Source: an uncultured Dehalococcoidia bacterium (GTDB lineage Bacteria > Chloroflexota > Dehalococcoidia > Lucifugimonadales > UBA3495). From it: a DNA stretch of 64,000 bases. Made by a program: the position numbers and the translations under genes. Each line of letters starts with the position of its first letter. Position 1 is the stretch's first letter. Positions 1 through 64,000 of the stretch are shown here, one piece after another. The DNA is taken from positions 1,323 through 65,322 of the forward strand of contig CAYFGT010000001.1 in assembly GCA_964343075.1 (NCBI GenBank), written 5' to 3'. The notes beneath the pieces were generated by a model. It saw only the letters and a program-made list of their open reading frames with translations. It was not told where the DNA came from and ran no database searches.

Positions 1-183
1 TTGGACGGTGACTGTTGCCTTTTCTAAAGAGATTCCAGAAGTGTTTTGGTGGTACAGCACTTTATATGGTGGGTGAATTATTTCTGTCGCAGAATCCTGG
101 GCAAATATTTTTGTAGGAGTAAATAAGAGAGTTACTATAAGTAAGCTTAAGATTGATAGTTGCTTGAATTGTGGTATGGCCAA
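1..183 (-). CDS. 5' part of a gene for an exported protein (continues beyond window start)
   Basis: Not in the ORF track (no stop in window). The reverse complement of 183..1 reads TTG-AIPQFKQLSILSLLIVTLLFTPTKIFA|QDSATEIIHPPYKVLYHQNTSGISLEKATVTVQ. It has a basic n-region, a hydrophobic core and an IFA|QD signal-peptidase-like site. An in-frame TAA lies immediately upstream (184-186), and GAAAGGA (191-197) lies 7 nt upstream of the TTG. No family recognised. Confidence 0.35.
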   Translation of the reverse strand, partial: MAIPQFKQLSILSLLIVTLLFTPTKIFAQDSATEIIHPPYKVLYHQNTSGISLEKATVTVQ

Positions 184-203
184 TTATTTGTCCTTTCTTA
201 AAG

Positions 204-248
204 TTTATATAGGATCCATCAGTAACTCACTCACGGATCCTATATAAA
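204..248 (-). terminator. perfect 14-bp inverted repeat (hairpin) downstream of the 257..916 gene
   Basis: TTTATATAGGATCC (204-217) and GGATCCTATATAAA (235-248) are exact reverse complements around a 17-nt loop. The repeat sits 8 nt after the TAG stop of the upstream minus-strand gene. There is no trailing U-tract, so a terminator function is uncertain. Confidence 0.35.
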
Positions 249-256
249 TTATACTC

Positions 257-916
257 CTATAACTGGAATGTTTTCTTCCATATTCCTGGAGATAAGTCTG
301 CATGAGTCATCATAGGTCGAATTCGAGCTGTGTCTGGGTGAGCGTCCCTTATATCCTCCCATTCTTGTGTTTCAGATACAAATTCATTTTCGAATTCATA
401 CACAACAGCGTAATCTGGCTCACCTCGGTAAGCCTTCCACCTGCGTCCACGGATGACCCCTGGTACTGTTTCATAATTTGGAACATAAACGGTACTATAC
501 CATTCGTTCCATTCTTTTTCGTTTTCTGTTGATACGCCCATACGTCCGATTTGAAGTGCCGGTGCCATGTCAGAATTTGCGATAGCGTCAGATACAGAAG
601 TAGGGTGGATCATTTCGTATACATTATTGATCCGAGTGGTCGCGATTGCTCTAGGGCCAACTCTTTGAGCCCAGGGGGTAATGGGTCTGTTTTTAAATGC
701 ATCTGTGTCGATCACCTGCGCATTTTCGAATTCGTATACTGCTAGATGTTTGGGGCCGCTTTTAACAGCTTCATAACGGGCACAGTTTAATATACCCGGA
801 ACTGACATCAGTTCTTGAAGATGTTCAGTGTTGTACCATTCGTTGAATTCTTCTTCATGTTCTGCAGGTACGTCTACGAACACAAGCATGAGTCCTGAAC
901 CTTTTTTAGGTGCCAT
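257..916 (-). CDS. hypothetical protein made of two copies of a ~55-aa module (EthD/dimeric alpha-beta-barrel-like)
   Basis: 219-aa ORF starting at ATG, with AGGAGGG (921-927) 4 nt upstream. The internal duplication is visible by eye: ..EHEEEFNEWYNTEHLQELMSVPGILNCARYEAV..HLAVYEFEN versus ..ENEKEWNEWYSTVYVPNYETVPGVIRGRRWKAY..YAVVYEFEN. Confidence 0.85.
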   Translation of the reverse strand: MAPKKGSGLMLVFVDVPAEHEEEFNEWYNTEHLQELMSVPGILNCARYEAVKSGPKHLAVYEFENAQVIDTDAFKNRPITPWAQRVGPRAIATTRINNVYEMIHPTSVSDAIANSDMAPALQIGRMGVSTENEKEWNEWYSTVYVPNYETVPGVIRGRRWKAYRGEPDYAVVYEFENEFVSETQEWEDIRDAHPDTARIRPMMTHADLSPGIWKKTFQL

Positions 917-1047
917 ATATCCCTCCTGATTCGGCTAATCACAGCCGTCCTTTAAGAAGAAATATACCATATGTAGCGATAATAGTTTAGAGCAGGTGAC
1001 TGGCAGGTAGAAACTATGGGGAGGGCACCTACCTGTAAATTAAATTA

Positions 1048-1242
1048 TTATAATAACCCTTGGATTGATATGATACCTGCGATTGCTACAACGATGTAGA
1101 TTATCCTGGATAAACTTTTAACTTCCCCGAAGTTAGCGCCACAAATAGTAGCGACTAGGTCGAATTTGAATAGGCCTACCAGGCCCCAGTTTAATGCTCC
1201 TACGATAGCCAAAATTAAGGCTACTAAGCTTACAACTTCCAT
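1048..1242 (-). CDS. DUF378-family small membrane protein
   Basis: 64 aa with two predicted TM helices. The GALNWGLVG...FDLVA...LSRIIYIVVAIAG pattern is typical of DUF378. GGAGGA SD lies upstream of the ATG. Confidence 0.85.
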   Translation of the reverse strand: MEVVSLVALILAIVGALNWGLVGLFKFDLVATICGANFGEVKSLSRIIYIVVAIAGIISIQGLL

Positions 1243-1470
1243 AGTTTCCTCCGTTTAGTTAGGCGCCCTCCAATAGTATTGGTATCATCAATATGTAGTA
1301 TTAGTCAATATGATTTTGCATTAAAAGCTGATTTTGGATACTCTTTACGTATGCTTTAATGATTTTACATTTACATAACGAGCATAATGTGTCTACCTGA
1401 GATTATTCCAAGACAGGATATGGATGAATCTGAGGCAGGGCGAGGTTTTTCGTAATAAAAGGAGGCAAAA

Positions 1471-2250
1471 ATGACGAATTGCTATCTAGAAGAGACGTAT
1501 TTAGCAAAGAGCATGTACACGGCCGGTATGATGGCTGAGCATGGTGTCACTGATTTAGAGGGGGCTTATAGAATACAGGCTGTTTGGGACGATATTTTGG
1601 ATAAACATTTCGGCGGGAAGGTCGGTTACAAGCTCGCTTATACGACCGCAGTGATGCAGGAAAGGGTTGGACTGGATTCGCCAGCTTATGGTGTTTTAGC
1701 AAAAGATAAAATTTATTATGAAGGTCACAAACTGTATGCTGCAGACTATTTCCAATTGGGGTTTGAGGCAGAGATTGCGGTAAAGATTGGAAAAACCATT
1801 AGCCCTACAGAGAATATAGGAGACATTACGCAGTTAGCGGATAAAATTTCCATGATAGCACCAGCATTCGAAGTGATTGATGCTAGAGCAGATCCAGCAT
1901 TGTCAAATGAAGATCGGTTATTATTGAGTGTAATGTGCAATATATTTAACGAAGGTATCGTGCTTGGGGAATGGATGGAAGACTGGAGAGATGTGGATCT
2001 AGCCGCAATTGAATGCACAATGACCATCAACGACGAAATTGTAGGTTCGGGGAAAGGGTCTGACGTGATGGGAAATCCGTTGAATCCATGTCTGTGGCTT
2101 GTAAATCAATTGCAGTCCAAAGGCCTTGGCCTCGACGAAGGTATGACAATTATAACTGGTAGCATGATAAGTCCGAAAATGGCACAAGATGGTGATGTTG
2201 TTCGAATAGATATGTCCCAATTAGGTGCTGTCAGTACTCTGGTTATATAA
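1471..2250 (+). CDS. 2-oxopent-4-enoate hydratase / 4-oxalocrotonate decarboxylase family protein (MhpD-like, FAH fold)
   Basis: 259 aa with AAAGGAGG SD. Motifs are collinear with the MhpD family: AYRIQ, GYKLA, EAEIAV, PAFEVID, GNPLNPCLWLVN, ITGS. Confidence 0.8.
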   Translation: MTNCYLEETYLAKSMYTAGMMAEHGVTDLEGAYRIQAVWDDILDKHFGGKVGYKLAYTTAVMQERVGLDSPAYGVLAKDKIYYEGHKLYAADYFQLGFEAEIAVKIGKTISPTENIGDITQLADKISMIAPAFEVIDARADPALSNEDRLLLSVMCNIFNEGIVLGEWMEDWRDVDLAAIECTMTINDEIVGSGKGSDVMGNPLNPCLWLVNQLQSKGLGLDEGMTIITGSMISPKMAQDGDVVRIDMSQLGAVSTLVI

Positions 2251-2285
2251 TTTTGTAGAGACTGTAAACTGCAGTCTCTACAAAA
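2251..2285. terminator. perfect 14-bp hairpin between convergent genes
   Basis: TTTTGTAGAGACTG (2251-2264), loop TAAACTG, CAGTCTCTACAAAA (2272-2285). It fills almost the whole 38-nt gap between the stops at 2250 (+) and 2289 (-). The T and A runs are inside the stem rather than trailing it. Confidence 0.4.
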
Positions 2286-2288
2286 TGA

Positions 2289-3197
2289 TTAGTAGGTTAT
2301 TCCCCATTGTTCAACCATAGCAATCATAGCTTTGGCAGTCTCCTCATGGGCGACATCTACCATGTCCCCATTGTATGTGACGGCAGCTCCTCCTTCCTCT
2401 CTCATTTTGTTCATTGCTTCTATCAAGCCTTTATAGTGCTCAATTTCCTCTTTGGATGGAGTAAATACTTTATTAACAATTGGTACATGATATGGATGTA
2501 TTAAACTCATACCGGTATACCCGATTTGTTTAAGTTGTATGGCAAGTTTTTCCAATCCTTCAAGATCATGAATGTCAAACCAACCTCCGCTCATTGGGTA
2601 GGGAACGCCTGCAGATCTTGAGTCAATGAGCACCTTAGATTTAAGAAATAACGTTTCCATTCCTTCAGGAGTCCATTGAAAACCTATAGATCTTGAGGTG
2701 TCTCCACCTTTTCCTCCGCTACCTCCCATGTGAGTGATTCTATTTGATACAGTTGCTATTTCGTAAGACTGCCGAATCGCTTGAGCTGTTTCTAGTCCGG
2801 GATCTACTAGGACTGTCCCTTCTAGTACGCTTGCCCGCCTTTCAAATAACTTGAGTAATGTGTCGATCTCGATTATGTCTCTAGGAGTTTCTACTTTTGG
2901 CAATAATATTCCATACAGGTTATTGCATACTACAGCTTCTAAATCATCTCCGGTCATACCTGTCTCTAATCGATTGACCCTAACAAATAATTCTTGAGAT
3001 ATATTAGAGTCATTCCCAAGTTCGTCTAGCATTTTTTTTACGATTACACGTGCTTCTGGTTTTTCTGCTTCAGGTACTGAGTCTTCTAGATCTAGGATGA
3101 GGGCATCAGATCCATATTGCGGTGCCTTCCTAATCCAATCTTCTTTGTTGCCTGGCACATACAGTGCAGATCTTATGGGTTTTGCTTTCGCATTCAT
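2289..3197 (-). CDS. HpcH/HpaI-CitE family CoA-ester lyase (citryl/malyl/citramalyl-CoA lyase-like)
   Basis: RSALYVPGN...ALILDLEDSV, typical of the CitE-like beta subunit. I prefer the ATG at 3197 (MNAKAK..., AAAGGAGA SD 4 nt upstream) over the ORF-track start at 3230, which would overlap the upstream gene. Confidence 0.85.
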   Translation of the reverse strand: MNAKAKPIRSALYVPGNKEDWIRKAPQYGSDALILDLEDSVPEAEKPEARVIVKKMLDELGNDSNISQELFVRVNRLETGMTGDDLEAVVCNNLYGILLPKVETPRDIIEIDTLLKLFERRASVLEGTVLVDPGLETAQAIRQSYEIATVSNRITHMGGSGGKGGDTSRSIGFQWTPEGMETLFLKSKVLIDSRSAGVPYPMSGGWFDIHDLEGLEKLAIQLKQIGYTGMSLIHPYHVPIVNKVFTPSKEEIEHYKGLIEAMNKMREEGGAAVTYNGDMVDVAHEETAKAMIAMVEQWGITY

Positions 3198-3210
3198 GTT
3201 ATCTCCTTTG

Positions 3211-4437
3211 TTAGACAATTTTATTGTCAATTAATTCTTGGATTGCTTTTTCATCTAACCCAAGTAATTTACTTAGAATTTCTTGATTGTGCATCCCTAA
3301 AGTGGGAGCACCTGGTACTATCGGAAGAGGTTCTCCATCGAATAACACGGGAAATCCAGAACCTACTCCTGGTACTGAATCGTTCATTCCCGCATGCAAT
3401 AATTTGCCAAGGGACCCTCGTTTTTCAAAATGTTCGTCATGCATGACTTCTTTGGCTGTTCGTACAGGGCTACATGGCACATCGTGTTTCTCGAGTAATT
3501 TAATCATCTCATCTCGTGTCATATGAATCACCCTGCTTTGGATTTCATATCGGGCGGATTCTACGTTATCAACTCGTTTTTGGAACTCATTGTATCTTTG
3601 ATCAGTGATTAAATTTTGGGCGTCTAACGCTTCGGCGAGTCGGTTCCATTGGTCATCACTAGCTGCCGTTATAATAACTCCTCCATCAACTCCTTGGTAC
3701 AATCCAGTAGGTCCTCCTCTACTATTGTTTCCAGTGCGGAGGGGCACTCCCGAATCCATATCTTCCTCTAGGTTTTCCATAAACATTAAAGCTGTTAAAG
3801 TGTCCATCATGGAGACATCCAGATATTTGCCTTCCCCGGTAATATCTCTATTGCGCAGTGCGCCTAATATTGAATAGCAGGCAAAGATTGGTGTCACAAG
3901 GTCGCCAATGTAAAATCCTACTCGGGTTGGATCTCCTTCAGGATCTCCATTTATATCCATTAATCCGCTCATGCCTTGTATTTGTGGGTCATGAGCCGGT
4001 TTGGAGGCATAAGGTCCCGTCTGTCCATATCCAGATATAGAGCAATATATAATTTTAGAGTTGACCTTTTTGATGTCATCATATCCTAATCCAATTTTTC
4101 TCAAGGAACCTGGAGCTAAGTTCTCAAGTAAAACATCGGACTGCTCTGCTAATTTCAAGAACATTTCTTTGCCTTGCTTCGTTTTTAGATCCAATGTAAT
4201 ACTTTTGACTCCTTGTGTCCTTTTGAGGAATCTAGTTGAAATATATTCAGAGGATACCTGTTCACCTTTTATGCCATCTGGTCCAGCAAATGGACCATTC
4301 CCTCTGACAGGATCTCCTCGGTTAGGAATCTCTACTTTTATGACTTCCGCACCGAACCTCGCTAAATTCATACTAGTGTATGGTCCTGCTAAAAATACAG
4401 TAACTGCCAAAACCCGGATATTTTTTAATGGTTGCAT
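3211..4437 (-). CDS. family III CoA-transferase (CaiB/BaiF/Frc type)
   Basis: 408 aa. N-terminal LAGPY...LARFGAEVIKVE.P..GDP.R, and GYGQTGPYASKPAHDPQIQGMSG containing the catalytic-Asp context. AGGAGG SD. Confidence 0.9.
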   Translation of the reverse strand: MQPLKNIRVLAVTVFLAGPYTSMNLARFGAEVIKVEIPNRGDPVRGNGPFAGPDGIKGEQVSSEYISTRFLKRTQGVKSITLDLKTKQGKEMFLKLAEQSDVLLENLAPGSLRKIGLGYDDIKKVNSKIIYCSISGYGQTGPYASKPAHDPQIQGMSGLMDINGDPEGDPTRVGFYIGDLVTPIFACYSILGALRNRDITGEGKYLDVSMMDTLTALMFMENLEEDMDSGVPLRTGNNSRGGPTGLYQGVDGGVIITAASDDQWNRLAEALDAQNLITDQRYNEFQKRVDNVESARYEIQSRVIHMTRDEMIKLLEKHDVPCSPVRTAKEVMHDEHFEKRGSLGKLLHAGMNDSVPGVGSGFPVLFDGEPLPIVPGAPTLGMHNQEILSKLLGLDEKAIQELIDNKIV

Positions 4438-4547
4438 GCAGCCTCCTAGGTGTTATCAATCCCTATAGTGTATAGTCCATTTGATGATGTGGCTAGTTCT
4501 ATGAATGTGATAAAATCCGTACACCAACAATCTTTGAGGAGATGATT

Positions 4548-6803
4548 ATGGTAGTAAATATTGTGTTGTCAGAAAAAGAATATAACGTTGTGGGCACTAG
4601 GCCCATTAGGCATGATGGTGTAGATAAAGTTACAGGAAGAGCTAAATACGGGGGAGATTTTACCACCACGGGTCTTTTATTTGGGAAGGTTTTGCGTAGC
4701 CCTTATGCTCATGCGATTATTGAATCAATTAATATTGATAAGGCGATGGCATTAGATGGCGTCGTATCAGTAGTGACATCCAAAGATTTACCGGTTTCCA
4801 GTATTTCTAAACCCTCTAGGAGTTTGGAAATGGAAAGCGACAATATACTTGCTAGAGGCAAAGTACTGTATAAAGGACACGCAGTCGCAGCCGTGTGTGC
4901 TTCAAATAGTCATATAGCAGAAGAAGCATTAAGACTGATTGAAGTAAAGTATAAGGTATTAGACCCTATAATCGATGTGCGAAAATCTATGGAAAAAGAT
5001 TCTGTACTCCTTCATGATGACATTACTACACGTGAACTCGGTCAAGATTCAGGGATTGTTAGCAACATAGCCTCGCATCTTAGATATGAATTGGGTGATG
5101 TAGAAAAAGGATTTGCCGAAGCAGACCTCATAGTCGAAGAGGAATTTGATACTTCGACGGTGCATCAAGGATATATTGAACCTCATAATGCTACGGCATT
5201 TTGGAACGCTGATGGCCACATTAGCGTTTGGTGCAGTACACAAGGTTCTTTTACTGCTAGAGAAAAAATCGCCAAAGTATTAGATGTTCCTGTATCCACC
5301 GTTACGGTTACTCCTATGGAAATAGGAGGGGGATTTGGGGGAAAGATCCCAGTTTATTTAGAACCAATAGCGGCTGTATTGTCTAAAAAGTCAGGATCAC
5401 CGGTGAAAATGTTAATGAGCAGAGCTGATTGCTTCGAATCTACCGGTCCAACTTGTGGGTCTTATGTGCGCGTCAAAATGGGAGCAAAAAATGACGGAAC
5501 TTTGGTGGCAGCGAAAGCTTATCTGGTTTACGAGGCTGGTGCCTTCCCAGGCGCTAATGTAAGTGCTGGAGGCCAGTGCGTGTTTGCTCCGTATAGCATA
5601 CCTAATATGGAAGTAGATGGTTATGATGTTCTCGTTAACAAACCCAAAACTGCTGCTTATAGAGCACCTGGAGCCCCCAACGCTGCTTTTGCTGCAGAAC
5701 AAGTGGTGGATGAGCTATGTGACAAATTGGGTATGGACCCCGTAGATTTTCGAATTAAGAACGCTTCGACAGATGGGACTCGAAGAGTAGACGGTCCCGT
5801 TTTTAACAACATTGGAAACTTGGAATGTTTGGATGCAGTGAAAAACTCGGAACATTATAATTCTAAGCTATCCGGGAAATATACAGGGAGAGGGATTGCT
5901 TCTGGATATTGGATGAATATCGGCAAACAATCTAGCTGTTCGATAGGAGTAAATGCCGATGGAACACTTGGGTTGATTGAAGGTTCTACCGATATTGGAG
6001 GTTCTAGGACGTCTATAGCAATGCAGGCTGCTGAAGTATTGGGTGTGCCAGCAGAAAGTGTTAGGCCTTCGGTGGGAGATACAGACTCTATAGGTTATAC
6101 ATTCCTAACTGGAGGCAGCCGGGTCACATTTGCAAGTGGTTGGGCTGCTTATGAATGCGCGCAGTCAATAAAAAGACTCATGGAGGAGAGAGCAGCCGCA
6201 ATATGGGGAGTCGATAAAGATGATGTTGAATTGTCTGATGGTATTTTGAGGCACACCTCCGACAATCAATTAATAATGTCATTTGAAGAATTAGCTGCTC
6301 AACTGAACGATACAGGCGGTCCCATTTCAGCTCAGGTGAGTGTTGACCCGACCGGATCTCACGGGGCTTTTAGTACCCATATCGTTGACGTGGAAGTTGA
6401 CATTGAAACTGGGAAAGTACAAGTTTTGAGATATACGTCTGTTCAAGATGTAGGCAAGGCTATCCACCCCAGCTATGTTGAAGGACAAATGCAAGGTGCA
6501 GCGGTTCAAGGTATCGGCTGGGCACTTAATGAAGAATACTACTACAATGATGATGGCGTGATGAACAACTCCAGTTTTTTGGACTACCGTATGCCGACGT
6601 CATTAGATTTGCCGATGCTTGAAACGATTATTGTTGAATGTCACAATCAAAACCATCCTTTCGGAGTAAGGGGAGTCGGAGAAGTAGCAATAGTTCCTCC
6701 GTTGCCCGCTATAGCAAACGCCGTCAAGAACGCAATAGGTCATAGACTGCATCATTTGCCTATGTCTCCTAAAAGAGTATTAGAAGCGGTCGATTCAATC
6801 TAA
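4548..6803 (+). CDS. xanthine dehydrogenase/aldehyde oxidase family molybdopterin-binding large subunit
   Basis: About 750 aa. N-terminal RHDGVDKVTGRAKYGGD, then AAYRAPGAPNA, and C-terminal GVRGVGEVAIVPPLPAIANAV. GAGGAG (4536-4541) abuts the ATG at 4542, so the ATG at 4548 is the more likely start. Confidence 0.9.
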   Translation: MVVNIVLSEKEYNVVGTRPIRHDGVDKVTGRAKYGGDFTTTGLLFGKVLRSPYAHAIIESINIDKAMALDGVVSVVTSKDLPVSSISKPSRSLEMESDNILARGKVLYKGHAVAAVCASNSHIAEEALRLIEVKYKVLDPIIDVRKSMEKDSVLLHDDITTRELGQDSGIVSNIASHLRYELGDVEKGFAEADLIVEEEFDTSTVHQGYIEPHNATAFWNADGHISVWCSTQGSFTAREKIAKVLDVPVSTVTVTPMEIGGGFGGKIPVYLEPIAAVLSKKSGSPVKMLMSRADCFESTGPTCGSYVRVKMGAKNDGTLVAAKAYLVYEAGAFPGANVSAGGQCVFAPYSIPNMEVDGYDVLVNKPKTAAYRAPGAPNAAFAAEQVVDELCDKLGMDPVDFRIKNASTDGTRRVDGPVFNNIGNLECLDAVKNSEHYNSKLSGKYTGRGIASGYWMNIGKQSSCSIGVNADGTLGLIEGSTDIGGSRTSIAMQAAEVLGVPAESVRPSVGDTDSIGYTFLTGGSRVTFASGWAAYECAQSIKRLMEERAAAIWGVDKDDVELSDGILRHTSDNQLIMSFEELAAQLNDTGGPISAQVSVDPTGSHGAFSTHIVDVEVDIETGKVQVLRYTSVQDVGKAIHPSYVEGQMQGAAVQGIGWALNEEYYYNDDGVMNNSSFLDYRMPTSLDLPMLETIIVECHNQNHPFGVRGVGEVAIVPPLPAIANAVKNAIGHRLHHLPMSPKRVLEAVDSI

Positions 6804-6806
6804 CGG

Positions 6807-8390
6807 TTAAAACATATTATTTGGGGAGTGTTCTCCGAACACTCCCCGAAATACATCCATTATTTCACCTAATGTTGCATATTCTTTGACTGTTTCAATT
6901 AAAATTGGCATTAGATTTTGATTCGTAACTGCTGCGGACTTCAGGTCGGTCAATTTTTGTTTTACTGAGGCATTGTCTCGCTCACGTTTAACTGTATGAA
7001 GCTCTGAAATTTGAAATTCCATTCCTTTAGCGTCAACTGTTAAAAGAGGGATATCGGGGTGGTCTGTGGTTTGATATTCATTCACACCGACTATGATACT
7101 ATTCTTGGAATCTATTTCTTGTTGAGTTAAATATGCAGATTCTGTTATTTCTCGCTCGAAATACCCAGAAGTGATTCCTTGCATTACACCGCCTATTGAC
7201 TCGATTTCTTCAAAATATTTATGAGCGCTGTCTTCCATAATCTGAGACAGATGTTCCAAGTAATAACTGCCACCTAAGGGATCTACCGCAGAAGTGACAT
7301 TAGTTTCGTGAGCAATGATTTGTTGAGTTCGGAGAGCTTGTATCGCTGATTCTTCAGACGGTAAAGCCCATGCTTCATCTTTGCCATTCGTATGCAGTGA
7401 TTGGCATCCACCTAGTACAGCGGCCAGTGCTTGAAGGGTTACTCTAGAGACATTGTTGTCAGGCTGTTGAGCTGTGAGCGCTACTCCGGATGTTTGGGCA
7501 TGGAATCGCATCCACATAGACCGCTCATTGGTCGCATTATATTTATCATGCAGTATTTGTGCCCAAATTTTTCTTGCCACTCTGAATTTTGAAATCTCTT
7601 CAAAGAAATCGTTGTGAACATTGAAGAAAAAACTTAGTCTTGGACCGAATTCATCGACAGTCAACCCGCGGTCAATGGCATAATCTATATAAGTGAACCC
7701 ATCAGATAATGTAAACACAAGTTCTTGTAAGGCTGTAGCCCCAGCTTCCCTGATATGATACCCGCTTATGCTTATGGGGTTCCAAAGTGGCGTGTGTTTG
7801 GTCGCAAATTCAACAGTGTCGGTGACTAATCTCATGGATGGTTCGGGAGGGAATATATACTCGTTTTGGGCTATGAATTCTTTAAGAATATCGTTTTGGA
7901 GTGTTCCTCCTAATTGAGAGATAGATATTCCTCGTTTCTCTGCTACTGCGATAAACATGGCCCATATTATTGCAGCAGGACTGTTGATAGTCATAGATGT
8001 GGTGATTTGCTCAATGGGAATGTTATCAAATAGCCTTTCCATGTCTCGTAAGGAAGATATAGAGACCCCGCATCTTCCAAATTCACCGTATGCGTTTGGA
8101 TGATCAACATCGTATCCATACAATGTGGGCATATCGAACGCTACACTTAATCCGGTTTGTCCATTTTCAAGTAGTAATTTGAACCTTTCGTTAGTCTCTT
8201 CCGGTAGTCCGTAACCAGCAAACATTCGCATAGTCCATAACTTATCGCGATACCCCCCTGAATACAGTCCCCTTGTGAAAGGGAATACCCCGGGGTCAGT
8301 GTTAGTCAGCACGTCTGCTTCATTAAAGTATGCGCGCTCTATTGATCCTTTTACATCTTTGAACTGGTTATCAGATTGATTGGTTGCCAT
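6807..8390 (-). CDS. B12-dependent acyl-CoA mutase large (substrate-binding) subunit, isobutyryl-CoA-mutase-like; no B12-binding domain
   Basis: 527 aa, collinear with the methylmalonyl-CoA mutase catalytic barrel: [59 protein letters not shown]. It ends before the cobalamin-binding domain. Confidence 0.9.
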
Positions 8391-8419
8391 ATTATTAACA
8401 TCTCTCGTTATTGTGGAAA

Positions 8420-9613
8420 CTAGATTAGTTTTACATACCGTCGTTTACCGATCTTTATAACTGTTCCTGATTGAATGTCTGCAGTCAGAATGTCATTAGT
8501 GATATTGGATGTATCTCCATTTCCAGATATCATTTGCACTGCGTTTTGTTTATATAATCGTTTCAATTCACTGTTACTAGGAACTGACCCAGATTTGATC
8601 AGTATGGCACTTAAAGACTTGGAAAGGTCTCTGGCTAATTCAGGTATATTTTCTGGTAACCCGCCTTGTTGGACTACATTTTCAAAGTTTTGCTGGGACG
8701 AGTCTGCAGTAGTAGTGTCAAAAAATGTACCAGTAATAATATGAGCCAATAATTTCTTGGCGTTCATAGCATTGTTATCAAGTTGGTTTTCGATATCTTT
8801 CAAGTCGGATATTGGTAAATCAGTTAGTAATTCGAAATAAGTTAATATGCAGTGGTCTGGTAATGACATAATTTTCCCATACATATCATTGGCTGAGTCG
8901 TCTAGAGAAATATAATTATCTAGACTTTTACTCATTTTTTGGACCCCATCTGTTCCCACTAATATCGGCATCATGAAACATTGTTGAGGACGCATCCCTT
9001 TGATTTGTTGCAGTGTCCTGCCGACCAACAGGTTAAACATTTGATCAGTTCCGCCAAATTCAACGTCTGATTCAATTGCTACCGAATCATAAGCTTGTAA
9101 CAGAGGATACAAGAATTCAGTAATCGCAATTGGCTTGTGTTCTTTGAATCTCAGGGCAAAATCGTCACGTTCTAGAAATTGAGCGACAGTGAATTTACTA
9201 GTCAATTCTATTACATCAGCCAGGCTAAATTTTCCAAACCATTCACTTTGCCATACTACTTGTGTTTGATTTTTGTCCACTACTCTGAAAAATTGGTCCA
9301 TATACGATTGTGCGTTTGCTATCACGTCATCATGAGTGAGCATAGGCCTGGTGACAGACTGTCCACTTGGGTCACCGATTTGTGCTGTCCAATCACCAAC
9401 GATCAAAATCACTTCATGTCCTAGTTCCTGTAATTGCTTTAATTTGCGGAGCCCGACTACATGCCCCAGATGAATATCGGCTCGTGAAGGATCAAATCCC
9501 ATTTTAAGCCTGAGCTTCTTGCCAGATTGTAAAAGTTCAATAAATTCTGTTTCAGATATTATTTCTTTAACACCGCGTTTTGTGATTGTGTGAAGGATCT
9601 CTGCATTAATCAT
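8420..9613 (-). CDS. tyrS: tyrosine--tRNA ligase
   Basis: HIGH-type motif HLGH, KMSKS present, C-terminal S4-like tail. Confidence 0.95.
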
Positions 9614-9620
9614 ATGAATC

Positions 9621-10541
9621 CTACACTCCTTGTTTGATAATTGTTAATGATTCCTCAACGTCTGATTCAATCTGAGCGATTAGTTCTTCGATAGTTGAGA
9701 ATTCGACTTGACCTCGGATCTTATCAAGAAAGTGTATATCCAAGTTTTGCCCATAAACGTCTTGTTTGAAATCCATGATATAAGTCTCTATGAGTCGCTG
9801 TTTCAATCCAAATGTGGGTCGGGTCCCGATACTAGTTACTGAATTGTAGGTTGCACCATCAAAGGATGTAGTAGTGCTGTAAATCCCGTCTGATGGTGTT
9901 ATCGCACGATCGTCAATATTCATGTTGGCGGTTGGGTAACCAAGTTCCCTCCCACGTTTGTTTCCATGGACCACAGTGCCTGATATTTGAAACATGTGGC
10001 CGAGTAAAGAGTTAGCTTTTGGAATATTGCCTTCTAAGAGCTCATTTCGAATCAGTTTGCTTCGGACGGGCTCGTTGTTGATAATTACGTCATCAATTGC
10101 GTGAACTTTGAATCCACGCTCTGCCCCGAGTTCACGTAGGAATTCGACATCTCCAGTTCTACCTTTTCCTACTGAGAAGTCTTTGCCTATCACAAACCCA
10201 ACTGGATTGAGTGCTTCGATTATAACGTCACAAAAATCAAAAGCCGACACATCTGCTAGTTCCTTAGTAAATTCTATGGGGATTACTTGGTGTATCCCGT
10301 ATTGTTGTATCAAATTAATCTTCTTTTTGGAATTGGTAATTAACTGGACCACTTTATTAGGACTTAGTATTTCCGTGGGATGATTGGAGAATGTTAATAC
10401 GACAGGGGTTACATCGGGGGCTTGTTGCTGTAGCAGCAGGGATATAAGCTCTTGATGACCTTTGTGAACGCCATCAAAAACACCAATGGTTATTACTGTC
10501 TTATGAGTCTTTAAGTGTGTTATATTTCCGAGAAAGTTCAT
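9621..10541 (-). CDS. ribF: bifunctional riboflavin kinase / FMN adenylyltransferase
   Basis: ITIGVFDGVHKGHQ, then the riboflavin-kinase half (GFPTAN-like GYPTANM, ...RPTFG). The start is taken at ATG 10541 (MNFLGN...). The 28-codon upstream extension in the ORF track has no homology and would run to within 9 nt of the divergent rsmD start. Confidence 0.9.
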   Translation of the reverse strand: MNFLGNITHLKTHKTVITIGVFDGVHKGHQELISLLLQQQAPDVTPVVLTFSNHPTEILSPNKVVQLITNSKKKINLIQQYGIHQVIPIEFTKELADVSAFDFCDVIIEALNPVGFVIGKDFSVGKGRTGDVEFLRELGAERGFKVHAIDDVIINNEPVRSKLIRNELLEGNIPKANSLLGHMFQISGTVVHGNKRGRELGYPTANMNIDDRAITPSDGIYSTTTSFDGATYNSVTSIGTRPTFGLKQRLIETYIMDFKQDVYGQNLDIHFLDKIRGQVEFSTIEELIAQIESDVEESLTIIKQGV

Positions 10542-10634
10542 AAATTCCCAGGTTGTTGAACGTACATTTGTATTTAGAATGGTAGCATAGTAGGTAACTG
10601 TTATCAATTTAATTTGATATAGCAAGAGGCGCGA

Positions 10635-11189
10635 ATGAGAATTATTGGGGGTACAGCTGGAGGAATAAACCTAAAAGGGCCTGCAGACAAGACCGTAAGG
10701 CCTACTACAGAGAGAGTTAGGGCAGCTATCTTCAATATCGTAGACCCTGTTCAATACGTTGACGGGAAAATACTAGATCTTTTTGCCGGGACTGGAAGTT
10801 TAGGAATAGAAACTTTAAGTCGCGGGGCTTCGCATTGCGATTTTGTGGAAGCGAACCCGTTACAGTTAAAAATACTTCGATCAAATTTGGAGCTGACCGG
10901 ATTGATAGACAAGGCAAGAACTTATCGAAGAGACTTGTTAAAGGGTATAGGCCCATTACACGGTCCTTACGATATGATACTTATGGATCCTCCTTACAAA
11001 ACGGTAAATCCATCAGATTTTATTGAACGTTTTGCGCTTGCAGAAAATATTTTTGACCGCCAAACATTGATTGTGGTTGGGCATTCGAAAAGGATGCCAC
11101 TTGCTTCATCATATGATACATTACATTGCATTGATTCTCGTTCATACGGGGATAACGCTATTAAACTTTATGAATTCAGGAAAGGTTAG
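10635..11189 (+). CDS. rsmD: 16S rRNA (guanine966-N2)-methyltransferase
   Basis: MRIIGG...RPTTERVRAAIFNI, FAGTGSLGIE, DPPY motif. Confidence 0.85.
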   Translation: MRIIGGTAGGINLKGPADKTVRPTTERVRAAIFNIVDPVQYVDGKILDLFAGTGSLGIETLSRGASHCDFVEANPLQLKILRSNLELTGLIDKARTYRRDLLKGIGPLHGPYDMILMDPPYKTVNPSDFIERFALAENIFDRQTLIVVGHSKRMPLASSYDTLHCIDSRSYGDNAIKLYEFRKG

Positions 11190-11192
11190 TAA

Positions 11193-11672
11193 ATGGTTAC
11201 TGCATTGTACCCTGGCACTTTTGACCCTGTCACGGTAGGTCACTTAGATATTGCTCAACGAGCTTCTGCTTTGTTTGAAAAGCTTATAATCGGGGTATAC
11301 AAATTGCCAGACAAGAATTTGCTGTTTAATACGGACGAACGTGTTCAGATGTTTCGAGACGCTGTAAAGGACTTACCTAACGTTGAAGTACGTATCTTTG
11401 ATGGATTGGTGGTGAGGTTTGCGAAAGAAATTGGTGCTTCGGTGATAGTGCGAGGGCTACGAAGCGGCACGGACTTTGAGTACGAGTTTGATATGACATT
11501 TATGAATAGGCGGTTGGAACCCAATGTCGATGTAGTCTGCTTAATGACATCTCAAGAATACAAGATGTTTAGCTCTAGTTTGCTGAAAGAAGTAGCTAGA
11601 TTGGGAGGAGATGTTCAAGATATGGTGCCAAATGGTGTCGTAAAGGCGTTGAAAAATAAATTCAAACAATAG
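11193..11672 (+). CDS. coaD: phosphopantetheine adenylyltransferase
   Basis: YPGTFDPVTVGHLDI, and a length of 159 aa. Confidence 0.95.
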   Translation: MVTALYPGTFDPVTVGHLDIAQRASALFEKLIIGVYKLPDKNLLFNTDERVQMFRDAVKDLPNVEVRIFDGLVVRFAKEIGASVIVRGLRSGTDFEYEFDMTFMNRRLEPNVDVVCLMTSQEYKMFSSSLLKEVARLGGDVQDMVPNGVVKALKNKFKQ

Positions 11673-11715
11673 TATCATATCGCTATTGTGAAATAAGTGT
11701 TTGCGGAGGTGCGGT

Positions 11716-12240
11716 GTGGACATTATAAATATACTTGATAGATTAGAAACTTTAGTTAATTCTAGTAAAAAGGTGCCATATACTAACAGCGCCATAATAG
11801 ATCGAAAAAAAATTCTTGATTTACTAGATCAAATGAGACTAAATATCCCACAAGAAATTAAAGAAGCAAGTGAAATTTTGTTTCAGAAAGATCAGATCAT
11901 TAACACAGCAGTCATGGAAGCTAGAGCATCCAAATCAGAAGCAGAAGCAGAATTCATGTCTAAGCTTAATCAATCGGCTTTGCAGCAGAAAGCAGAAGAA
12001 TTATTCGCTGATGCAGATAGAAAAACTCAGAAACAAATAGAACAAGTCACAAAAGAATGTATGGCTATACGTATTGAGGCAGATTCGTATGCTCTCAAGA
12101 GTTTGCGTGATTTAGAGCAAGAGCTTACAAAAATATCGGGTTCTGTCAGAAAGGGTATTGAATTACTTGCGAAGAACGCTAGCAATGCCCAAAACAATGT
12201 GATTTCTGAGCAAGTAGCAGTTAATCAAGCTGCTGATTAA
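11716..12240 (+). CDS. conserved coiled-coil protein (DivIVA / 'ATPase subunit H-like' hypothetical family)
   Basis: GGAGG (11705-11709) lies 6 nt before GTG 11716. The N-terminal DIINILDRLETLVNSSKKVP...KILDLLDQMRLNIPQEIKEA is followed by a long Glu/Lys/Ala/Gln-rich helix. Function unknown. Confidence 0.65.
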   Translation: MDIINILDRLETLVNSSKKVPYTNSAIIDRKKILDLLDQMRLNIPQEIKEASEILFQKDQIINTAVMEARASKSEAEAEFMSKLNQSALQQKAEELFADADRKTQKQIEQVTKECMAIRIEADSYALKSLRDLEQELTKISGSVRKGIELLAKNASNAQNNVISEQVAVNQAAD

Positions 12241-12265
12241 GGAACGCGCACCGGCTGTAAATTTG

Positions 12266-12294
12266 TTGACCAGTTATACGCTAACTAATAAAAT
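12266..12294 (+). promoter_or_regulatory. candidate sigma70 promoter for the nuclease gene
   Basis: TTGACC (12266-12271), 17-nt spacer, TAAAAT (12289-12294), 30 nt upstream of the ATG at 12325. Confidence 0.35.
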
Positions 12295-12324
12295 TAGCAC
12301 TATGTTTAGATTAGGGGGCCTAGG

Positions 12325-12867
12325 ATGCTTGAAATGACCATTGATAGTATACGAGTAAGCCCGATGAATTATCAAAGAATTGTCATTCTAAAGCAGAAAG
12401 ATGGTGATAAATTCCTCCCTATATGGATAGGGCCTCAAGAGGCAGATGCCATAGCTGTAAAATTACAAGATATGTCAGTGCCTAGGCCGTTGACTCATGA
12501 CCTCCTATGCTCGTTTTTAAGTATTGCATCCGCAACCGTGCAGCATGTGCTAATTAATAATTTAGAAAGTGATACATTCTATGCTAGGATTTTTTTTCAA
12601 ATTGGAGAAAAAGTAGAAGAGATAGATTCAAGACCATCTGATGCCATAGCATTGGCGGTGAGAATTGGTGTTCCCATTTACGTTGAAGAAGAGGTTATCG
12701 AAAAGGCAGGTGTTAAATTGGACGACCAAGGTAAGCCAATAAGTCCGCCTCAAGGAGAGAATCCGGAAAACACACCTGTTCGAGAAGAAGAACTCAAAAG
12801 TATGTCGGCATTCACAGATTTCATAAACAACCTGGATTTGGAAGACTTCGATCAAACCAAGGATTAA
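12325..12867 (+). CDS. bifunctional nuclease (BFN/DUF151) domain protein
   Basis: PIWIGPQEADAIAVKL...PRPLTHDLL...IDSRPSDAIALAVRIGVPIYV is the characteristic DUF151 pattern. The C-terminal tail is acidic. Confidence 0.8.
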   Translation: MLEMTIDSIRVSPMNYQRIVILKQKDGDKFLPIWIGPQEADAIAVKLQDMSVPRPLTHDLLCSFLSIASATVQHVLINNLESDTFYARIFFQIGEKVEEIDSRPSDAIALAVRIGVPIYVEEEVIEKAGVKLDDQGKPISPPQGENPENTPVREEELKSMSAFTDFINNLDLEDFDQTKD

Positions 12868-12943
12868 TGACCGACAGCAAAGTCGCTAAACTATATGATG
12901 TTCTTTGAAAAACAAAAGTACATAACTCTAAGCTTGAATCGCA

Positions 12944-12973
12944 TTGACTTTGCTAAAAGTGTCATGGTACGAT
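12944..12973 (+). promoter_or_regulatory. candidate promoter of the atp operon
   Basis: TTGACT (12944-12949), 18-nt spacer, TGgTACGAT extended -10 (12965-12973). Confidence 0.3.
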
Positions 12974-12989
12974 TTTGCACGTTTTGTGA

Positions 12990-13196
12990 GTGGTAATGCC
13001 TAAATTTGTGGTAGCATTAAAATTCACCGGTTTAGGCTGGTATATTGCGCTTTGCATAGTATGTGGAACGGTCTTAGGAATAGGCCTAGATAGATGGAGT
13101 GGTTTAAGCCCTCTCTTTACACTCATAGGAGTTTTAACAGGCTCCATAGTGGCGTTCTGGGGTCTGATTAAGATGGTAAAACAGTTTATAAAATAG
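12990..13196 (+). CDS. atpI: AtpZ/AtpI-like small membrane protein of the ATP synthase operon
   Basis: 68 aa with two TM helices: LGWYIALCIVCGTVLGIGLD.W...PLFTLIGVLTGSIVAFWGL. It sits directly upstream of atpB. The start could be GTG 12990 or ATG 12996. Confidence 0.7.
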   Translation: MVMPKFVVALKFTGLGWYIALCIVCGTVLGIGLDRWSGLSPLFTLIGVLTGSIVAFWGLIKMVKQFIK

Positions 13197-13210
13197 TAGG
13201 TGAGAGGGAT

Positions 13211-14275
13211 TTGGCTAGTTCGAAAAAAATGATCAAGTACCTGGTGATTGCTATCATCGTAGCGTTGCTAATAACAGGGTTCATCAATGGAGCAATTGGA
13301 TCATCGATTTTCGGGCAAGAACGTTTTCTAGAAAAACCCCACATTAGTCTTCCTCCTCAACCAGTTTTCCCCCAATCTGTGAGAGATCATCACCTAGGGT
13401 ACTCTGATGACCATGGTTACTCTGATTCACATGGAGATACCCACGACAACAAATATGCTCATTATGCTGATACTGATAAAGATTCTCATGGCTCTGGTCA
13501 TGGAGAAAGTGGTAAAGATGCCCATTCAGACGAAGGACATCACTCAACCCCACTTGGGCTTATGGACTTTGCAGTAACAAACACCATGATTTCAGCGTGG
13601 TTCGCTTCAATTGTAATTATTCTAATATTCGTTCTAGGGGCCAGGAAAAAAGCTTTAATTCCAGGAAGATTTCAAAGTTTGGTAGAGATCATGTTTGAGG
13701 GAGTACTAGGGTTCGCTAGCAGCGTATTAGGTCGCGAAATGGCTCGTAAAGTGTTCCCTGTTATCGCGACTATATTTTTCTTTGTTTTGTTTAACGCGTG
13801 GTTAGCACTTCTGCCTTTCTATCAATTCTTAGGATTTGTTAATGATTCCGGTACCATCGAAGCACATTTTATAAGGCCTGCTGGTACTGATTTAAATATG
13901 CCTTTAGCTTTAGGTCTCGTTTCTTTCGTTTTGGTCGAATACTGGGGTATTAAATCACATGGTATTGGTTATTTTAAGAAATTTTTTGCGTTCGGAAAAA
14001 TATTACGAGGGAAACCTTCTGGAATCATAGATGTATTTGTTGGATTACTTGAATTCATTAGCGAACTAGTTAGGATTGTTAGTTTTACGTTTAGGTTATT
14101 CGGTAATATGACAGCAGGAGAAATACTTGTTGTTATGGTAACGTTCTTAGTCCCATTCATAGCTACTCAGTTTGTGTTTGGGCTCGAATTGCTAGTAGGT
14201 TTAATACAATCAATTATCTTTGCTGGTTTGACTTTAGTATTTATATCCGTCGCTACCAGTCATGAAGAACATTAA
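13211..14275 (+). CDS. atpB: F0F1 ATP synthase subunit a with ~115-aa N-terminal extension
   Basis: The C-terminal ~240 aa are canonical: ...LRLFGNMTAGEIL... with the essential Arg, and 5 TM helices. A TTG start lies 7 nt after AGGTGA. The extension has one TM helix plus a His/Asp-rich segment. Confidence 0.9.
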   Translation: MASSKKMIKYLVIAIIVALLITGFINGAIGSSIFGQERFLEKPHISLPPQPVFPQSVRDHHLGYSDDHGYSDSHGDTHDNKYAHYADTDKDSHGSGHGESGKDAHSDEGHHSTPLGLMDFAVTNTMISAWFASIVIILIFVLGARKKALIPGRFQSLVEIMFEGVLGFASSVLGREMARKVFPVIATIFFFVLFNAWLALLPFYQFLGFVNDSGTIEAHFIRPAGTDLNMPLALGLVSFVLVEYWGIKSHGIGYFKKFFAFGKILRGKPSGIIDVFVGLLEFISELVRIVSFTFRLFGNMTAGEILVVMVTFLVPFIATQFVFGLELLVGLIQSIIFAGLTLVFISVATSHEEH

Positions 14276-14373
14276 GGTGTTTAATATTAGAGAATTCAGT
14301 TTATATGGATTCTCTAGGAACGGCATATGCCGATATTAAAAAATAATAATAAGGAAAACTAGGAGAGGTAACT

Positions 14374-14604
14374 ATGGAAGCTGAAGCAGCTAAATTTCTG
14401 GGAGCAGCTCTTGCTATTGCATTAGGAGTTGTAGGACCAGGAGTAGGTATAGGAATATTGGGAGCAGGAGCTATGGGAGCAATCGGCAGAAATCCTGAAG
14501 CAGCTGGCTCAATCACTACTAATATGATTCTAGCAATTGCATTCGCAGAAGCATTAGGTATTTACTCACTAATTGTTGCAGTGATACTTCTGTTCGTTGT
14601 TTAA
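14374..14604 (+). CDS. atpE: F0F1 ATP synthase subunit c
   Basis: 76-aa hairpin with a GxGxGxG helix 1, a GRNPEA loop and a carboxylate in AFAEALGIY. Confidence 0.95.
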   Translation: MEAEAAKFLGAALAIALGVVGPGVGIGILGAGAMGAIGRNPEAAGSITTNMILAIAFAEALGIYSLIVAVILLFVV

Positions 14605-14637
14605 AGTACAAAGAACAGCTAGTTTAAGGAGGTACAT

Positions 14638-15138
14638 ATGACTGAGCTAGGGTTAAACATTCCTAGTCTGGTCGCATATCTAATTAACTTCGTCGTACTG
14701 TTGGGGATTTTACTTGTTTTTGCATACAAGCCATTAATAAGCGCAATTGACCAACGAGCGGAGAAGATTCGTGAGAGCTTGGAAGCAGCGGACAAAGCTC
14801 AAGAAGATGCGGATAATTCAAGAGCGGAAATTCAGGCTCAAATAAATGAAGCAAGAATCGAAGCTCAAAAGATATTAGATCAGGCACGTAGCGCGGCAGA
14901 CCGATTCAGAGACGAACGGATGGCACAAGCTCAAGAGGAAGCAATAGCATTTACCGAAAGGGCTAAATCGGATATTGAATCCGAACGAGATTCTGCGATA
15001 AGAGAGCTTAAAGAGAATTTTGGAGAATTGGCTATCGACGCTGCTGAAGCCGTCGTTAAGAAATCACTAGATGCTAAGAGTCATAAAGATTTGATAGATC
15101 AAATCTTGGAAGAAAGCAGTACTGTTGGTGGTAAATAA
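14638..15138 (+). CDS. atpF: F0F1 ATP synthase subunit b
   Basis: N-terminal TM helix followed by a long charged helix. Operon position supports the call. AAGGAGG SD. Confidence 0.9.
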   Translation: MTELGLNIPSLVAYLINFVVLLGILLVFAYKPLISAIDQRAEKIRESLEAADKAQEDADNSRAEIQAQINEARIEAQKILDQARSAADRFRDERMAQAQEEAIAFTERAKSDIESERDSAIRELKENFGELAIDAAEAVVKKSLDAKSHKDLIDQILEESSTVGGK

Positions 15139-15677
15139 TGGCAATAGGTAGGTCAGGAATTAGGTATGCTCAGGCATTGTTCGAACTTGCCTCTCAGGAA
15201 GATAAACATGAGGAATGGTTGGCGGAGTTGAAGGAAGTCGAAGAGGTACTAAGCAACTCAGATTTTCAGGGCTTGCTTAATCATGCTGAAGTATCTGTCG
15301 AACAGAAGCACTCTGCCGTACAAGAAGCATTCCACGACAATCACCCAATGATAAAGAATTTGGTTTTGTTGTTGATTAAAAACTCCGTTATTGATTGTAT
15401 CAACGATTTGGTGGAAAGTTATGAAGATCTGCTGGATGTTCATTTTGGTAGGCAAAGAATAGCGATCACTACGGCAGTCAAACTGAACGCCAGTCAAGTA
15501 AAGTCAATGACGCAGGTGGTTAAGAAAATTGTGGATAAAGAAGTGGTTCTCGACACACATGTTGATGAATCAATTATTGGCGGAGTGGTCATAAAGATTG
15601 GAGATCAACTACTTGACGGTAGTATTAAAACTCAATTGGATGACATGAGGAAAGCAATCAAATCAGGTGTTATTTAA
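15138..15677 (+). CDS. atpH: F0F1 ATP synthase subunit delta
   Basis: 179 aa. YAQALFELA N-terminus and a GGVVIKIGDQLLDGSIKTQL C-terminus. 1-nt overlap with atpF. Confidence 0.9.
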   Translation: MAIGRSGIRYAQALFELASQEDKHEEWLAELKEVEEVLSNSDFQGLLNHAEVSVEQKHSAVQEAFHDNHPMIKNLVLLLIKNSVIDCINDLVESYEDLLDVHFGRQRIAITTAVKLNASQVKSMTQVVKKIVDKEVVLDTHVDESIIGGVVIKIGDQLLDGSIKTQLDDMRKAIKSGVI

Positions 15678-15724
15678 CCTGTTTTGATGTTTTACTCGAA
15701 AATACGAAATAAGAGGAACCAAGT

Positions 15725-17233
15725 ATGGCTATAAATGGACAAGAAATAGTTTCTTTACTGAAACGACAGATTGAAGAGTTTGGCGGAGATTTATCACTTG
15801 TTGACGTTGGAACTGTTGTACAAGTAGGTGACGGTATTGCCAGTATTCAAGGATTACAAGGGGTTCGATCTAACGAACTTCTTGATTTTGGGGAAGATAT
15901 AGTCGGACTGGCATTGAACTTGGAGTCAGATATCGTGGGTGCTGCTATATTGGGAGATCCAAACGCTGTCAAAGAAGGAGATACTGTTAGAGCGACAGGT
16001 CGGATTATTGAAGTACCAGTGGGAGATGCGTTAATAGGGAGAGTGGTTGATCCTCTGGGTCGCCCACTTGACGGTAAAGGAGCAGTAAACACTGATAAAA
16101 CCCTGCCAGTTGAGAGAGTTGCTCCTAACGTTGCAGTCAGAAAATCGGTTTCTACCCCTGTATTGACTGGTGTGAAAGCTGTAGATTCAATGGTACCGAT
16201 AGGCCGAGGGCAAAGAGAATTAATCATCGGCGATAGATCCACTGGGAAAACAGCGATTGCAATTGATGCAATTATTAATCAAAAAGGCGGTGATCTAATC
16301 TGCATTTATGTAGCTATAGGTCAGAAGCAAAGTAAAGTGTCAGAAGTGGTGGGGGCATTAGATAGATATGGTGCTATGGAACACACTATAGTCGTAACGG
16401 CTGGTGCATCTGAATCTGCACCATTACAATACATCGCTCCCTTTGCAGGATGTGCTATGGCAGAAGAGTTTATGGAACAAGGTAAAGATGTATTGATAGT
16501 TTATGACGACCTGACAAAACATTCTTGGGCTTACCGGCAAATGTCATTGCTGCTACGAAGACCGGCAGGCAGAGAAGCTTTCCCTGGAGACGTGTTTTAT
16601 GTACATAGTAGACTTCTCGAACGAGCTGCACGTCTAGATGATGAGCATGGTGGGGGGTCTATCACAGCACTGCCCGTGATAGAAACTCAAGCTGGTGATG
16701 TATCTGCATACATACCAACAAACGTTATCTCTATAACTGACGGCCAAATTTTCTTGGAATCCGATTTGTTCAACTCTGGAATACGACCAGCGATCAATGT
16801 GGGCCTTTCGGTGTCCAGAGTCGGTAGCTCTGCTCAAACAAGATCAGTTAAGAAAGTTGCAGGGAGTTTGAGGATCGACTTAGCCCAATATAGAGAATTG
16901 GCAACCTTCGCCCAGTTTGGGACTTCTGATTTAGATGCTGCAACACGGCAACAATTAAGCCAAGGCCAGATGGCAGTCGAAGTTTTGAAACAGCCTCAAT
17001 ATCTACCATTAAACCTAGTACAAGAGACTATTATTTTGTATGCATTGAATGCTAGACATACTGAAGGCATTGAATTAGAACGAGTGGCTGATTTTGAAAA
17101 TCAACTGGTTAGACATGTAGAAGCTAGTCATCCAGATATTGTGGAAGACATAAATAAAACCACCGATTTGACTGATGAGACAGAAGAAAAATTATCTAAA
17201 GTCATTCAAGATTTCAAATCGACTTTTGTATAA
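15725..17233 (+). CDS. atpA: F0F1 ATP synthase subunit alpha
   Basis: GDRSTGKT Walker A. Full-length collinearity over 502 aa. Confidence 0.97.
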
Positions 17234-17253
17234 TTGAGGTGTATTAGACGTAA

Positions 17254-18114
17254 ATGCCAAGCGTAAGAGACATAAAGCGACGAATCCGAAGCATAGAAAA
17301 TACAGGCCAAGTTACGAATGCTATGGCCTTGATCGCTGCGTCTAAAATGGCCAGAGCTCAAAATGCAGTGCAATCTAGTAGGCCATATGAAGAAAAGATA
17401 ACGTCAGTAGTGACATCTTTATCAGCGCAAGTCAGTGGAGGAGAAAATAGTCATCCACTTTTGGAAGAAAGGGAAGTTACAAAGATCGGATTGGTAGTAA
17501 TAGGACCTGACAGAGGTCTCTGCGGGGGATTGATTTCAAATTTGAATAGGAATGTTGCTTCTTTTATCAATGGTGTAGAACACGAAATAATTCCAATTGC
17601 CGTGGGAAGAAAATCAAGAGATGTACTCAGTAGATGTGGATTGAATCCTGAAAATTCTTTCTCTGATCTAGGAGATCGGATAGAGAAATCCGATACTGAA
17701 CCGATCAGCAAACTGCTGATGGAACAGTATGAATCTAGAGAAATTGATACTATGTATGTCGCGTATAGCAAATTTGTGTCAACTACAACGCAAGAACCTG
17801 TAGTTGAAAAGATAATTCCTCTTCAAGTAGATGAGAGCCATAGTGGAGGCACCTCGGATTATATATATGAACCAAGTACTGAGATGGTGCTTGGTGGTTT
17901 GATACCCAGGTATGTAGACATGAAAGTATTTCATGCAGTCCAAGAAGCGATCGCAAGTGAACTTTCTGCAAGAATGGTGGCGATGCGAAATGCCACTGAT
18001 AATGCCAAAAGCTTAGGTGATGATTTGACGGTGGTTATGAATAAGTTACGTCAAGATAGCATTACTAACGAATTGCTCGATTTAGTTGGAGGACAAGCTG
18101 CACTGGAACAATAA
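17254..18114 (+). CDS. atpG: F0F1 ATP synthase subunit gamma
   Basis: IKRRIRSIENTGQVTNAM N-terminus and ITNELLDLVGG C-terminus. Confidence 0.95.
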   Translation: MPSVRDIKRRIRSIENTGQVTNAMALIAASKMARAQNAVQSSRPYEEKITSVVTSLSAQVSGGENSHPLLEEREVTKIGLVVIGPDRGLCGGLISNLNRNVASFINGVEHEIIPIAVGRKSRDVLSRCGLNPENSFSDLGDRIEKSDTEPISKLLMEQYESREIDTMYVAYSKFVSTTTQEPVVEKIIPLQVDESHSGGTSDYIYEPSTEMVLGGLIPRYVDMKVFHAVQEAIASELSARMVAMRNATDNAKSLGDDLTVVMNKLRQDSITNELLDLVGGQAALEQ

Positions 18115-18148
18115 ATTAGTGAAGTGCATTAGAAGTATTTAGGAATAG

Positions 18149-19549
<1,401 letters not shown>

Positions 19550-19567
19550 TGGTAGATACGGAGAATT

Positions 19568-19825
19568 ATGAGTACTACACATGTTGAAATAATAACTCTT
19601 GAAAAAGTGGTTTATTCTGGGGATGTGGAATCCGTGGTTGTACCTGGCGCCGAGGGTCAGCTGGGGATTTTAGCTAATCATGCATCCTTGATGTCTATAT
19701 TATCAAATGGAATTATCCGGCTTAAGTCTGCAGATGATGAAACAAGATTCAACGTCGATGGTGGATTCATAGAGGTGAACAACAACGCTGTCACTATATT
19801 AGCAGATTCATGCGAGGCTATTTAA
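19568..19825 (+). CDS. atpC: F0F1 ATP synthase subunit epsilon, N-terminal beta-sandwich domain only
   Basis: 85 aa. Includes VVVPGAEGQLGILANHASLMS...DGGFIEV..NAVTILAD. The ORF stops where the two C-terminal helices normally begin. Confidence 0.85.
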   Translation: MSTTHVEIITLEKVVYSGDVESVVVPGAEGQLGILANHASLMSILSNGIIRLKSADDETRFNVDGGFIEVNNNAVTILADSCEAI

Positions 19826-19831
19826 AATACC

Positions 19832-20827
19832 TTAAACCAGATGTGTTGGGGATCCTTCTGCTACTACATATAACGGAGTGCCTAGCGCAAATGATTCGAG
19901 GTTCTCAATCGTCATCTCTAATCCTTTCATCGTTGCGGCCTCAGCCATTCCTCCCACATGAGGAGATATAACTACATTAGAGAGCTTAGTTAAAGGATGG
20001 TTAGCTGGTAAAGGTTCTTGAGGGAAGACATCTAGCCCGGCTCCTAATATTCGATTACTACTTAATGCTGCTATGAGTGCATCTTGATTGACTACATCCC
20101 CTCTCGCTGTGTTTATTAGAATGCACGTTTCTTTCATTAGCTTGAATTCTCGCTCTCCAATCATATTTATAGATTCGGAAGTGGCTGGTATGTGAAGAGA
20201 GATGACATCAGAAACAGTGAGCAACTCGTCAAAATCTATAAATTTCACTCCGTACTTCTCGGCTCTATCTGGACTTGGATTGAAGGTCCAAGCTACAACA
20301 TTCATTCCGAGCGCTTTCCCTAATTCGATCATTCTTTGGCCTATCGCACCAGTACCGATTACACCTAGAGTTTTGTTGTAAAATTCATTAACGTATCCTG
20401 CGGTCCATCCACCATCGACCACTCGATTGTGATTAGATACGATTTGCCTGCCTACTGCTAACCCTAAGGATAATGCTTGTTCAGCAACATAAGGTGCTCC
20501 ATACGCGGGTGTATTGCTAACCCATATGCCTTGTGATTCAGCAAATTTAAGATCTACATGGTTAACCCCTGTTCCCCACACAGATATCAATTTGAGGCCA
20601 CTACAATTACTTAGAACATGTTGGTTGAATTGCACGCTGCCCCGTATATTTATAATCGCATCGGCATCTTTAATAAGGTCGATTGTGTCTTGGTCAGTAG
20701 TAGGTCTACTTGTGTGCCATTCGACTGTATCGGCAAGTTCGTATACTCGTTGTGCTAAGTCAGTAGTTTGCAGCACTACCGGTTCATCATCTGGGACTAC
20801 TATCAGTTTGAAGGGTTTTTCAGGCAT
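19832..20827 (-). CDS. D-isomer-specific 2-hydroxyacid dehydrogenase (glyoxylate/hydroxypyruvate reductase or PGDH-like)
   Basis: GVIGTGAIGQRM NAD-binding fold. Catalytic context NTARGDVV...DVFPQEP...SPHVGG. Confidence 0.9.
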   Translation of the reverse strand: MPEKPFKLIVVPDDEPVVLQTTDLAQRVYELADTVEWHTSRPTTDQDTIDLIKDADAIINIRGSVQFNQHVLSNCSGLKLISVWGTGVNHVDLKFAESQGIWVSNTPAYGAPYVAEQALSLGLAVGRQIVSNHNRVVDGGWTAGYVNEFYNKTLGVIGTGAIGQRMIELGKALGMNVVAWTFNPSPDRAEKYGVKFIDFDELLTVSDVISLHIPATSESINMIGEREFKLMKETCILINTARGDVVNQDALIAALSSNRILGAGLDVFPQEPLPANHPLTKLSNVVISPHVGGMAEAATMKGLEMTIENLESFALGTPLYVVAEGSPTHLV

Positions 20828-21013
20828 TATTTTTCTCTCTTAGTTGTATTAAATGATGTTGCTTATAATACATTAGTGTATGGGGGCCTGCCAAATTTGT
20901 TGATTAAATTCAAACGATAAATTTAGAATCACACGGAATCCACAGCGTACCAACATTGTTTGGTTTTAGGTCGGATATTAGAATTTTCAGATACAACATT
21001 TCCAGAGAAATAA

Positions 21014-21838
21014 ATGAAGATAGTCCGGTATAAAATCGACAAATCCATAAAATATGGCGCTCTTTCAGGCAATGAAGTTATCGAACTTCGTGGTAGTGTG
21101 TATTCAATGTTCAGGCAAACCTTTATTAAACACTCAGTGTCAGACATTCAAATCTTGTGCCCAGTGAAACCAAACCAAATATGGGGGCCGAAATATAACC
21201 TTCAGAAAAGTGATGAAGGTTATATTACTACTGAATATGGATTGGATCCTTGGCTAAAAGGAAGTAATGCAATTTGTGGGCCAAATGAGTCCATCGTAAT
21301 AGAGAATAATTTATTCAATAAAATTGGGGTTACTAGTTCCTTGGTGGCAGTGATTGGTAAGCAGTGTAAAAAGATTAATTCAAAGAACATATCTAAGTAT
21401 ATTTTGGGATACACTTGCGGAATAGACGTTGCCAGTAAGCGGACTGAGCCGAACAAAAGTACGAGATGGCGGGCTAAATCATCAGATAACTTTTCCCCAG
21501 TTGGGCCATATTTAGAAACCGAATTTGATGTTCAGAGATTTTCAGTTGCCATGGATATAAATGGATCAAAGATTCAACGTTTTACCGTGGCGGATTTACC
21601 GTATTCGCCTTATGAAATTGTTAGTCAGATCAGCCAAGAAGCTACGTTGCAGCCTGGAGACCTTGTCTTTTTGGGTGGGCCAGAGCCTTACACTTCAGTC
21701 CAGTACGGTGACGAAGTTAGTTGTAGTATTGAAGGAATTGGAGTACTACATAGTCGGATGGTAGAAGAGTATGTGAGTAAAAGGCCGACTGAGGTAACTT
21801 CAGGTCAACAAACTAGACAACGCAAATTGGTGATCTGA
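21014..21838 (+). CDS. fumarylacetoacetate hydrolase (FAH)-fold protein with degenerate active-site motifs
   Basis: N-terminal MKIVRYK...YGAL and a C-terminal half collinear with the FAH family (..VAVIGK.., ..INGSKIQ.., ..QPGDLVFLGG..). The canonical E-x-E and GTPxG motifs are not conserved. The 3' end overlaps the convergent M16 gene by 39 nt. Confidence 0.75.
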   Translation: MKIVRYKIDKSIKYGALSGNEVIELRGSVYSMFRQTFIKHSVSDIQILCPVKPNQIWGPKYNLQKSDEGYITTEYGLDPWLKGSNAICGPNESIVIENNLFNKIGVTSSLVAVIGKQCKKINSKNISKYILGYTCGIDVASKRTEPNKSTRWRAKSSDNFSPVGPYLETEFDVQRFSVAMDINGSKIQRFTVADLPYSPYEIVSQISQEATLQPGDLVFLGGPEPYTSVQYGDEVSCSIEGIGVLHSRMVEEYVSKRPTEVTSGQQTRQRKLVI

Positions 21839-23080
21839 AATATCTGTCCCTCCGACAGATAAAAATTTGGGAGTATTTTTGATTAATACACTCGCATTAT
21901 CGTGGAGTTCCTCAAGTGTGAATTTATCCCATTGGGCTATCAAGGTGTTGAAGTCCAAGAGTTCTCCAGACAACAGTGTACGGATAGCTAGGAAAGACGA
22001 CAGCCTTTCAGTGTCTTCCATGGTAAGAAGCAATTTACCTTTGGCAAATTGTTTGACGTTGGTTAGTTCTTCGTAGGTGATAGACTCGGGAACTGAATGT
22101 AATTCATCCAAAATTGCTTCGATGGCAGCTATACAATTAGATTGTTTCACACTACAGTTTATTATCCAGGTCCCGGTATCAACATAATTACTCGTAGAGC
22201 TAGATATATCATATGCTAGTCCTAGTCGTTCTCGAATTTTCACGAATAATCTACTGCTCATGCCTTCGCCGAGAATTATGTTTGTCAGATTTAGTAAAGG
22301 AGCTAATGGGTCGGTAAGCTTTAGGCCTTTTAGCCCTAGATTGATATATGTGTGATCAGATTCCTGATCGAATGTAATAAGCTGGTGGGTTTCTGGATGC
22401 TTCATGGAAGCAACATCAAAATTATGTGAATCTAAACATGTCCATCTTTTGCATGCGTCTGCGACTTCATTCAGTAATTCCGCTTCTTGGAAATTCCCTA
22501 CTGCAGTGAGTATCATTTTAGTCGGATTGTAGCGAGAGACAAAGTATTGTTGTATATCTTGATGATTAAGCTCTTCTAAAGACTCATGACTGCCAATGAT
22601 TTCCATCCCCATGGGATGATCAGGGAACATTATCTGCTCGATCCCAAGGTCAGCACGGTATGATGGCTGATCTGTGTACATTCGAAGTTCTTCGTGGATT
22701 ACTCCTCGCTCACGGTTTATTTCTTCTGGATCTATTAGCGGGTTAATACACATATCCAGTAGTACATTCGTGGCCATTTTCCATTCGGTATAAGGAACTT
22801 TAGACCAGTACATAGTGTATTCTTTGGAAGTAATTGCATTGATGTCGCCTCCGCAGTTTTCTATAGTCCCACTCAATTGTTCTGGAGTTGGCCATTGTTT
22901 TGTTCCTTTGAATAATATGTGTTCTATAAAATGTGATAGTCCTGCATTTTCTAAGGCTTCATATTTGGAACCAGCCTCCACACATACATTCACTGATACT
23001 GAGGTAGACCCGAGTGTGGGATATGTAATAACCCGTAAACCATTATCGAGGGTGGTGAGATTAGGTGTTTCCCAGTCCAT
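21800..23080 (-). CDS. M16 (pitrilysin/insulinase) family zinc peptidase
   Basis: HxxEH zinc motif in GLSHFIEHILFKGT, plus a downstream Glu (...EELRMY). 426 aa. Confidence 0.9.
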   Translation of the reverse strand: MDWETPNLTTLDNGLRVITYPTLGSTSVSVNVCVEAGSKYEALENAGLSHFIEHILFKGTKQWPTPEQLSGTIENCGGDINAITSKEYTMYWSKVPYTEWKMATNVLLDMCINPLIDPEEINRERGVIHEELRMYTDQPSYRADLGIEQIMFPDHPMGMEIIGSHESLEELNHQDIQQYFVSRYNPTKMILTAVGNFQEAELLNEVADACKRWTCLDSHNFDVASMKHPETHQLITFDQESDHTYINLGLKGLKLTDPLAPLLNLTNIILGEGMSSRLFVKIRERLGLAYDISSSTSNYVDTGTWIINCSVKQSNCIAAIEAILDELHSVPESITYEELTNVKQFAKGKLLLTMEDTERLSSFLAIRTLLSGELLDFNTLIAQWDKFTLEELHDNASVLIKNTPKFLSVGGTDISDHQFALSSLLT

Positions 23081-23724
23081 TAACTGTTTAACCAGCTAAC
23101 ATCTCCACATAAATCTGGGGAGTGGGTTTTTGATTCGAATATCATGAACTGTTCCAGAGATTCTTCAATCGAAGTATTTCCGCCATGTCCTGGATATACG
23201 TCCACTTCTGGCGGCAAAACTAGTAGTTTGTCTTTGATACTTGTTATTTCTAATTGGAATGCTTCAGGATCTCTTGATTTCCCTGGTCCTCCGGGGAATA
23301 AGGTATCCCCTGAAAATAAGTGATTCCCAAGTAGGAAACAAGTGGATCCATCGGTATGTCCTGGCGTAAATATACATGTTAATTCGAGATTGCCAAATGG
23401 AATCTTTTGACCATCTGTTACAGTGATGTCCGGAGTTCGTGGAAGTAAGTTAGCATCACCTTGATGGCAGTGCACCGGAGCTCGTGTTGCATCTGTGATC
23501 TCATTAAAGCCCAAGAGATGGTCCTGATGACCATGCGTAATTAGTATCGCTACTATTTTGGTGTCTTCGATCTCTTCAATGAGTTTTTCTGGTTCAGCTG
23601 GAGTGTCTATAATAATTCCTTCGTTGGTCTCATTGCATTTAACTAAATAGCCATTGTTAGAATAGGGCCCCATGTTGATTTGAGTTATAGTAGCTTTGAT
23701 ATTTTCGTCTTGATAAATATTCAT
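23080..23724 (-). CDS. MBL-fold metallo-hydrolase (glyoxalase II-like)
   Basis: ILITHGHQDHLLG (HxHxDH), then ...TPGHTDGS... and ...YPGHG. 1-nt overlap with the downstream M16 gene. Confidence 0.9.
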   Translation of the reverse strand: MNIYQDENIKATITQINMGPYSNNGYLVKCNETNEGIIIDTPAEPEKLIEEIEDTKIVAILITHGHQDHLLGFNEITDATRAPVHCHQGDANLLPRTPDITVTDGQKIPFGNLELTCIFTPGHTDGSTCFLLGNHLFSGDTLFPGGPGKSRDPEAFQLEITSIKDKLLVLPPEVDVYPGHGGNTSIEESLEQFMIFESKTHSPDLCGDVSWLNS

Positions 23725-23747
23725 TATTTTATCTCCTAAAACGGATT

Positions 23748-26630
23748 TTAAACTTGCGGTTGGTAGTTGGCCTCTAAGACTTCTTTCAAAAACACTCCAG
23801 TTTTTGAAAGTTCGTTTTGACTAAGTTCTTCTGGCGTACCTTGCCCCACAATGTTTCCACCTTTGTCACCAGCTGCTGGGCCTAAGTCGATTACCCAATC
23901 ACAGTTCTTGATTATATCCATATTGTGCTCAATAAGTAATATGCTATTCCCTTGCTCCACCAAAGAGTGCAATACTTTAATTAATTTGTTGCAGTCATCA
24001 AATGATAGTCCCGTCGTAGGTTCGTCTAGCATATAAAAAGTTCTCCCGGTGGATCTTTTAGATAGCTCGGAAGATAATTTAATTCTCTGTGCCTCTCCTC
24101 CGGAAAGCGTTGTGGCGGATTGTCCAAGTTTAATGTAGCCTAAGCCAACTGCTTGCATTGTTTCTAGCTTGCTACGTATTCTGGGCAACCTATCAAAAAC
24201 CTGGATAGCTTCGTCAACGGTCATATTTAGAACATCAGATATGTTATACCCACGATACTCGATTTGAAGAGCATCATTGTTGTAGCGAGCTCCATTACAT
24301 GAAGCACATGGAATGTTGACATCTGGTAGGAATTGCATTTCGATGTTTATATGGCCAGCTCCTTCACAAGATTCACATCTACCACCCTTCACGTTGAAGG
24401 AAAATCTACCAGGTTTATACCCTCGTATTTTAGACTCAGGTAGTTGAGCATATAACTCTCTCATAGGTGTAAATAGCCCGGTATAGGTTGCGGGGTTGCT
24501 CCTAGGAGTTCTACCAATAGGTGACTGATCTATATTGATAATCTTATCTATAAATTCGGTTCCTTCTATTTTTTTGAATTTACCTGGTAGATCTTTTGAA
24601 GAATTGATTTTTTGTGCCAGAGCTTTATATATTGTTTCAAATGCTAGGGTACTTTTCCCTGACCCAGATACACCTGTGATACAAGTTAGTGTCCCTAATG
24701 GTATTGAAGTTCCTACGTCTTTTAAGTTATTGGCTGAGCAGCCAGAGATACTTATTAAATCACCGTTGCCTTTACGCCTTTCTTTTGGGTACTCTATAAT
24801 TTTTGCTTTGCTAAGATATTGTCCTGTAAGTGATTTTGTGTTCTGTTTGATTTGTTCAATAGTGCCTGTTGCCACAACATTACCGCCGTACTCACCTGCA
24901 CCTGGACCCATATCTACAATGAAGTCTGAAGCTTTCATCATGTTTTCGTCATGTTCAACTACAATTACGGTGTTACCCAAATTTTTTAGATCTTGTAAGG
25001 TTCCTATAAGCAAAGAGTCATCGTAAGGATGTAATCCTATTGTAGGTTCATCACAGACATATAATACACCGGTTAGTCCCGACCCAATTTGGGTGGCTAA
25101 TCTAACTCTTTGTGCCTCTCCTCCAGATAATGTCTTGGCCGTGCGATTTAGGCTAATATAATCAAGTCCGATATTTTGTAGAAATCTCAACCTTACTAGG
25201 ATTTCTCGTATTATGGGTTCGGCTATCATACTGTCGTAGTCCGAAAGGGAGGAGGATGGATTGTCAGAGACGGTTAGTGATTCAACCCATTGTAATAGTT
25301 CTCCAATACTTGCATTACTAACTTCCATAATGTTTTTACCCAAAACCGTTACAGCCAACACCTCTTCTTTAAGCCTATTACCATTGCATGTACTGCATGT
25401 TTTTTCTGCCATATATCTTTCGATACGACTCCGTATAGATTCTGATTCAGTGTCTTTATAACGGCGTTCCAGGTTTTTAACTATTCCGTCAAACGTCACA
25501 TCCCAAATGTATGTTTTCCCTCTTCTTGTGTGATGAGTTATTTGTATTTTCTCGGAACTATCCCCATGCATGAGCAATTCTACAACGTTATCAGGCAGAT
25601 CTTTCACAGGAACGCTTAGGTCGAACTTGTATTTGTCTGATAGGCTTGTAAGTAAATTTTTATACCAAATAGAGGTTGACTTACCCAAACGAGACCATGG
25701 TGTTATAGCTCCTTCCAGCAATGAGATTTCTCTATTGGGTATTACTAATTCGGGCTCAACGGAAAGGTTGTAGCCTAGACCGGAGCATGTATCGCAAGCG
25801 CCATGTGGGCTATTAAAACTAAAAGTCCTAGGTTCCATTTCCTGCAGGCTTATGTCGCAGCTAACGCAGGCGAATCTTTCAGAATATATAATGTCATCAT
25901 TGGAGCCAATATTGGCTACTAGTGTTCCTAATCCTTCTCTAAGCGAGGTTTCAACAGATTCTGTTATTCTGCTTCGTTCTATCCCGTTTTTGATTACCAA
26001 TCGATCTATTACAATTTCTAAATTGTGCCATTTGTTGCGTTCAAGGGAGATGCTTTCGATATCGTCTAGAGGTGTAATGTCACCATCTATTCGCATCCTT
26101 ACGAATCCATTTTTTTGAGCCTCTTCAAGTACTTCTTTATGCACTCCTTTCTTATGTACAACCTTGGGAGCAAGCAGTGTTAATCGAGTGTTATCAGGTA
26201 AATTGAGTAAGGACTCAGTAATTTGTTGGATAGTTTGTTTGGTAACAGGTTTACCACATTTGTGACAGTGAGGTTTCCCCGTGCGAGCGAATAATAGTCT
26301 TAAATAATCGTAAATTTCAGTGACAGTTCCAACTGTAGATCTAGGATTATGCGAAACGCCTTTTTGGTCTATAGAGATTGATGGAGATAGGCCTTCAATA
26401 TATTCTACATTTGGTTTTTCCATTCTCCCCAAAAATTGCCGTGCATAGGCCGATAATGACTCTACATATCGTCTTTGACCTTCTGCATAAATGGTGTCGA
26501 ACGCAAGTGAGCTTTTGCCTGATCCAGAAACACCAGTGATTACGACAAGTTGGTCTTTGGGGATCTCTACCGAGACATCTTTGAGATTGTGTTCTTTTGC
26601 ACCTTTGACTTTTATGTATTTTTGAGCCAC
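23748..26630 (-). CDS. uvrA: excinuclease ABC subunit A
   Basis: 960 aa. Two GVSGSGKS Walker A sites, LSGGEAQR signatures and Cys4 zinc modules. GTG start. Confidence 0.97.
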   Translation of the reverse strand: MAQKYIKVKGAKEHNLKDVSVEIPKDQLVVITGVSGSGKSSLAFDTIYAEGQRRYVESLSAYARQFLGRMEKPNVEYIEGLSPSISIDQKGVSHNPRSTVGTVTEIYDYLRLLFARTGKPHCHKCGKPVTKQTIQQITESLLNLPDNTRLTLLAPKVVHKKGVHKEVLEEAQKNGFVRMRIDGDITPLDDIESISLERNKWHNLEIVIDRLVIKNGIERSRITESVETSLREGLGTLVANIGSNDDIIYSERFACVSCDISLQEMEPRTFSFNSPHGACDTCSGLGYNLSVEPELVIPNREISLLEGAITPWSRLGKSTSIWYKNLLTSLSDKYKFDLSVPVKDLPDNVVELLMHGDSSEKIQITHHTRRGKTYIWDVTFDGIVKNLERRYKDTESESIRSRIERYMAEKTCSTCNGNRLKEEVLAVTVLGKNIMEVSNASIGELLQWVESLTVSDNPSSSLSDYDSMIAEPIIREILVRLRFLQNIGLDYISLNRTAKTLSGGEAQRVRLATQIGSGLTGVLYVCDEPTIGLHPYDDSLLIGTLQDLKNLGNTVIVVEHDENMMKASDFIVDMGPGAGEYGGNVVATGTIEQIKQNTKSLTGQYLSKAKIIEYPKERRKGNGDLISISGCSANNLKDVGTSIPLGTLTCITGVSGSGKSTLAFETIYKALAQKINSSKDLPGKFKKIEGTEFIDKIINIDQSPIGRTPRSNPATYTGLFTPMRELYAQLPESKIRGYKPGRFSFNVKGGRCESCEGAGHINIEMQFLPDVNIPCASCNGARYNNDALQIEYRGYNISDVLNMTVDEAIQVFDRLPRIRSKLETMQAVGLGYIKLGQSATTLSGGEAQRIKLSSELSKRSTGRTFYMLDEPTTGLSFDDCNKLIKVLHSLVEQGNSILLIEHNMDIIKNCDWVIDLGPAAGDKGGNIVGQGTPEELSQNELSKTGVFLKEVLEANYQPQV

Positions 26631-26650
26631 TAATCGTTCCTTTCGATACC

Positions 26651-27073
26651 TTAGGATTGCCTAAAACTCATCAGAGGCTGGTTGCTTAAGACGGCTTCCA
26701 TGGGCTGAATGTGAATGGATTCAATGATTCCATCGACGGGAGAAATGATGTTTTGTTCCATTTTCATAGCTTCTATTGTACATAATAGCTCTCCTACAGA
26801 TACCGATTGGCCTGGTTCAACGCAAATAGCAATGACTTTGCCGGACATTTGTGCATGAATTACAGAGGTTTTATCATTTGGTCCCAATATAGGATGGTTT
26901 CTTGAATTATCTCTGGGCTCAGACAGATCTGTATGTACTTCTTGAGAAGGGATTAGTGGCAGATCATATAATGTATTATTTATGGAAATTTGGATAAAAT
27001 CTGGCCTGATGTTGGTTACTGCTATTTCATAGTTTTCGCCATTGATGCTGATGTTTAATTGATAGCTAGTCAT
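26651..27073 (-). CDS. biotin/lipoyl attachment domain protein (small biotin carboxyl carrier-type subunit)
   Basis: 140 aa. The C-terminal domain carries the EAMKM biotinylation motif (CTIEAMKMEQNIISPVDG). The N-terminal YQLNISINGENYEIAV resembles 1.3S/BCCP-type subunits. 8-nt overlap with recO. Confidence 0.8.
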   Translation of the reverse strand: MTSYQLNISINGENYEIAVTNIRPDFIQISINNTLYDLPLIPSQEVHTDLSEPRDNSRNHPILGPNDKTSVIHAQMSGKVIAICVEPGQSVSVGELLCTIEAMKMEQNIISPVDGIIESIHIQPMEAVLSNQPLMSFRQS

Positions 27074-27866
27074 TGTTATCCTTTTCAGACTCGTTGTTTG
27101 CGCTAGTGTTTTGTAAGATTCTTAGGTGTTCAACGAAGCCAGATGAATTTAGATCTTTTTCTAACCAGAATATAATAGTCTCCAGTAACAAGGTTTTCAA
27201 TTCGAAATATGTTTCTTTTCTGATTTTTAATCCAGAATGCTGAGCTACTGGATAGAGGTTGAAATGCCGTAAAATTTTCATGCCTGATAAGGATAACGGT
27301 AAAGTCTCTCTTGAATTGGAACACGATAGGCAAACCACGCCGCCTCTATTAGGACTATATCTATTCTCTGTAGGTTTTATTTCGGCTTCACAAATAACGC
27401 AATTGAATAATTCAGGCAAAAAACCAGAGAATTTCAAGATTTGGAATTCGAAATTGAGTAAACCTAGTTCAGGGCTGTCGGATTTAGATAAAACATCTAA
27501 GGTTTTTAGTCCTATCTCAAATATTTGTCTGTTAGGTTCCCTCTCAGGAGTGAATTGGTCTATCAACTCAGATATGTAAATTCCATGGGCAAGTTTATGG
27601 AGGTCGTCATACAGTTGCGGGTAAGCTTTGTCGGTTTGTACTTGTGTGACGGTGTCTAATGACTTACCTTTCGCCAATTGGACATTAACAACGGTAAGTG
27701 GTTCTATGTGACCTGAAAATTTGCTCTGTAATTTACGAGCGCCTTTTGCAATTGCTTGTACTTTTCCATGATCTTTTGTAAGCATTGTAACGATGAGGTC
27801 AGCTTCTTGGTATGGGAAATATTTTAATACCAACGCCGGATTGGTAAATGTCTTATACGAGGTCAT
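27066..27866 (-). CDS. recO: DNA repair protein RecO
   Basis: N-terminal OB fold (ALVLKYFPYQEADLIVTMLT...GKV.AIAKGARK). Zn motif CVICEAE...VVCLSC. Confidence 0.85.
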   Translation of the reverse strand: MTSYKTFTNPALVLKYFPYQEADLIVTMLTKDHGKVQAIAKGARKLQSKFSGHIEPLTVVNVQLAKGKSLDTVTQVQTDKAYPQLYDDLHKLAHGIYISELIDQFTPEREPNRQIFEIGLKTLDVLSKSDSPELGLLNFEFQILKFSGFLPELFNCVICEAEIKPTENRYSPNRGGVVCLSCSNSRETLPLSLSGMKILRHFNLYPVAQHSGLKIRKETYFELKTLLLETIIFWLEKDLNSSGFVEHLRILQNTSANNESEKDNND

Positions 27867-28492
27867 TCAGTAAACTGTTGTCTACCCTGGAATGCACGAC
27901 TCAATGTTATATCGTCAGAATATTCTAATGATCCCCCGATAGGTAGTCCTCTGGCTAGGTGGGTTATAACAAGGCCTTCTTTTTTGTTATTGTTACTTAT
28001 ATATAATGCAGTCGCTTCTCCTTGGAGGGTTGGATTTGTTGCGATTATCATCTCAGTGATATTTTCTTCCTCTAGTCGATGGAATAATTGAGGTATTCGG
28101 AGTTGTTCGGGCCCGATCCCATTTAAAGGTGAGATGGAGCCATGGAGAACATGGTACAAACCTTTAAAACAATTTGATTTTTCTATAGCAACAACATCCA
28201 TAGGGTCTTCCACAACGCAAAGTTGATTCAAATTCCTGTTAGGGTTGCTGCAAATGTAACAAGGGTCGTAATCAGATAGATTTTGGCATTTTGAGCAGTA
28301 AATTATTTTGGTTATCACTGCTGAGATTGCTTCAGCTAATTGTTGATTGGTTTGGTCTGGTTGCCTAACTATATGGTAAGCTAGCCTTTGAGCTGTTTTA
28401 GGTCCTATCCCTGGTAATTTACCTAATTCTTCTATTAAAATGCCCAACGAGTCGGATGTATTATTATATAGGTTCATTTCATTACCTATCAT
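27863..28492 (-). CDS. recR: recombination protein RecR
   Basis: LPGIGPKTAQRLAYH helix-hairpin-helix, a C4 zinc finger (CSKCQNLSDYDPCYIC) and a Toprim region. The start may be ATG 28477. Confidence 0.95.
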   Translation of the reverse strand: MIGNEMNLYNNTSDSLGILIEELGKLPGIGPKTAQRLAYHIVRQPDQTNQQLAEAISAVITKIIYCSKCQNLSDYDPCYICSNPNRNLNQLCVVEDPMDVVAIEKSNCFKGLYHVLHGSISPLNGIGPEQLRIPQLFHRLEEENITEMIIATNPTLQGEATALYISNNNKKEGLVITHLARGLPIGGSLEYSDDITLSRAFQGRQQFTE

Positions 28493-28497
28493 TGATC

Positions 28498-28797
28498 CTA
28501 TGTGAGACCTGGGATATTAAGGCCTCCGGTCACTGCACCCATTTTTTCAGAAGCTAGTTGTTGAGATTTTTCCATTGCATCATTGATTGCAGTCAAAACT
28601 AGGTCTTGTAGGAGCTCAACGTCTTCTGTGGCTTCCGGATCTATGATGACATTTTTAACTTCTTGTTTGCCTGTCATTTCTATCTTCACCACACCTCCTC
28701 CTGAGGTTCCTTCCACGCTAAGATTCTCTAACTCTTGTTGTACTTGGAGTAGTTTAGCTTGTAACTGTTGTGCCTGTTTCATCATGTTTCTATTCAT
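28498..28797 (-). CDS. ybaB: YbaB/EbfC family nucleoid-associated protein
   Basis: 99 aa. MMKQAQQLQAKL...GGGVVKIEMTGKQEV..V.IDP. Confidence 0.9.
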   Translation of the reverse strand: MNRNMMKQAQQLQAKLLQVQQELENLSVEGTSGGGVVKIEMTGKQEVKNVIIDPEATEDVELLQDLVLTAINDAMEKSQQLASEKMGAVTGGLNIPGLT

Positions 28798-30532
28798 CTG
28801 ATTTCTCCTGTATTACGTGAGCGCCCATTCCCATTGCAACCCTTATTAACGGACTGTTTTGGACGGCATTGATATTTGACTGAGGGCTGCCATTATTGCT
28901 CATGATATCAAGATTAATTACTAGTTCTTGATTAAAATAATTGTTAAATGCCTCTCTAACTTTATTATAAGATATAGGACTAGACATTTCTTCTTCCATT
29001 CGTTCAAAGTTGGCTCGATTTTTGAAGTAGAGTGTGATTTTACCGTCTATGATTTCCAGAGAATTTTTGTCGCAGTCTCTCAGTAATGCTCCTAAATTGA
29101 ATTTTTCACCTTTTTGCCTGCCCAAATATCTAATAATTTCATTCCAAATACCCAAAATTCCTGTGTCAGTTGATTGAGGAGATATGCGTTGGGTTTCTAA
29201 ATCGGAGCTTTCGGGTACGATCTTATTTGGAGCCTCATTGACCGTTTCAATTGGATGGTCCGGTATTTTATTAGACTCTCTAGACAAAGGATTTTCTATG
29301 GTATTGTGAGTTTGTGTGGTGGTTGCTTTGTTTGGGATTCGCTTCGGTGTTGAATAGGATTGTGTAGGAGGAGTTCCTGAGACTGCTTGGTCTCGAGTCG
29401 GGTTTGCTTGCTTGTGGTCAGCTTGAATTGTATGAGTGTTATTTTGCTTTCTGTCAGGAAAGGCGGTAGTTAGCTCAACTATTAATAGTTCAAGAACGAG
29501 GATACCGGATTCAACATTTTTAAAATTAACTTCATTCCATTTACTCAAGAGTTGGATGATAGTAGGCCGTTCACATCTAGCTGCTAATGGTTGTATATCT
29601 GATTCAGGGTTGTATATAGATGCTGGAAGTAGGGAAGGATCTAATTGATACAACATAATCGATCTAAGCAGATTCATTATGTTTTTATGTATCGCCCCCG
29701 CTTCAATACCTAGACCTATGGCTTCATTAGTTAGTTTTATTGCTTCTGCTGTGTCGTTAGCTATTAGGAAGCTCACTAATTTGACCCATTGGCTAGGATT
29801 GCTTACACCTACAAATTCTTCAACATCTTTTCTTTTCAAGTTACCATTTGTAGAGACAATCATCTGTTCCAGGATGGTTTCTGCATCTCTAAGACTTCCA
29901 TCGCAGGACTGAGCGATAAGTTCTAAAGCAGAGTTCTCTGCCACGATTCCTTCAGATTGTATAATCGATTCTAAACGGGATACTGTTACGGAAAATGAGA
30001 TTTTCCTGAAATCGTATCTTTGGCATCTAGATAATATTGTAGGTAATATTTTTTGTGGCTCAGTTGTACAAAGTATAAAAGTTACATGACTGGGGGGTTC
30101 TTCCAGAGTTTTCAGGAATGCATTTGAAGCTTGGTCTGTGAGCATATGTGCTTCGTCGATAATGTAGACTTTTTTCGATCCTTCGGAAGGGAGAAAGTTG
30201 ATTTTTTCTTTGATACTTCGTATTTCATCAATGCCACGATTGCTTGCAGCATCTAATTCTATGGTATCTAAAAACTTGCCTTCGTTACTGGATTTACACA
30301 TATCGCATTGGTTACAGGGATTACCATCGGTGACATCAACGCAGTTAATCGCTTTGCTAAGGATCCTGGCAGTAGTCGTTTTCCCCGTACCCCTTGGCCC
30401 GCAGAACAAATAAGAATGTGAAATGCGGTTCTGTAATATACCTTGTTTCAATGTCTCAGAAATATGATCTTGGCCTGAGATTTCTTCAAAGGATTTAGGT
30501 CTCCATTTTCTGTACATAGAAATTGAGGTCAT
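28790..30532 (-). CDS. dnaX: DNA polymerase III subunit gamma/tau
   Basis: YRKWRPKSF, GPRGTGKTT Walker A, a zinc module CNQCDMC, IIDEAHML and SRCQRYDF. Confidence 0.95.
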   Translation of the reverse strand: MTSISMYRKWRPKSFEEISGQDHISETLKQGILQNRISHSYLFCGPRGTGKTTTARILSKAINCVDVTDGNPCNQCDMCKSSNEGKFLDTIELDAASNRGIDEIRSIKEKINFLPSEGSKKVYIIDEAHMLTDQASNAFLKTLEEPPSHVTFILCTTEPQKILPTILSRCQRYDFRKISFSVTVSRLESIIQSEGIVAENSALELIAQSCDGSLRDAETILEQMIVSTNGNLKRKDVEEFVGVSNPSQWVKLVSFLIANDTAEAIKLTNEAIGLGIEAGAIHKNIMNLLRSIMLYQLDPSLLPASIYNPESDIQPLAARCERPTIIQLLSKWNEVNFKNVESGILVLELLIVELTTAFPDRKQNNTHTIQADHKQANPTRDQAVSGTPPTQSYSTPKRIPNKATTTQTHNTIENPLSRESNKIPDHPIETVNEAPNKIVPESSDLETQRISPQSTDTGILGIWNEIIRYLGRQKGEKFNLGALLRDCDKNSLEIIDGKITLYFKNRANFERMEEEMSSPISYNKVREAFNNYFNQELVINLDIMSNNGSPQSNINAVQNSPLIRVAMGMGAHVIQEKSDE

Positions 30533-30534
30533 AA

Positions 30535-31056
30535 CTATCCTTTTAGTCTTTCAGAATCGTACATTTCAGCAACGATTTTACTAGATATATTCAGATGGTG
30601 CAGTAGAGCAGTTTCTTGTTTTTGCATTTCTTTTTTTTCGATAGATGTTGCATGGTCGTACCCTGAAAGGTGTAAAAGGCCGTGAATCAATAAAAAGGAT
30701 AGTACTTCTTCCTCAGCTTGCTTGTAAATGAGAGACTGTTTTCTGATTTCCTCATATGAAATCACTATATCTCCCAGTTGATCTGCTACGAGTTGGTCAA
30801 AAACGTCCAAATTAGTGTTTGAGGTATTGGAGTCATTAGGAGCAAACGATAATACATCTGTGCTCTCTGGTATTCCTCTGAAATCATTGTTTAATTGTGC
30901 GATGTTTTTATTGTTAGTAACTAGGATGCTGAGATTGAGAGGTCGAGTGGAAGGATACAAGAATGAAATGGCATTTTGCATGTAATGCCTTATAACGTCT
31001 ATAGATACACATGTTGAATATTCCGCACAGACAATAGTTTCTATATTATGCAACAT
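30535..31056 (-). CDS. ybeY: rRNA maturation RNase YbeY
   Basis: HGLLHLSGYDH zinc motif. The start is set at ATG 31056 (GAGGGAG SD 5 nt upstream) rather than ORF-track 31074, which has no SD. Confidence 0.9.
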   Translation of the reverse strand: MLHNIETIVCAEYSTCVSIDVIRHYMQNAISFLYPSTRPLNLSILVTNNKNIAQLNNDFRGIPESTDVLSFAPNDSNTSNTNLDVFDQLVADQLGDIVISYEEIRKQSLIYKQAEEEVLSFLLIHGLLHLSGYDHATSIEKKEMQKQETALLHHLNISSKIVAEMYDSERLKG

Positions 31057-31182
31057 CTTGTCTCCCTCACCCATTCGATGACTAATACTAGCACGACGAT
31101 TCAGTGAGATTCAATGTAAATCAGTCAACTAGTTCATACTAGAGTCGTGTTACAATTCACAAGATTAGAAGTTGGAGGCGTT

Positions 31183-31617
31183 ATGTCCAAAAATCAGGCA
31201 GGTTTCTGGCGTCAAAATGAAGGCGAAACATTCATATTAAATGAAGAAGCTGTGACAGAGTTGTCAGATCTAATCTTGCAGTATATGACCGAGATAGATT
31301 TTAAAGATTTACCGCCTATATTGGGCCAAATTTTGGATGATTTTGCAGATCAGAGCGGATGTTTGCCTGAGGATTTGAGTAAGCCTGAATCATTTCAGGC
31401 TATAATAAACACTCAACTGTCGGTTACCCTGGCTTACCAATTAGGCAGATTGGATGGTAAGTCCCCTCAAATTATAGATAAATTGGTGGATGAAGTCGTT
31501 TCTAATGAATCTTTGTTGGAATTGTTATCAAATTCAGAAATAAATGGTGAAGATCTAGATAAACCGGTAGAAAAAGTTTACCCCCAACTTCGATTGATTA
31601 ATTTTTCTGATCAATAG
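31183..31617 (+). CDS. hypothetical acidic protein
   Basis: GGAGG (31174-31178) lies 4 nt before ATG 31183. 144 aa, Asp/Glu/Leu-rich. No recognisable motif. Confidence 0.6.
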   Translation: MSKNQAGFWRQNEGETFILNEEAVTELSDLILQYMTEIDFKDLPPILGQILDDFADQSGCLPEDLSKPESFQAIINTQLSVTLAYQLGRLDGKSPQIIDKLVDEVVSNESLLELLSNSEINGEDLDKPVEKVYPQLRLINFSDQ

Positions 31618-31626
31618 TTAACAGAT

Positions 31627-32829
31627 GTGGATACTACTAAGGAGAGAGCATTGGTACGAGAATTGATTTTAAAAAATGGAGAAATAATAGATCCGGCTAA
31701 TAATTTCAGATCAAAAGCTGATGTACTCGTTCAAGACGGAATTATAGCAGAGATTGGAACCGGCATAAGCGTTAATGAAGATGCACGAGTCATTGATGTT
31801 ACAAATAAAATTATTACTCCAGGATTGATTGATATTCATGGGCATTTTTACGATGGTGGTAATGGTAGTTCGGTTCATGCTGATACGAACTGCTTACCAT
31901 ATGGCGTGACCACTGGTGTGGATGCAGGTAGTGCAGGATATTTGAATTATAAAGCAATGAGAGACTATGTATTCCCTAATCATCGAACAAATCTTTTATG
32001 CTTTTTACATATTTCGGCTATTGGCCTGGCTGCTAACCGGAGACTAGGAGGCGGACTACATGATTTGAATATAATCAGCATTGAAGACACAGTAGCAGCT
32101 ATACGAGAGAACCAAGGATTTTGCTTCGGGGTTAAAGTTAGAATGCATTATAATGCCGTTTCATATTGGGATGCTGAGAAAGCGTTATGCATGGCAAAAC
32201 AAGCAGCTGTAGACTCTGATACGAGGCTGATGGTTCATGTTAGCGGTACCCCAATCCCATTACCAACGATTTTGAAACACATGACCGAAGGAGATATAGC
32301 TACGCATATATTTAATGGAGATAGGGAAAACATATTGGACAGTCAAGGGAATGTGCGCCCTGAAGTTTTAGATGCGGCAGATAGAGGAGTAGTATTTGAC
32401 GTTGCTCACGCTGGAATACACTGTGACATGTCAGTTGTGCAAGCAGCGCTAGATCAGGGAATAAATATAGATACTATAAGTACAGATTTACACATATCTC
32501 CGGATGACCGCACTGTTTATAAAATGAATGATCTGGTGAGCCAGTTTCATGCCGTAGGTCTTTCATTACAAGATGCTATAGCTGCTGCTACAGTTTCGCC
32601 GGCCAGGGTTTTAGGAATGAGTGAACACAGAGGCCTGAGTGATGGAACATTATCTCAAGGAGCGGTAGCCGACATAGCGATTTTCGATTTGATTGAAGGG
32701 AGATTTGTATGGCATGACATGTCAGGAAATATGGTAGAAGGTACTACTAAATTAGACACAATAGCTACTATAATCAAAGGTGAAGTAGTCTGGTCTAGAG
32801 GATCCCTAAATGAAATGGGTGAATGTTAA
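31627..32829 (+). CDS. amidohydrolase-superfamily metallohydrolase (dihydroorotase/deacetylase-like)
   Basis: GLIDIHGHF (HxH), later His residues (MVHVSG, ATHIFNG, a DVAHAG/STDLH Asp) and a C-terminal beta-sandwich GAVADIAIFDL. GTG start. Confidence 0.8.
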   Translation: MDTTKERALVRELILKNGEIIDPANNFRSKADVLVQDGIIAEIGTGISVNEDARVIDVTNKIITPGLIDIHGHFYDGGNGSSVHADTNCLPYGVTTGVDAGSAGYLNYKAMRDYVFPNHRTNLLCFLHISAIGLAANRRLGGGLHDLNIISIEDTVAAIRENQGFCFGVKVRMHYNAVSYWDAEKALCMAKQAAVDSDTRLMVHVSGTPIPLPTILKHMTEGDIATHIFNGDRENILDSQGNVRPEVLDAADRGVVFDVAHAGIHCDMSVVQAALDQGINIDTISTDLHISPDDRTVYKMNDLVSQFHAVGLSLQDAIAAATVSPARVLGMSEHRGLSDGTLSQGAVADIAIFDLIEGRFVWHDMSGNMVEGTTKLDTIATIIKGEVVWSRGSLNEMGEC

Positions 32830-32847
32830 GCTGGGGTAATTACAGAA

Positions 32848-33720
32848 ATGAATAAAGTGTTTGAATATGCAGATGCGTTGGATCTCAATCTGAGGTCCCC
32901 AAAAATAATAATGGTCCTCAAGCCATGGATTGATGTAGGCAGAGTTGGTACTAGGGTTATTCGATTTTTGAAAGACGCTTTGGATGCGCAAGAACTGGCT
33001 ACGATGGTGAATCCCAGCTCTTTTTATGATTACACTATATATCGTCCTAGAACCTATTTCTCCAGAGGTAAAAGAATATTTAGGCAACCTCAGACACGGT
33101 TGTATTATGCTAGACGGCCTGATGAGGCTAATGATCTTATTCTGATGGAAATGTTGGAACCTCATATCAATAGCGAAGATTTCATAGATTCCATACTGGA
33201 ATTGGCCAATAAATTTAATATTTCTGAATACACAATGATTGGCGGTATGTATGATATGGTTCCTCATACACGACCTTTAGTGGTGACCTCAATTACTAGC
33301 AATCCAAATCTAATAGATTCATTACAGGAATTTGATGTGCGGGAGAGTGACTATGAGGGGCCTACATCTATAACTTTGATGATTCAACAAAATTTGAGAG
33401 ATAAAGGAATTCCAACAAATACATTTGTCGTTCATCTGCCCCAATATTTAGAAATTGAAGAAGATTATAGTGGTCAGGCTCGTATCATGGAAATATTGTG
33501 TGCTCTGTATAATTTCCCTGAGAAGTATTTTGATAAACAGCAAGGAGATGATCAATACTTGGAAGCTGCCGCTTATATCCAAAATGCTGAAGATATAACC
33601 AACCTGGTAGATATGCTGGAGCAATCTTACGATAGTACTTATACCAACAAGAACGATGTATTGACAGAGCTTTCCCCTGACATAGAGGATTTTTTGAAGG
33701 ATATAGGTGGTACTCTATAG
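32848..33720 (+). CDS. PAC2 (proteasome assembly chaperone 2-like) family protein
   Basis: 290 aa. Pattern: ..ILMEMLEPH...IGGMYDMVPHTRPLVVTSITSNP....DYEGPTSIT...HLPQY. I recognise this as the bacterial PAC2 family signature (PHTRP, YEGPT). Confidence 0.7.
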   Translation: MNKVFEYADALDLNLRSPKIIMVLKPWIDVGRVGTRVIRFLKDALDAQELATMVNPSSFYDYTIYRPRTYFSRGKRIFRQPQTRLYYARRPDEANDLILMEMLEPHINSEDFIDSILELANKFNISEYTMIGGMYDMVPHTRPLVVTSITSNPNLIDSLQEFDVRESDYEGPTSITLMIQQNLRDKGIPTNTFVVHLPQYLEIEEDYSGQARIMEILCALYNFPEKYFDKQQGDDQYLEAAAYIQNAEDITNLVDMLEQSYDSTYTNKNDVLTELSPDIEDFLKDIGGTL

Positions 33721-33743
33721 GTTGGTTCAAATACACTTATTGA

Positions 33744-33772
33744 TTGACCAATATTGGCTATCTGTGTTAAAT
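33744..33772 (+). promoter_or_regulatory. candidate promoter of infC-rpmI-rplT
   Basis: TTGACC (33744-33749), 17-nt spacer, TTAAAT (33767-33772). Confidence 0.35.
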
Positions 33773-33806
33773 TTTACACTCATTCACAAACATAGGAGTA
33801 GATACT

Positions 33807-34322
33807 ATAGCTCGACAATATAAAGTAAATGAACAGATTTCAGCTTCTAAAGTCATGTTAATTGGTGATAGAGGTGAGCAACATGGTGTCATGCCTATCC
33901 AGAAAGCTCTAGAATTTGCTAGAGATATTGGAACAGATCTTGTGGAAGTATCTCCTAATACGGACCCTCCCGTATGCAGGTTACTGGATTATGGTAAGCT
34001 TAGGTACCTGTCTGCTAAGAAAGAAAGAGAATCACGGAAGAGCCAGAAAGGTACTGAATTAAAGGAAATGAGATTCAGGCCCAACATAGGAGAACACGAT
34101 CTTCAGTCAAAATTACGCAAAGTTAAAGAAATGATTGATGATGGAGCCAAAGTTAAACTAACTGTCAGATTTAGAGGTAGAGAAGCGATACACACCCAAC
34201 TTGGGTTAACAGTTTTAAAAAGAGTAGCGGATGAACTAAAAGATGATGTAAAATTGGAGAGTTCTCCAGCAATGGAAGGTAGGTCGCTTTCCATGACTCT
34301 GGTTCCAAACACTAAGAAATAA
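33807..34322 (+). CDS. infC: translation initiation factor IF-3 (non-AUG start, probably ATA)
   Basis: The ORF track starts at internal ATG 33855, but the conserved N-terminus (..YKVNEQISASKVMLIGDRGEQHGV) extends upstream. The frame is open from 33771. It contains no ATG/GTG/TTG before 33855. AGGAG (33794-33798) is 8 nt before ATA 33807. Confidence 0.9.
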   Translation: MARQYKVNEQISASKVMLIGDRGEQHGVMPIQKALEFARDIGTDLVEVSPNTDPPVCRLLDYGKLRYLSAKKERESRKSQKGTELKEMRFRPNIGEHDLQSKLRKVKEMIDDGAKVKLTVRFRGREAIHTQLGLTVLKRVADELKDDVKLESSPAMEGRSLSMTLVPNTKK

Positions 34323-34338
34323 TAGTTAGGTAGAAAAA

Positions 34339-34536
34339 ATGCCAAAATTGAAAACTCATAAAGGTGCAAAAGCTCGGATCCATGTTACGGGTTCAGGGAA
34401 ACTTATGAGACGACATAGAAATAGTAGCCATTTAAGGCGCAAAAAACCGAATAAAGTGACCCATAAATACGATCAGAAAACAGCTGTAAGTGAGAGTGAT
34501 GTTAAGAGACTCTCTAAGTTGATGCCGTACCAATAG
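34339..34536 (+). CDS. rpmI: 50S ribosomal protein L35
   Basis: MPKLKTHKGAKAR...SGK..R... Confidence 0.95.
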   Translation: MPKLKTHKGAKARIHVTGSGKLMRRHRNSSHLRRKKPNKVTHKYDQKTAVSESDVKRLSKLMPYQ

Positions 34537-34556
34537 GGTAGTCCAGGAGAATATAG

Positions 34557-34919
34557 ATGTCTAGAGTAAAACGAGGTGTAACAAAGAGAGCAAGACACAA
34601 AAAAGTCTTGCTTGCCGCGAGAGGCTATCAAGGCTCATCTCATAGAAACTACAAATGGGCTAAAGAAGCCCTAATACATGCATGGTCGCATTCTTATAGG
34701 CATAGGAAACAGAGGAAATCTGATTTCCGAAGGCTTTGGATAGCAAGAATCAATGCAGCTTGCCGAAATTCAGATATGAAGTATAGTGAATTTATCGCTG
34801 GGCTTAAGAATGCAGGTATAGAGATCGATCGCAAAATGATGGCAGATATGGCGGTGAACGACACCCCCGCCTTTAACAAACTGATCGAGATAGCTAACCA
34901 GAATTTAGTTCGTAATTAA
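34557..34919 (+). CDS. rplT: 50S ribosomal protein L20
   Basis: [23 protein letters not shown]...[12 protein letters not shown]. Confidence 0.95.
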
Positions 34920-34932
34920 CATCTAAATACAA

Positions 34933-35337
34933 TTAGTCCGAAAGTTCAAATCCATAGTAATCATCTTGTTCAATTACCTTTATTAAAGATGCTTGAGATA
35001 AAGTAATTGGTTTGATAGGGGTGGACCAAGTTCCTGTCAGCAACTTGTGGAGGTTGCCAATAGTACGAGGTTTGTTTTTACTGGTTAATAAAATTCTAAA
35101 GATCATTTCTTTGATAGGCATATCAGTATTTATATAATTATCGTCTGCTTTGCAGTTTGACGTTATCTCGGCAACCAGTTTCTCTGGAGTAGGAAGTTCA
35201 CTAACTGGTTTATTCCAAGATGGACAATTGGGATGAAGTCGTTCTGCTAGTAAAACTAGTGCAGATCTGTTCAATTGGTCGATCCTAGCGAAGCTAATTT
35301 TGCATGTAATTTCAGATATGTCTGGTTTAATTGTCAT
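34933..35337 (-). CDS. hypothetical protein, translationally coupled to moeA
   Basis: 134 aa with no recognisable motif. Its ATG shares 1 nt with the moeA stop (35337). Confidence 0.55.
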   Translation of the reverse strand: MTIKPDISEITCKISFARIDQLNRSALVLLAERLHPNCPSWNKPVSELPTPEKLVAEITSNCKADDNYINTDMPIKEMIFRILLTSKNKPRTIGNLHKLLTGTWSTPIKPITLSQASLIKVIEQDDYYGFELSD

Positions 35338-36629
35338 TATGTTACCTCTTCATTCCAATCGGTCATGATTATTTTTACTGTGTCACCATTTTGTTTACTT
35401 GTTTCATTTTCTGGGCAGATCGCTAACCCGTTTGACTTTGACATTGATGTCAGTATATTAGATCCTTGTGGACCTGTAGGTGTGGCGATGAATCCACTAT
35501 TTGATTCACTAACTACCACTCGAGCATACACTCTTCGTCCATCGAAGTTATGGATTGTACCATTTAATGTCCCAGATACAATAGTTCTATTAAGTTTTTG
35601 TTTACCTCGCATCTTTAGAATTGAAGGCCTGCCAAACATTTCAAATGCTACTAATGCGCTCACAGGGTTTCCGGGTAATCCGATCAAAGGGATAGTTGTT
35701 CCTTTGATATTTATTATTCCAAAAGCTAGAGGCTTAGCGGGGCGCATTCGGACTGACCAGAAATTCATTTCCCCGTTTTTTGTGAGTACTTCTTTTACAA
35801 AGTCATAATCTCCTTTTGACACTCCTGCTGATGTCAGTATGAGGTCACAATCATAGCACGCATTTATCGCCTTCTCGAGGTCTTCTAAGGTATCTTCTGC
35901 AATGCCTATACGTTTAGCAATCCCTCCAGATGCTTGGATGGCAGCGCATAATCCATAACTATTACTGTCGTAGATTTTTGAATGGCCCAAATTTTGACCT
36001 AACTCAGTTAGTTCATCCCCTGTAGATATCACACCTACGACAGGCTTGCGGATCACTTCAGCATGACTGAGGCCTAAGGAAGCCAACACGGCGATCTCTT
36101 GCTGCCTTATACTGATGTTTGATTCTAGGATCAAGTCACCTATCTTGACATCTTCCGCTGCAGCTCGAATGTTAGCTCCCTCGGGTATCTTAGTGTTGAT
36201 AGAGATTTCTTCCAGAGAGACATTGTTACTGAGTCTAGAGACTTCGTCGGTTTCTTCAAATGGGACTACGGCTGTTGCGCCGTAAGGGATTGATGCACCG
36301 GTCATGATTCTTACTGCAGTTCCATGCGAGACAGTTATGGTAGGGACTGAACCTGCAGGCACGGTTCCAATCACTTTGAGCGTGATCGGGTTTGATTCTG
36401 TGTATCCAGCTACATCATTTGCTATTACAGCGTATCCGTCCATGCCTGAATTAGGGGTCGGGGGCAAATTTATACTCGAGTAAATATCGGTAGCTAATGT
36501 ATAGCCTAAAGTTTCTAGGATGGGTTTATTTGTAGTAGGCAACTTTTGGAAATGCTGGAGGATTGACGTCAAAGCATCTTCAACTGATAGCATATCTTCA
36601 TCTACGTGTTTATGTATGTGTTCTTCCAT
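35337..36629 (-). CDS. moeA: molybdopterin molybdotransferase
   Basis: 430 aa. SMDGYAV, ..IMTGA.IP.GA.AVV, TSGGVSKG-like TSAGVSKGDYDF, and GLPGNPVSA. Confidence 0.9.
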   Translation of the reverse strand: MEEHIHKHVDEDMLSVEDALTSILQHFQKLPTTNKPILETLGYTLATDIYSSINLPPTPNSGMDGYAVIANDVAGYTESNPITLKVIGTVPAGSVPTITVSHGTAVRIMTGASIPYGATAVVPFEETDEVSRLSNNVSLEEISINTKIPEGANIRAAAEDVKIGDLILESNISIRQQEIAVLASLGLSHAEVIRKPVVGVISTGDELTELGQNLGHSKIYDSNSYGLCAAIQASGGIAKRIGIAEDTLEDLEKAINACYDCDLILTSAGVSKGDYDFVKEVLTKNGEMNFWSVRMRPAKPLAFGIINIKGTTIPLIGLPGNPVSALVAFEMFGRPSILKMRGKQKLNRTIVSGTLNGTIHNFDGRRVYARVVVSESNSGFIATPTGPQGSNILTSMSKSNGLAICPENETSKQNGDTVKIIMTDWNEEVT

Positions 36630-36631
36630 GC

Positions 36632-39037
36632 CTAATCCTTGTATTGTCGTAGTCTTGCTGCAAAACTTTTTTTCGATTGATCTATTATGGCGTCTATTTG
36701 TTTGGAGATTTGTTCGTTGGTTAATGTCTCACTCATACTTTGAAAATGAATACGTATACCTAAAGATTTTTTCCCTGGGTCTAGCTCATCTCCAGAATAT
36801 ACATCAAATATATCTACTGCTGTCACGTAAGGCTGCTTTAGTATCTGTGCTGTGATATCAGAAGAATTAGTAGTGTCATCAACTATTAAAGCGAGATCTC
36901 TGATTGCTTCAGGGAATCGGGAAATTTGTTCAAATTTATTGTTTGCGGGAGGGTTGGCAGAGAGTATCTTCGATAATTCTATATCGAACATGAACACAGG
37001 CTCTAGTTGGATATCAAAATTTTGCAATACAGATTTTTTCACTCTACCTATAGTTCCAATTACAGTGCCTAGGTACGATATAGTTGCGGATTGATTTGTT
37101 TCATAACTCCCGTCCGAACCCAGCGAGTACTCTACATTTATATTAAGTCCAGCGAATACCTGTTCCAAGATTCCTTTGGTGTCATAAAATGATATATCTT
37201 CCGGATGGAGATTCCAGTGATTAGGACTCTTTTGACCAGTACATATTCCGGTGATTCTTTCATTCTCGTTTGGTAACCCTTCATCACTGGGGTAGAACAC
37301 TCTACCTAATTCAAATAGTTTGAATGGGCCTTCTGAATAAAATTGATTTTGTTGTAGTGTGGCCAATAAACTTTGTCTAAGGGATGTTCTTAGTTGAGTG
37401 TAAAGACCACTCATTGGGTTTAGCACATTTATTGATTTTGGTAGTGTATCTGATAATTCTAGTTTTGCTATTGAGGAGTCATCTGTAAGTGGGTATGAGA
37501 TAATTTCTTGGAGGCCCGATTTCACGAGGAGATCCCTGATCGCTTCTTTCTCGATGTAAGGATTGTTTGTTTGGTGGTGAGGGATTTGTGAAGACAGCAT
37601 CCTTATCGGAACTTCGTCATAACCTACGATCCGTATGATTTCTTCTACTAGATCTTCGGGCAACGTAATGTCATTTCTCCAATAGGGAATCGTGCACACT
37701 AATTCATGTTCACTAACTTCGGAACATGTGATCCCTAAGCTGGTTAAAACGTCTAAGCATTTAGGAATTGCAATATCCATTCCTAATATCGAAATGATTT
37801 TGTTAGTAGTTAGTCTGATTTCTTGAGATTCCTTCTCTGGATCAGTGTCTACGTCGATATAGGCATCTAGATAACTCGCTTCTAGCATTTGTGTGATGAG
37901 GCTTATAGCTCGATTCAACCCATAAACGGGTAATTCTGGGTTGAGAGACTTTTCAAATCTGATAGATGCATCAGTCTTCACCCTATACTTGTCAGAAGAT
38001 TGCCGGTTATTAAACCCATCGAAGCTTGCTGATTCTAGTAGAATATCTGTGGTGTGCTCGGTTATTTGAGTGCTTTGACCACCCATGATTCCCGCAAGAG
38101 CGATCGGGTTTGACTCATCGGCTATTACCAAGGTTTCTGTATCAAGACTGAGAGTCTGGCCATCTAATAATGTGATAGATTCGTCTTCAGAAGATCTCCT
38201 TATTTTAACAACATTGTTAGGTATAGTACTGAGATCAAAGGCATGCATAGGTTGGTTAAGCTCATACATAACGAAATTTGTAATGTCTACAATATTATTT
38301 ATTGGGTTGAGGCCTGTTTTCTTGAGGCGATCTTTTAACCAATCTGGAGATTCTTGTATTTTCACATTCTTGATAATTGCTCCTGTGTAACGAGGACAGA
38401 GGTCTGGAGCTTCTATTTTGATAGTTAGTGTATCATTAGTACTGGTTGTAGGTGGGGCCATGATGGGCATGCATAAGGTTTTGTTTGTAAGTGCAGCTAT
38501 CTCTCTCGCAATACCTGTTACAGAGTAGCAATCGGATCTGTTAGGGGTTAGCTCAATATCCAGCACTGTATCAGCTAAAATGGATTCAACATTGATACCA
38601 ACTTCGGTTTCTTCAGGTAAAATTAGGATCCCGTTATGGTCATCACCAATTCCTAGTTCCAATTCTGAGCATATCATCCCTTCGGAGGTGACACCTCTAA
38701 TTTTGCTGGGTTTCAGCGTTTCATAAGTACCAGACCTAGGATTGTAGAGTTTAGAACCTGGTCTGGCTAAACAAATTTTTGTACCTTCTTGCACGTTCGG
38801 CGCACCGCATACGATTTGTAATCGCTCAGAATTGATTTCTACGGTACATAAAGAAAGCCGGTCTGCGTTGGGGTGTTTCGCTACAGATGTGACTAGTCCC
38901 ACGTAACAATGTTTCCATCCACCTATAGAGATAATTTCATTAACTTCTAGTCCTGCCATTGTTAATCGGTGTGCTAGTTCCTTTATATCACTTTCGATAT
39001 CAACGTATTGTTTTAACCAGTTTACTGAGAGTTTCAT
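36632..39037 (-). CDS. pheT: phenylalanine--tRNA ligase beta subunit
   Basis: 801 aa. MKLSVNWLKQYV N-terminus, tRNA-binding/B3-4/B5/FDX-ACB domain order. Confidence 0.95.
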   Translation of the reverse strand: MKLSVNWLKQYVDIESDIKELAHRLTMAGLEVNEIISIGGWKHCYVGLVTSVAKHPNADRLSLCTVEINSERLQIVCGAPNVQEGTKICLARPGSKLYNPRSGTYETLKPSKIRGVTSEGMICSELELGIGDDHNGILILPEETEVGINVESILADTVLDIELTPNRSDCYSVTGIAREIAALTNKTLCMPIMAPPTTSTNDTLTIKIEAPDLCPRYTGAIIKNVKIQESPDWLKDRLKKTGLNPINNIVDITNFVMYELNQPMHAFDLSTIPNNVVKIRRSSEDESITLLDGQTLSLDTETLVIADESNPIALAGIMGGQSTQITEHTTDILLESASFDGFNNRQSSDKYRVKTDASIRFEKSLNPELPVYGLNRAISLITQMLEASYLDAYIDVDTDPEKESQEIRLTTNKIISILGMDIAIPKCLDVLTSLGITCSEVSEHELVCTIPYWRNDITLPEDLVEEIIRIVGYDEVPIRMLSSQIPHHQTNNPYIEKEAIRDLLVKSGLQEIISYPLTDDSSIAKLELSDTLPKSINVLNPMSGLYTQLRTSLRQSLLATLQQNQFYSEGPFKLFELGRVFYPSDEGLPNENERITGICTGQKSPNHWNLHPEDISFYDTKGILEQVFAGLNINVEYSLGSDGSYETNQSATISYLGTVIGTIGRVKKSVLQNFDIQLEPVFMFDIELSKILSANPPANNKFEQISRFPEAIRDLALIVDDTTNSSDITAQILKQPYVTAVDIFDVYSGDELDPGKKSLGIRIHFQSMSETLTNEQISKQIDAIIDQSKKSFAARLRQYKD

Positions 39038-39055
39038 ATAAAGATAGTCTCTGTT

Positions 39056-40102
39056 TTAGAATTGCCGTAGGAATTTCAAATTGTTTGAGTAAAAATGCCT
39101 GATGTCGTCTATCCCGTACTTGAGCATTGCAATTCTTTCAGGCCCCAAACCAAAGGCAAATCCTGTGTACTCTTCTGGGTCATATCCCACTCCTGATAAA
39201 ACTTTAGGATGAACCATGCCGGCACCCATAATTTCGATCCATCCCGTGCCTTTGCAGATCCGACATTGGGAATTTGATCCACCGCATGAAAAGCAGTCAA
39301 TCGACATATCTACGCCAGGTTCCACAAAAGGGAAATAGTCACATCGAAATCTTACTTTTCTGTCTGATCCAAACATTTGTCGTGCAAATTCATACAATGT
39401 TCCCTTTAAGTCGGAGAAATTTATCCCTTTATCTACAGCAAGTCCTTCGATCTGGAAGAAATGCCATTCGTGCGTAGCGTCTGTCGCTTCGTATCTGTAA
39501 CATTTCCCAGGTACTATGACTCGGATCGGAGGAGACGTTTGCTCCATAAGTCTTGCTTGCATGGGAGAAGTGTGAGTCCTGAGTAAGATAGTATTTTGTG
39601 TGTTTAACTCTGTATTATCTATCCAGAGTGTATTCCACATGTCTCTCGCGGGGTGGCCTAAAGGGATATTAAGTTTCTCAAAATTGTAAATATCCCACTC
39701 TACTTCTGGGCCTTCTGTTATATCGAATCCCATACGAATGAAAATTTGAGATATTTCCCGCACAACTTGCGTCGTGGGGTGTAATTTACCTTGGTAAAGA
39801 GGAAATCCAGGCAGAGTTACGTCTAAACCTTCAGCTGTGTTAGTTTCATTGTTGACCCTGCCGACAGCGATTGTAAGTAATGTCTCTAACGATTCTTTAG
39901 TTTTGTTAGCTTCAATCCCAACCGCTCGCTTGTCTTCGGCTGATAGGCTGGGGATTCCGCTCAGTAATTGTGCAAGGGCTCCCTTTCTTCCAAGGAATTT
40001 AATTCTCCAAGCATCAATCCCGTCGGATGACTGTATTGCATCTAGTTCTTCCGAAGCATTTTTATGGAGGTCTTTTAAAGTTTGCGGACTCAGTTTGGTC
40101 AA
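39056..40102 (-). CDS. pheS: phenylalanine--tRNA ligase alpha subunit
   Basis: Class II motifs (..LRTHTSP.Q.R.., ..GKCYR.., ..GAGMVHP..GFAFGLGPERIAML). TTG start with no obvious SD. Confidence 0.95.
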   Translation of the reverse strand: MTKLSPQTLKDLHKNASEELDAIQSSDGIDAWRIKFLGRKGALAQLLSGIPSLSAEDKRAVGIEANKTKESLETLLTIAVGRVNNETNTAEGLDVTLPGFPLYQGKLHPTTQVVREISQIFIRMGFDITEGPEVEWDIYNFEKLNIPLGHPARDMWNTLWIDNTELNTQNTILLRTHTSPMQARLMEQTSPPIRVIVPGKCYRYEATDATHEWHFFQIEGLAVDKGINFSDLKGTLYEFARQMFGSDRKVRFRCDYFPFVEPGVDMSIDCFSCGGSNSQCRICKGTGWIEIMGAGMVHPKVLSGVGYDPEEYTGFAFGLGPERIAMLKYGIDDIRHFYSNNLKFLRQF

Positions 40103-40165
40103 GTGAAACTCGATTTACAATTTAGTTTGGAATGACTGTAAATCCAATATATCAATCCGGGCTTA

Positions 40166-40194
40166 ATTATAGTTTTCTATGTTACAGTGGTCAA
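40166..40194 (-). promoter_or_regulatory. near-consensus sigma70 promoter of pheST
   Basis: On the minus strand: TTGACC (40194-40189), 17-nt spacer, TATAAT (40171-40166). This is about 60 nt upstream of the pheS TTG. Confidence 0.45.
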
Positions 40195-40219
40195 GAATCA
40201 CAAGACTAAGTATTTGTAT

Positions 40220-41455
40220 ATGAACAAACTTCAAAGTATGGTCAATCGATTGAGATACCCTGGCTGGACAGTATTTCTACTATCATTCTGTAATTTAGTG
40301 GTGGAAGGTGGGGCCAAGAACGTTGAATCTGTATTTTATCTAGCTTGGAGGAACGGATTCAAGCGAGGTGCTACCGTAACCTCATTAATCTTTTCACTAG
40401 GTGGGTTATTGGGAGCTATTGCATCTCCTTTTTTAGGAAAACTATTAGATAGATTAGGGCCTAAAACATTTTTTGTTATTGCAGGGCTTGTGATCCTGAT
40501 TGGTTGGCAGTTGAGTAGTTACGCTCCGGGTCTCTGGTATCTGTTTCTGTTTTATAGTTTTGTAGCTGCGCTTGGACATACCTCAATATCATCGTTTACT
40601 GCTATGGCTACTTTATCTCCTTGGTTTTCTAATACCAGAGGGACAGTTCTGGGATTAGCAGATTCAGGAAATCCGTTGGGGCAGGCAATATTTACCCCTC
40701 TTTCCCAGTTATTGGTATTAGGATTAGGTTGGCGATGGTCTTTCAGAATAATAGGACTAATATTTTTCATGCTGATTTTTCCTCTCAACTTATTGTTCCA
40801 AAAACCTATACCGGTTTGGGACGATGAAGTGGATGAAGAAGAAAATGATCAAGTGATATCTAATTACTCTGACTTTAAAGCCTTCAAAGTTAAGTCAGTG
40901 TGGTGGATGGTTGGGGCAAGAGGATTCTTATCTATATCCAATCAAATGATCAGATTGCATATATTAGCCTATTTTGTTTTGTCTGGATATGACCAAATGA
41001 GCGCAGCAACAGCGGTCGGATTAATAGGTGTAGTGAGCGTAATGGGCCGTCCAAGTTTGGGATACATGTCGGATAAATTTGGCAGAGAGATAATGTTTAC
41101 GCTAGGCATAGGGCTTCAAATTATCGCGATTCTTATACTTGTATTGACAAATAATATGAATACAATTCTCCCTCTTTTATTGTATGTGGCTTTTTCAGGT
41201 TTAACCGATGGGATAGGAGGTCTCATACTTTCTGCTAAAGCGGGAGATATTTACCCTAAGATTCATATGGGTGAAATTTTAGGATTGGTAGAAATCGGGA
41301 GAGGCATTGGTATAGCTGTTGGCCCCATACTAGGAGGAATATTATTTGACCTAAATGGTGATTACTTGTTAGCATTTGTTATAGCTATGATGCTGTCTTT
41401 GGTATCGATACTGTGCTGTTGGATGATTAAGGTTTCTGAAAACTCACTTCAGTAG
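40220..41455 (+). CDS. MFS transporter
   Basis: About 12 predicted TM helices. Loop motif GKLLDRLGPK. The start is placed at ATG 40220 because the ORF-track GTG 40187 lies inside the pheS promoter. The start remains uncertain. Confidence 0.85.
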   Translation: MNKLQSMVNRLRYPGWTVFLLSFCNLVVEGGAKNVESVFYLAWRNGFKRGATVTSLIFSLGGLLGAIASPFLGKLLDRLGPKTFFVIAGLVILIGWQLSSYAPGLWYLFLFYSFVAALGHTSISSFTAMATLSPWFSNTRGTVLGLADSGNPLGQAIFTPLSQLLVLGLGWRWSFRIIGLIFFMLIFPLNLLFQKPIPVWDDEVDEEENDQVISNYSDFKAFKVKSVWWMVGARGFLSISNQMIRLHILAYFVLSGYDQMSAATAVGLIGVVSVMGRPSLGYMSDKFGREIMFTLGIGLQIIAILILVLTNNMNTILPLLLYVAFSGLTDGIGGLILSAKAGDIYPKIHMGEILGLVEIGRGIGIAVGPILGGILFDLNGDYLLAFVIAMMLSLVSILCCWMIKVSENSLQ

Positions 41456-41483
41456 TCGACTTCATAGCGATTTAGGAGGTAGT

Positions 41484-41834
41484 ATGCCTATAATTCAAAG
41501 ACCATATGTTCCGCCGGACGATGAAATTCCTAAGGATGAAAACTTCTCTACGCCTGGTACAGTGAATGAGGACGATATATCGGATGAACCGATAACTTTT
41601 TATGCTGATTCCCTGCATATATATTCAAGCCTTTATTCCGCAGTACTTTTCTTTGGTGAACAAATGGAAGAACGAGAACCGATATTACGAAGTAGGATTA
41701 AAGTCAGTCCTCAGATGCTGAAAGCACTCGCAGTGTTGGCAACTAAGCATGTGAAAGATTATGAGAATGCAATTGGACCTATTGAATTGCCACCTCAGGT
41801 TTATGATGCTTGGGAAATTGAATCCGATGAATGA
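41484..41834 (+). CDS. DUF3467-like protein
   Basis: AGGAGG SD. The core FYADSLHIYSSLYSAVLFFGE...ILRSRIKVSPQMLKALAVLATKHVKDYENAIGPI matches the DUF3467 pattern as I remember it (Y.N...I.HS..EF..DF.....V.SRI...P.HAKRLL.AL..N...YE...G.I). The N-terminal 35 aa are acidic and likely disordered. Confidence 0.65.
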   Translation: MPIIQRPYVPPDDEIPKDENFSTPGTVNEDDISDEPITFYADSLHIYSSLYSAVLFFGEQMEEREPILRSRIKVSPQMLKALAVLATKHVKDYENAIGPIELPPQVYDAWEIESDE

Positions 41835-42312
41835 AAATGATGAGCTGTTGGCTGAGGATTGGAGTACTCCTGTTGTTGTAACCCCAGGATTTGATCAGTC
41901 TTCTCCAACCGACTGGGATTGGAGTAAGATTGATGCTAGTACTTCAACAAAAGCTGAATATCATATCAATCATAGTGATGTAAGTCAGGTTAGTTTCGAT
42001 GAATTAAATGATACAGACCTTGACCCCGGTGCTCAATTTCGAATAACTACTGCTATCCCTGTAATAATCATTGATTCATTAGACACTTTTTGGGCAGGCG
42101 AGGTTAAGTCAAAATTGCCTCTCACAGGGCTGCGGGTTCCTGTATCTGGAGACACAGTCAAGGAAGCAAAGCATAAACTGGCAGAAGACTTGGCTGCACA
42201 GTTTAGATTACTATTGATTTTAAATTCTTCCATGGAAGGGAAATTAGCTCCAGGTCTTAAGAAGAATCTGGAGATTTATGCTTCGGTATTGGAAACTCGT
42301 CCAACTGTTTAG
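41827..42312 (+). CDS. hypothetical acidic protein with possible HicB/UPF0150-like C-terminal fold
   Basis: ATG 41827 overlaps the upstream stop by 8 nt (ATGAATGA). The C-terminus FWAGEV..LPLTGL.VPVSGDTVKEAKHKLAEDL loosely resembles the HicB-type pattern (LPG....G.T.EEA...). Weak call. Confidence 0.55.
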   Translation: MNENDELLAEDWSTPVVVTPGFDQSSPTDWDWSKIDASTSTKAEYHINHSDVSQVSFDELNDTDLDPGAQFRITTAIPVIIIDSLDTFWAGEVKSKLPLTGLRVPVSGDTVKEAKHKLAEDLAAQFRLLLILNSSMEGKLAPGLKKNLEIYASVLETRPTV

Positions 42313-42313
42313 A

Positions 42314-44020
42314 TCAGTTAATAGTTAATAAGACTTCTTCTATGTGATTGATAGCATCCTCCAGAGGAGTGGTGTGGGTTTCTAAAGTTCTGCGGGATTT
42401 TATTTCACAGATACCGTTCTTTATATTTCGAGGGCTAATCACAATTTGGAGTGGTATACCAAATAGTTCGGCATCTCTAAATTTGACTCCTGCGCTTTGA
42501 TCGGGGCGATCGTCAAACAAACAAGGGATACCTTTCATGTTCAAGGAATTGTACATTGAGTTGGCGACTGAGTTACAGTCTGGGTCAGTTGAATTTAAGG
42601 CGATCAAATGGACTTTGTAAGGACTTACAGCTTTAGGGAAAATTATTCCTTTATCATCGTGATTGGCTTCTACTGTTGCAGCTAATAACCTTCCAACACC
42701 TATACCATAACAACCCATTAATGGAAGCTTTTGCTTGCCTTCTTGGTCGGAATAATAGACTCCAAATGACTCTGTGAAAAAGCTCCCCAGTTTGAAGATG
42801 TGTCCGATTTCAATACCTCTTACCGCGTTAAGCTGTTCCCCACATGTTTTGCATGAATACGCCGCAGTGACGGCTGCGATGTCTGCAACTTGTGAGACGT
42901 TAAAATCCCTATGATAATTGACATTTTTGATGTGGGTGTCTGGTTTATTCCCCCCCGCGATCATATTTTTTTGCTTTGTTACGGATTCGTCACCTATTAT
43001 GCTTAGTTGGTTGATGCCTATTGGAGACATTGAACCTGGTATAAGACCTAATTGCTCAAGTTCTGATGGAGATGCAGGTCTTAATTGTTTGGGATTCAAC
43101 AAATTTTTAAGTTTAACTTCATTTATAGTAAGATCTCCTCGAATACATACCATAGTTATCTTGCCGTCTATGTTATAGCACAAAGTTTTTAATGTGTCGG
43201 ATGGATTGACATCCATAGTTTTACACGCTTCTTCGATGGTTTTAACCCCTGGGGTGGCCACCTCCAATAAAGGGAGCTCTGCAACATCAGTATTGGCTGT
43301 AATTGTGCCAACCGCTTTTTCTACGTTGGCTGTGTATTTACATTTAGGGCAAGTAATTACAGTATCTTCTCCTGAATCAGTAGGGAAAATGAATTCGTGA
43401 GAATCTTTTCCTCCGATTGCACCACTATCTGCTTCAGCCATCAGGACAGGTATTTGGCATTTTTCATATATGTTTGTATAAGCTGTAGCCATAGAATTGT
43501 AGATCAGGTCTAAAGATTTTTCGTCAGGGCTGAAGCTATAGGCATCTTTCATTGTGAATTCGCGTACTCTAATTAGTCCAGCTCTAGGTCTTGCCTCGTC
43601 TCGGAACTTAGTTTGAATTTGATAAAAGGTGAACGGTAGATCTTTGTAACTTTGGATTATAGATTTACTGATAGTAGTTACAGATTCTTCATGAGTAGGT
43701 GCCAACACTAATCCTCTGTCCCGTCTGTCTGTAAGAGTGAATAAATTGTCTCCAAATGCTGAAGTTCTACCTGTAGTCTCCCAAAGCTCTTGAGGTTGTA
43801 TGTGAGGCATTAATATTTCTTGTGCGCCTACGTTATCCATTTCTTGCCGTATTATATTTTCTATATTTTTGATGGTTTTGAGGGCCAATGGTAAATATGA
43901 ATATATACCTGCTCCAAGTTGGTGGATAAATCCGGCTTTAGTTAATAATGAATGGCTAATCGTATCAGAGTCTGATCCACTTTCACGTAATGTTTTATAA
44001 GCTAGTTGAGTAAGCCTCAT
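42314..44020 (-). CDS. proS: proline--tRNA ligase (bacterial type with INS editing domain)
   Basis: 568 aa. MRLTQL..TLRE N-terminus, class II motifs, C-terminal anticodon-binding domain. Confidence 0.95.
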   Translation of the reverse strand: MRLTQLAYKTLRESGSDSDTISHSLLTKAGFIHQLGAGIYSYLPLALKTIKNIENIIRQEMDNVGAQEILMPHIQPQELWETTGRTSAFGDNLFTLTDRRDRGLVLAPTHEESVTTISKSIIQSYKDLPFTFYQIQTKFRDEARPRAGLIRVREFTMKDAYSFSPDEKSLDLIYNSMATAYTNIYEKCQIPVLMAEADSGAIGGKDSHEFIFPTDSGEDTVITCPKCKYTANVEKAVGTITANTDVAELPLLEVATPGVKTIEEACKTMDVNPSDTLKTLCYNIDGKITMVCIRGDLTINEVKLKNLLNPKQLRPASPSELEQLGLIPGSMSPIGINQLSIIGDESVTKQKNMIAGGNKPDTHIKNVNYHRDFNVSQVADIAAVTAAYSCKTCGEQLNAVRGIEIGHIFKLGSFFTESFGVYYSDQEGKQKLPLMGCYGIGVGRLLAATVEANHDDKGIIFPKAVSPYKVHLIALNSTDPDCNSVANSMYNSLNMKGIPCLFDDRPDQSAGVKFRDAELFGIPLQIVISPRNIKNGICEIKSRRTLETHTTPLEDAINHIEEVLLTIN

Positions 44021-44062
44021 GGAATTCTCGTCCTTTCCCCAGTTGATTTTAACCAGTTTAAC

Positions 44063-45190
44063 TTAAGTGGCACTGGGTATGTTTTCTATCTCTTCCATCA
44101 ATGCGGAGAGCATATTCTCTTCCGGTACCACTTTTACTTTTTCACCTTTTTTAAAAATTATAGCTCTGCCAGCTCCAGCGGCAATCCCTATGTCAGCGTC
44201 TTTAGCTTCTCCTGGTCCATTGACTTCGCATCCCATGACAGCGACTTTGATGTTCTTATCTGTTTTCTTAAGCAACTGGTCTACATCATTGGCCAATTTC
44301 CTTACGTCTACGTCTGCTCTGCCACAGCTGGGACAAGCGACAAGAGTAGTCCCTTTGGTTCGTAAGTTCAAAGCCTTTAATATTTCGAATCCAGCCTCTA
44401 CTTCTTTCACAGGATCATCGCTGAGAGATACCCTAATCGTGTCTCCTATCCCTTCATATAGTAAAACACCAAGACCTACAGCTGTTCTTATTGATCCTGA
44501 GTAAGCGGTACCAGCTTCAGTAATACCTAAATGGAACGGGTAAGGAACTAATTTCGACAAGCTTCGATAAGATTCTACAGTTGTTGGAACATCGAAAGCT
44601 TTCATTGATATTTTGATATCGTCAAAATTCATTTGCTCTAATAAGCTGATCTCCCATAGAGCAGTAGCAACCATATGATCTACTACGCTATATTCTCCTG
44701 CAGTGTTTTGGCCTGCTTTGGGGAGTTTATTTACCATGTCCATATGCCTGGAGAACCCTCTAGTTTTCCCAATCCCGCCAACTGGAGGGAGACTGCCAAA
44801 ATTCACTCCAATTCTTATTGGTATAGAGCGGGATTTAGCTACTTTAACCACCTCTTTGATTTGTTCTGAATCTCGTAAGTTCCCAGGATTTAATCTCAGA
44901 CAATCTACTCCATTTTGGGCAGCTTTAATGGCTAATTTATAATGGAAATGGATATCTGCGATTACAGGAATTTGTACCTGCTTCTTAATGGCTTTTAGCG
45001 CTTCTGCGGCATCCATGTCTGGAACAGCACATCGGATTATTTCACAACCTGCTTGTTCTAGTGCTTTTATTTGGGCTACTGTTGCTGCGACGTCACTTGT
45101 ATTAGTTTTAGTCATGCTTTGTACGGTTATGTCGTGCGTTCCACCAACTTTGACATTCCCGACTGAAACAACACTGGTACTTCTTCTCAT
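44063..45190 (-). CDS. ispG: 4-hydroxy-3-methylbut-2-en-1-yl diphosphate synthase
   Basis: RRSTSVVSVGNVKVGG...VQSMT, CPSCGR, MGCEVNGPGE. Confidence 0.95.
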   Translation of the reverse strand: MRRSTSVVSVGNVKVGGTHDITVQSMTKTNTSDVAATVAQIKALEQAGCEIIRCAVPDMDAAEALKAIKKQVQIPVIADIHFHYKLAIKAAQNGVDCLRLNPGNLRDSEQIKEVVKVAKSRSIPIRIGVNFGSLPPVGGIGKTRGFSRHMDMVNKLPKAGQNTAGEYSVVDHMVATALWEISLLEQMNFDDIKISMKAFDVPTTVESYRSLSKLVPYPFHLGITEAGTAYSGSIRTAVGLGVLLYEGIGDTIRVSLSDDPVKEVEAGFEILKALNLRTKGTTLVACPSCGRADVDVRKLANDVDQLLKKTDKNIKVAVMGCEVNGPGEAKDADIGIAAGAGRAIIFKKGEKVKVVPEENMLSALMEEIENIPSAT

Positions 45191-45219
45191 ATATCGGCCT
45201 CTTGAGTTTGCAAAGGTTA

Positions 45220-46518
45220 TTATCCTCCTAGGAACGGCTCGCCTGTAATTATTCTTTGTATATCTTTCATTGTAACAATAATTATTAGACTTATCAGGAA
45301 CACAAAGCCCATTGCGTGAAACAAATTTTCTTTATGCCTAGGTAACTGTTTGCCACCTCTCAGTATTTCGATTAAAACAAACAATAGTCTGCCACCGTCT
45401 AACATTGGGATTGGAAGTATATTCAAAATTGCTAAATTTATACTGATTATAATTGAGAGTATAACCAATCCTTGAAAACCTGCTTGCTTGGCGACTTCTC
45501 CTGTTATTTGCGCTATTCCTACCGGTCCAGTAATTTGATTCTGTACGTCTTTGCCTACAATGTTTCGAAATTCAGTTTGCAAGGCGTCTAGTAAAGCGAT
45601 CGTCCGTGTTACGCCTCCGGCCAGAGCTGTCCACGGAGGTTCAGATGCCTTCACAAACTCTTGATTGATAGTGATTATGCGAATTCCGCTAACCCATTGT
45701 TTTATGCTGTCTTCGTATGAAGGCGTGACTGTAGCTGTCATTTGTTTCCCTGACCTTTGAATTGTCCAGCTTGAAGAACTGCCTTGTGAAAGGTTAAGAA
45801 TGCTTCGTAGATCGGAAGGGGACGAAACAGGTGTCTGGTCTACTTTTAGTAGTACATCTTTCGGGATTATGCCAGCTTGTTCAGCAGGTGATAATGGTAT
45901 CACTTCAATGATTTGTATTTCTCCGGTATTTTCGACAGGAACATTGTGTGGAATAATACTGATTAGTGTGAATACTATTACAGGATAAATCAAGTTCATA
46001 AAGGCGCCCGATACTAAGATGATGGCTCGTTGCCATGCTGGTTTACTTGCTAAACTGAATGGAATTGTTGAATCCGTTTCGCCCGACAATCTAACAAATC
46101 CACCTAAAGGAAATAAATTGAGCGAATATATCATATCTGCCACAATGATTTCATTTGTTCGAATCTCACGAATTTTGCCCTGATGAACCAACCCCTGTTC
46201 AGTGTCTTTACTAGTTATTGGATTTAAGTGATCTGAAATAAAGTCTGCGGTCAATTGTTCATCAGACCATGACGATTTTATTTGTATGACTTGACCGACT
46301 TGCAACGGGTCGTGCGTTTGGACAACTGTGCTGGGAGACAAGGCTATAATTGATTTACCTGTATACATCTTTAGAACCCTAGGTGGATAACCTACCCCGA
46401 ATTCCAGAACTTTTACACCGAACCATCTAGCTGTGAATAAATGACCGAATTCATGGACTAATACCACAACTAGCAATACTGCTACGAAGCTTATTATAGT
46501 TACCACTGCATCACTCAC
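45220..46518 (-). CDS. rseP: RIP metalloprotease RseP (M50 site-2 protease)
   Basis: HEFGH motif in TM1, a PDZ region, and C-terminal LNILPIPMLDGG. GTG start overlapping the dxr stop by 4 nt. Confidence 0.9.
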   Translation of the reverse strand: MSDAVVTIISFVAVLLVVVLVHEFGHLFTARWFGVKVLEFGVGYPPRVLKMYTGKSIIALSPSTVVQTHDPLQVGQVIQIKSSWSDEQLTADFISDHLNPITSKDTEQGLVHQGKIREIRTNEIIVADMIYSLNLFPLGGFVRLSGETDSTIPFSLASKPAWQRAIILVSGAFMNLIYPVIVFTLISIIPHNVPVENTGEIQIIEVIPLSPAEQAGIIPKDVLLKVDQTPVSSPSDLRSILNLSQGSSSSWTIQRSGKQMTATVTPSYEDSIKQWVSGIRIITINQEFVKASEPPWTALAGGVTRTIALLDALQTEFRNIVGKDVQNQITGPVGIAQITGEVAKQAGFQGLVILSIIISINLAILNILPIPMLDGGRLLFVLIEILRGGKQLPRHKENLFHAMGFVFLISLIIIVTMKDIQRIITGEPFLGG

Positions 46519-47639
46519 ACAGATTTAATCTTACAAAATTCTAAGGTCTTTTTTGAAGCCCAATTTACAATTTCTTGAATATCTTTAATGTCGCGATAAG
46601 TAGAATTGGAATGTATGCTAGATATTTCATATAGTATCTTTGGGATGTCTGTATATCTGATTTTAGCATCCAGAAATTGGTCAACTGCTATCTCATCTGC
46701 TGTATTTATGACTATAGGATAGGTACCTCCTAGTTTTACCGCTTGTAATACGATGTTATACGCGGGGTATCTATCATGATCCATGGGGAAGAAGTCCATA
46801 TTTATAGCTTGGCTGAAGTCTAGATTTTTGAGTTGGGGATTTGCAATATTATCCGGGTAAAATAGAGCATATTGTATGGGTATCTGCATATTGGGATTGC
46901 TGATCTGAGCTTTTATTGAGGCATCTTCAAACTCCACAAGTGAATGGACAAGACTCTGGGGATGCAATACTGCTTCTAGCTTATCCCACGGCATATCAAA
47001 CAACCAGTGAGACTCTATAATTTCGAAGGCTTTATTAACCATAGTAGCTGAGTCGATTGTGATTTTTTTGCCCATTGCCCAGTTAGGATGTTTGAGTGCT
47101 AAGTCAGGAGTAATATCTTTTAGATTCTCCACGGGTATGTCTCTTACTGAACCGCCTGATCCGGTTATTATTAACTTTCTAACGTTTTTAGATTCACCTA
47201 TGCATTGCCATATAGCACTAGGTTCACTGTCAACAGGATATATCTTTCCTTGTGAGCTCCGTTCAGCCTCTTTTATAAGGTCTCCGGCAATAACGATGGG
47301 CTCTTTGTTAGATAAGGCAACCGTTTTCCCTGATTTGAGAGCGGCTAATGTTGGTTCTAATCCGACTATGCCAGAAGTGGCCATTACCACAATGTCTATT
47401 TCTGGTAAGGTGCACATTTCTTCTAATCCAAGGAATGACACAAGGTTACTATTTATCTCTGAATTAAGGTTGCAATTGACATATTGGGGGTTAAATTCTT
47501 TTATCAGTTTATTGAACGCAGTTGTGTTATCACCCGCAGCCATTGCTATAACCGATAATTTGTCCGGGAATTGCCGAACTATTTCCAGCGTTTGAGTTCC
47601 AATTGATCCAGTACAGCCGATTATTGCTAGCTTTTTCAT
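46515..47639 (-). CDS. dxr: 1-deoxy-D-xylulose 5-phosphate reductoisomerase
   Basis: MKKLAIIGCTGSIG (start set at ATG 47639; ORF-track start is 47657), ..LSNKE.., ..HPNW.MG.KITIDSAT. Confidence 0.95.
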   Translation of the reverse strand: MKKLAIIGCTGSIGTQTLEIVRQFPDKLSVIAMAAGDNTTAFNKLIKEFNPQYVNCNLNSEINSNLVSFLGLEEMCTLPEIDIVVMATSGIVGLEPTLAALKSGKTVALSNKEPIVIAGDLIKEAERSSQGKIYPVDSEPSAIWQCIGESKNVRKLIITGSGGSVRDIPVENLKDITPDLALKHPNWAMGKKITIDSATMVNKAFEIIESHWLFDMPWDKLEAVLHPQSLVHSLVEFEDASIKAQISNPNMQIPIQYALFYPDNIANPQLKNLDFSQAINMDFFPMDHDRYPAYNIVLQAVKLGGTYPIVINTADEIAVDQFLDAKIRYTDIPKILYEISSIHSNSTYRDIKDIQEIVNWASKKTLEFCKIKSV

Positions 47640-47641
47640 TT

Positions 47642-48448
47642 CTAAGATATGATCCAAAACATATAGTATGATACTGGTAAGGTGAATAAAAGACTATCTA
47701 TCCTATCCAGTAGTCCTCCGTGCCCAGGCATAAATCGACCAGATTCTTTAATATTTATAATCCTTTTTAGTTTTGATTCAAACAAGTCGCCAAGTTGAGC
47801 AGCAATACAAATTATCATTCCAATAACTAACATGTTCAGAATTGTTATATTGATTGGTAGTATGCTGCCTAGCACAAGAGACATTATAACCCCTAGGACA
47901 AATCCTCCAATGCTCCCTTCCAGAGTTTTATTAGGACTTATCAATGGCATTATTTTAATGTTTCCGAACAGCTTACCGCATACATAGGCCCCAGTATCAC
48001 TTGTAAAGGTAATTATTATTGTAATTAACAGAATTATGGATCCAGAGAATTTGGTTATAGATGTTGCTTGATAGAGTAATAAACCATGTGAAAATAGCAA
48101 ACCGGTGTATACTGGCATCCCTATCGAATACAACATTGTACCGAAAGAATTGGTAGTTGATGTACCGACTACATAAATAGATGAAACAACCAGCAGGCTT
48201 ATAATGATGAACGCACTTATATAAGTGAAATTTATCAGACTTGGCGATACTAATGATGCCAGCATAAATAACGGAGCGGAAAGGAATATTATAATTTTGG
48301 GATTATTATAAGGAATAAACTTTATTGCTTCGTAAGTTGCGGCTACGCAGATCGCAAAACTTGCCAAAAAAAACCAAATGCCCCCAGTGTATAAAATTAA
48401 TCCTAGTATTATGGCTCCACAAATTGATGATATAAGTCTAGTAAGCAT
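47642..48448 (-). CDS. cdsA: phosphatidate cytidylyltransferase
   Basis: Polytopic membrane protein. Signature SKLKRIINIKESGRFMPGHGGLLDRIDS. The start is probably ATG 48448 (GGAGG 12 nt upstream); ORF-track start is 48475. Confidence 0.9.
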   Translation of the reverse strand: MLTRLISSICGAIILGLILYTGGIWFFLASFAICVAATYEAIKFIPYNNPKIIIFLSAPLFMLASLVSPSLINFTYISAFIIISLLVVSSIYVVGTSTTNSFGTMLYSIGMPVYTGLLFSHGLLLYQATSITKFSGSIILLITIIITFTSDTGAYVCGKLFGNIKIMPLISPNKTLEGSIGGFVLGVIMSLVLGSILPINITILNMLVIGMIICIAAQLGDLFESKLKRIINIKESGRFMPGHGGLLDRIDSLLFTLPVSYYMFWIIS

Positions 48449-48452
48449 ATTA

Positions 48453-49181
48453 TTATTCAGCCTCCACATTACCAAAACGGCGTTGCCTGGTTTGGTATGA
48501 GAGTATCGCTTGATTTAGATCATTAACTGTAAAGTCTGGCCATAGTACGTCAGTGATGTAGTATTCTGCGTAAGCCGATTGCCAAAGGAGGAAATTACTA
48601 GTTCTAAATTCGCCTCCTGTCCGAATGATTAGGTCAGGATCAGGTATATTAAAGGTGTATAAACTACTTGTTATGGTGGTCTCATCGATTGTTTCTGGCG
48701 ATACTTTACTTTTAACTATTTTTTTAACAGCGTCTACCAGTTCTTTTCTTCCGCCGTAATTTATTGCGACGATAACTGTTAGTCCCGTGTTTGTTTTGGT
48801 AGTTTTTACTGCATGTTCGATGGAGATGCGAGTACTAGTATTTATTCCTTTTAAGTCCCCGATATGCACAATTCTAATATTGGATCGTATCAGCGTGTCC
48901 AGTTTGTTACTTAAAGTAGCTCTTAACAGGTCAAAAATCGAGCTAACTTCGGTTTTTGGCCTATTCCAATTTTCTGTGGAAAATGCGTACAATGTTACAA
49001 AGAGAACACCTAGACGTGCAAGGTGTTCTATAAGAGTCTCTATCGAATCCACACCATGCTTATGCCCATCTGTTCGCTCCATACCGTGTTTGTTAGCCCA
49101 TCTACCATTACCGTCCATGATGAAGCCTATGTGTTTAGGTATGTGAGAAGTCATTCTATTAAGTGGATGTTTGTCCGACAT
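48453..49181 (-). CDS. uppS: isoprenyl transferase (undecaprenyl diphosphate synthase)
   Basis: HIGFIMDGNGRWA, FSTENW.RP, IRTGGE.R.SNFLLWQ. Confidence 0.95.
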   Translation of the reverse strand: MSDKHPLNRMTSHIPKHIGFIMDGNGRWANKHGMERTDGHKHGVDSIETLIEHLARLGVLFVTLYAFSTENWNRPKTEVSSIFDLLRATLSNKLDTLIRSNIRIVHIGDLKGINTSTRISIEHAVKTTKTNTGLTVIVAINYGGRKELVDAVKKIVKSKVSPETIDETTITSSLYTFNIPDPDLIIRTGGEFRTSNFLLWQSAYAEYYITDVLWPDFTVNDLNQAILSYQTRQRRFGNVEAE

Positions 49182-49183
49182 CG

Positions 49184-51000
<1,817 letters not shown>

Positions 51001-51036
51001 TGATTTGACTCCTGTTGTTTATTGTTCTTTGGTAGT

Positions 51037-52005
51037 TTAGCTATTTGTGTCTTCGGATTCTGTTTCGGTATTTGAAATGTCAGCGGGTTCAGTCTCTGTA
51101 ACGATTACATTTTCAGGTGTTTCAGCAGTTTCTTCTACCGCCTGTTGTACTTCTTCCGAATCAACTGGAGCATTCGATGCTTCTGTTGAGTTTGGTACTA
51201 ATTCTTCTTGCATATTGGGGTTGAAGTCTTCTTCACTTATGGAGTCGGTGGCTTGGTTACTTTGTAATATATCCGTACCTGCAATCACAGCATCAGCCAT
51301 TTTAGCTGTAATCAATTTGATGGCTCGTACCGCATCATCGTTTCCAGGTACTATATGATGGACTTTGTTGGGATCGCAGTCGGTGTCAACTATAGCGAAT
51401 ATTTTGACTCCTAACTTTTGTGCTTCTGCTATACAGATATCTTCTTTTCCGATATCAACCACAAAAAGTGCATCGGGGATTTTCTCCATTGAACCAATTC
51501 CTTGGAAGTACTTTTCAAGTTTGGCGAGTTTTTCAGATAATTTTGTTCCTTCTTTTTTAGGGAGAAGCTCGAAATATCCTTGGTCACGTTTTTCTTGGAG
51601 GTCTAACATGTATCTTACTCTAGATCTTATGGTAGTGAAGTTGGTGAGCGTACCGCCTAGCCATCGTTGGTTCACGTACCACATTCCGCAACGTTCTGCC
51701 TCTACTTGGATTACTTCTTGGGCTTGTTTCTTCGTCCCTACGAACAGAACTTTCCCTCCGTTTGCGACAAGTTCTGTTAATTCTTGTGCGGCGTCGTTTA
51801 TCATACCTAGAGTTTGCTGCAAGTCTACAATATGAATCCCATTTCTCTGAGTGAATATGTACCTCTTCATTTGGGGGTTCCATCTCTTTGTTTGATGCCC
51901 GAAATGGACTCCTGCCTCTAGTAGGTTTTTCATTGAAATAGGAGCGTTGGGCTCCCGAGTCTCGCTTACATTTTCTTGTTTAGGTAGTTCTGACGACTGT
52001 ACCAT
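51037..52005 (-). CDS. rpsB: 30S ribosomal protein S2 with acidic C-terminal tail
   Basis: MKNLLEAGVHFGHQTKRWNP core, preceded by 24 extra residues. A tail of about 70 aa rich in Glu/Asp/Ser/Thr follows. Confidence 0.95.
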   Translation of the reverse strand: MVQSSELPKQENVSETREPNAPISMKNLLEAGVHFGHQTKRWNPQMKRYIFTQRNGIHIVDLQQTLGMINDAAQELTELVANGGKVLFVGTKKQAQEVIQVEAERCGMWYVNQRWLGGTLTNFTTIRSRVRYMLDLQEKRDQGYFELLPKKEGTKLSEKLAKLEKYFQGIGSMEKIPDALFVVDIGKEDICIAEAQKLGVKIFAIVDTDCDPNKVHHIVPGNDDAVRAIKLITAKMADAVIAGTDILQSNQATDSISEEDFNPNMQEELVPNSTEASNAPVDSEEVQQAVEETAETPENVIVTETEPADISNTETESEDTNS

Positions 52006-52078
52006 TTGACCTGCCTTAGTTTATTTTTAATATATATCAATAGCGTCTTGATATATGCATTAGATCCTTAACTCGGAG

Positions 52079-52107
52079 AGTATATCATATACGTATTTAA
52101 ATACCAA
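52079..52107 (-). promoter_or_regulatory. candidate promoter of rpsB-tsf
   Basis: On the minus strand: TTGGTA (52107-52102), 17-nt spacer, TATACT (52084-52079). Confidence 0.35.
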
Positions 52108-52130
52108 CTTGGCGTAGCTAGGATAGAGCA

Positions 52131-52586
52131 CTACATTAAGATAGCTCCAGCTATGAACAATACAAATCCAGCTATCAATCCAGCTCCAATGTCATCAGCT
52201 ATGATTCCTAAGCCTCCATGAAGTTTCTCAAGGAGATTAACGGGGGGCAGTTTTGTTATGTCTAATAGTCGAAATAATAGAAATGCTGCGCACAGCCACC
52301 AGATAGTGTTAGGCGCTAGTATACAAGTGATCCACATCCCGATAACTTCATCAATCACAATATGTTTAGGGTCAGAGGATTTGTCAGGGATTATGAAATT
52401 ACTCAATAAAATGCTTATTGCAGATAGAGATGTGACTGTCATAATTGAAAATGAGAGTGGCAAATGGCTTAAGAAAAAATGATAGGTTATTATCGCAAAC
52501 AAACTTCCCCATGTTCCAGACGCGAAAGGGATGAACCCTATACCCAGTACAGAGGTGTATGAATAGGAAAGTTTTTTTACTAACAT
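52131..52586 (-). CDS. pgpA: phosphatidylglycerophosphatase A
   Basis: GIGFIPFASGTWGSL, VIDEVIGMWI, and D..K.PP motifs. Confidence 0.85.
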   Translation of the reverse strand: MLVKKLSYSYTSVLGIGFIPFASGTWGSLFAIITYHFFLSHLPLSFSIMTVTSLSAISILLSNFIIPDKSSDPKHIVIDEVIGMWITCILAPNTIWWLCAAFLLFRLLDITKLPPVNLLEKLHGGLGIIADDIGAGLIAGFVLFIAGAILM

Positions 52587-53440
52587 TGGTGCATTATGTT
52601 TTCATTACGTAGTTTTTTCAAGTACATCACGCTTTGACTATCAGGACCAGATTTTGAATATCCAGGTACTTCGAGGATAAATGGAATATCTGTGTCCTTA
52701 AGTCGGTGCATCAAGTTTTGAAATCCAATATCTCCAATATGTCCGTCACCAAGATTTTCGTGCCTGTCCAATTTAGATCCTAAAGGCGTTTTTGAATCAT
52801 TAGCATGTATGAGATGGAGATTGTTTAATCCTATTTCGGACTCTATTAAAGAAATTATTTGGTCACATGTGTTGTAATCCCTAATATCATAACCGCATGC
52901 AAAGGCGTGCTGAGTGTCTAAGCAGATTCCAATACGTGAATCTCCGATATTTTTAATAATATCAATTATTTGGTCGAAATCCGAACATAACTGGGTTCCT
53001 GCACCTGCCATGTTTTCTATTGATATGAGAGTTCGTGGTGGTGTCTGATCAAGAACCTGCTTAAGGGCGTCTTGCAGTATACCTTGCCCTTTGATTTGAC
53101 CGATTCCTTTGTGATTGCCAGGGTGTAATACAACACTGACAGCACCTAAGTCATTCGAAATATTTAAGAAATCAACCATAGCGTTGATGCTTTTGCGTAA
53201 ATGGCTGTTATCTTCAGTCGCCAGATTTAACAGATATATTGCGTGTAGATATACGCTTTCGATTTTGGATTGTTTAATTTTATGTTTAAACTCTAGAGCA
53301 TCTTCTGGCTGTAGCTCTTTAGTTGCCCAACTATGAGGTGCGGATGGAAAGATTTGAATCGACTCACACTTCAATTCCATACCGCGATTGATTCCATTAG
53401 AATATCCACCACTAGCGGATACATGTGCTCCCATTAACAT
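52580..53440 (-). CDS. nfo: deoxyribonuclease IV (endonuclease IV, AP endonuclease family 2)
   Basis: MLMGAHVSASGG N-terminus, plus ..VLHPG.., ..IENMAG.., ..CLDTQHAF..GYD.., ..HANDSK...GS..DRHE..G.G.I. The start is set at 53440; the ORF-track extension to 53503 overlaps the divergent gene. Confidence 0.9.
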   Translation of the reverse strand: MLMGAHVSASGGYSNGINRGMELKCESIQIFPSAPHSWATKELQPEDALEFKHKIKQSKIESVYLHAIYLLNLATEDNSHLRKSINAMVDFLNISNDLGAVSVVLHPGNHKGIGQIKGQGILQDALKQVLDQTPPRTLISIENMAGAGTQLCSDFDQIIDIIKNIGDSRIGICLDTQHAFACGYDIRDYNTCDQIISLIESEIGLNNLHLIHANDSKTPLGSKLDRHENLGDGHIGDIGFQNLMHRLKDTDIPFILEVPGYSKSGPDSQSVMYLKKLRNENIMHQC

Positions 53441-53492
53441 AACGTTTGTCCGTATTGTTATACTTTTGAACATTATACATAAGGTTGGTTTC

Positions 53493-54530
53493 ATGAAAGC
53501 CATATTGTTTCATAAAGAATCAGGGATTTTGACTTTTGATGAAAGAGAAGTCCCTCAATTAGGTCGTAAAGATGTTTTGATCAAAGTGCATTATTGCGCT
53601 TTTTGTCACCATGATTTATCAGTGATGGATCAACTCCTAAATAGAGGAGTGAAAAAAGAGGTTATATTGGGTCATGAATTATCTGGAGTAATTCAAGAAA
53701 TTGGTCCAGAGGTTTCCCTCTATAGACCAGGAGATCGAGTTATATCATTTTTAACTAATTCGTGTGGTACATGTGATAGATGTTTGGGTGATAAGTCCTA
53801 TCGGTGCCGATATGGTCAAGGGATTGGTCACTCTTGTGATGGGGGATTCGCCGAATATGTTGCCGTGTCGGAACATTCTATATACAAGATTCACGACAAC
53901 ATAACTCTAAAGGATGCGTGTATGTTAGGGTGTCCTATTGGAATCATAGAAGAGGCATTTTTTAGGTATAGAGGTGAATTCGGCACGGCTGTAATCCTAG
54001 GTGCAACCGGAGGTATTGGCATCCACGGGGTACAGAAGTGTGCGGGTCTATTCGATAGAGTAATTGCGTTAACCTCAAAACCCACATCTGAGGAATTACT
54101 GTTACATTATGGTGCTAGTGATGTTGTGGTATATGATCCAACAGATTCTTTTAAATACAAAGAAATTGTTAATGCTCTTACGGATGACAAAGGTGCTGAT
54201 TTATTCCTAGATCCTGTAGGTTCATCGCTATTTAATGAGTCGTTGAATTGTGTATCGCAGTATGGATGTTTGATGATATTAGGAGACATTGCTGGAGAGC
54301 CAATTGGTATTCATATAGCAGATATGCTCTTTAAAGATTTAGATATAATATGTTCTACAGGTAGCAACCGGTTAAGTATTAGTATGGCGGAGCAGGATAT
54401 TATACTTAATAATATTAAACCAGTAATTTTTGATATTGTGGGTCTAGAAGACTTAGAAATAGTTCGGTCACAAATGCGTAATTCCGCCATAACCGGAAGG
54501 ATACTTATAAAAATCGCAGGTGAAGAATAG
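53493..54530 (+). CDS. zinc-type alcohol dehydrogenase / MDR-family oxidoreductase
   Basis: MKAILFHKE..., CAFCHHD, GHELSGVIQEIG, a structural-zinc Cys cluster CGTCDRCLGDKSYRC, and GATGGIG. The start is set at ATG 53493. Confidence 0.85.
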   Translation: MKAILFHKESGILTFDEREVPQLGRKDVLIKVHYCAFCHHDLSVMDQLLNRGVKKEVILGHELSGVIQEIGPEVSLYRPGDRVISFLTNSCGTCDRCLGDKSYRCRYGQGIGHSCDGGFAEYVAVSEHSIYKIHDNITLKDACMLGCPIGIIEEAFFRYRGEFGTAVILGATGGIGIHGVQKCAGLFDRVIALTSKPTSEELLLHYGASDVVVYDPTDSFKYKEIVNALTDDKGADLFLDPVGSSLFNESLNCVSQYGCLMILGDIAGEPIGIHIADMLFKDLDIICSTGSNRLSISMAEQDIILNNIKPVIFDIVGLEDLEIVRSQMRNSAITGRILIKIAGEE

Positions 54531-54544
54531 AAAGGAGAAAAATC

Positions 54545-54940
54545 ATGAATGAACAACCGGATGGAACTATCCCATACGTTATAAAAGGAGCTGCTGATGC
54601 AAGTTTAACGTCACAAACTCCAGGCATGATCAGAAGACCAGGAGTTACTAAGGAAAGTACTGGTTCTTCTAAGATTTGGCTTGGATTGGTAACTGCGGCG
54701 CCCAACGAAAAGGGCCCCCCGCATCATCATGGAGAGGCTGAAACGGCTGCATACATTCTAAGTGGTCATGTGAGGGTGTATTTTGGCGAGAATTTTGAAG
54801 AGTTTGTAGAGGCGGGGCCAGGAGATTTTTTGTTCGTTCCTGCGAACACCCCTCATATTGAGGCAAATCCATATGATGTGCCTCAAGAAGCAGTGTTAGC
54901 GAGGTCTCCAGATAATATTGTGGTTAATCTAATAGATTAG
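54545..54940 (+). CDS. cupin domain protein
   Basis: PHHHGEAETAAYILSGHVRV....GDFLFVPANTPH is the two-motif cupin signature. AAAGGAGAAA SD. Confidence 0.8.
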   Translation: MNEQPDGTIPYVIKGAADASLTSQTPGMIRRPGVTKESTGSSKIWLGLVTAAPNEKGPPHHHGEAETAAYILSGHVRVYFGENFEEFVEAGPGDFLFVPANTPHIEANPYDVPQEAVLARSPDNIVVNLID

Positions 54941-55866
54941 GCAAGTCTACGCTTACGTCTATTGTCCCAAAATATGAGGAATTGACTAGCAACGAAAATG
55001 GAGCTGTATGTTCCTACCGCTACGCCGATTGCAACGACGATTAGGAGTTCTCTTATGCTACTTCCTCCGATAAGAAGCATAGCTAAGATTACAACAATGG
55101 TAGTGAAACTAGTGTTGACAGAACGTCCAATGCTTTCACATATGCTAAGGTTGATGTTAGATGCTAATTGCGCATTTGGATATTTGAGACTATTTTCTCG
55201 AATGCGGTCAAAGACAACGATGGTGTCGTTAACACTATAACCAACAACCGTTAGAATTCCGATTATGAACATGGAGTTAACCTCTATGTTTAGGGTGCGT
55301 CCTAGGATAGAGAATATACCTAATACAATGATAAGGTCATGGACCAACGCCAATATGGCACTAAATCCAAATCTATGGGAGTGTGGAGCCTTTCTAAAGG
55401 CGTACCATATATAAGCTAATATAAATATACATGCCACTCCCAGTGCCAACATAGTGTTCCTGATAGTCTCTTTAGCGATTATAGGAGATACAGTGTCAAC
55501 GTCTACGCTAATCACGGGAGAGATGTTTTCAGATAATGCATACTCTAGTTGCTCTCTTTCGGATGTGCCGTTATCAAGATCTTGGGACAATACTTTTGTT
55601 CGGATTAAGTAATCTCTGTCATTGATTCGTTGAATTAACACTGAGGGATGTCCATTGTCTGACATAATTTCTGAAATACGTGATTCATTAGTCCTTTCCG
55701 CAAATCTGACAGATAGCACAGTGCCACTAGTAAAGTCTATTCCTGGTCGAAGCCCTGAATCGAACGTGGACCAACCAGGTGGAATTATTAATGATACCAA
55801 ACCAGGAGTGATCAATATTAATGAAATTATTAAATACCAGAACCTTTTTCCAACTATGTCAATCAT
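54937..55866 (-). CDS. secF: protein translocase subunit SecF
   Basis: GIDFTSGT, 6 TM helices, VVGYSVNDTIVVFDRIREN. Confidence 0.95.
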   Translation of the reverse strand: MIDIVGKRFWYLIISLILITPGLVSLIIPPGWSTFDSGLRPGIDFTSGTVLSVRFAERTNESRISEIMSDNGHPSVLIQRINDRDYLIRTKVLSQDLDNGTSEREQLEYALSENISPVISVDVDTVSPIIAKETIRNTMLALGVACIFILAYIWYAFRKAPHSHRFGFSAILALVHDLIIVLGIFSILGRTLNIEVNSMFIIGILTVVGYSVNDTIVVFDRIRENSLKYPNAQLASNINLSICESIGRSVNTSFTTIVVILAMLLIGGSSIRELLIVVAIGVAVGTYSSIFVASQFLIFWDNRRKRRLA

Positions 55867-55906
55867 TCTAAATTAATTACCTTTCGTTTTAATGAGCTAT
55901 TCTTAA

Positions 55907-57688
55907 TTATGAGTTCGTTTCACGTGTTTTTTCGGGAGTAAATAGGAATTTTTTACCTGATAAGCCTAGCGCAGCAAGAATTTGTAATAAATTGTGGCTT
56001 ACTATCACAGCGGTAAACATGCTTACAGCAACACCTATGAGTAAGCTAAGGGCGAATCCATTAATCAGCCCGCCCCCTAGTCTATTACCGAAGAAGAGCA
56101 ACACTCCACAAGTTATAAAGGTAGAGACATTACCATCTCTAATTGCTGGCCATGCTCTGCTAAAACCAACCTCAATAGCTGATGTGACCGTTCGCCCTAA
56201 TCGTATTTCTTCCTTCATGCGTTCAAATATTAATATGTTGGAGTCGACTGCTAATCCAATGGACAAAATAAGGCCACCTATGTGTGGAAGTGTTAAAGTG
56301 ATTGGTATGATTTTGAATAGTGCTAAAACTAACATTGTGTAAAATACTAGTGCTATAGCAGCTACAATTCCTCCAACTCTGTAGTATGCGATCATGAATA
56401 GTAGTACTAGGGATAGTCCTACAATGCCTGCTAACAGGCTCCTCTGAAGTGACTCTTCTCCTAATAGAGCGTCAACTGAACTTTCTTGTATCAGGTTGAG
56501 AGGAATCGGTAACCTACCTGAATCTAACTGAATTGCTATAGTTTGGGCTTCAATACGTGAGAAGTTTCCAGTGATTTCACTGCGGCCGTCACGTATCCAA
56601 GCTCTGGATATTGGGGCCAAAAGTTCTTCACCGTCTAATATTATGGCTATACGTTTACCATTATTACCAACTATCCTCTGAGTTAAATTGGAAAATATTT
56701 CAGAACCAGCATCATTAAATCGGATATTAATTCCCCATTCACCCGTCTGGCTGTTGGTAGATGCGTATGCTTCAGCTAAATCGTCGCCTGAGAGGCCGAT
56801 ATCTGAATCTGTGTATTCTACGCAAGTTAGATCAGTACAGGTACGCTCTTTAAATTCTAATAGGGCAGTTTTGCCGATTAGCTTTTTTGCTCCTTCAACC
56901 CCACCAATGGTTTGTATATATTCCAATTCTCCGTATTTATCTGTCAGCGCAGTTTCCAATCCTGTAACCATTTCTTGTGTCAGGGATACTGATTTGAGGA
57001 GGTAAGTGTTAGGCGCAGTTAACTCTAAAGAGGGGGTCGATCTTATAAACAGCGTTTTAATAAAAGATTCCAAAGGTTGTAGCTCAACTGGGTCGGTATT
57101 TTGGAAGCTGAAAGTTGTTCGGGATCCACCTATCCCGGGTAGTTGCACCAATATACGATCGTCTCCATATTGCTGGATAATTGGTTCGTCTGTTCCATAT
57201 AAATTTACTCTTCGTTGCACTGTGTCAACTGCTCCAGTCATTTGAGATGGGGTTGGTTTAGGGACATCTTTCATTTCTAATTCGATTTCGGTGTTGATCA
57301 GTAGCCCTTTGTCTTTTATATCCATGACTGATCTTTTTGTCTCTTGGTCGAGATTTTCAGTTTTAACGTAGAATTCAGTATTTTCTTCATTACTGATAAC
57401 TTCAATGATTTCGACTTTTGATTGTTCTATAAGTTTGGCTACAACTTCTGGTTTGACTTCAGTTCCTGTTTTGATATAGATGGTAGTACCATAGTCAGCT
57501 TGGTAAACCAGATGTGCTCCACCTTCCAGATCCAACCCGAGTTTAAGGCCTAATATATTCTCTGAACCTCTTTTTAAAGTCGGTAAGAATCGACCTTCAA
57601 TATTAATGTTTTGGAAACCTAGTATTAATGTTGCCAGAATTAGTAGTGTTAGCACTATGATGCTAACTCTGATTAAACGGGTTTTCAT
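55907..57688 (-). CDS. secD: protein translocase subunit SecD
   Basis: LGLDLEGGAHLVYQ, a large periplasmic domain, and LSIGLAVDSNILIFERMKEE. Confidence 0.95.
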   Translation of the reverse strand: MKTRLIRVSIIVLTLLILATLILGFQNINIEGRFLPTLKRGSENILGLKLGLDLEGGAHLVYQADYGTTIYIKTGTEVKPEVVAKLIEQSKVEIIEVISNEENTEFYVKTENLDQETKRSVMDIKDKGLLINTEIELEMKDVPKPTPSQMTGAVDTVQRRVNLYGTDEPIIQQYGDDRILVQLPGIGGSRTTFSFQNTDPVELQPLESFIKTLFIRSTPSLELTAPNTYLLKSVSLTQEMVTGLETALTDKYGELEYIQTIGGVEGAKKLIGKTALLEFKERTCTDLTCVEYTDSDIGLSGDDLAEAYASTNSQTGEWGINIRFNDAGSEIFSNLTQRIVGNNGKRIAIILDGEELLAPISRAWIRDGRSEITGNFSRIEAQTIAIQLDSGRLPIPLNLIQESSVDALLGEESLQRSLLAGIVGLSLVLLFMIAYYRVGGIVAAIALVFYTMLVLALFKIIPITLTLPHIGGLILSIGLAVDSNILIFERMKEEIRLGRTVTSAIEVGFSRAWPAIRDGNVSTFITCGVLLFFGNRLGGGLINGFALSLLIGVAVSMFTAVIVSHNLLQILAALGLSGKKFLFTPEKTRETNS

Positions 57689-57691
57689 TAT

Positions 57692-59161
57692 TTATTGCTG
57701 TCCTTGGATGGAATTTAGTATGTTGCGGGCACTATCTAAAGCTTCCTCGTAGGTAATAATTTCTCCCAGCGCTTGTTGCTCATGTATTTGCGCCAAAAGT
57801 TTACCTATCACTGGTCCTGGTTTTATGTTTAGTTCGGTCATTAAGTTATTTCCATCAATTATTTTAGGTGTTTTAGATACTTCCACCAATTGTTGAGTGT
57901 ATGTATCAATCACATGAGACATTATTTTAGCACGAGTTGCCCAATCTGAAATGCTTAATTGAGGGCCTTTGGCAGCTAAATAATCTGCCATATGCAGAAA
58001 TAATACGTCTATCCCTTCAGATTCAAGGTCATTGAAATATTTGTATATTGCTTTATCAGTTGGCTGTTCGACTCCTTGCTGCATGTGGTTAGGGCGCAGA
58101 TGATGAGTGATTAAAGTGGAAACATAGTTAACAGTGACTGTCTCTAATTTTAATTTTGTTAAGATATGTTTTGACATTTCGGCCCCGATAATTTCGTGAT
58201 CAGGAAATCTGGTTCTTCCAGATTCTTCAATAGTTTTTGTCATGGGTTTGGCTATGTCATGTAACAAGGCTGCAAGTTTAAGATGAGTTTTACGAGTATG
58301 TGTAGTGGATATACTTTGATCGAAGTGGTCTTCGATTTCTTTGGTCCACGGACTCATCGAGTATATAGGCGAATTTTGATGGCCTAAAGTTAAGCGTTCT
58401 GCATATTCCAGGCAGTGTAGATTGTGCTCCCATACATCCCAATAATGTTCTTTCGGCTGAGATACCTGTTTCCCGAGTAATAATTCTGGCATTATGATCT
58501 CGAGTAAATTTAATCGATCGAGAATTTCTATATGGGATTTGGAATTATTGTTGGATAAGATTTCTAGTAGTTCGAATGTGATTGCTTCTGCTGGACTCAT
58601 TCGTAGGAGGGAAGAATTTTGTCTGATGCAAATTCCGGTATCAGAATCTATTTTGAATTTTAATGAAGATGCTAATCGTACTGCTCTAAGAAGTCGTATC
58701 GGATTATCCTTGAATATTGATGGATTTATCATACGCACTGTTTTGGACAGGATGTCTAGGCGTCCATCAAAAGGATCAATTAGGTCCGCTTGTGAAAACT
58801 CTGGAGTATACTCTGATAAATTAAGAGCCATCGCATTGATCGTGAAATCTCGTTCAGATAGATTATCGATAATGCTTGCTTTGGTAAATTTTATGTCGAT
58901 TTCTCTTAAATGCGAATCGCATAGTGAGTCTTTTAACGTTAGTTTGGTTATGTTGTTTTTTCTATCATCGAAAACTGAACTTATGTCTGTATTTGTCAGT
59001 ATTGCTGGAAGTAATGATGCTCGAGTCCCTTGAATGAGGATGTCTAGGTCATTGGGGGCCCGATGTGCCAGGCTGTCTCTTAAGAAGCCACCTACTAAGT
59101 ATCCTTGGGTATCTGGAGGTAATGAATTATTAATTGTATTTATTAATGATGTAAGTCCCAT
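57692..59161 (-). CDS. cca: CCA-adding tRNA nucleotidyltransferase / poly(A) polymerase family protein with HD domain
   Basis: GGFLRDSL...DLDI head domain, RAVRLA, and LLHDIAKP HD motif. Confidence 0.85.
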   Translation of the reverse strand: MGLTSLINTINNSLPPDTQGYLVGGFLRDSLAHRAPNDLDILIQGTRASLLPAILTNTDISSVFDDRKNNITKLTLKDSLCDSHLREIDIKFTKASIIDNLSERDFTINAMALNLSEYTPEFSQADLIDPFDGRLDILSKTVRMINPSIFKDNPIRLLRAVRLASSLKFKIDSDTGICIRQNSSLLRMSPAEAITFELLEILSNNNSKSHIEILDRLNLLEIIMPELLLGKQVSQPKEHYWDVWEHNLHCLEYAERLTLGHQNSPIYSMSPWTKEIEDHFDQSISTTHTRKTHLKLAALLHDIAKPMTKTIEESGRTRFPDHEIIGAEMSKHILTKLKLETVTVNYVSTLITHHLRPNHMQQGVEQPTDKAIYKYFNDLESEGIDVLFLHMADYLAAKGPQLSISDWATRAKIMSHVIDTYTQQLVEVSKTPKIIDGNNLMTELNIKPGPVIGKLLAQIHEQQALGEIITYEEALDSARNILNSIQGQQ

Positions 59162-59175
59162 AAAATAATACAGGT

Positions 59176-59703
59176 TTACGATAGCTCTGAATCTTTGTTG
59201 ACTTGTACATATTCTGCGTTACCATCTGGGTCAAATTGTATTTTGTAAAATTCATCCTTGGATACTAATTTATCTATGTATACAATGCCGTTTAAATGGT
59301 CTGTTTCATGTTGCAAAGCTTGTGAAAATAAACCTTCAGCTTGAATGCGAATTGTCTTTCCGTCCAATCCCATAGCTTTAACCTTTACTTTTTCAGCCCG
59401 TAGTGCGACACCTCGGTATCCTGGTAGACTCAGGCATCCTTCTTCTAATTCGACTTCACCTTCTCTTTCAACTATTTCAGGATTTATGAGGACGATGGCT
59501 TCTTCCCAGTCAGGCAACTGGATCACGCATACTTTTTCTAGCGACCCGATCTGATTAGCTGCAAGACCTACGCCGTGTTCATGAATCATTGTTTCGATCA
59601 TGTCGTCTGTAAAATCTGAGAAGTTAGATGGAATTTTGGAAATTTTTCTTGCTTGTGTCCTCAATATTGGATCAGGCAAAAACCTCATTTGCAAGACGGT
59701 CAC
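59176..59703 (-). CDS. def: peptide deformylase
   Basis: GVGLAANQIG, EGCLSLPG, QHETDHLNG. Confidence 0.95.
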   Translation of the reverse strand: MTVLQMRFLPDPILRTQARKISKIPSNFSDFTDDMIETMIHEHGVGLAANQIGSLEKVCVIQLPDWEEAIVLINPEIVEREGEVELEEGCLSLPGYRGVALRAEKVKVKAMGLDGKTIRIQAEGLFSQALQHETDHLNGIVYIDKLVSKDEFYKIQFDPDGNAEYVQVNKDSELS

Positions 59704-59769
59704 TATGATGCTCCTTAGTATGTGATTGAATTGGAATTATATGGCGCTAGTTTTAGTGTGTAAAGGTTC

Positions 59770-62169
59770 TTATAAGACATGAATAGGGTCGACATCAACC
59801 AAGCAATTCGACTTGGACGAGTATTGAGTTAGTACTCTTTGCACATTAGACCCTCTAACAATCACATGCCAACGATACCGTCCTCTTGCCTTCTTAGGCA
59901 GGCCTGGAGCAGGCCCCATTATTTCTATGTTTTTTAATTCATTTCTTTTGACTAGTTCCCGTAGATGCTTGGCAGCTTCTGAGGCATTTTTTTGGCAAGT
60001 AGTGTTATTCACGTGAGTGAATACCATGTGCGCCATTCTGGTAAAAGGAGGATTGTTAAACTTTTTACGATTGGCAATTTCCTGGTTGTACATCGCGAAG
60101 TAATCATATTTTTTAAGAAGGGATAGTATGGGATGGTCTGGTTGAAATGTCTGTATAAGAGCTGTGGCATCTGAGCCATCCCTACCGGTTCTCCCTATGA
60201 ATTGATACATCGTAGTGAACCATTGCTCAGATGCCCGAAAATCAGGTAAGTTTATACCCACATCTGCATGGATGGCTCCAACTAATCTTACATTGGCTAC
60301 ATCTAACCCTTTAGCTATCATTTGAGTCCCAACAAGAATCTGGGTTTGACCATTCTTAAAGTTATTGTAAATGGTTTCGTTTGCCTCAAATGAATGGGGT
60401 GTATCCCCGTCCCATCTTCCAATGGATATGTTCGGGAAAAGCTTTTGAAGTTCATCAACAACTCTTTTGGTCCCGTTTCCTAAAGTACGCACTTGATTTC
60501 CTTTGCATGCTCTGCAGATTTCGTTAAATTTGCGTTTCTTATTGCATGTGTGACAAACCAACGTCTGGTAGTCTTGATGGTATGTCATAACAGTGCTACA
60601 GCTAGAACAAGTGACTTTGGTACCACATTCGCGACATGAGACAATAGATGCGCTTCCTCGACGGTTCAAAAATAAGATCGCCTGCTTTTTGTTTTTTAAG
60701 CAGGTGTCTAGTTCGTTCAGCAAAGATCTGCTGAATATACTATTATTCCCTTCTAACAACTCTTCTCGCATATCCACAACTTCTATGTTAGTGATGCTAG
60801 GATTGGCGGGCCTTGGAACGGCCTTTTCAGGAAGTTCCAATAATTGGTAGAAAGGTCTCTCTGAAGCATTGAAAAACGTTTCAACGGAAGGAGTAGCACT
60901 GCCAAGTAGTAAGGTGGCGTTGTTTTTCAGACATAGTTGTAATGCGACCGTTCTTGCGTGATAGAAAGGTTCGATATCTTGTTGTTTGTAATTCCATTCA
61001 TGTTCTTCGTCTATGACTATTATTCCCAAGTTTGATAATGGTGAGAACAAGGCACTTCTAGGGCCCACCACTATTTTATAGTGCCCTTGTTGGATGTCGG
61101 TCCATATTTCGAATTTTTGCCGAGGTGTCATGTTGCTGTGTAGTGTGCACACTTGCCCTGGGAACCGGTGATCTAGTTCCTGTAAAGTTTGCGTAGCTAA
61201 TGAAATTTCAGGAACCAAAAATATGGCAGTCTTACCGTCATCAATTATTTTTTGGATAAGGGCCATATAGACTTCTGTCTTACCACTCCCTGGTATTCCA
61301 TGCAGTAAATATCGCTTATGACTGGGATCGCTTGAATTCATGGATTGTCCAATAATATCAACGGCAAGTTTTTGATCACGGTTTAGAACATGAGGTTTGG
61401 AAATGGGTAATTGGTCAGGTTCTGGTAAGTTGTTAAACCTTGACCAAGATATCCCGATAGTTCCGGATGATAAAAGCTGATTGAATGTTTTGATTCCTGC
61501 GGTTTTCTTAAACTGTGGTAATGATATTCCCTGCGAATCCTCCAGTAATGTAATTGCTTTTGAGCATCTTGAATCCATATGTGCCCAGTGTGTTTTTTGT
61601 TCAGAATATGAATGAGAAAGAACAACAGTTTGTGAATATTTTCGTTTGAAAGCTGCTGGGTATTTCTCGACCCTAGAAAGCAGTTTTTGATTGATGAGTT
61701 GTTGAAGGCCGTTCTTGGCAAAGGGTTCCAGCAATTTCTGAATTTCTCGTTCGGAGATAGTATGGATTTGGGATAGTTGATTGACTAGACTGCTTAGTTC
61801 TCCAGGTATGTTACTTAGTTTTTCATGATTGACGTGGTACATGTATGAGATCTTATTTTTGGCTCCTGGGGGCAAAAATAATGATAGCGAAGTGAATAAT
61901 GAAGTTTGGTAATGTCGGCTAATCCAAGCACCGATCGCTAGTTGTTGAGAGCTTAATTTGTAGTTGATTTCCGATGATTTTAGTACAGGTTTGATTCTTT
62001 TTAATTCGGAAGCTGTTTCATATTGAACGACAATTCCTTGAAGAATATTCTTTCCGAATGGCACCCAGACTAACTCTCCAATGGTAAAAGGAGATAGATC
62101 GTTGTTCTGGTAGGTATATGTCTGGAGTTTACCTATAGGTGAATCAACTGCTATTCCGAGTAATTCCAT
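59770..62169 (-). CDS. priA: primosomal replication-restart helicase PriA
   Basis: GIPGSGKTEVY Walker A, DEEHE, and Cys-rich zinc region CRECG..CSSC...CHTCN...CRAC. Confidence 0.95.
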   Translation of the reverse strand: MELLGIAVDSPIGKLQTYTYQNNDLSPFTIGELVWVPFGKNILQGIVVQYETASELKRIKPVLKSSEINYKLSSQQLAIGAWISRHYQTSLFTSLSLFLPPGAKNKISYMYHVNHEKLSNIPGELSSLVNQLSQIHTISEREIQKLLEPFAKNGLQQLINQKLLSRVEKYPAAFKRKYSQTVVLSHSYSEQKTHWAHMDSRCSKAITLLEDSQGISLPQFKKTAGIKTFNQLLSSGTIGISWSRFNNLPEPDQLPISKPHVLNRDQKLAVDIIGQSMNSSDPSHKRYLLHGIPGSGKTEVYMALIQKIIDDGKTAIFLVPEISLATQTLQELDHRFPGQVCTLHSNMTPRQKFEIWTDIQQGHYKIVVGPRSALFSPLSNLGIIVIDEEHEWNYKQQDIEPFYHARTVALQLCLKNNATLLLGSATPSVETFFNASERPFYQLLELPEKAVPRPANPSITNIEVVDMREELLEGNNSIFSRSLLNELDTCLKNKKQAILFLNRRGSASIVSCRECGTKVTCSSCSTVMTYHQDYQTLVCHTCNKKRKFNEICRACKGNQVRTLGNGTKRVVDELQKLFPNISIGRWDGDTPHSFEANETIYNNFKNGQTQILVGTQMIAKGLDVANVRLVGAIHADVGINLPDFRASEQWFTTMYQFIGRTGRDGSDATALIQTFQPDHPILSLLKKYDYFAMYNQEIANRKKFNNPPFTRMAHMVFTHVNNTTCQKNASEAAKHLRELVKRNELKNIEIMGPAPGLPKKARGRYRWHVIVRGSNVQRVLTQYSSKSNCLVDVDPIHVL

Positions 62170-62205
62170 TTATCGTTAACAACGCCTCGAGCAGGTGACA
62201 AATAC

Positions 62206-62580
62206 TTAAGATCGAGTGTTGTAGGTATTTTTCTCTTTGATTCTTGCTGCTCTACCTTGCAAACCTCTGAGGTAATACAATCTGGATCTTCGCACTGAAC
62301 CTCTTCGTGTTACTTCAAGTGAGTCTATTAGTGGGGAATTGTATGGGAACACCCTTTCAATACCTATTCCATTTGCTATTCGACGAACAGTAAAGTTAGA
62401 TGCTGGTCCATTACCGTTATCTCTTTTAATCACTACACCTATAAAGGCTTGGATTCTTTCTCGATCGCCTTCTTTAATCTTGAAGTTGACTTTGACAGTA
62501 TCTCCAGGACCGAAATCAGGTAGTTCGTTCTTGTTAGTTTGAAATAATTTGTCGACTTGCATTTGTATTTCCCTAGACAT
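62206..62580 (-). CDS. rplS: 50S ribosomal protein L19
   Basis: ..[28 protein letters not shown]......FTVRRI..G.G.ERVFP..SP. Confidence 0.95.
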
Positions 62581-62636
62581 TCATTATTTTGGGCCTTGAA
62601 AGTATAACTCGATGGGTACGAACGGTCAATATTTGG

Positions 62637-62713
62637 TGGTGGGCGATAGTGGACTCGAACCACTGACCTCTTGCGTGTCGAGCAAGTACTCTAACCAGCT
62701 GAGCTAATCGCCC
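62637..62713 (-). tRNA. tRNA-Val (anticodon GAC), CCA encoded
   Basis: The reverse complement folds as a cloverleaf: acceptor GGGCGAT/ATCGCCC, D arm GCTC-AGCTGGTTA-GAGT, anticodon arm CTTGC-TCGACAC-GCAAG, variable AGGTC, T arm AGTGG-TTCGAGT-CCACT, then A73 and CCA. Confidence 0.9.
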
Positions 62714-62802
62714 TCTAAAATGGATTTATGTTGCAATAATGTATATGTTACGATACCAGTCTAATTTATTCAAAACTTGATCGACACATTGAGGTATGAC
62801 TA

Positions 62803-63720
62803 ATGAAAATTATGAGATTTAAGCCGTCTAATCGGCTAAATGAAGTGCAAATTGGTATCGTTGATGTTCCCAATAACAGAGTACTTGATGCTAAAGAAAC
62901 ATTAAAAACCATAAACGTTCATACAGAAACGAATACTGCTGTTGAAATTATTCAGATGAACACCACGATGGGAGGAGAATTATCTGACCAATTACAGAAT
63001 CTCGACGTAACAAATGTACCTGAATGGAGTCTGGACGATGTAGTTTACATGCCTCCAGTAGAAGCGTCTTCGCTGAGAGATTTTATAGCCTTTGAAGAAC
63101 ATATTAAGACAGTTAGAGGAAACCGTGGTGCAGAAGTACCAGATGCTTGGTATGAGATGCCTGTTTACTATAAAGGCAATCACAGGTCATTACTAGGCCA
63201 TCAAGAAGCAATCGTATGGCCTGACTACAGTGAAGTGGTCGATTATGAATTGGAACTGGGTTTCGTGATAGGGAAAGAAGGTTCTAATATCTCTATAGCA
63301 GATGCCCCGTCATATATTGGTGGTTTTACTATCATGAACGATTGGAGTGCACGTGATATTCAATTCAGAGAGCAGTCGGTAGGATTAGGCCCTTCGAAAG
63401 GGAAAGATTTTGGCACCTCATTAGGACCTTGGATTGTCACTCCAGATGAATTCAATGTATCCGACTCTCGGATGATAGCTAGAGTTAATTCGGAAATATG
63501 GTCGGATAATAACATTGGGAATATATATTGGTCGGTTTATCATATGATAGAGCATGCTTCTAAATGTGAGATTTTGTATCCAGGAGATGTCTTTGGGTCA
63601 GGTACAGTTGGCGGAGGTTGCGGCGCAGAACATGGTAATTGGTTACAAAATGATGATGTGATTGAACTGGAAGTTGAAGGCATAGGTAAGCTCAGATCTA
63701 AAGTGTCAAAATTGCATTAA
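62803..63720 (+). CDS. fumarylacetoacetate hydrolase family protein (canonical motifs)
   Basis: VDYELELGFVIGKEG, IMNDWSARDIQ, GPSKGKDF, YPGDVFGSGTVGGG. Confidence 0.9.
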   Translation: MKIMRFKPSNRLNEVQIGIVDVPNNRVLDAKETLKTINVHTETNTAVEIIQMNTTMGGELSDQLQNLDVTNVPEWSLDDVVYMPPVEASSLRDFIAFEEHIKTVRGNRGAEVPDAWYEMPVYYKGNHRSLLGHQEAIVWPDYSEVVDYELELGFVIGKEGSNISIADAPSYIGGFTIMNDWSARDIQFREQSVGLGPSKGKDFGTSLGPWIVTPDEFNVSDSRMIARVNSEIWSDNNIGNIYWSVYHMIEHASKCEILYPGDVFGSGTVGGGCGAEHGNWLQNDDVIELEVEGIGKLRSKVSKLH

Positions 63721-63793
63721 GTTTTGTATCATTTGTTATGATGTAGTGATTCTTTAATATAGATCCCAAAAAAAAATCACAGGAGTTAATAAT

Positions 63794-64000
63794 ATGACTA
63801 CTAATGATGGTGGCATCGATGCCTTACTGCAAGAAGATAGGACTTTCCCTCCGTCTGCAGAATTTGTAGCTAATGCTAATATTTCTGACCCTGAAATATA
63901 TAAGAAAGCTAAAGAAGATCCTGAAAGTTTTTGGTCTGGATTCGCTAAAGAATTAGATTGGTTCAAAGGATGGGACCAAGTATTACAATGGAATGCTCCA
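63794..64000 (+). CDS. acs: acetyl-CoA synthetase, N-terminal fragment (continues beyond window end)
   Basis: Not in the ORF track (no stop in window). AGGAG (63781-63785) lies 8 nt before ATG 63794. Translation: MTTNDGGIDALLQEDRTFPPSAEFVANANISDPEIYKKAKEDPESFWSGFAKELDWFKGWDQVLQWNAP, a typical Acs N-terminus. Confidence 0.8.
   Translation, partial: MTTNDGGIDALLQEDRTFPPSAEFVANANISDPEIYKKAKEDPESFWSGFAKELDWFKGWDQVLQWNAP

Follow-up and report, generated by a model that had tools for sequence, protein, structure and literature searches.

The window, the whole 64-kb stretch of DNA, carries an atp operon in the order atpI-like, atpB, atpE, atpF, atpH, atpA, atpG, atpD, atpC, of which the genes downstream of atpB span 14374..19825 on the forward strand (Table 1). 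The bacterium is a pelagic Dehalococcoidia of the SAR202 type, and its atpB encodes the a-subunit of an F-type ATP synthase that is proton-coupled. The Pfam model ATP-synt_A covers only residues 126-346 (E 1.2e-40, 140.2 bits against a cut-off of 33.9), and Arg295, located in 'FRLFGNMTAGE', is invariant (118/118 relatives). An AF2 model based on 118 diverse sequences (pLDDT 81.8, pTM 0.75; an earlier run on 45 close relatives was poor with 60.7 and 0.31) displays the a-subunit fold of one transmembrane helix plus two long membrane hairpins, and matches the a-subunits of Chloroflexus, chloroplast, Mycobacterium, E. coli and Bacillus PS3 in Foldseek. The best solved relative is the Chloroflexus a-subunit, both by sequence (E 2e-38) and by Foldseek (E 9e-11). 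An identical protein (P0001) is called from the same TTG, and on a JGI contig with the identical protein a PF09527 gene is also found upstream of atpB.

Na+-coupled c-subunits carry established Na+-site signatures, the absence of which denotes the H+ type. In the c-subunit motif 'AFAEALGIY' there is no Ser or Thr after the Glu, which indicates an ATP synthase of the H+ type; Na+ coupling was rejected on this motif. AtpB itself misses the NCBIfam equivalog cut-offs (112.8 against 227 bits for NF004481, 94.3 against 102.6 for TIGR01131), which is probably why some of its relatives are deposited as 'hypothetical protein'. The N-terminal extension drags proteins of this type under these cut-offs, which makes it a practical issue for annotation.

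Table 1. Features of the atpB locus and of the neighbouring atp genes in the 64-kb window (AF2, structure prediction; codon numbers refer to atpB).
Feature	Position	Strand	Details and basis
AtpI/AtpZ-type small membrane protein (PF09527, ATPase_gene1)	12990..13196	+	first atp operon gene; Pfam E 2.3e-11
Purine-rich Shine-Dalgarno-like stretch AGGTGAGAGGGA	13198..13209	+	precedes TTG start; read from sequence
atpB, F-type ATP synthase subunit a	13211..14275	+	354 aa including N-terminal extension; ORF, Pfam and NCBIfam matches
Basic n-region MASSKKMIK (codons 1-9)	13211..13237	+	net +3; charge count
Hydrophobic helix TMH0 (codons 10-34)	13238..13312	+	L19/G23/G27/G30 on one face; hydropathy, conservation, AF2
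Conserved outer-face strand motif PHISLPPQPVFP (codons 43-54)	13337..13372	+	conservation, Chloroflexus alignment, AF2
His44	13340-13342	+	matches inlet-lining His31 of Chloroflexus; alignment
Insert, proximal base QSVRDHHLG (codons 55-63)	13373..13399	+	short helix; conservation, AF2 helix 55-62
Insert, variable core (codons 64-108)	13400..13534	+	predicted-disordered, acidic, His-rich; AF2, dN, composition
18-nt tandem duplication (x1.9)	13400..13434	+	encodes YSDDHG/YSDSHG; TRF score 49, 82% matches
Insert, distal base GHHSTPLGL (codons 109-117)	13535..13561	+	conservation
Canonical first transmembrane helix aH1 (codons 118-145)	13562..13645	+	followed by cytoplasmic-side RKK; hydropathy
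Canonical a-subunit domain PF00119 (residues 126-346)	13586..14248	+	includes essential Arg295 in RLFGNM; Pfam
Essential Arg295 codon AGG	14093-14095	+	RLFGNM motif
atpE	14374-14604	+	Pfam
atpF	14638-15138	+	Pfam
atpH	15138-15677	+	Pfam
atpA	15725-17233	+	Pfam
atpG	17254-18114	+	Pfam
atpD	18158-19549	+	Pfam
atpC	19568-19825	+	short; Pfam

The N-terminal extension that precedes the canonical domain is genuine and is neither a start-codon nor an assembly artefact. The TTG start is preceded by AGGTGA at a distance of 7 nt, and an alternative ATG at 13229 has no Shine-Dalgarno-like stretch upstream. An earlier reading of the sequence alone (the sequence-only reading) had seen no in-frame ATG or GTG with a Shine-Dalgarno sequence near residue ~110. 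This needs correction, as in-frame ATGs do exist at codons 118 (13562) and 126 (13586), both lacking a Shine-Dalgarno-like sequence upstream. The former codon is what an artefact would need, with Met118 as the true start and the upstream part not being protein at all, but such an explanation has practically no chance of being right. Most relatives have Thr or some other residue in place of Met118, and given also the missing Shine-Dalgarno-like sequences, neither ATG is the start. In addition, the upstream 117 codons are open in independently assembled genomes, more than 160 in number, and under purifying selection equal to that on the core, and a protein beginning at 118 would be without the inlet-lining His motif. 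An internal start at Met118 is therefore refuted by conservation.

AtpB homologues number in the thousands, and the extension is present in each of the best 120 (62-100% identity, 322-362 aa). At least 160 species-level GTDB genomes encode it, all of them Dehalococcoidia, SAR202 or Chloroflexota, which gives a positive answer to the question of whether close relatives have it. A profile of the N-terminus retrieves only 60 clusters among 1.8 billion proteins, so the extension is lineage-restricted. Short-form Chloroflexota AtpB (289-313 aa) have the extra helix and the strand 'PEVHLAPQ.IF.LGGF.VTNT' but lack the insert; in intermediate forms it measures 10-40 aa. In Chloroflexota as a whole, insert length varies between 0 and about 60 aa, and the sequences that occupy this site are unrelated.

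That the a-subunit bears an extra N-terminal transmembrane helix (TMH0), as proposed earlier, agrees with hydropathy: TMH0 is, jointly with the canonical first helix, the strongest Kyte-Doolittle peak. The helix is real, yet it is not special to this protein, being common to many Chloroflexota a-subunits including, by sequence, that of Chloroflexus. Its motif G-x3-G-(A)-(I/V)-G is the one present in a-subunits of Chloroflexota with a long N-terminus (an informal group). The n-region is probably cytoplasmic, and almost every relative has K/R at positions 6-7 of the alignment. TMH0 is either a signal-anchor or a cleavable signal. The n-h-c layout and 'A-I-G-S' fit the Sec cleavage rule, yet the hydrophobic stretch is of transmembrane length and strongly conserved.

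Cleavage of an a-subunit leader is established for yeast (Atp6) and chloroplasts (AtpI). By analogy the whole N-terminal part might be an assembly leader only, in which TMH0 is a Sec signal peptide removed at 'G-A-I-G-S' (-3/-1) that acts in membrane insertion or assembly timing and has no role in the working enzyme. The n-h-c layout, the small residues at I29/S31 and the helix-breaking Gly upstream suit this explanation, and the Chloroflexus models, in which at most 266 of 312 residues are modelled per chain, miss by arithmetic 12-29 terminal residues, which is compatible with an absent TMH0. We nonetheless consider it unlikely. Signal peptides are usually poorly conserved, whereas in TMH0 the residues G23 and G27 are found in 118/118 relatives, G30 in 114/118 and L19 in 111/118, and these share one helical face. 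Mean pairwise identity of TMH0 (0.44) is about that of the structural helix aH2 (0.46), and AF2 places it as a helix (residues 2-34) with a pLDDT of 84-92. The dN of TMH0 plus strand motif (0.05-0.07) is similar to that of the core (0.03-0.06); the comparison is confined to dN, since even the closest genomes show saturation at synonymous sites (dS >1 or undefined). Moreover, the loop behind the helix would be retained even if TMH0 were cleaved, since the part from residue 43 on has homologous residues in the model of the mature Chloroflexus subunit.

Between TMH0 and the insert lies a conserved outer-face strand. P43 is present in 117/118 relatives and a His at 44 or 46 in 111/118; a 'P-x-x-H / P-H' strand with 'F-x-V-T-N-T' after it is a further mark of the long-N-terminus group, and AtpB has both. 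The AF2 model puts strands at 51-53 (pLDDT 79-91) and 122-123 on either side of the insert, the latter followed by a helix at 124-145 (aH1). Around the start of aH1 residues T123, N124, T125 and W130 are nearly invariant among 118 relatives (N124 in 117/118). The 'P-(E)-I-H-L-P-P-Q-x-V-F' strand pairs with the 'F-A-V-T-N-T' strand preceding aH1. The N-terminus of Chloroflexus aligns to this region with 'ILIIVGALIISIASRFFLYTGPPH31VEVAAEVIFDGIPGFPITNS', and in the cryo-EM study of that enzyme aHis31 is named as part of the periplasmic proton inlet tunnel (PMC12002316). The N-terminus is built in two layers: an ancestral, Chloroflexota-wide helix and strand, and an insertion at the hairpin turn.

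The insertion is placed 8 residues after the His that matches His31. Charges along the N-terminus change from +3 before TMH0 to -10 in the loop and +3 after aH1, and the N-terminus of a-subunits is periplasmic. These points, together with the homology of the flanking 'PH(I)' motif to Chloroflexus aHis31 and with inserts bearing a Cys pair at the same site in other clades, support the earlier suggestion that the loop lies on the outer (P) side by the proton entry half-channel. A location of the insert at the proton entry is well supported from sequence. TMH0 would insert with its N-end inside and serve as an export signal, by which the Sec/YidC machinery would move the acidic stretch, long as it is, across to the outside; aH1 would then re-enter the membrane, resulting in the usual a-subunit topology. 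From this arrangement we infer that the loop would overhang the half-channel by which protons enter, at its mouth. The acidity need not point to a function, since it could simply follow from the positive-inside rule, which applies to long loops that are exported.

The insert itself comprises about 60 residues in the window genome with a net charge of -10. Recounting confirms exactly 11 His and 11 Asp among the 53 residues of D59-H111 (nt 13385-13543), between the extra helix and aH1 as was claimed. Against the background of the long ORFs in the 64-kb window (His 2.15%, Asp 5.6%) the binomial P is 1.5e-8 for His and 1.4e-4 for Asp, and no comparably His-rich real coding segment was found elsewhere in the window. 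Residues 59-117 hold 13 acidic residues and 11 His. The near-repeat noticed before, GYSDDHGYSDSHG, corresponds to the 18-nt tandem repeat. Residues 74-103 have an AF2 pLDDT <50, which predicts disorder. Pfam finds no domain in the extension alone (only a sub-threshold ArsP_1 match in TMH0, E 0.036), and the N-terminal profile gives only chance low-complexity matches to PDB sequences (best E 0.029).

Differences are pronounced when the insert core is compared with its flanks: dN amounts to 0.28-0.43 against 0.03-0.07, which is 6-10 times faster, and indels occur in addition. Among relatives of >=90% identity a GHGD unit is gained or lost, and the insert varies in length within such clusters; in another subclade an 'AEKKEEAA..IHFEPL' unit is duplicated. 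Judging from these comparisons, the insert is a fast-evolving segment of variable length that grows by short tandem duplications or replication slippage. Both of its bases are conserved, the proximal one at R58, L62 and G63 in the SAR202-type clade and the distal one at H111, P114 and L115; the latter aligns to the 'GHH' of mycobacterial a-subunits.

All 81 SAR202-type genomes that were scored keep an insert (37-70 aa; none lost), net negative in each case and with 2-12 His. The description as His/Asp-rich holds for the low-GC clade but not for the family as a whole, where the insert is rich in Glu, Ala, Gly and Ser with a median of 4 His. Even so, His reaches 9.0% family-wide against the 2.15% background (~4-fold). 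Very His-rich inserts (8-12 His) are confined to low-GC pelagic clades, including that of the window genome. GC content and His fraction of the insert show no overall rank correlation (rho 0.00), so high His content marks two low-GC clades rather than changing gradually with base composition. As many members have 2-4 His and some Chloroflexota have no insert, the insert is dispensable for catalysis. We propose that its sequence drifts while its acidic, His-containing character is kept.

Proton-collecting antennas are known from cytochrome oxidase and proposed for the E. coli Fo funnel. Here, too, carboxylates and His are clustered where a proton pathway begins, with the proximity to its entrance read from the position in the sequence. 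Our main reading, for which composition and position speak, is that the loop may act outside at the inlet as a proton-collecting or electrostatic antenna; we give it a probability of roughly 0.4. Carboxylates and imidazoles of the loop would form a flexible cluster that may make the surface locally more acidic, capture protons and pass them to the inlet funnel, which would be an advantage where seawater is alkaline and energy scarce. That such an antenna is natural and modular, and was expanded by selection in pelagic SAR202 for alkaline, energy-poor seawater, is a more doubtful proposition. If true, it could be transplanted to other a-subunits and raise synthesis at low proton-motive force, like the ice-worm tail discussed below.

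The antenna is our best guess; a low-complexity expansion that is merely tolerated comes close behind it, and metal binding is a weaker alternative. For the expansion, the hairpin turn would merely be permissive to slippage and the insert would add nothing to catalysis; the sole constraints would be that it is soluble, unstructured and exportable (acidic, Lys/Arg-poor), and TMH0 would be what matters, for insertion or packing. Rapid evolution and length variation would be equally expected of a weakly constrained spacer, and the His-richness could stem from amplification of a His-containing repeat seed. The unrelated sequences of 0 to about 60 aa at one site, the high core dN with frequent indels, the tandem repeat, the GHGD-unit indel between near-identical relatives, the duplicated unit in another subclade, the predicted disorder and the limitation of very high His to low-GC clades all fit in with this. 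Less easily explained are the retention of the insert in 81/81 genomes with a net negative charge throughout, the 4-fold enrichment of His family-wide and the conservation of both insert bases. This pattern suggests a loop that is anchored and maintained for a reason. We regard mere expansion as somewhat less likely than the antenna.

Metal binding and proton buffering, the roles suggested in the sequence-only reading, are conjectural. As a divalent-metal-binding loop, the insert would chelate Zn2+, Ni2+, Cu2+ or Co2+ through its (D/S)-x-H-G repeats (Ca2+/Mg2+ more weakly), and could regulate proton entry, given that in other enzymes proton uptake is blocked when a metal occupies the antenna. 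It could also act for the AtpI/AtpZ-type protein encoded next to it. In the clade of the window 11-13 His are interspersed with Asp and Gly, and the upstream PF09527 is annotated by Pfam as a putative Ca2+/Mg2+ transporter. In composition the insert is also similar to His-rich loops known from ZnuA, ZIP/CDF and P-type metal transporters, which the ice-worm paper cites as analogues (PMC12035521). On the opposite side, the insert of most family members is Glu/Ala-rich with no more than 2-4 His, the His positions in the core are not conserved, and no known metal-binding domain in Pfam matches the extension. Free trace metals are moreover extremely low in open-ocean water, and altogether metal binding is rather improbable.

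In the dark ocean few cells are as abundant as SAR202 bacteria, and to our knowledge their ATP synthase has not been studied before. The rate at which protons are supplied to the mouth of the Fo inlet is an old question, for which a 'Coulomb cage' or antenna has been proposed with evidence mainly from E. coli. The present family offers a natural series at one site beside an inlet-lining His, with no insert and with short, Cys-bridged, long acidic and very His-rich inserts. The antenna idea consequently becomes directly testable with chimeras. In the literature on SAR202 ATP synthase and on AtpB signal peptides we found no description of this extension. The sequence-only reading was aware of no described a-subunit with such an insertion; this is too broad insofar as insertions reshaping the proton entry (Acinetobacter) and a His-rich appendage (ice worm) are known.

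The closest solved system is the Chloroflexus aurantiacus ATP synthase (PDB 9itj/9itm; PNAS 2025, PMC12002316). Its a-subunit shares with the window AtpB the hydrophobic N-terminal segment and the 'PPH31VEVAAEVIF' strand before aH1. It differs in that there is no insert at the hairpin turn ('IFDGIPGF'), that TMH0 is without the GxxxG motif seen in the window protein, and that the aH3-aH4 linker has a 31-aa insertion. Further differences concern the enzyme as a whole, which in Chloroflexus has two a-subunits and a shortened delta of 157 aa (full length in the window, 179 aa). Short-form AtpB of Chloroflexota and Dehalococcoidia (for example P0177, 305 aa) have the same TMH0 with G-x3-G-(A)-(I/V)-G, 'PE(V/I)HLAPQ' strand and core at 46-55% identity, whereas the insert is absent or much shorter and the turn consists of no more than 'HLGA' or 'IGG'. 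N-terminal extensions that reach about 100 aa are also found in the lineages of the NCBIfam models NF009953/PRK13419 and NF009952/PRK13417, profiles of ~350 positions in which the canonical domain begins at position 80-100. These do not align to that of the window: matches begin at query residue 108-113, and AtpB scores 61 against a cut-off of 460 bits and 29 against 531, respectively.

Functional parallels come from more distant systems. In Acinetobacter baumannii an N-terminal insertion of the a-subunit relocates the proton entry (Demmer et al. 2022, PMC8849298). It is likewise lineage-specific and part of the periplasmic N-terminal region, but amounts to the structured relocation of a mini-helix, with neither an extra transmembrane helix nor an acidic, His-rich low-complexity sequence. 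The periplasmic funnel of E. coli Fo is a proposed proton antenna that would speed proton delivery (Yanagisawa & Frasch 2021, reviewed in PMC9447477). Carboxylates and imidazoles are clustered there at the periplasmic inlet entrance as in our insert, although the funnel is formed by folded parts of subunit a and the N-terminus of b rather than by a long disordered insert. The His-rich tail of ice-worm ATP6 is a proposed proton shuttle which, fused to E. coli AtpB, increases ATP synthesis ~5-fold (PMC12035521). Both the tail and the insert are disordered, His-rich appendages of an a/ATP6 subunit near a proton half-channel, but they are not homologous. The tail is C-terminal, has 18 aa with alternating His and is located on the exit (matrix, N) side, whereas the insert is internal, acidic, about 60 aa long, preceded by an extra helix and placed on the entry (P) side. 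The insert series described here thereby complements the exit-side result obtained with the ice worm.

The window protein is a bona fide ATP synthase a-subunit (AtpB), as judged from its Pfam match, the invariant Arg295, its fold and its position in a complete atp operon. The Pfam ATP-synt_A match is confined to residues 126-346, and about 117 residues therefore lie ahead of the canonical subunit. Scores fall below the NCBIfam equivalog cut-offs, which fits the deposition of close relatives (HCG90791.1, MBN41547.1, MQG81039.1) as 'hypothetical protein'. A mis-called start at an internal Met was excluded. The sequence-only reading had seen no in-frame ATG or GTG with a Shine-Dalgarno sequence near residue ~110; in one detail this was wrong, as in-frame ATGs occur at codons 118 and 126. 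Neither is preceded by anything like a ribosome-binding site, and relatives do not keep Met at residue 118. Directly 5' of the TTG lies the purine-rich stretch AGGTGAGAGGGA. In the start region (13196-13213) relatives begin three codons upstream (M/V-R-D-L-A-S-S-K-K) or at an ATG replacing the TTG; the upstream position is GAG in the window, which leaves the TTG at 13211 (or the ATG at 13229) as start. The atpI-like gene has its stop codon 15 nt ahead of this start.

Features of the window and of its AtpB protein (nucleotide positions unless given as residues)
Feature	Position	Strand	Remarks
Coiled-coil-like ORF	11701-12240	+	179 aa; just 5' of atp operon; no Pfam match
Bifunctional-nuclease-domain protein	12325-12867	+	PF02577, E 1.6e-40; just 5' of atp operon
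AtpI/AtpZ-like protein gene	12990-13196	+	atp operon, before atpB
atpB	13211..14275	+	TTG start, 354 aa
atpE	14374-14604	+	atp operon, after atpB
atpF, atpH, atpA, atpG, atpD			atp operon, between atpE and atpC
delta subunit	15138-15677	+	full length, 179 aa; encoded by atpH
atpC (epsilon subunit), short	19568-19825	+	atp operon; 85 aa only; beta-sandwich domain alone (PF02823, E 3.5e-28)
tRNA gene	62640-62713	-	sole Rfam match in window at gathering threshold
L19	residue 19		kept in 111/118
G23	residue 23		kept in 118/118
G27	residue 27		kept in 118/118
G30	residue 30		kept in 114/118
P43	residue 43		kept in 117/118
His	residue 44 or 46		111/118
AF2 helix	residues 2-34		pLDDT 84-92
AF2 strand	residues 51-53		
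AF2 helix	residues 55-62		
AF2 low-confidence stretch	residues 74-103		pLDDT < 50
AF2 strand	residues 122-123		followed by canonical first helix

Its homologues show that the N-terminal extension is genuine and conserved. Thousands of matches came from a search across 5.8 billion proteins; the best 120 of these (62-100% identity, 322-362 aa) all carry it and, where named, belong to SAR202, Dehalococcoidia or Chloroflexi. Scanning one genome per GTDB species with an alignment of the N-terminus showed that 160 genomes encode it, so that the proposed check for the extension in relatives came out positive. The 80 retained loci are titled Dehalococcoidia, SAR202 or Chloroflexota, except for one 'uncultured bacterium'. 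When 1.84 billion cluster representatives were searched with a profile, just 60 clusters matched, and the extension is therefore lineage-restricted. An identical protein was found in a JGI sample and in sequencing run ERR599111, both presumably Tara Oceans data; together with the Tara labels on close relatives in the sequence collection, this makes the organism pelagic marine.

The N-terminus consists of two layers. Insert length forms a continuum among distant members and the relatives of a short form of 305 aa: in forms of 289-313 aa a basic tip, a hydrophobic helix (TMH0) and G-x3-G-A-(I/V)-G-A precede 'PEVHLAPQ.IF.LGGF.VTNTLLSAW', with two strands directly joined, whereas forms of 315-345 aa have 10-40 additional residues between the strands (with two Cys in some) and the SAR202-type clade has 37-70. 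Given these short forms and the conservation among 118 aligned sequences (46-90% identity to the window protein; see table), TMH0 and the His-bearing strand are ancestral. By alignment, the acidic/His-rich stretch has been inserted where the chain turns from one short strand to the other. An AF2 model from a deeper alignment (pLDDT 81.8, pTM 0.75) agrees with this layout.

The charges (+3 in residues 1-9, none in TMH0, -10 together with 11 His across residues 59-117, then +3 just past the canonical first helix) fit an N-in topology with the loop outside and the first helix re-entering, in line with the periplasmic N-terminus that is established for a-subunits. Nine relatives from other Chloroflexota clades (P0217, P0222, P0228, P0230, P0234, P0235, P0238, P0256 and P0269) have unlike inserts at this hairpin turn, all of them with two Cys, e.g. 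'C.GG....G..C(D/E)GGF' or 'ECKSDEYVKEDGGCKKYD'. Such inserts are probably closed by a disulfide into a loop outside the membrane, and they suggest an oxidising, extracytoplasmic location. The nearest solved chain, the Chloroflexus aurantiacus a-subunit, aligns as 'ILIIVGALIISIASRFFLYTGPPH31VEVAAEVIFDGIPGFPITNS' and therefore possesses a hydrophobic stretch at its N-terminus as well as the His strand. Its periplasmic inlet half-channel runs via 'a tunnel formed by aHis31, aSer131, aGlu258, aGlu280' (PMC12002316). The His directly follows Pro in Chloroflexus and in the window protein (P43-H44), whereas in most relatives it stands two positions later, on the same strand face. Since the insert begins about 8 residues past His44, we infer from this position and the predicted hairpin that the insert base is situated at the proton-inlet mouth. 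An outer-side loop next to the inlet had been proposed from the sequence; charge pattern, two-Cys inserts and position next to the inlet His all support it. The sequence 'A-I-G-S' satisfies the -3/-1 rule for signal cleavage of TMH0. We favour a retained helix, based on the invariant Gly face, a mean identity similar to that of the canonical second helix (0.44 vs 0.46) and the confident AF2 helix. The 12-29 terminal residues unmodelled in Chloroflexus (arithmetic on chain lengths) are compatible with either fate.

The earlier counts of 11 His and 11 Asp in the 53 residues D59-H111 (nt 13385-13543) are exact; with His at 2.15% in the window's long ORFs, the binomial probability of this His count is 1.5e-8. 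The near-repeat noted there is indeed present, as an 18-nt x1.9 tandem duplication (13400-13434). Three signs show growth of the insert by slippage: this repeat, a GHGD-unit indel and a duplicated unit. The indel separates P0310 and P0316 from P0305-P0309 (at least 90% identical) by one additional GHGD unit ('SDGHGDVHD' vs 'SDGHGDGHGDVHD'), and comparison of such close relatives shows slippage continuing in natural populations. In one SAR202 subclade (P0017, P0034, P0035) the tandem duplicate 'AEKKEEAA..(D/G)IHFEPL' copies the conserved 'H-F-x-P-L' insert base and is Glu/Lys-rich, not His/Asp-rich.

Whereas structure and location of the extension are solid, we hypothesise an antenna function. 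TMH0 very probably provides the export signal needed by the long, highly acidic N-terminal segment, and the loop is very probably tethered outside the cell at the proton inlet. As an antenna, its flexible carboxylate/imidazole cluster would lower the local pH and pass protons to the inlet funnel. Na+-site signatures of c-subunits are established, and by these the window motif 'AFAEALGIY' indicates coupling to H+ instead of Na+.

The chief alternative sees the insert as a low-complexity expansion that is tolerated, its acidity stemming from export constraints and its His from an amplified His-bearing seed. The insert sequence does act partly like a drifting spacer: against the three closest genomes, with synonymous sites saturated and only dN given, dN is 0.28-0.43 plus indels for the variable core (residues 64-108), 0.05-0.07 for residues 1-63 and 0.03-0.06 for the AtpB core. 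The insert bases are kept (R58, L62, G63 on one side; H111, P114, L115 on the other). In all 81 genomes scored, the insert (37-70 aa) is net negative (-1 to -13, median -7), with 2-12 His (median 4). In 157 unique inserts, E accounts for 13.6% of residues, A for 13.0%, G for 10.9%, S for 9.5%, H for 9.0% and D for 8.0%; hydrophobics are almost nil. The window has a GC content of 40% and is one of seven genomes below 46% GC, which have 8-12 His in the insert; the remaining genomes have 2-7. A metal-binding loop is possible in the window's clade, judging by its residues, but fits the family as a whole poorly. For the proton-collecting loop that we propose, the natural series of insert forms is attractive for experiment.

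The epsilon C-terminal helical domain auto-inhibits many bacterial ATP synthases; the 85-aa window epsilon, being beta-sandwich only, lacks it. The delta subunit aligns end to end with that of Bacillus PS3, and with the 157-aa Chloroflexus delta over residues 67-175 only. One proposal for Chloroflexi is that shortening of the delta N-domain permits two stalks and two a-subunits; the window delta does not share this shortening. The claim that no a-subunit with such an insertion had been described stands for SAR202/Dehalococcoidia, for which the literature searched gave no description, but extensions of about 100 aa do exist in other AtpB families (NF009953, NF009952), unalignable with that of the window. 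Precedents for a proton-collecting loop come from three systems: a carboxylate/imidazole funnel is proposed as antenna in E. coli Fo (review PMC9447477); ATP synthesis rose about 5-fold when E. coli AtpB was fused to the C-terminal His-rich tail of ice-worm ATP6 (PMC12035521); and N-terminal insertions in Acinetobacter shift the proton entry site (PMC8849298).
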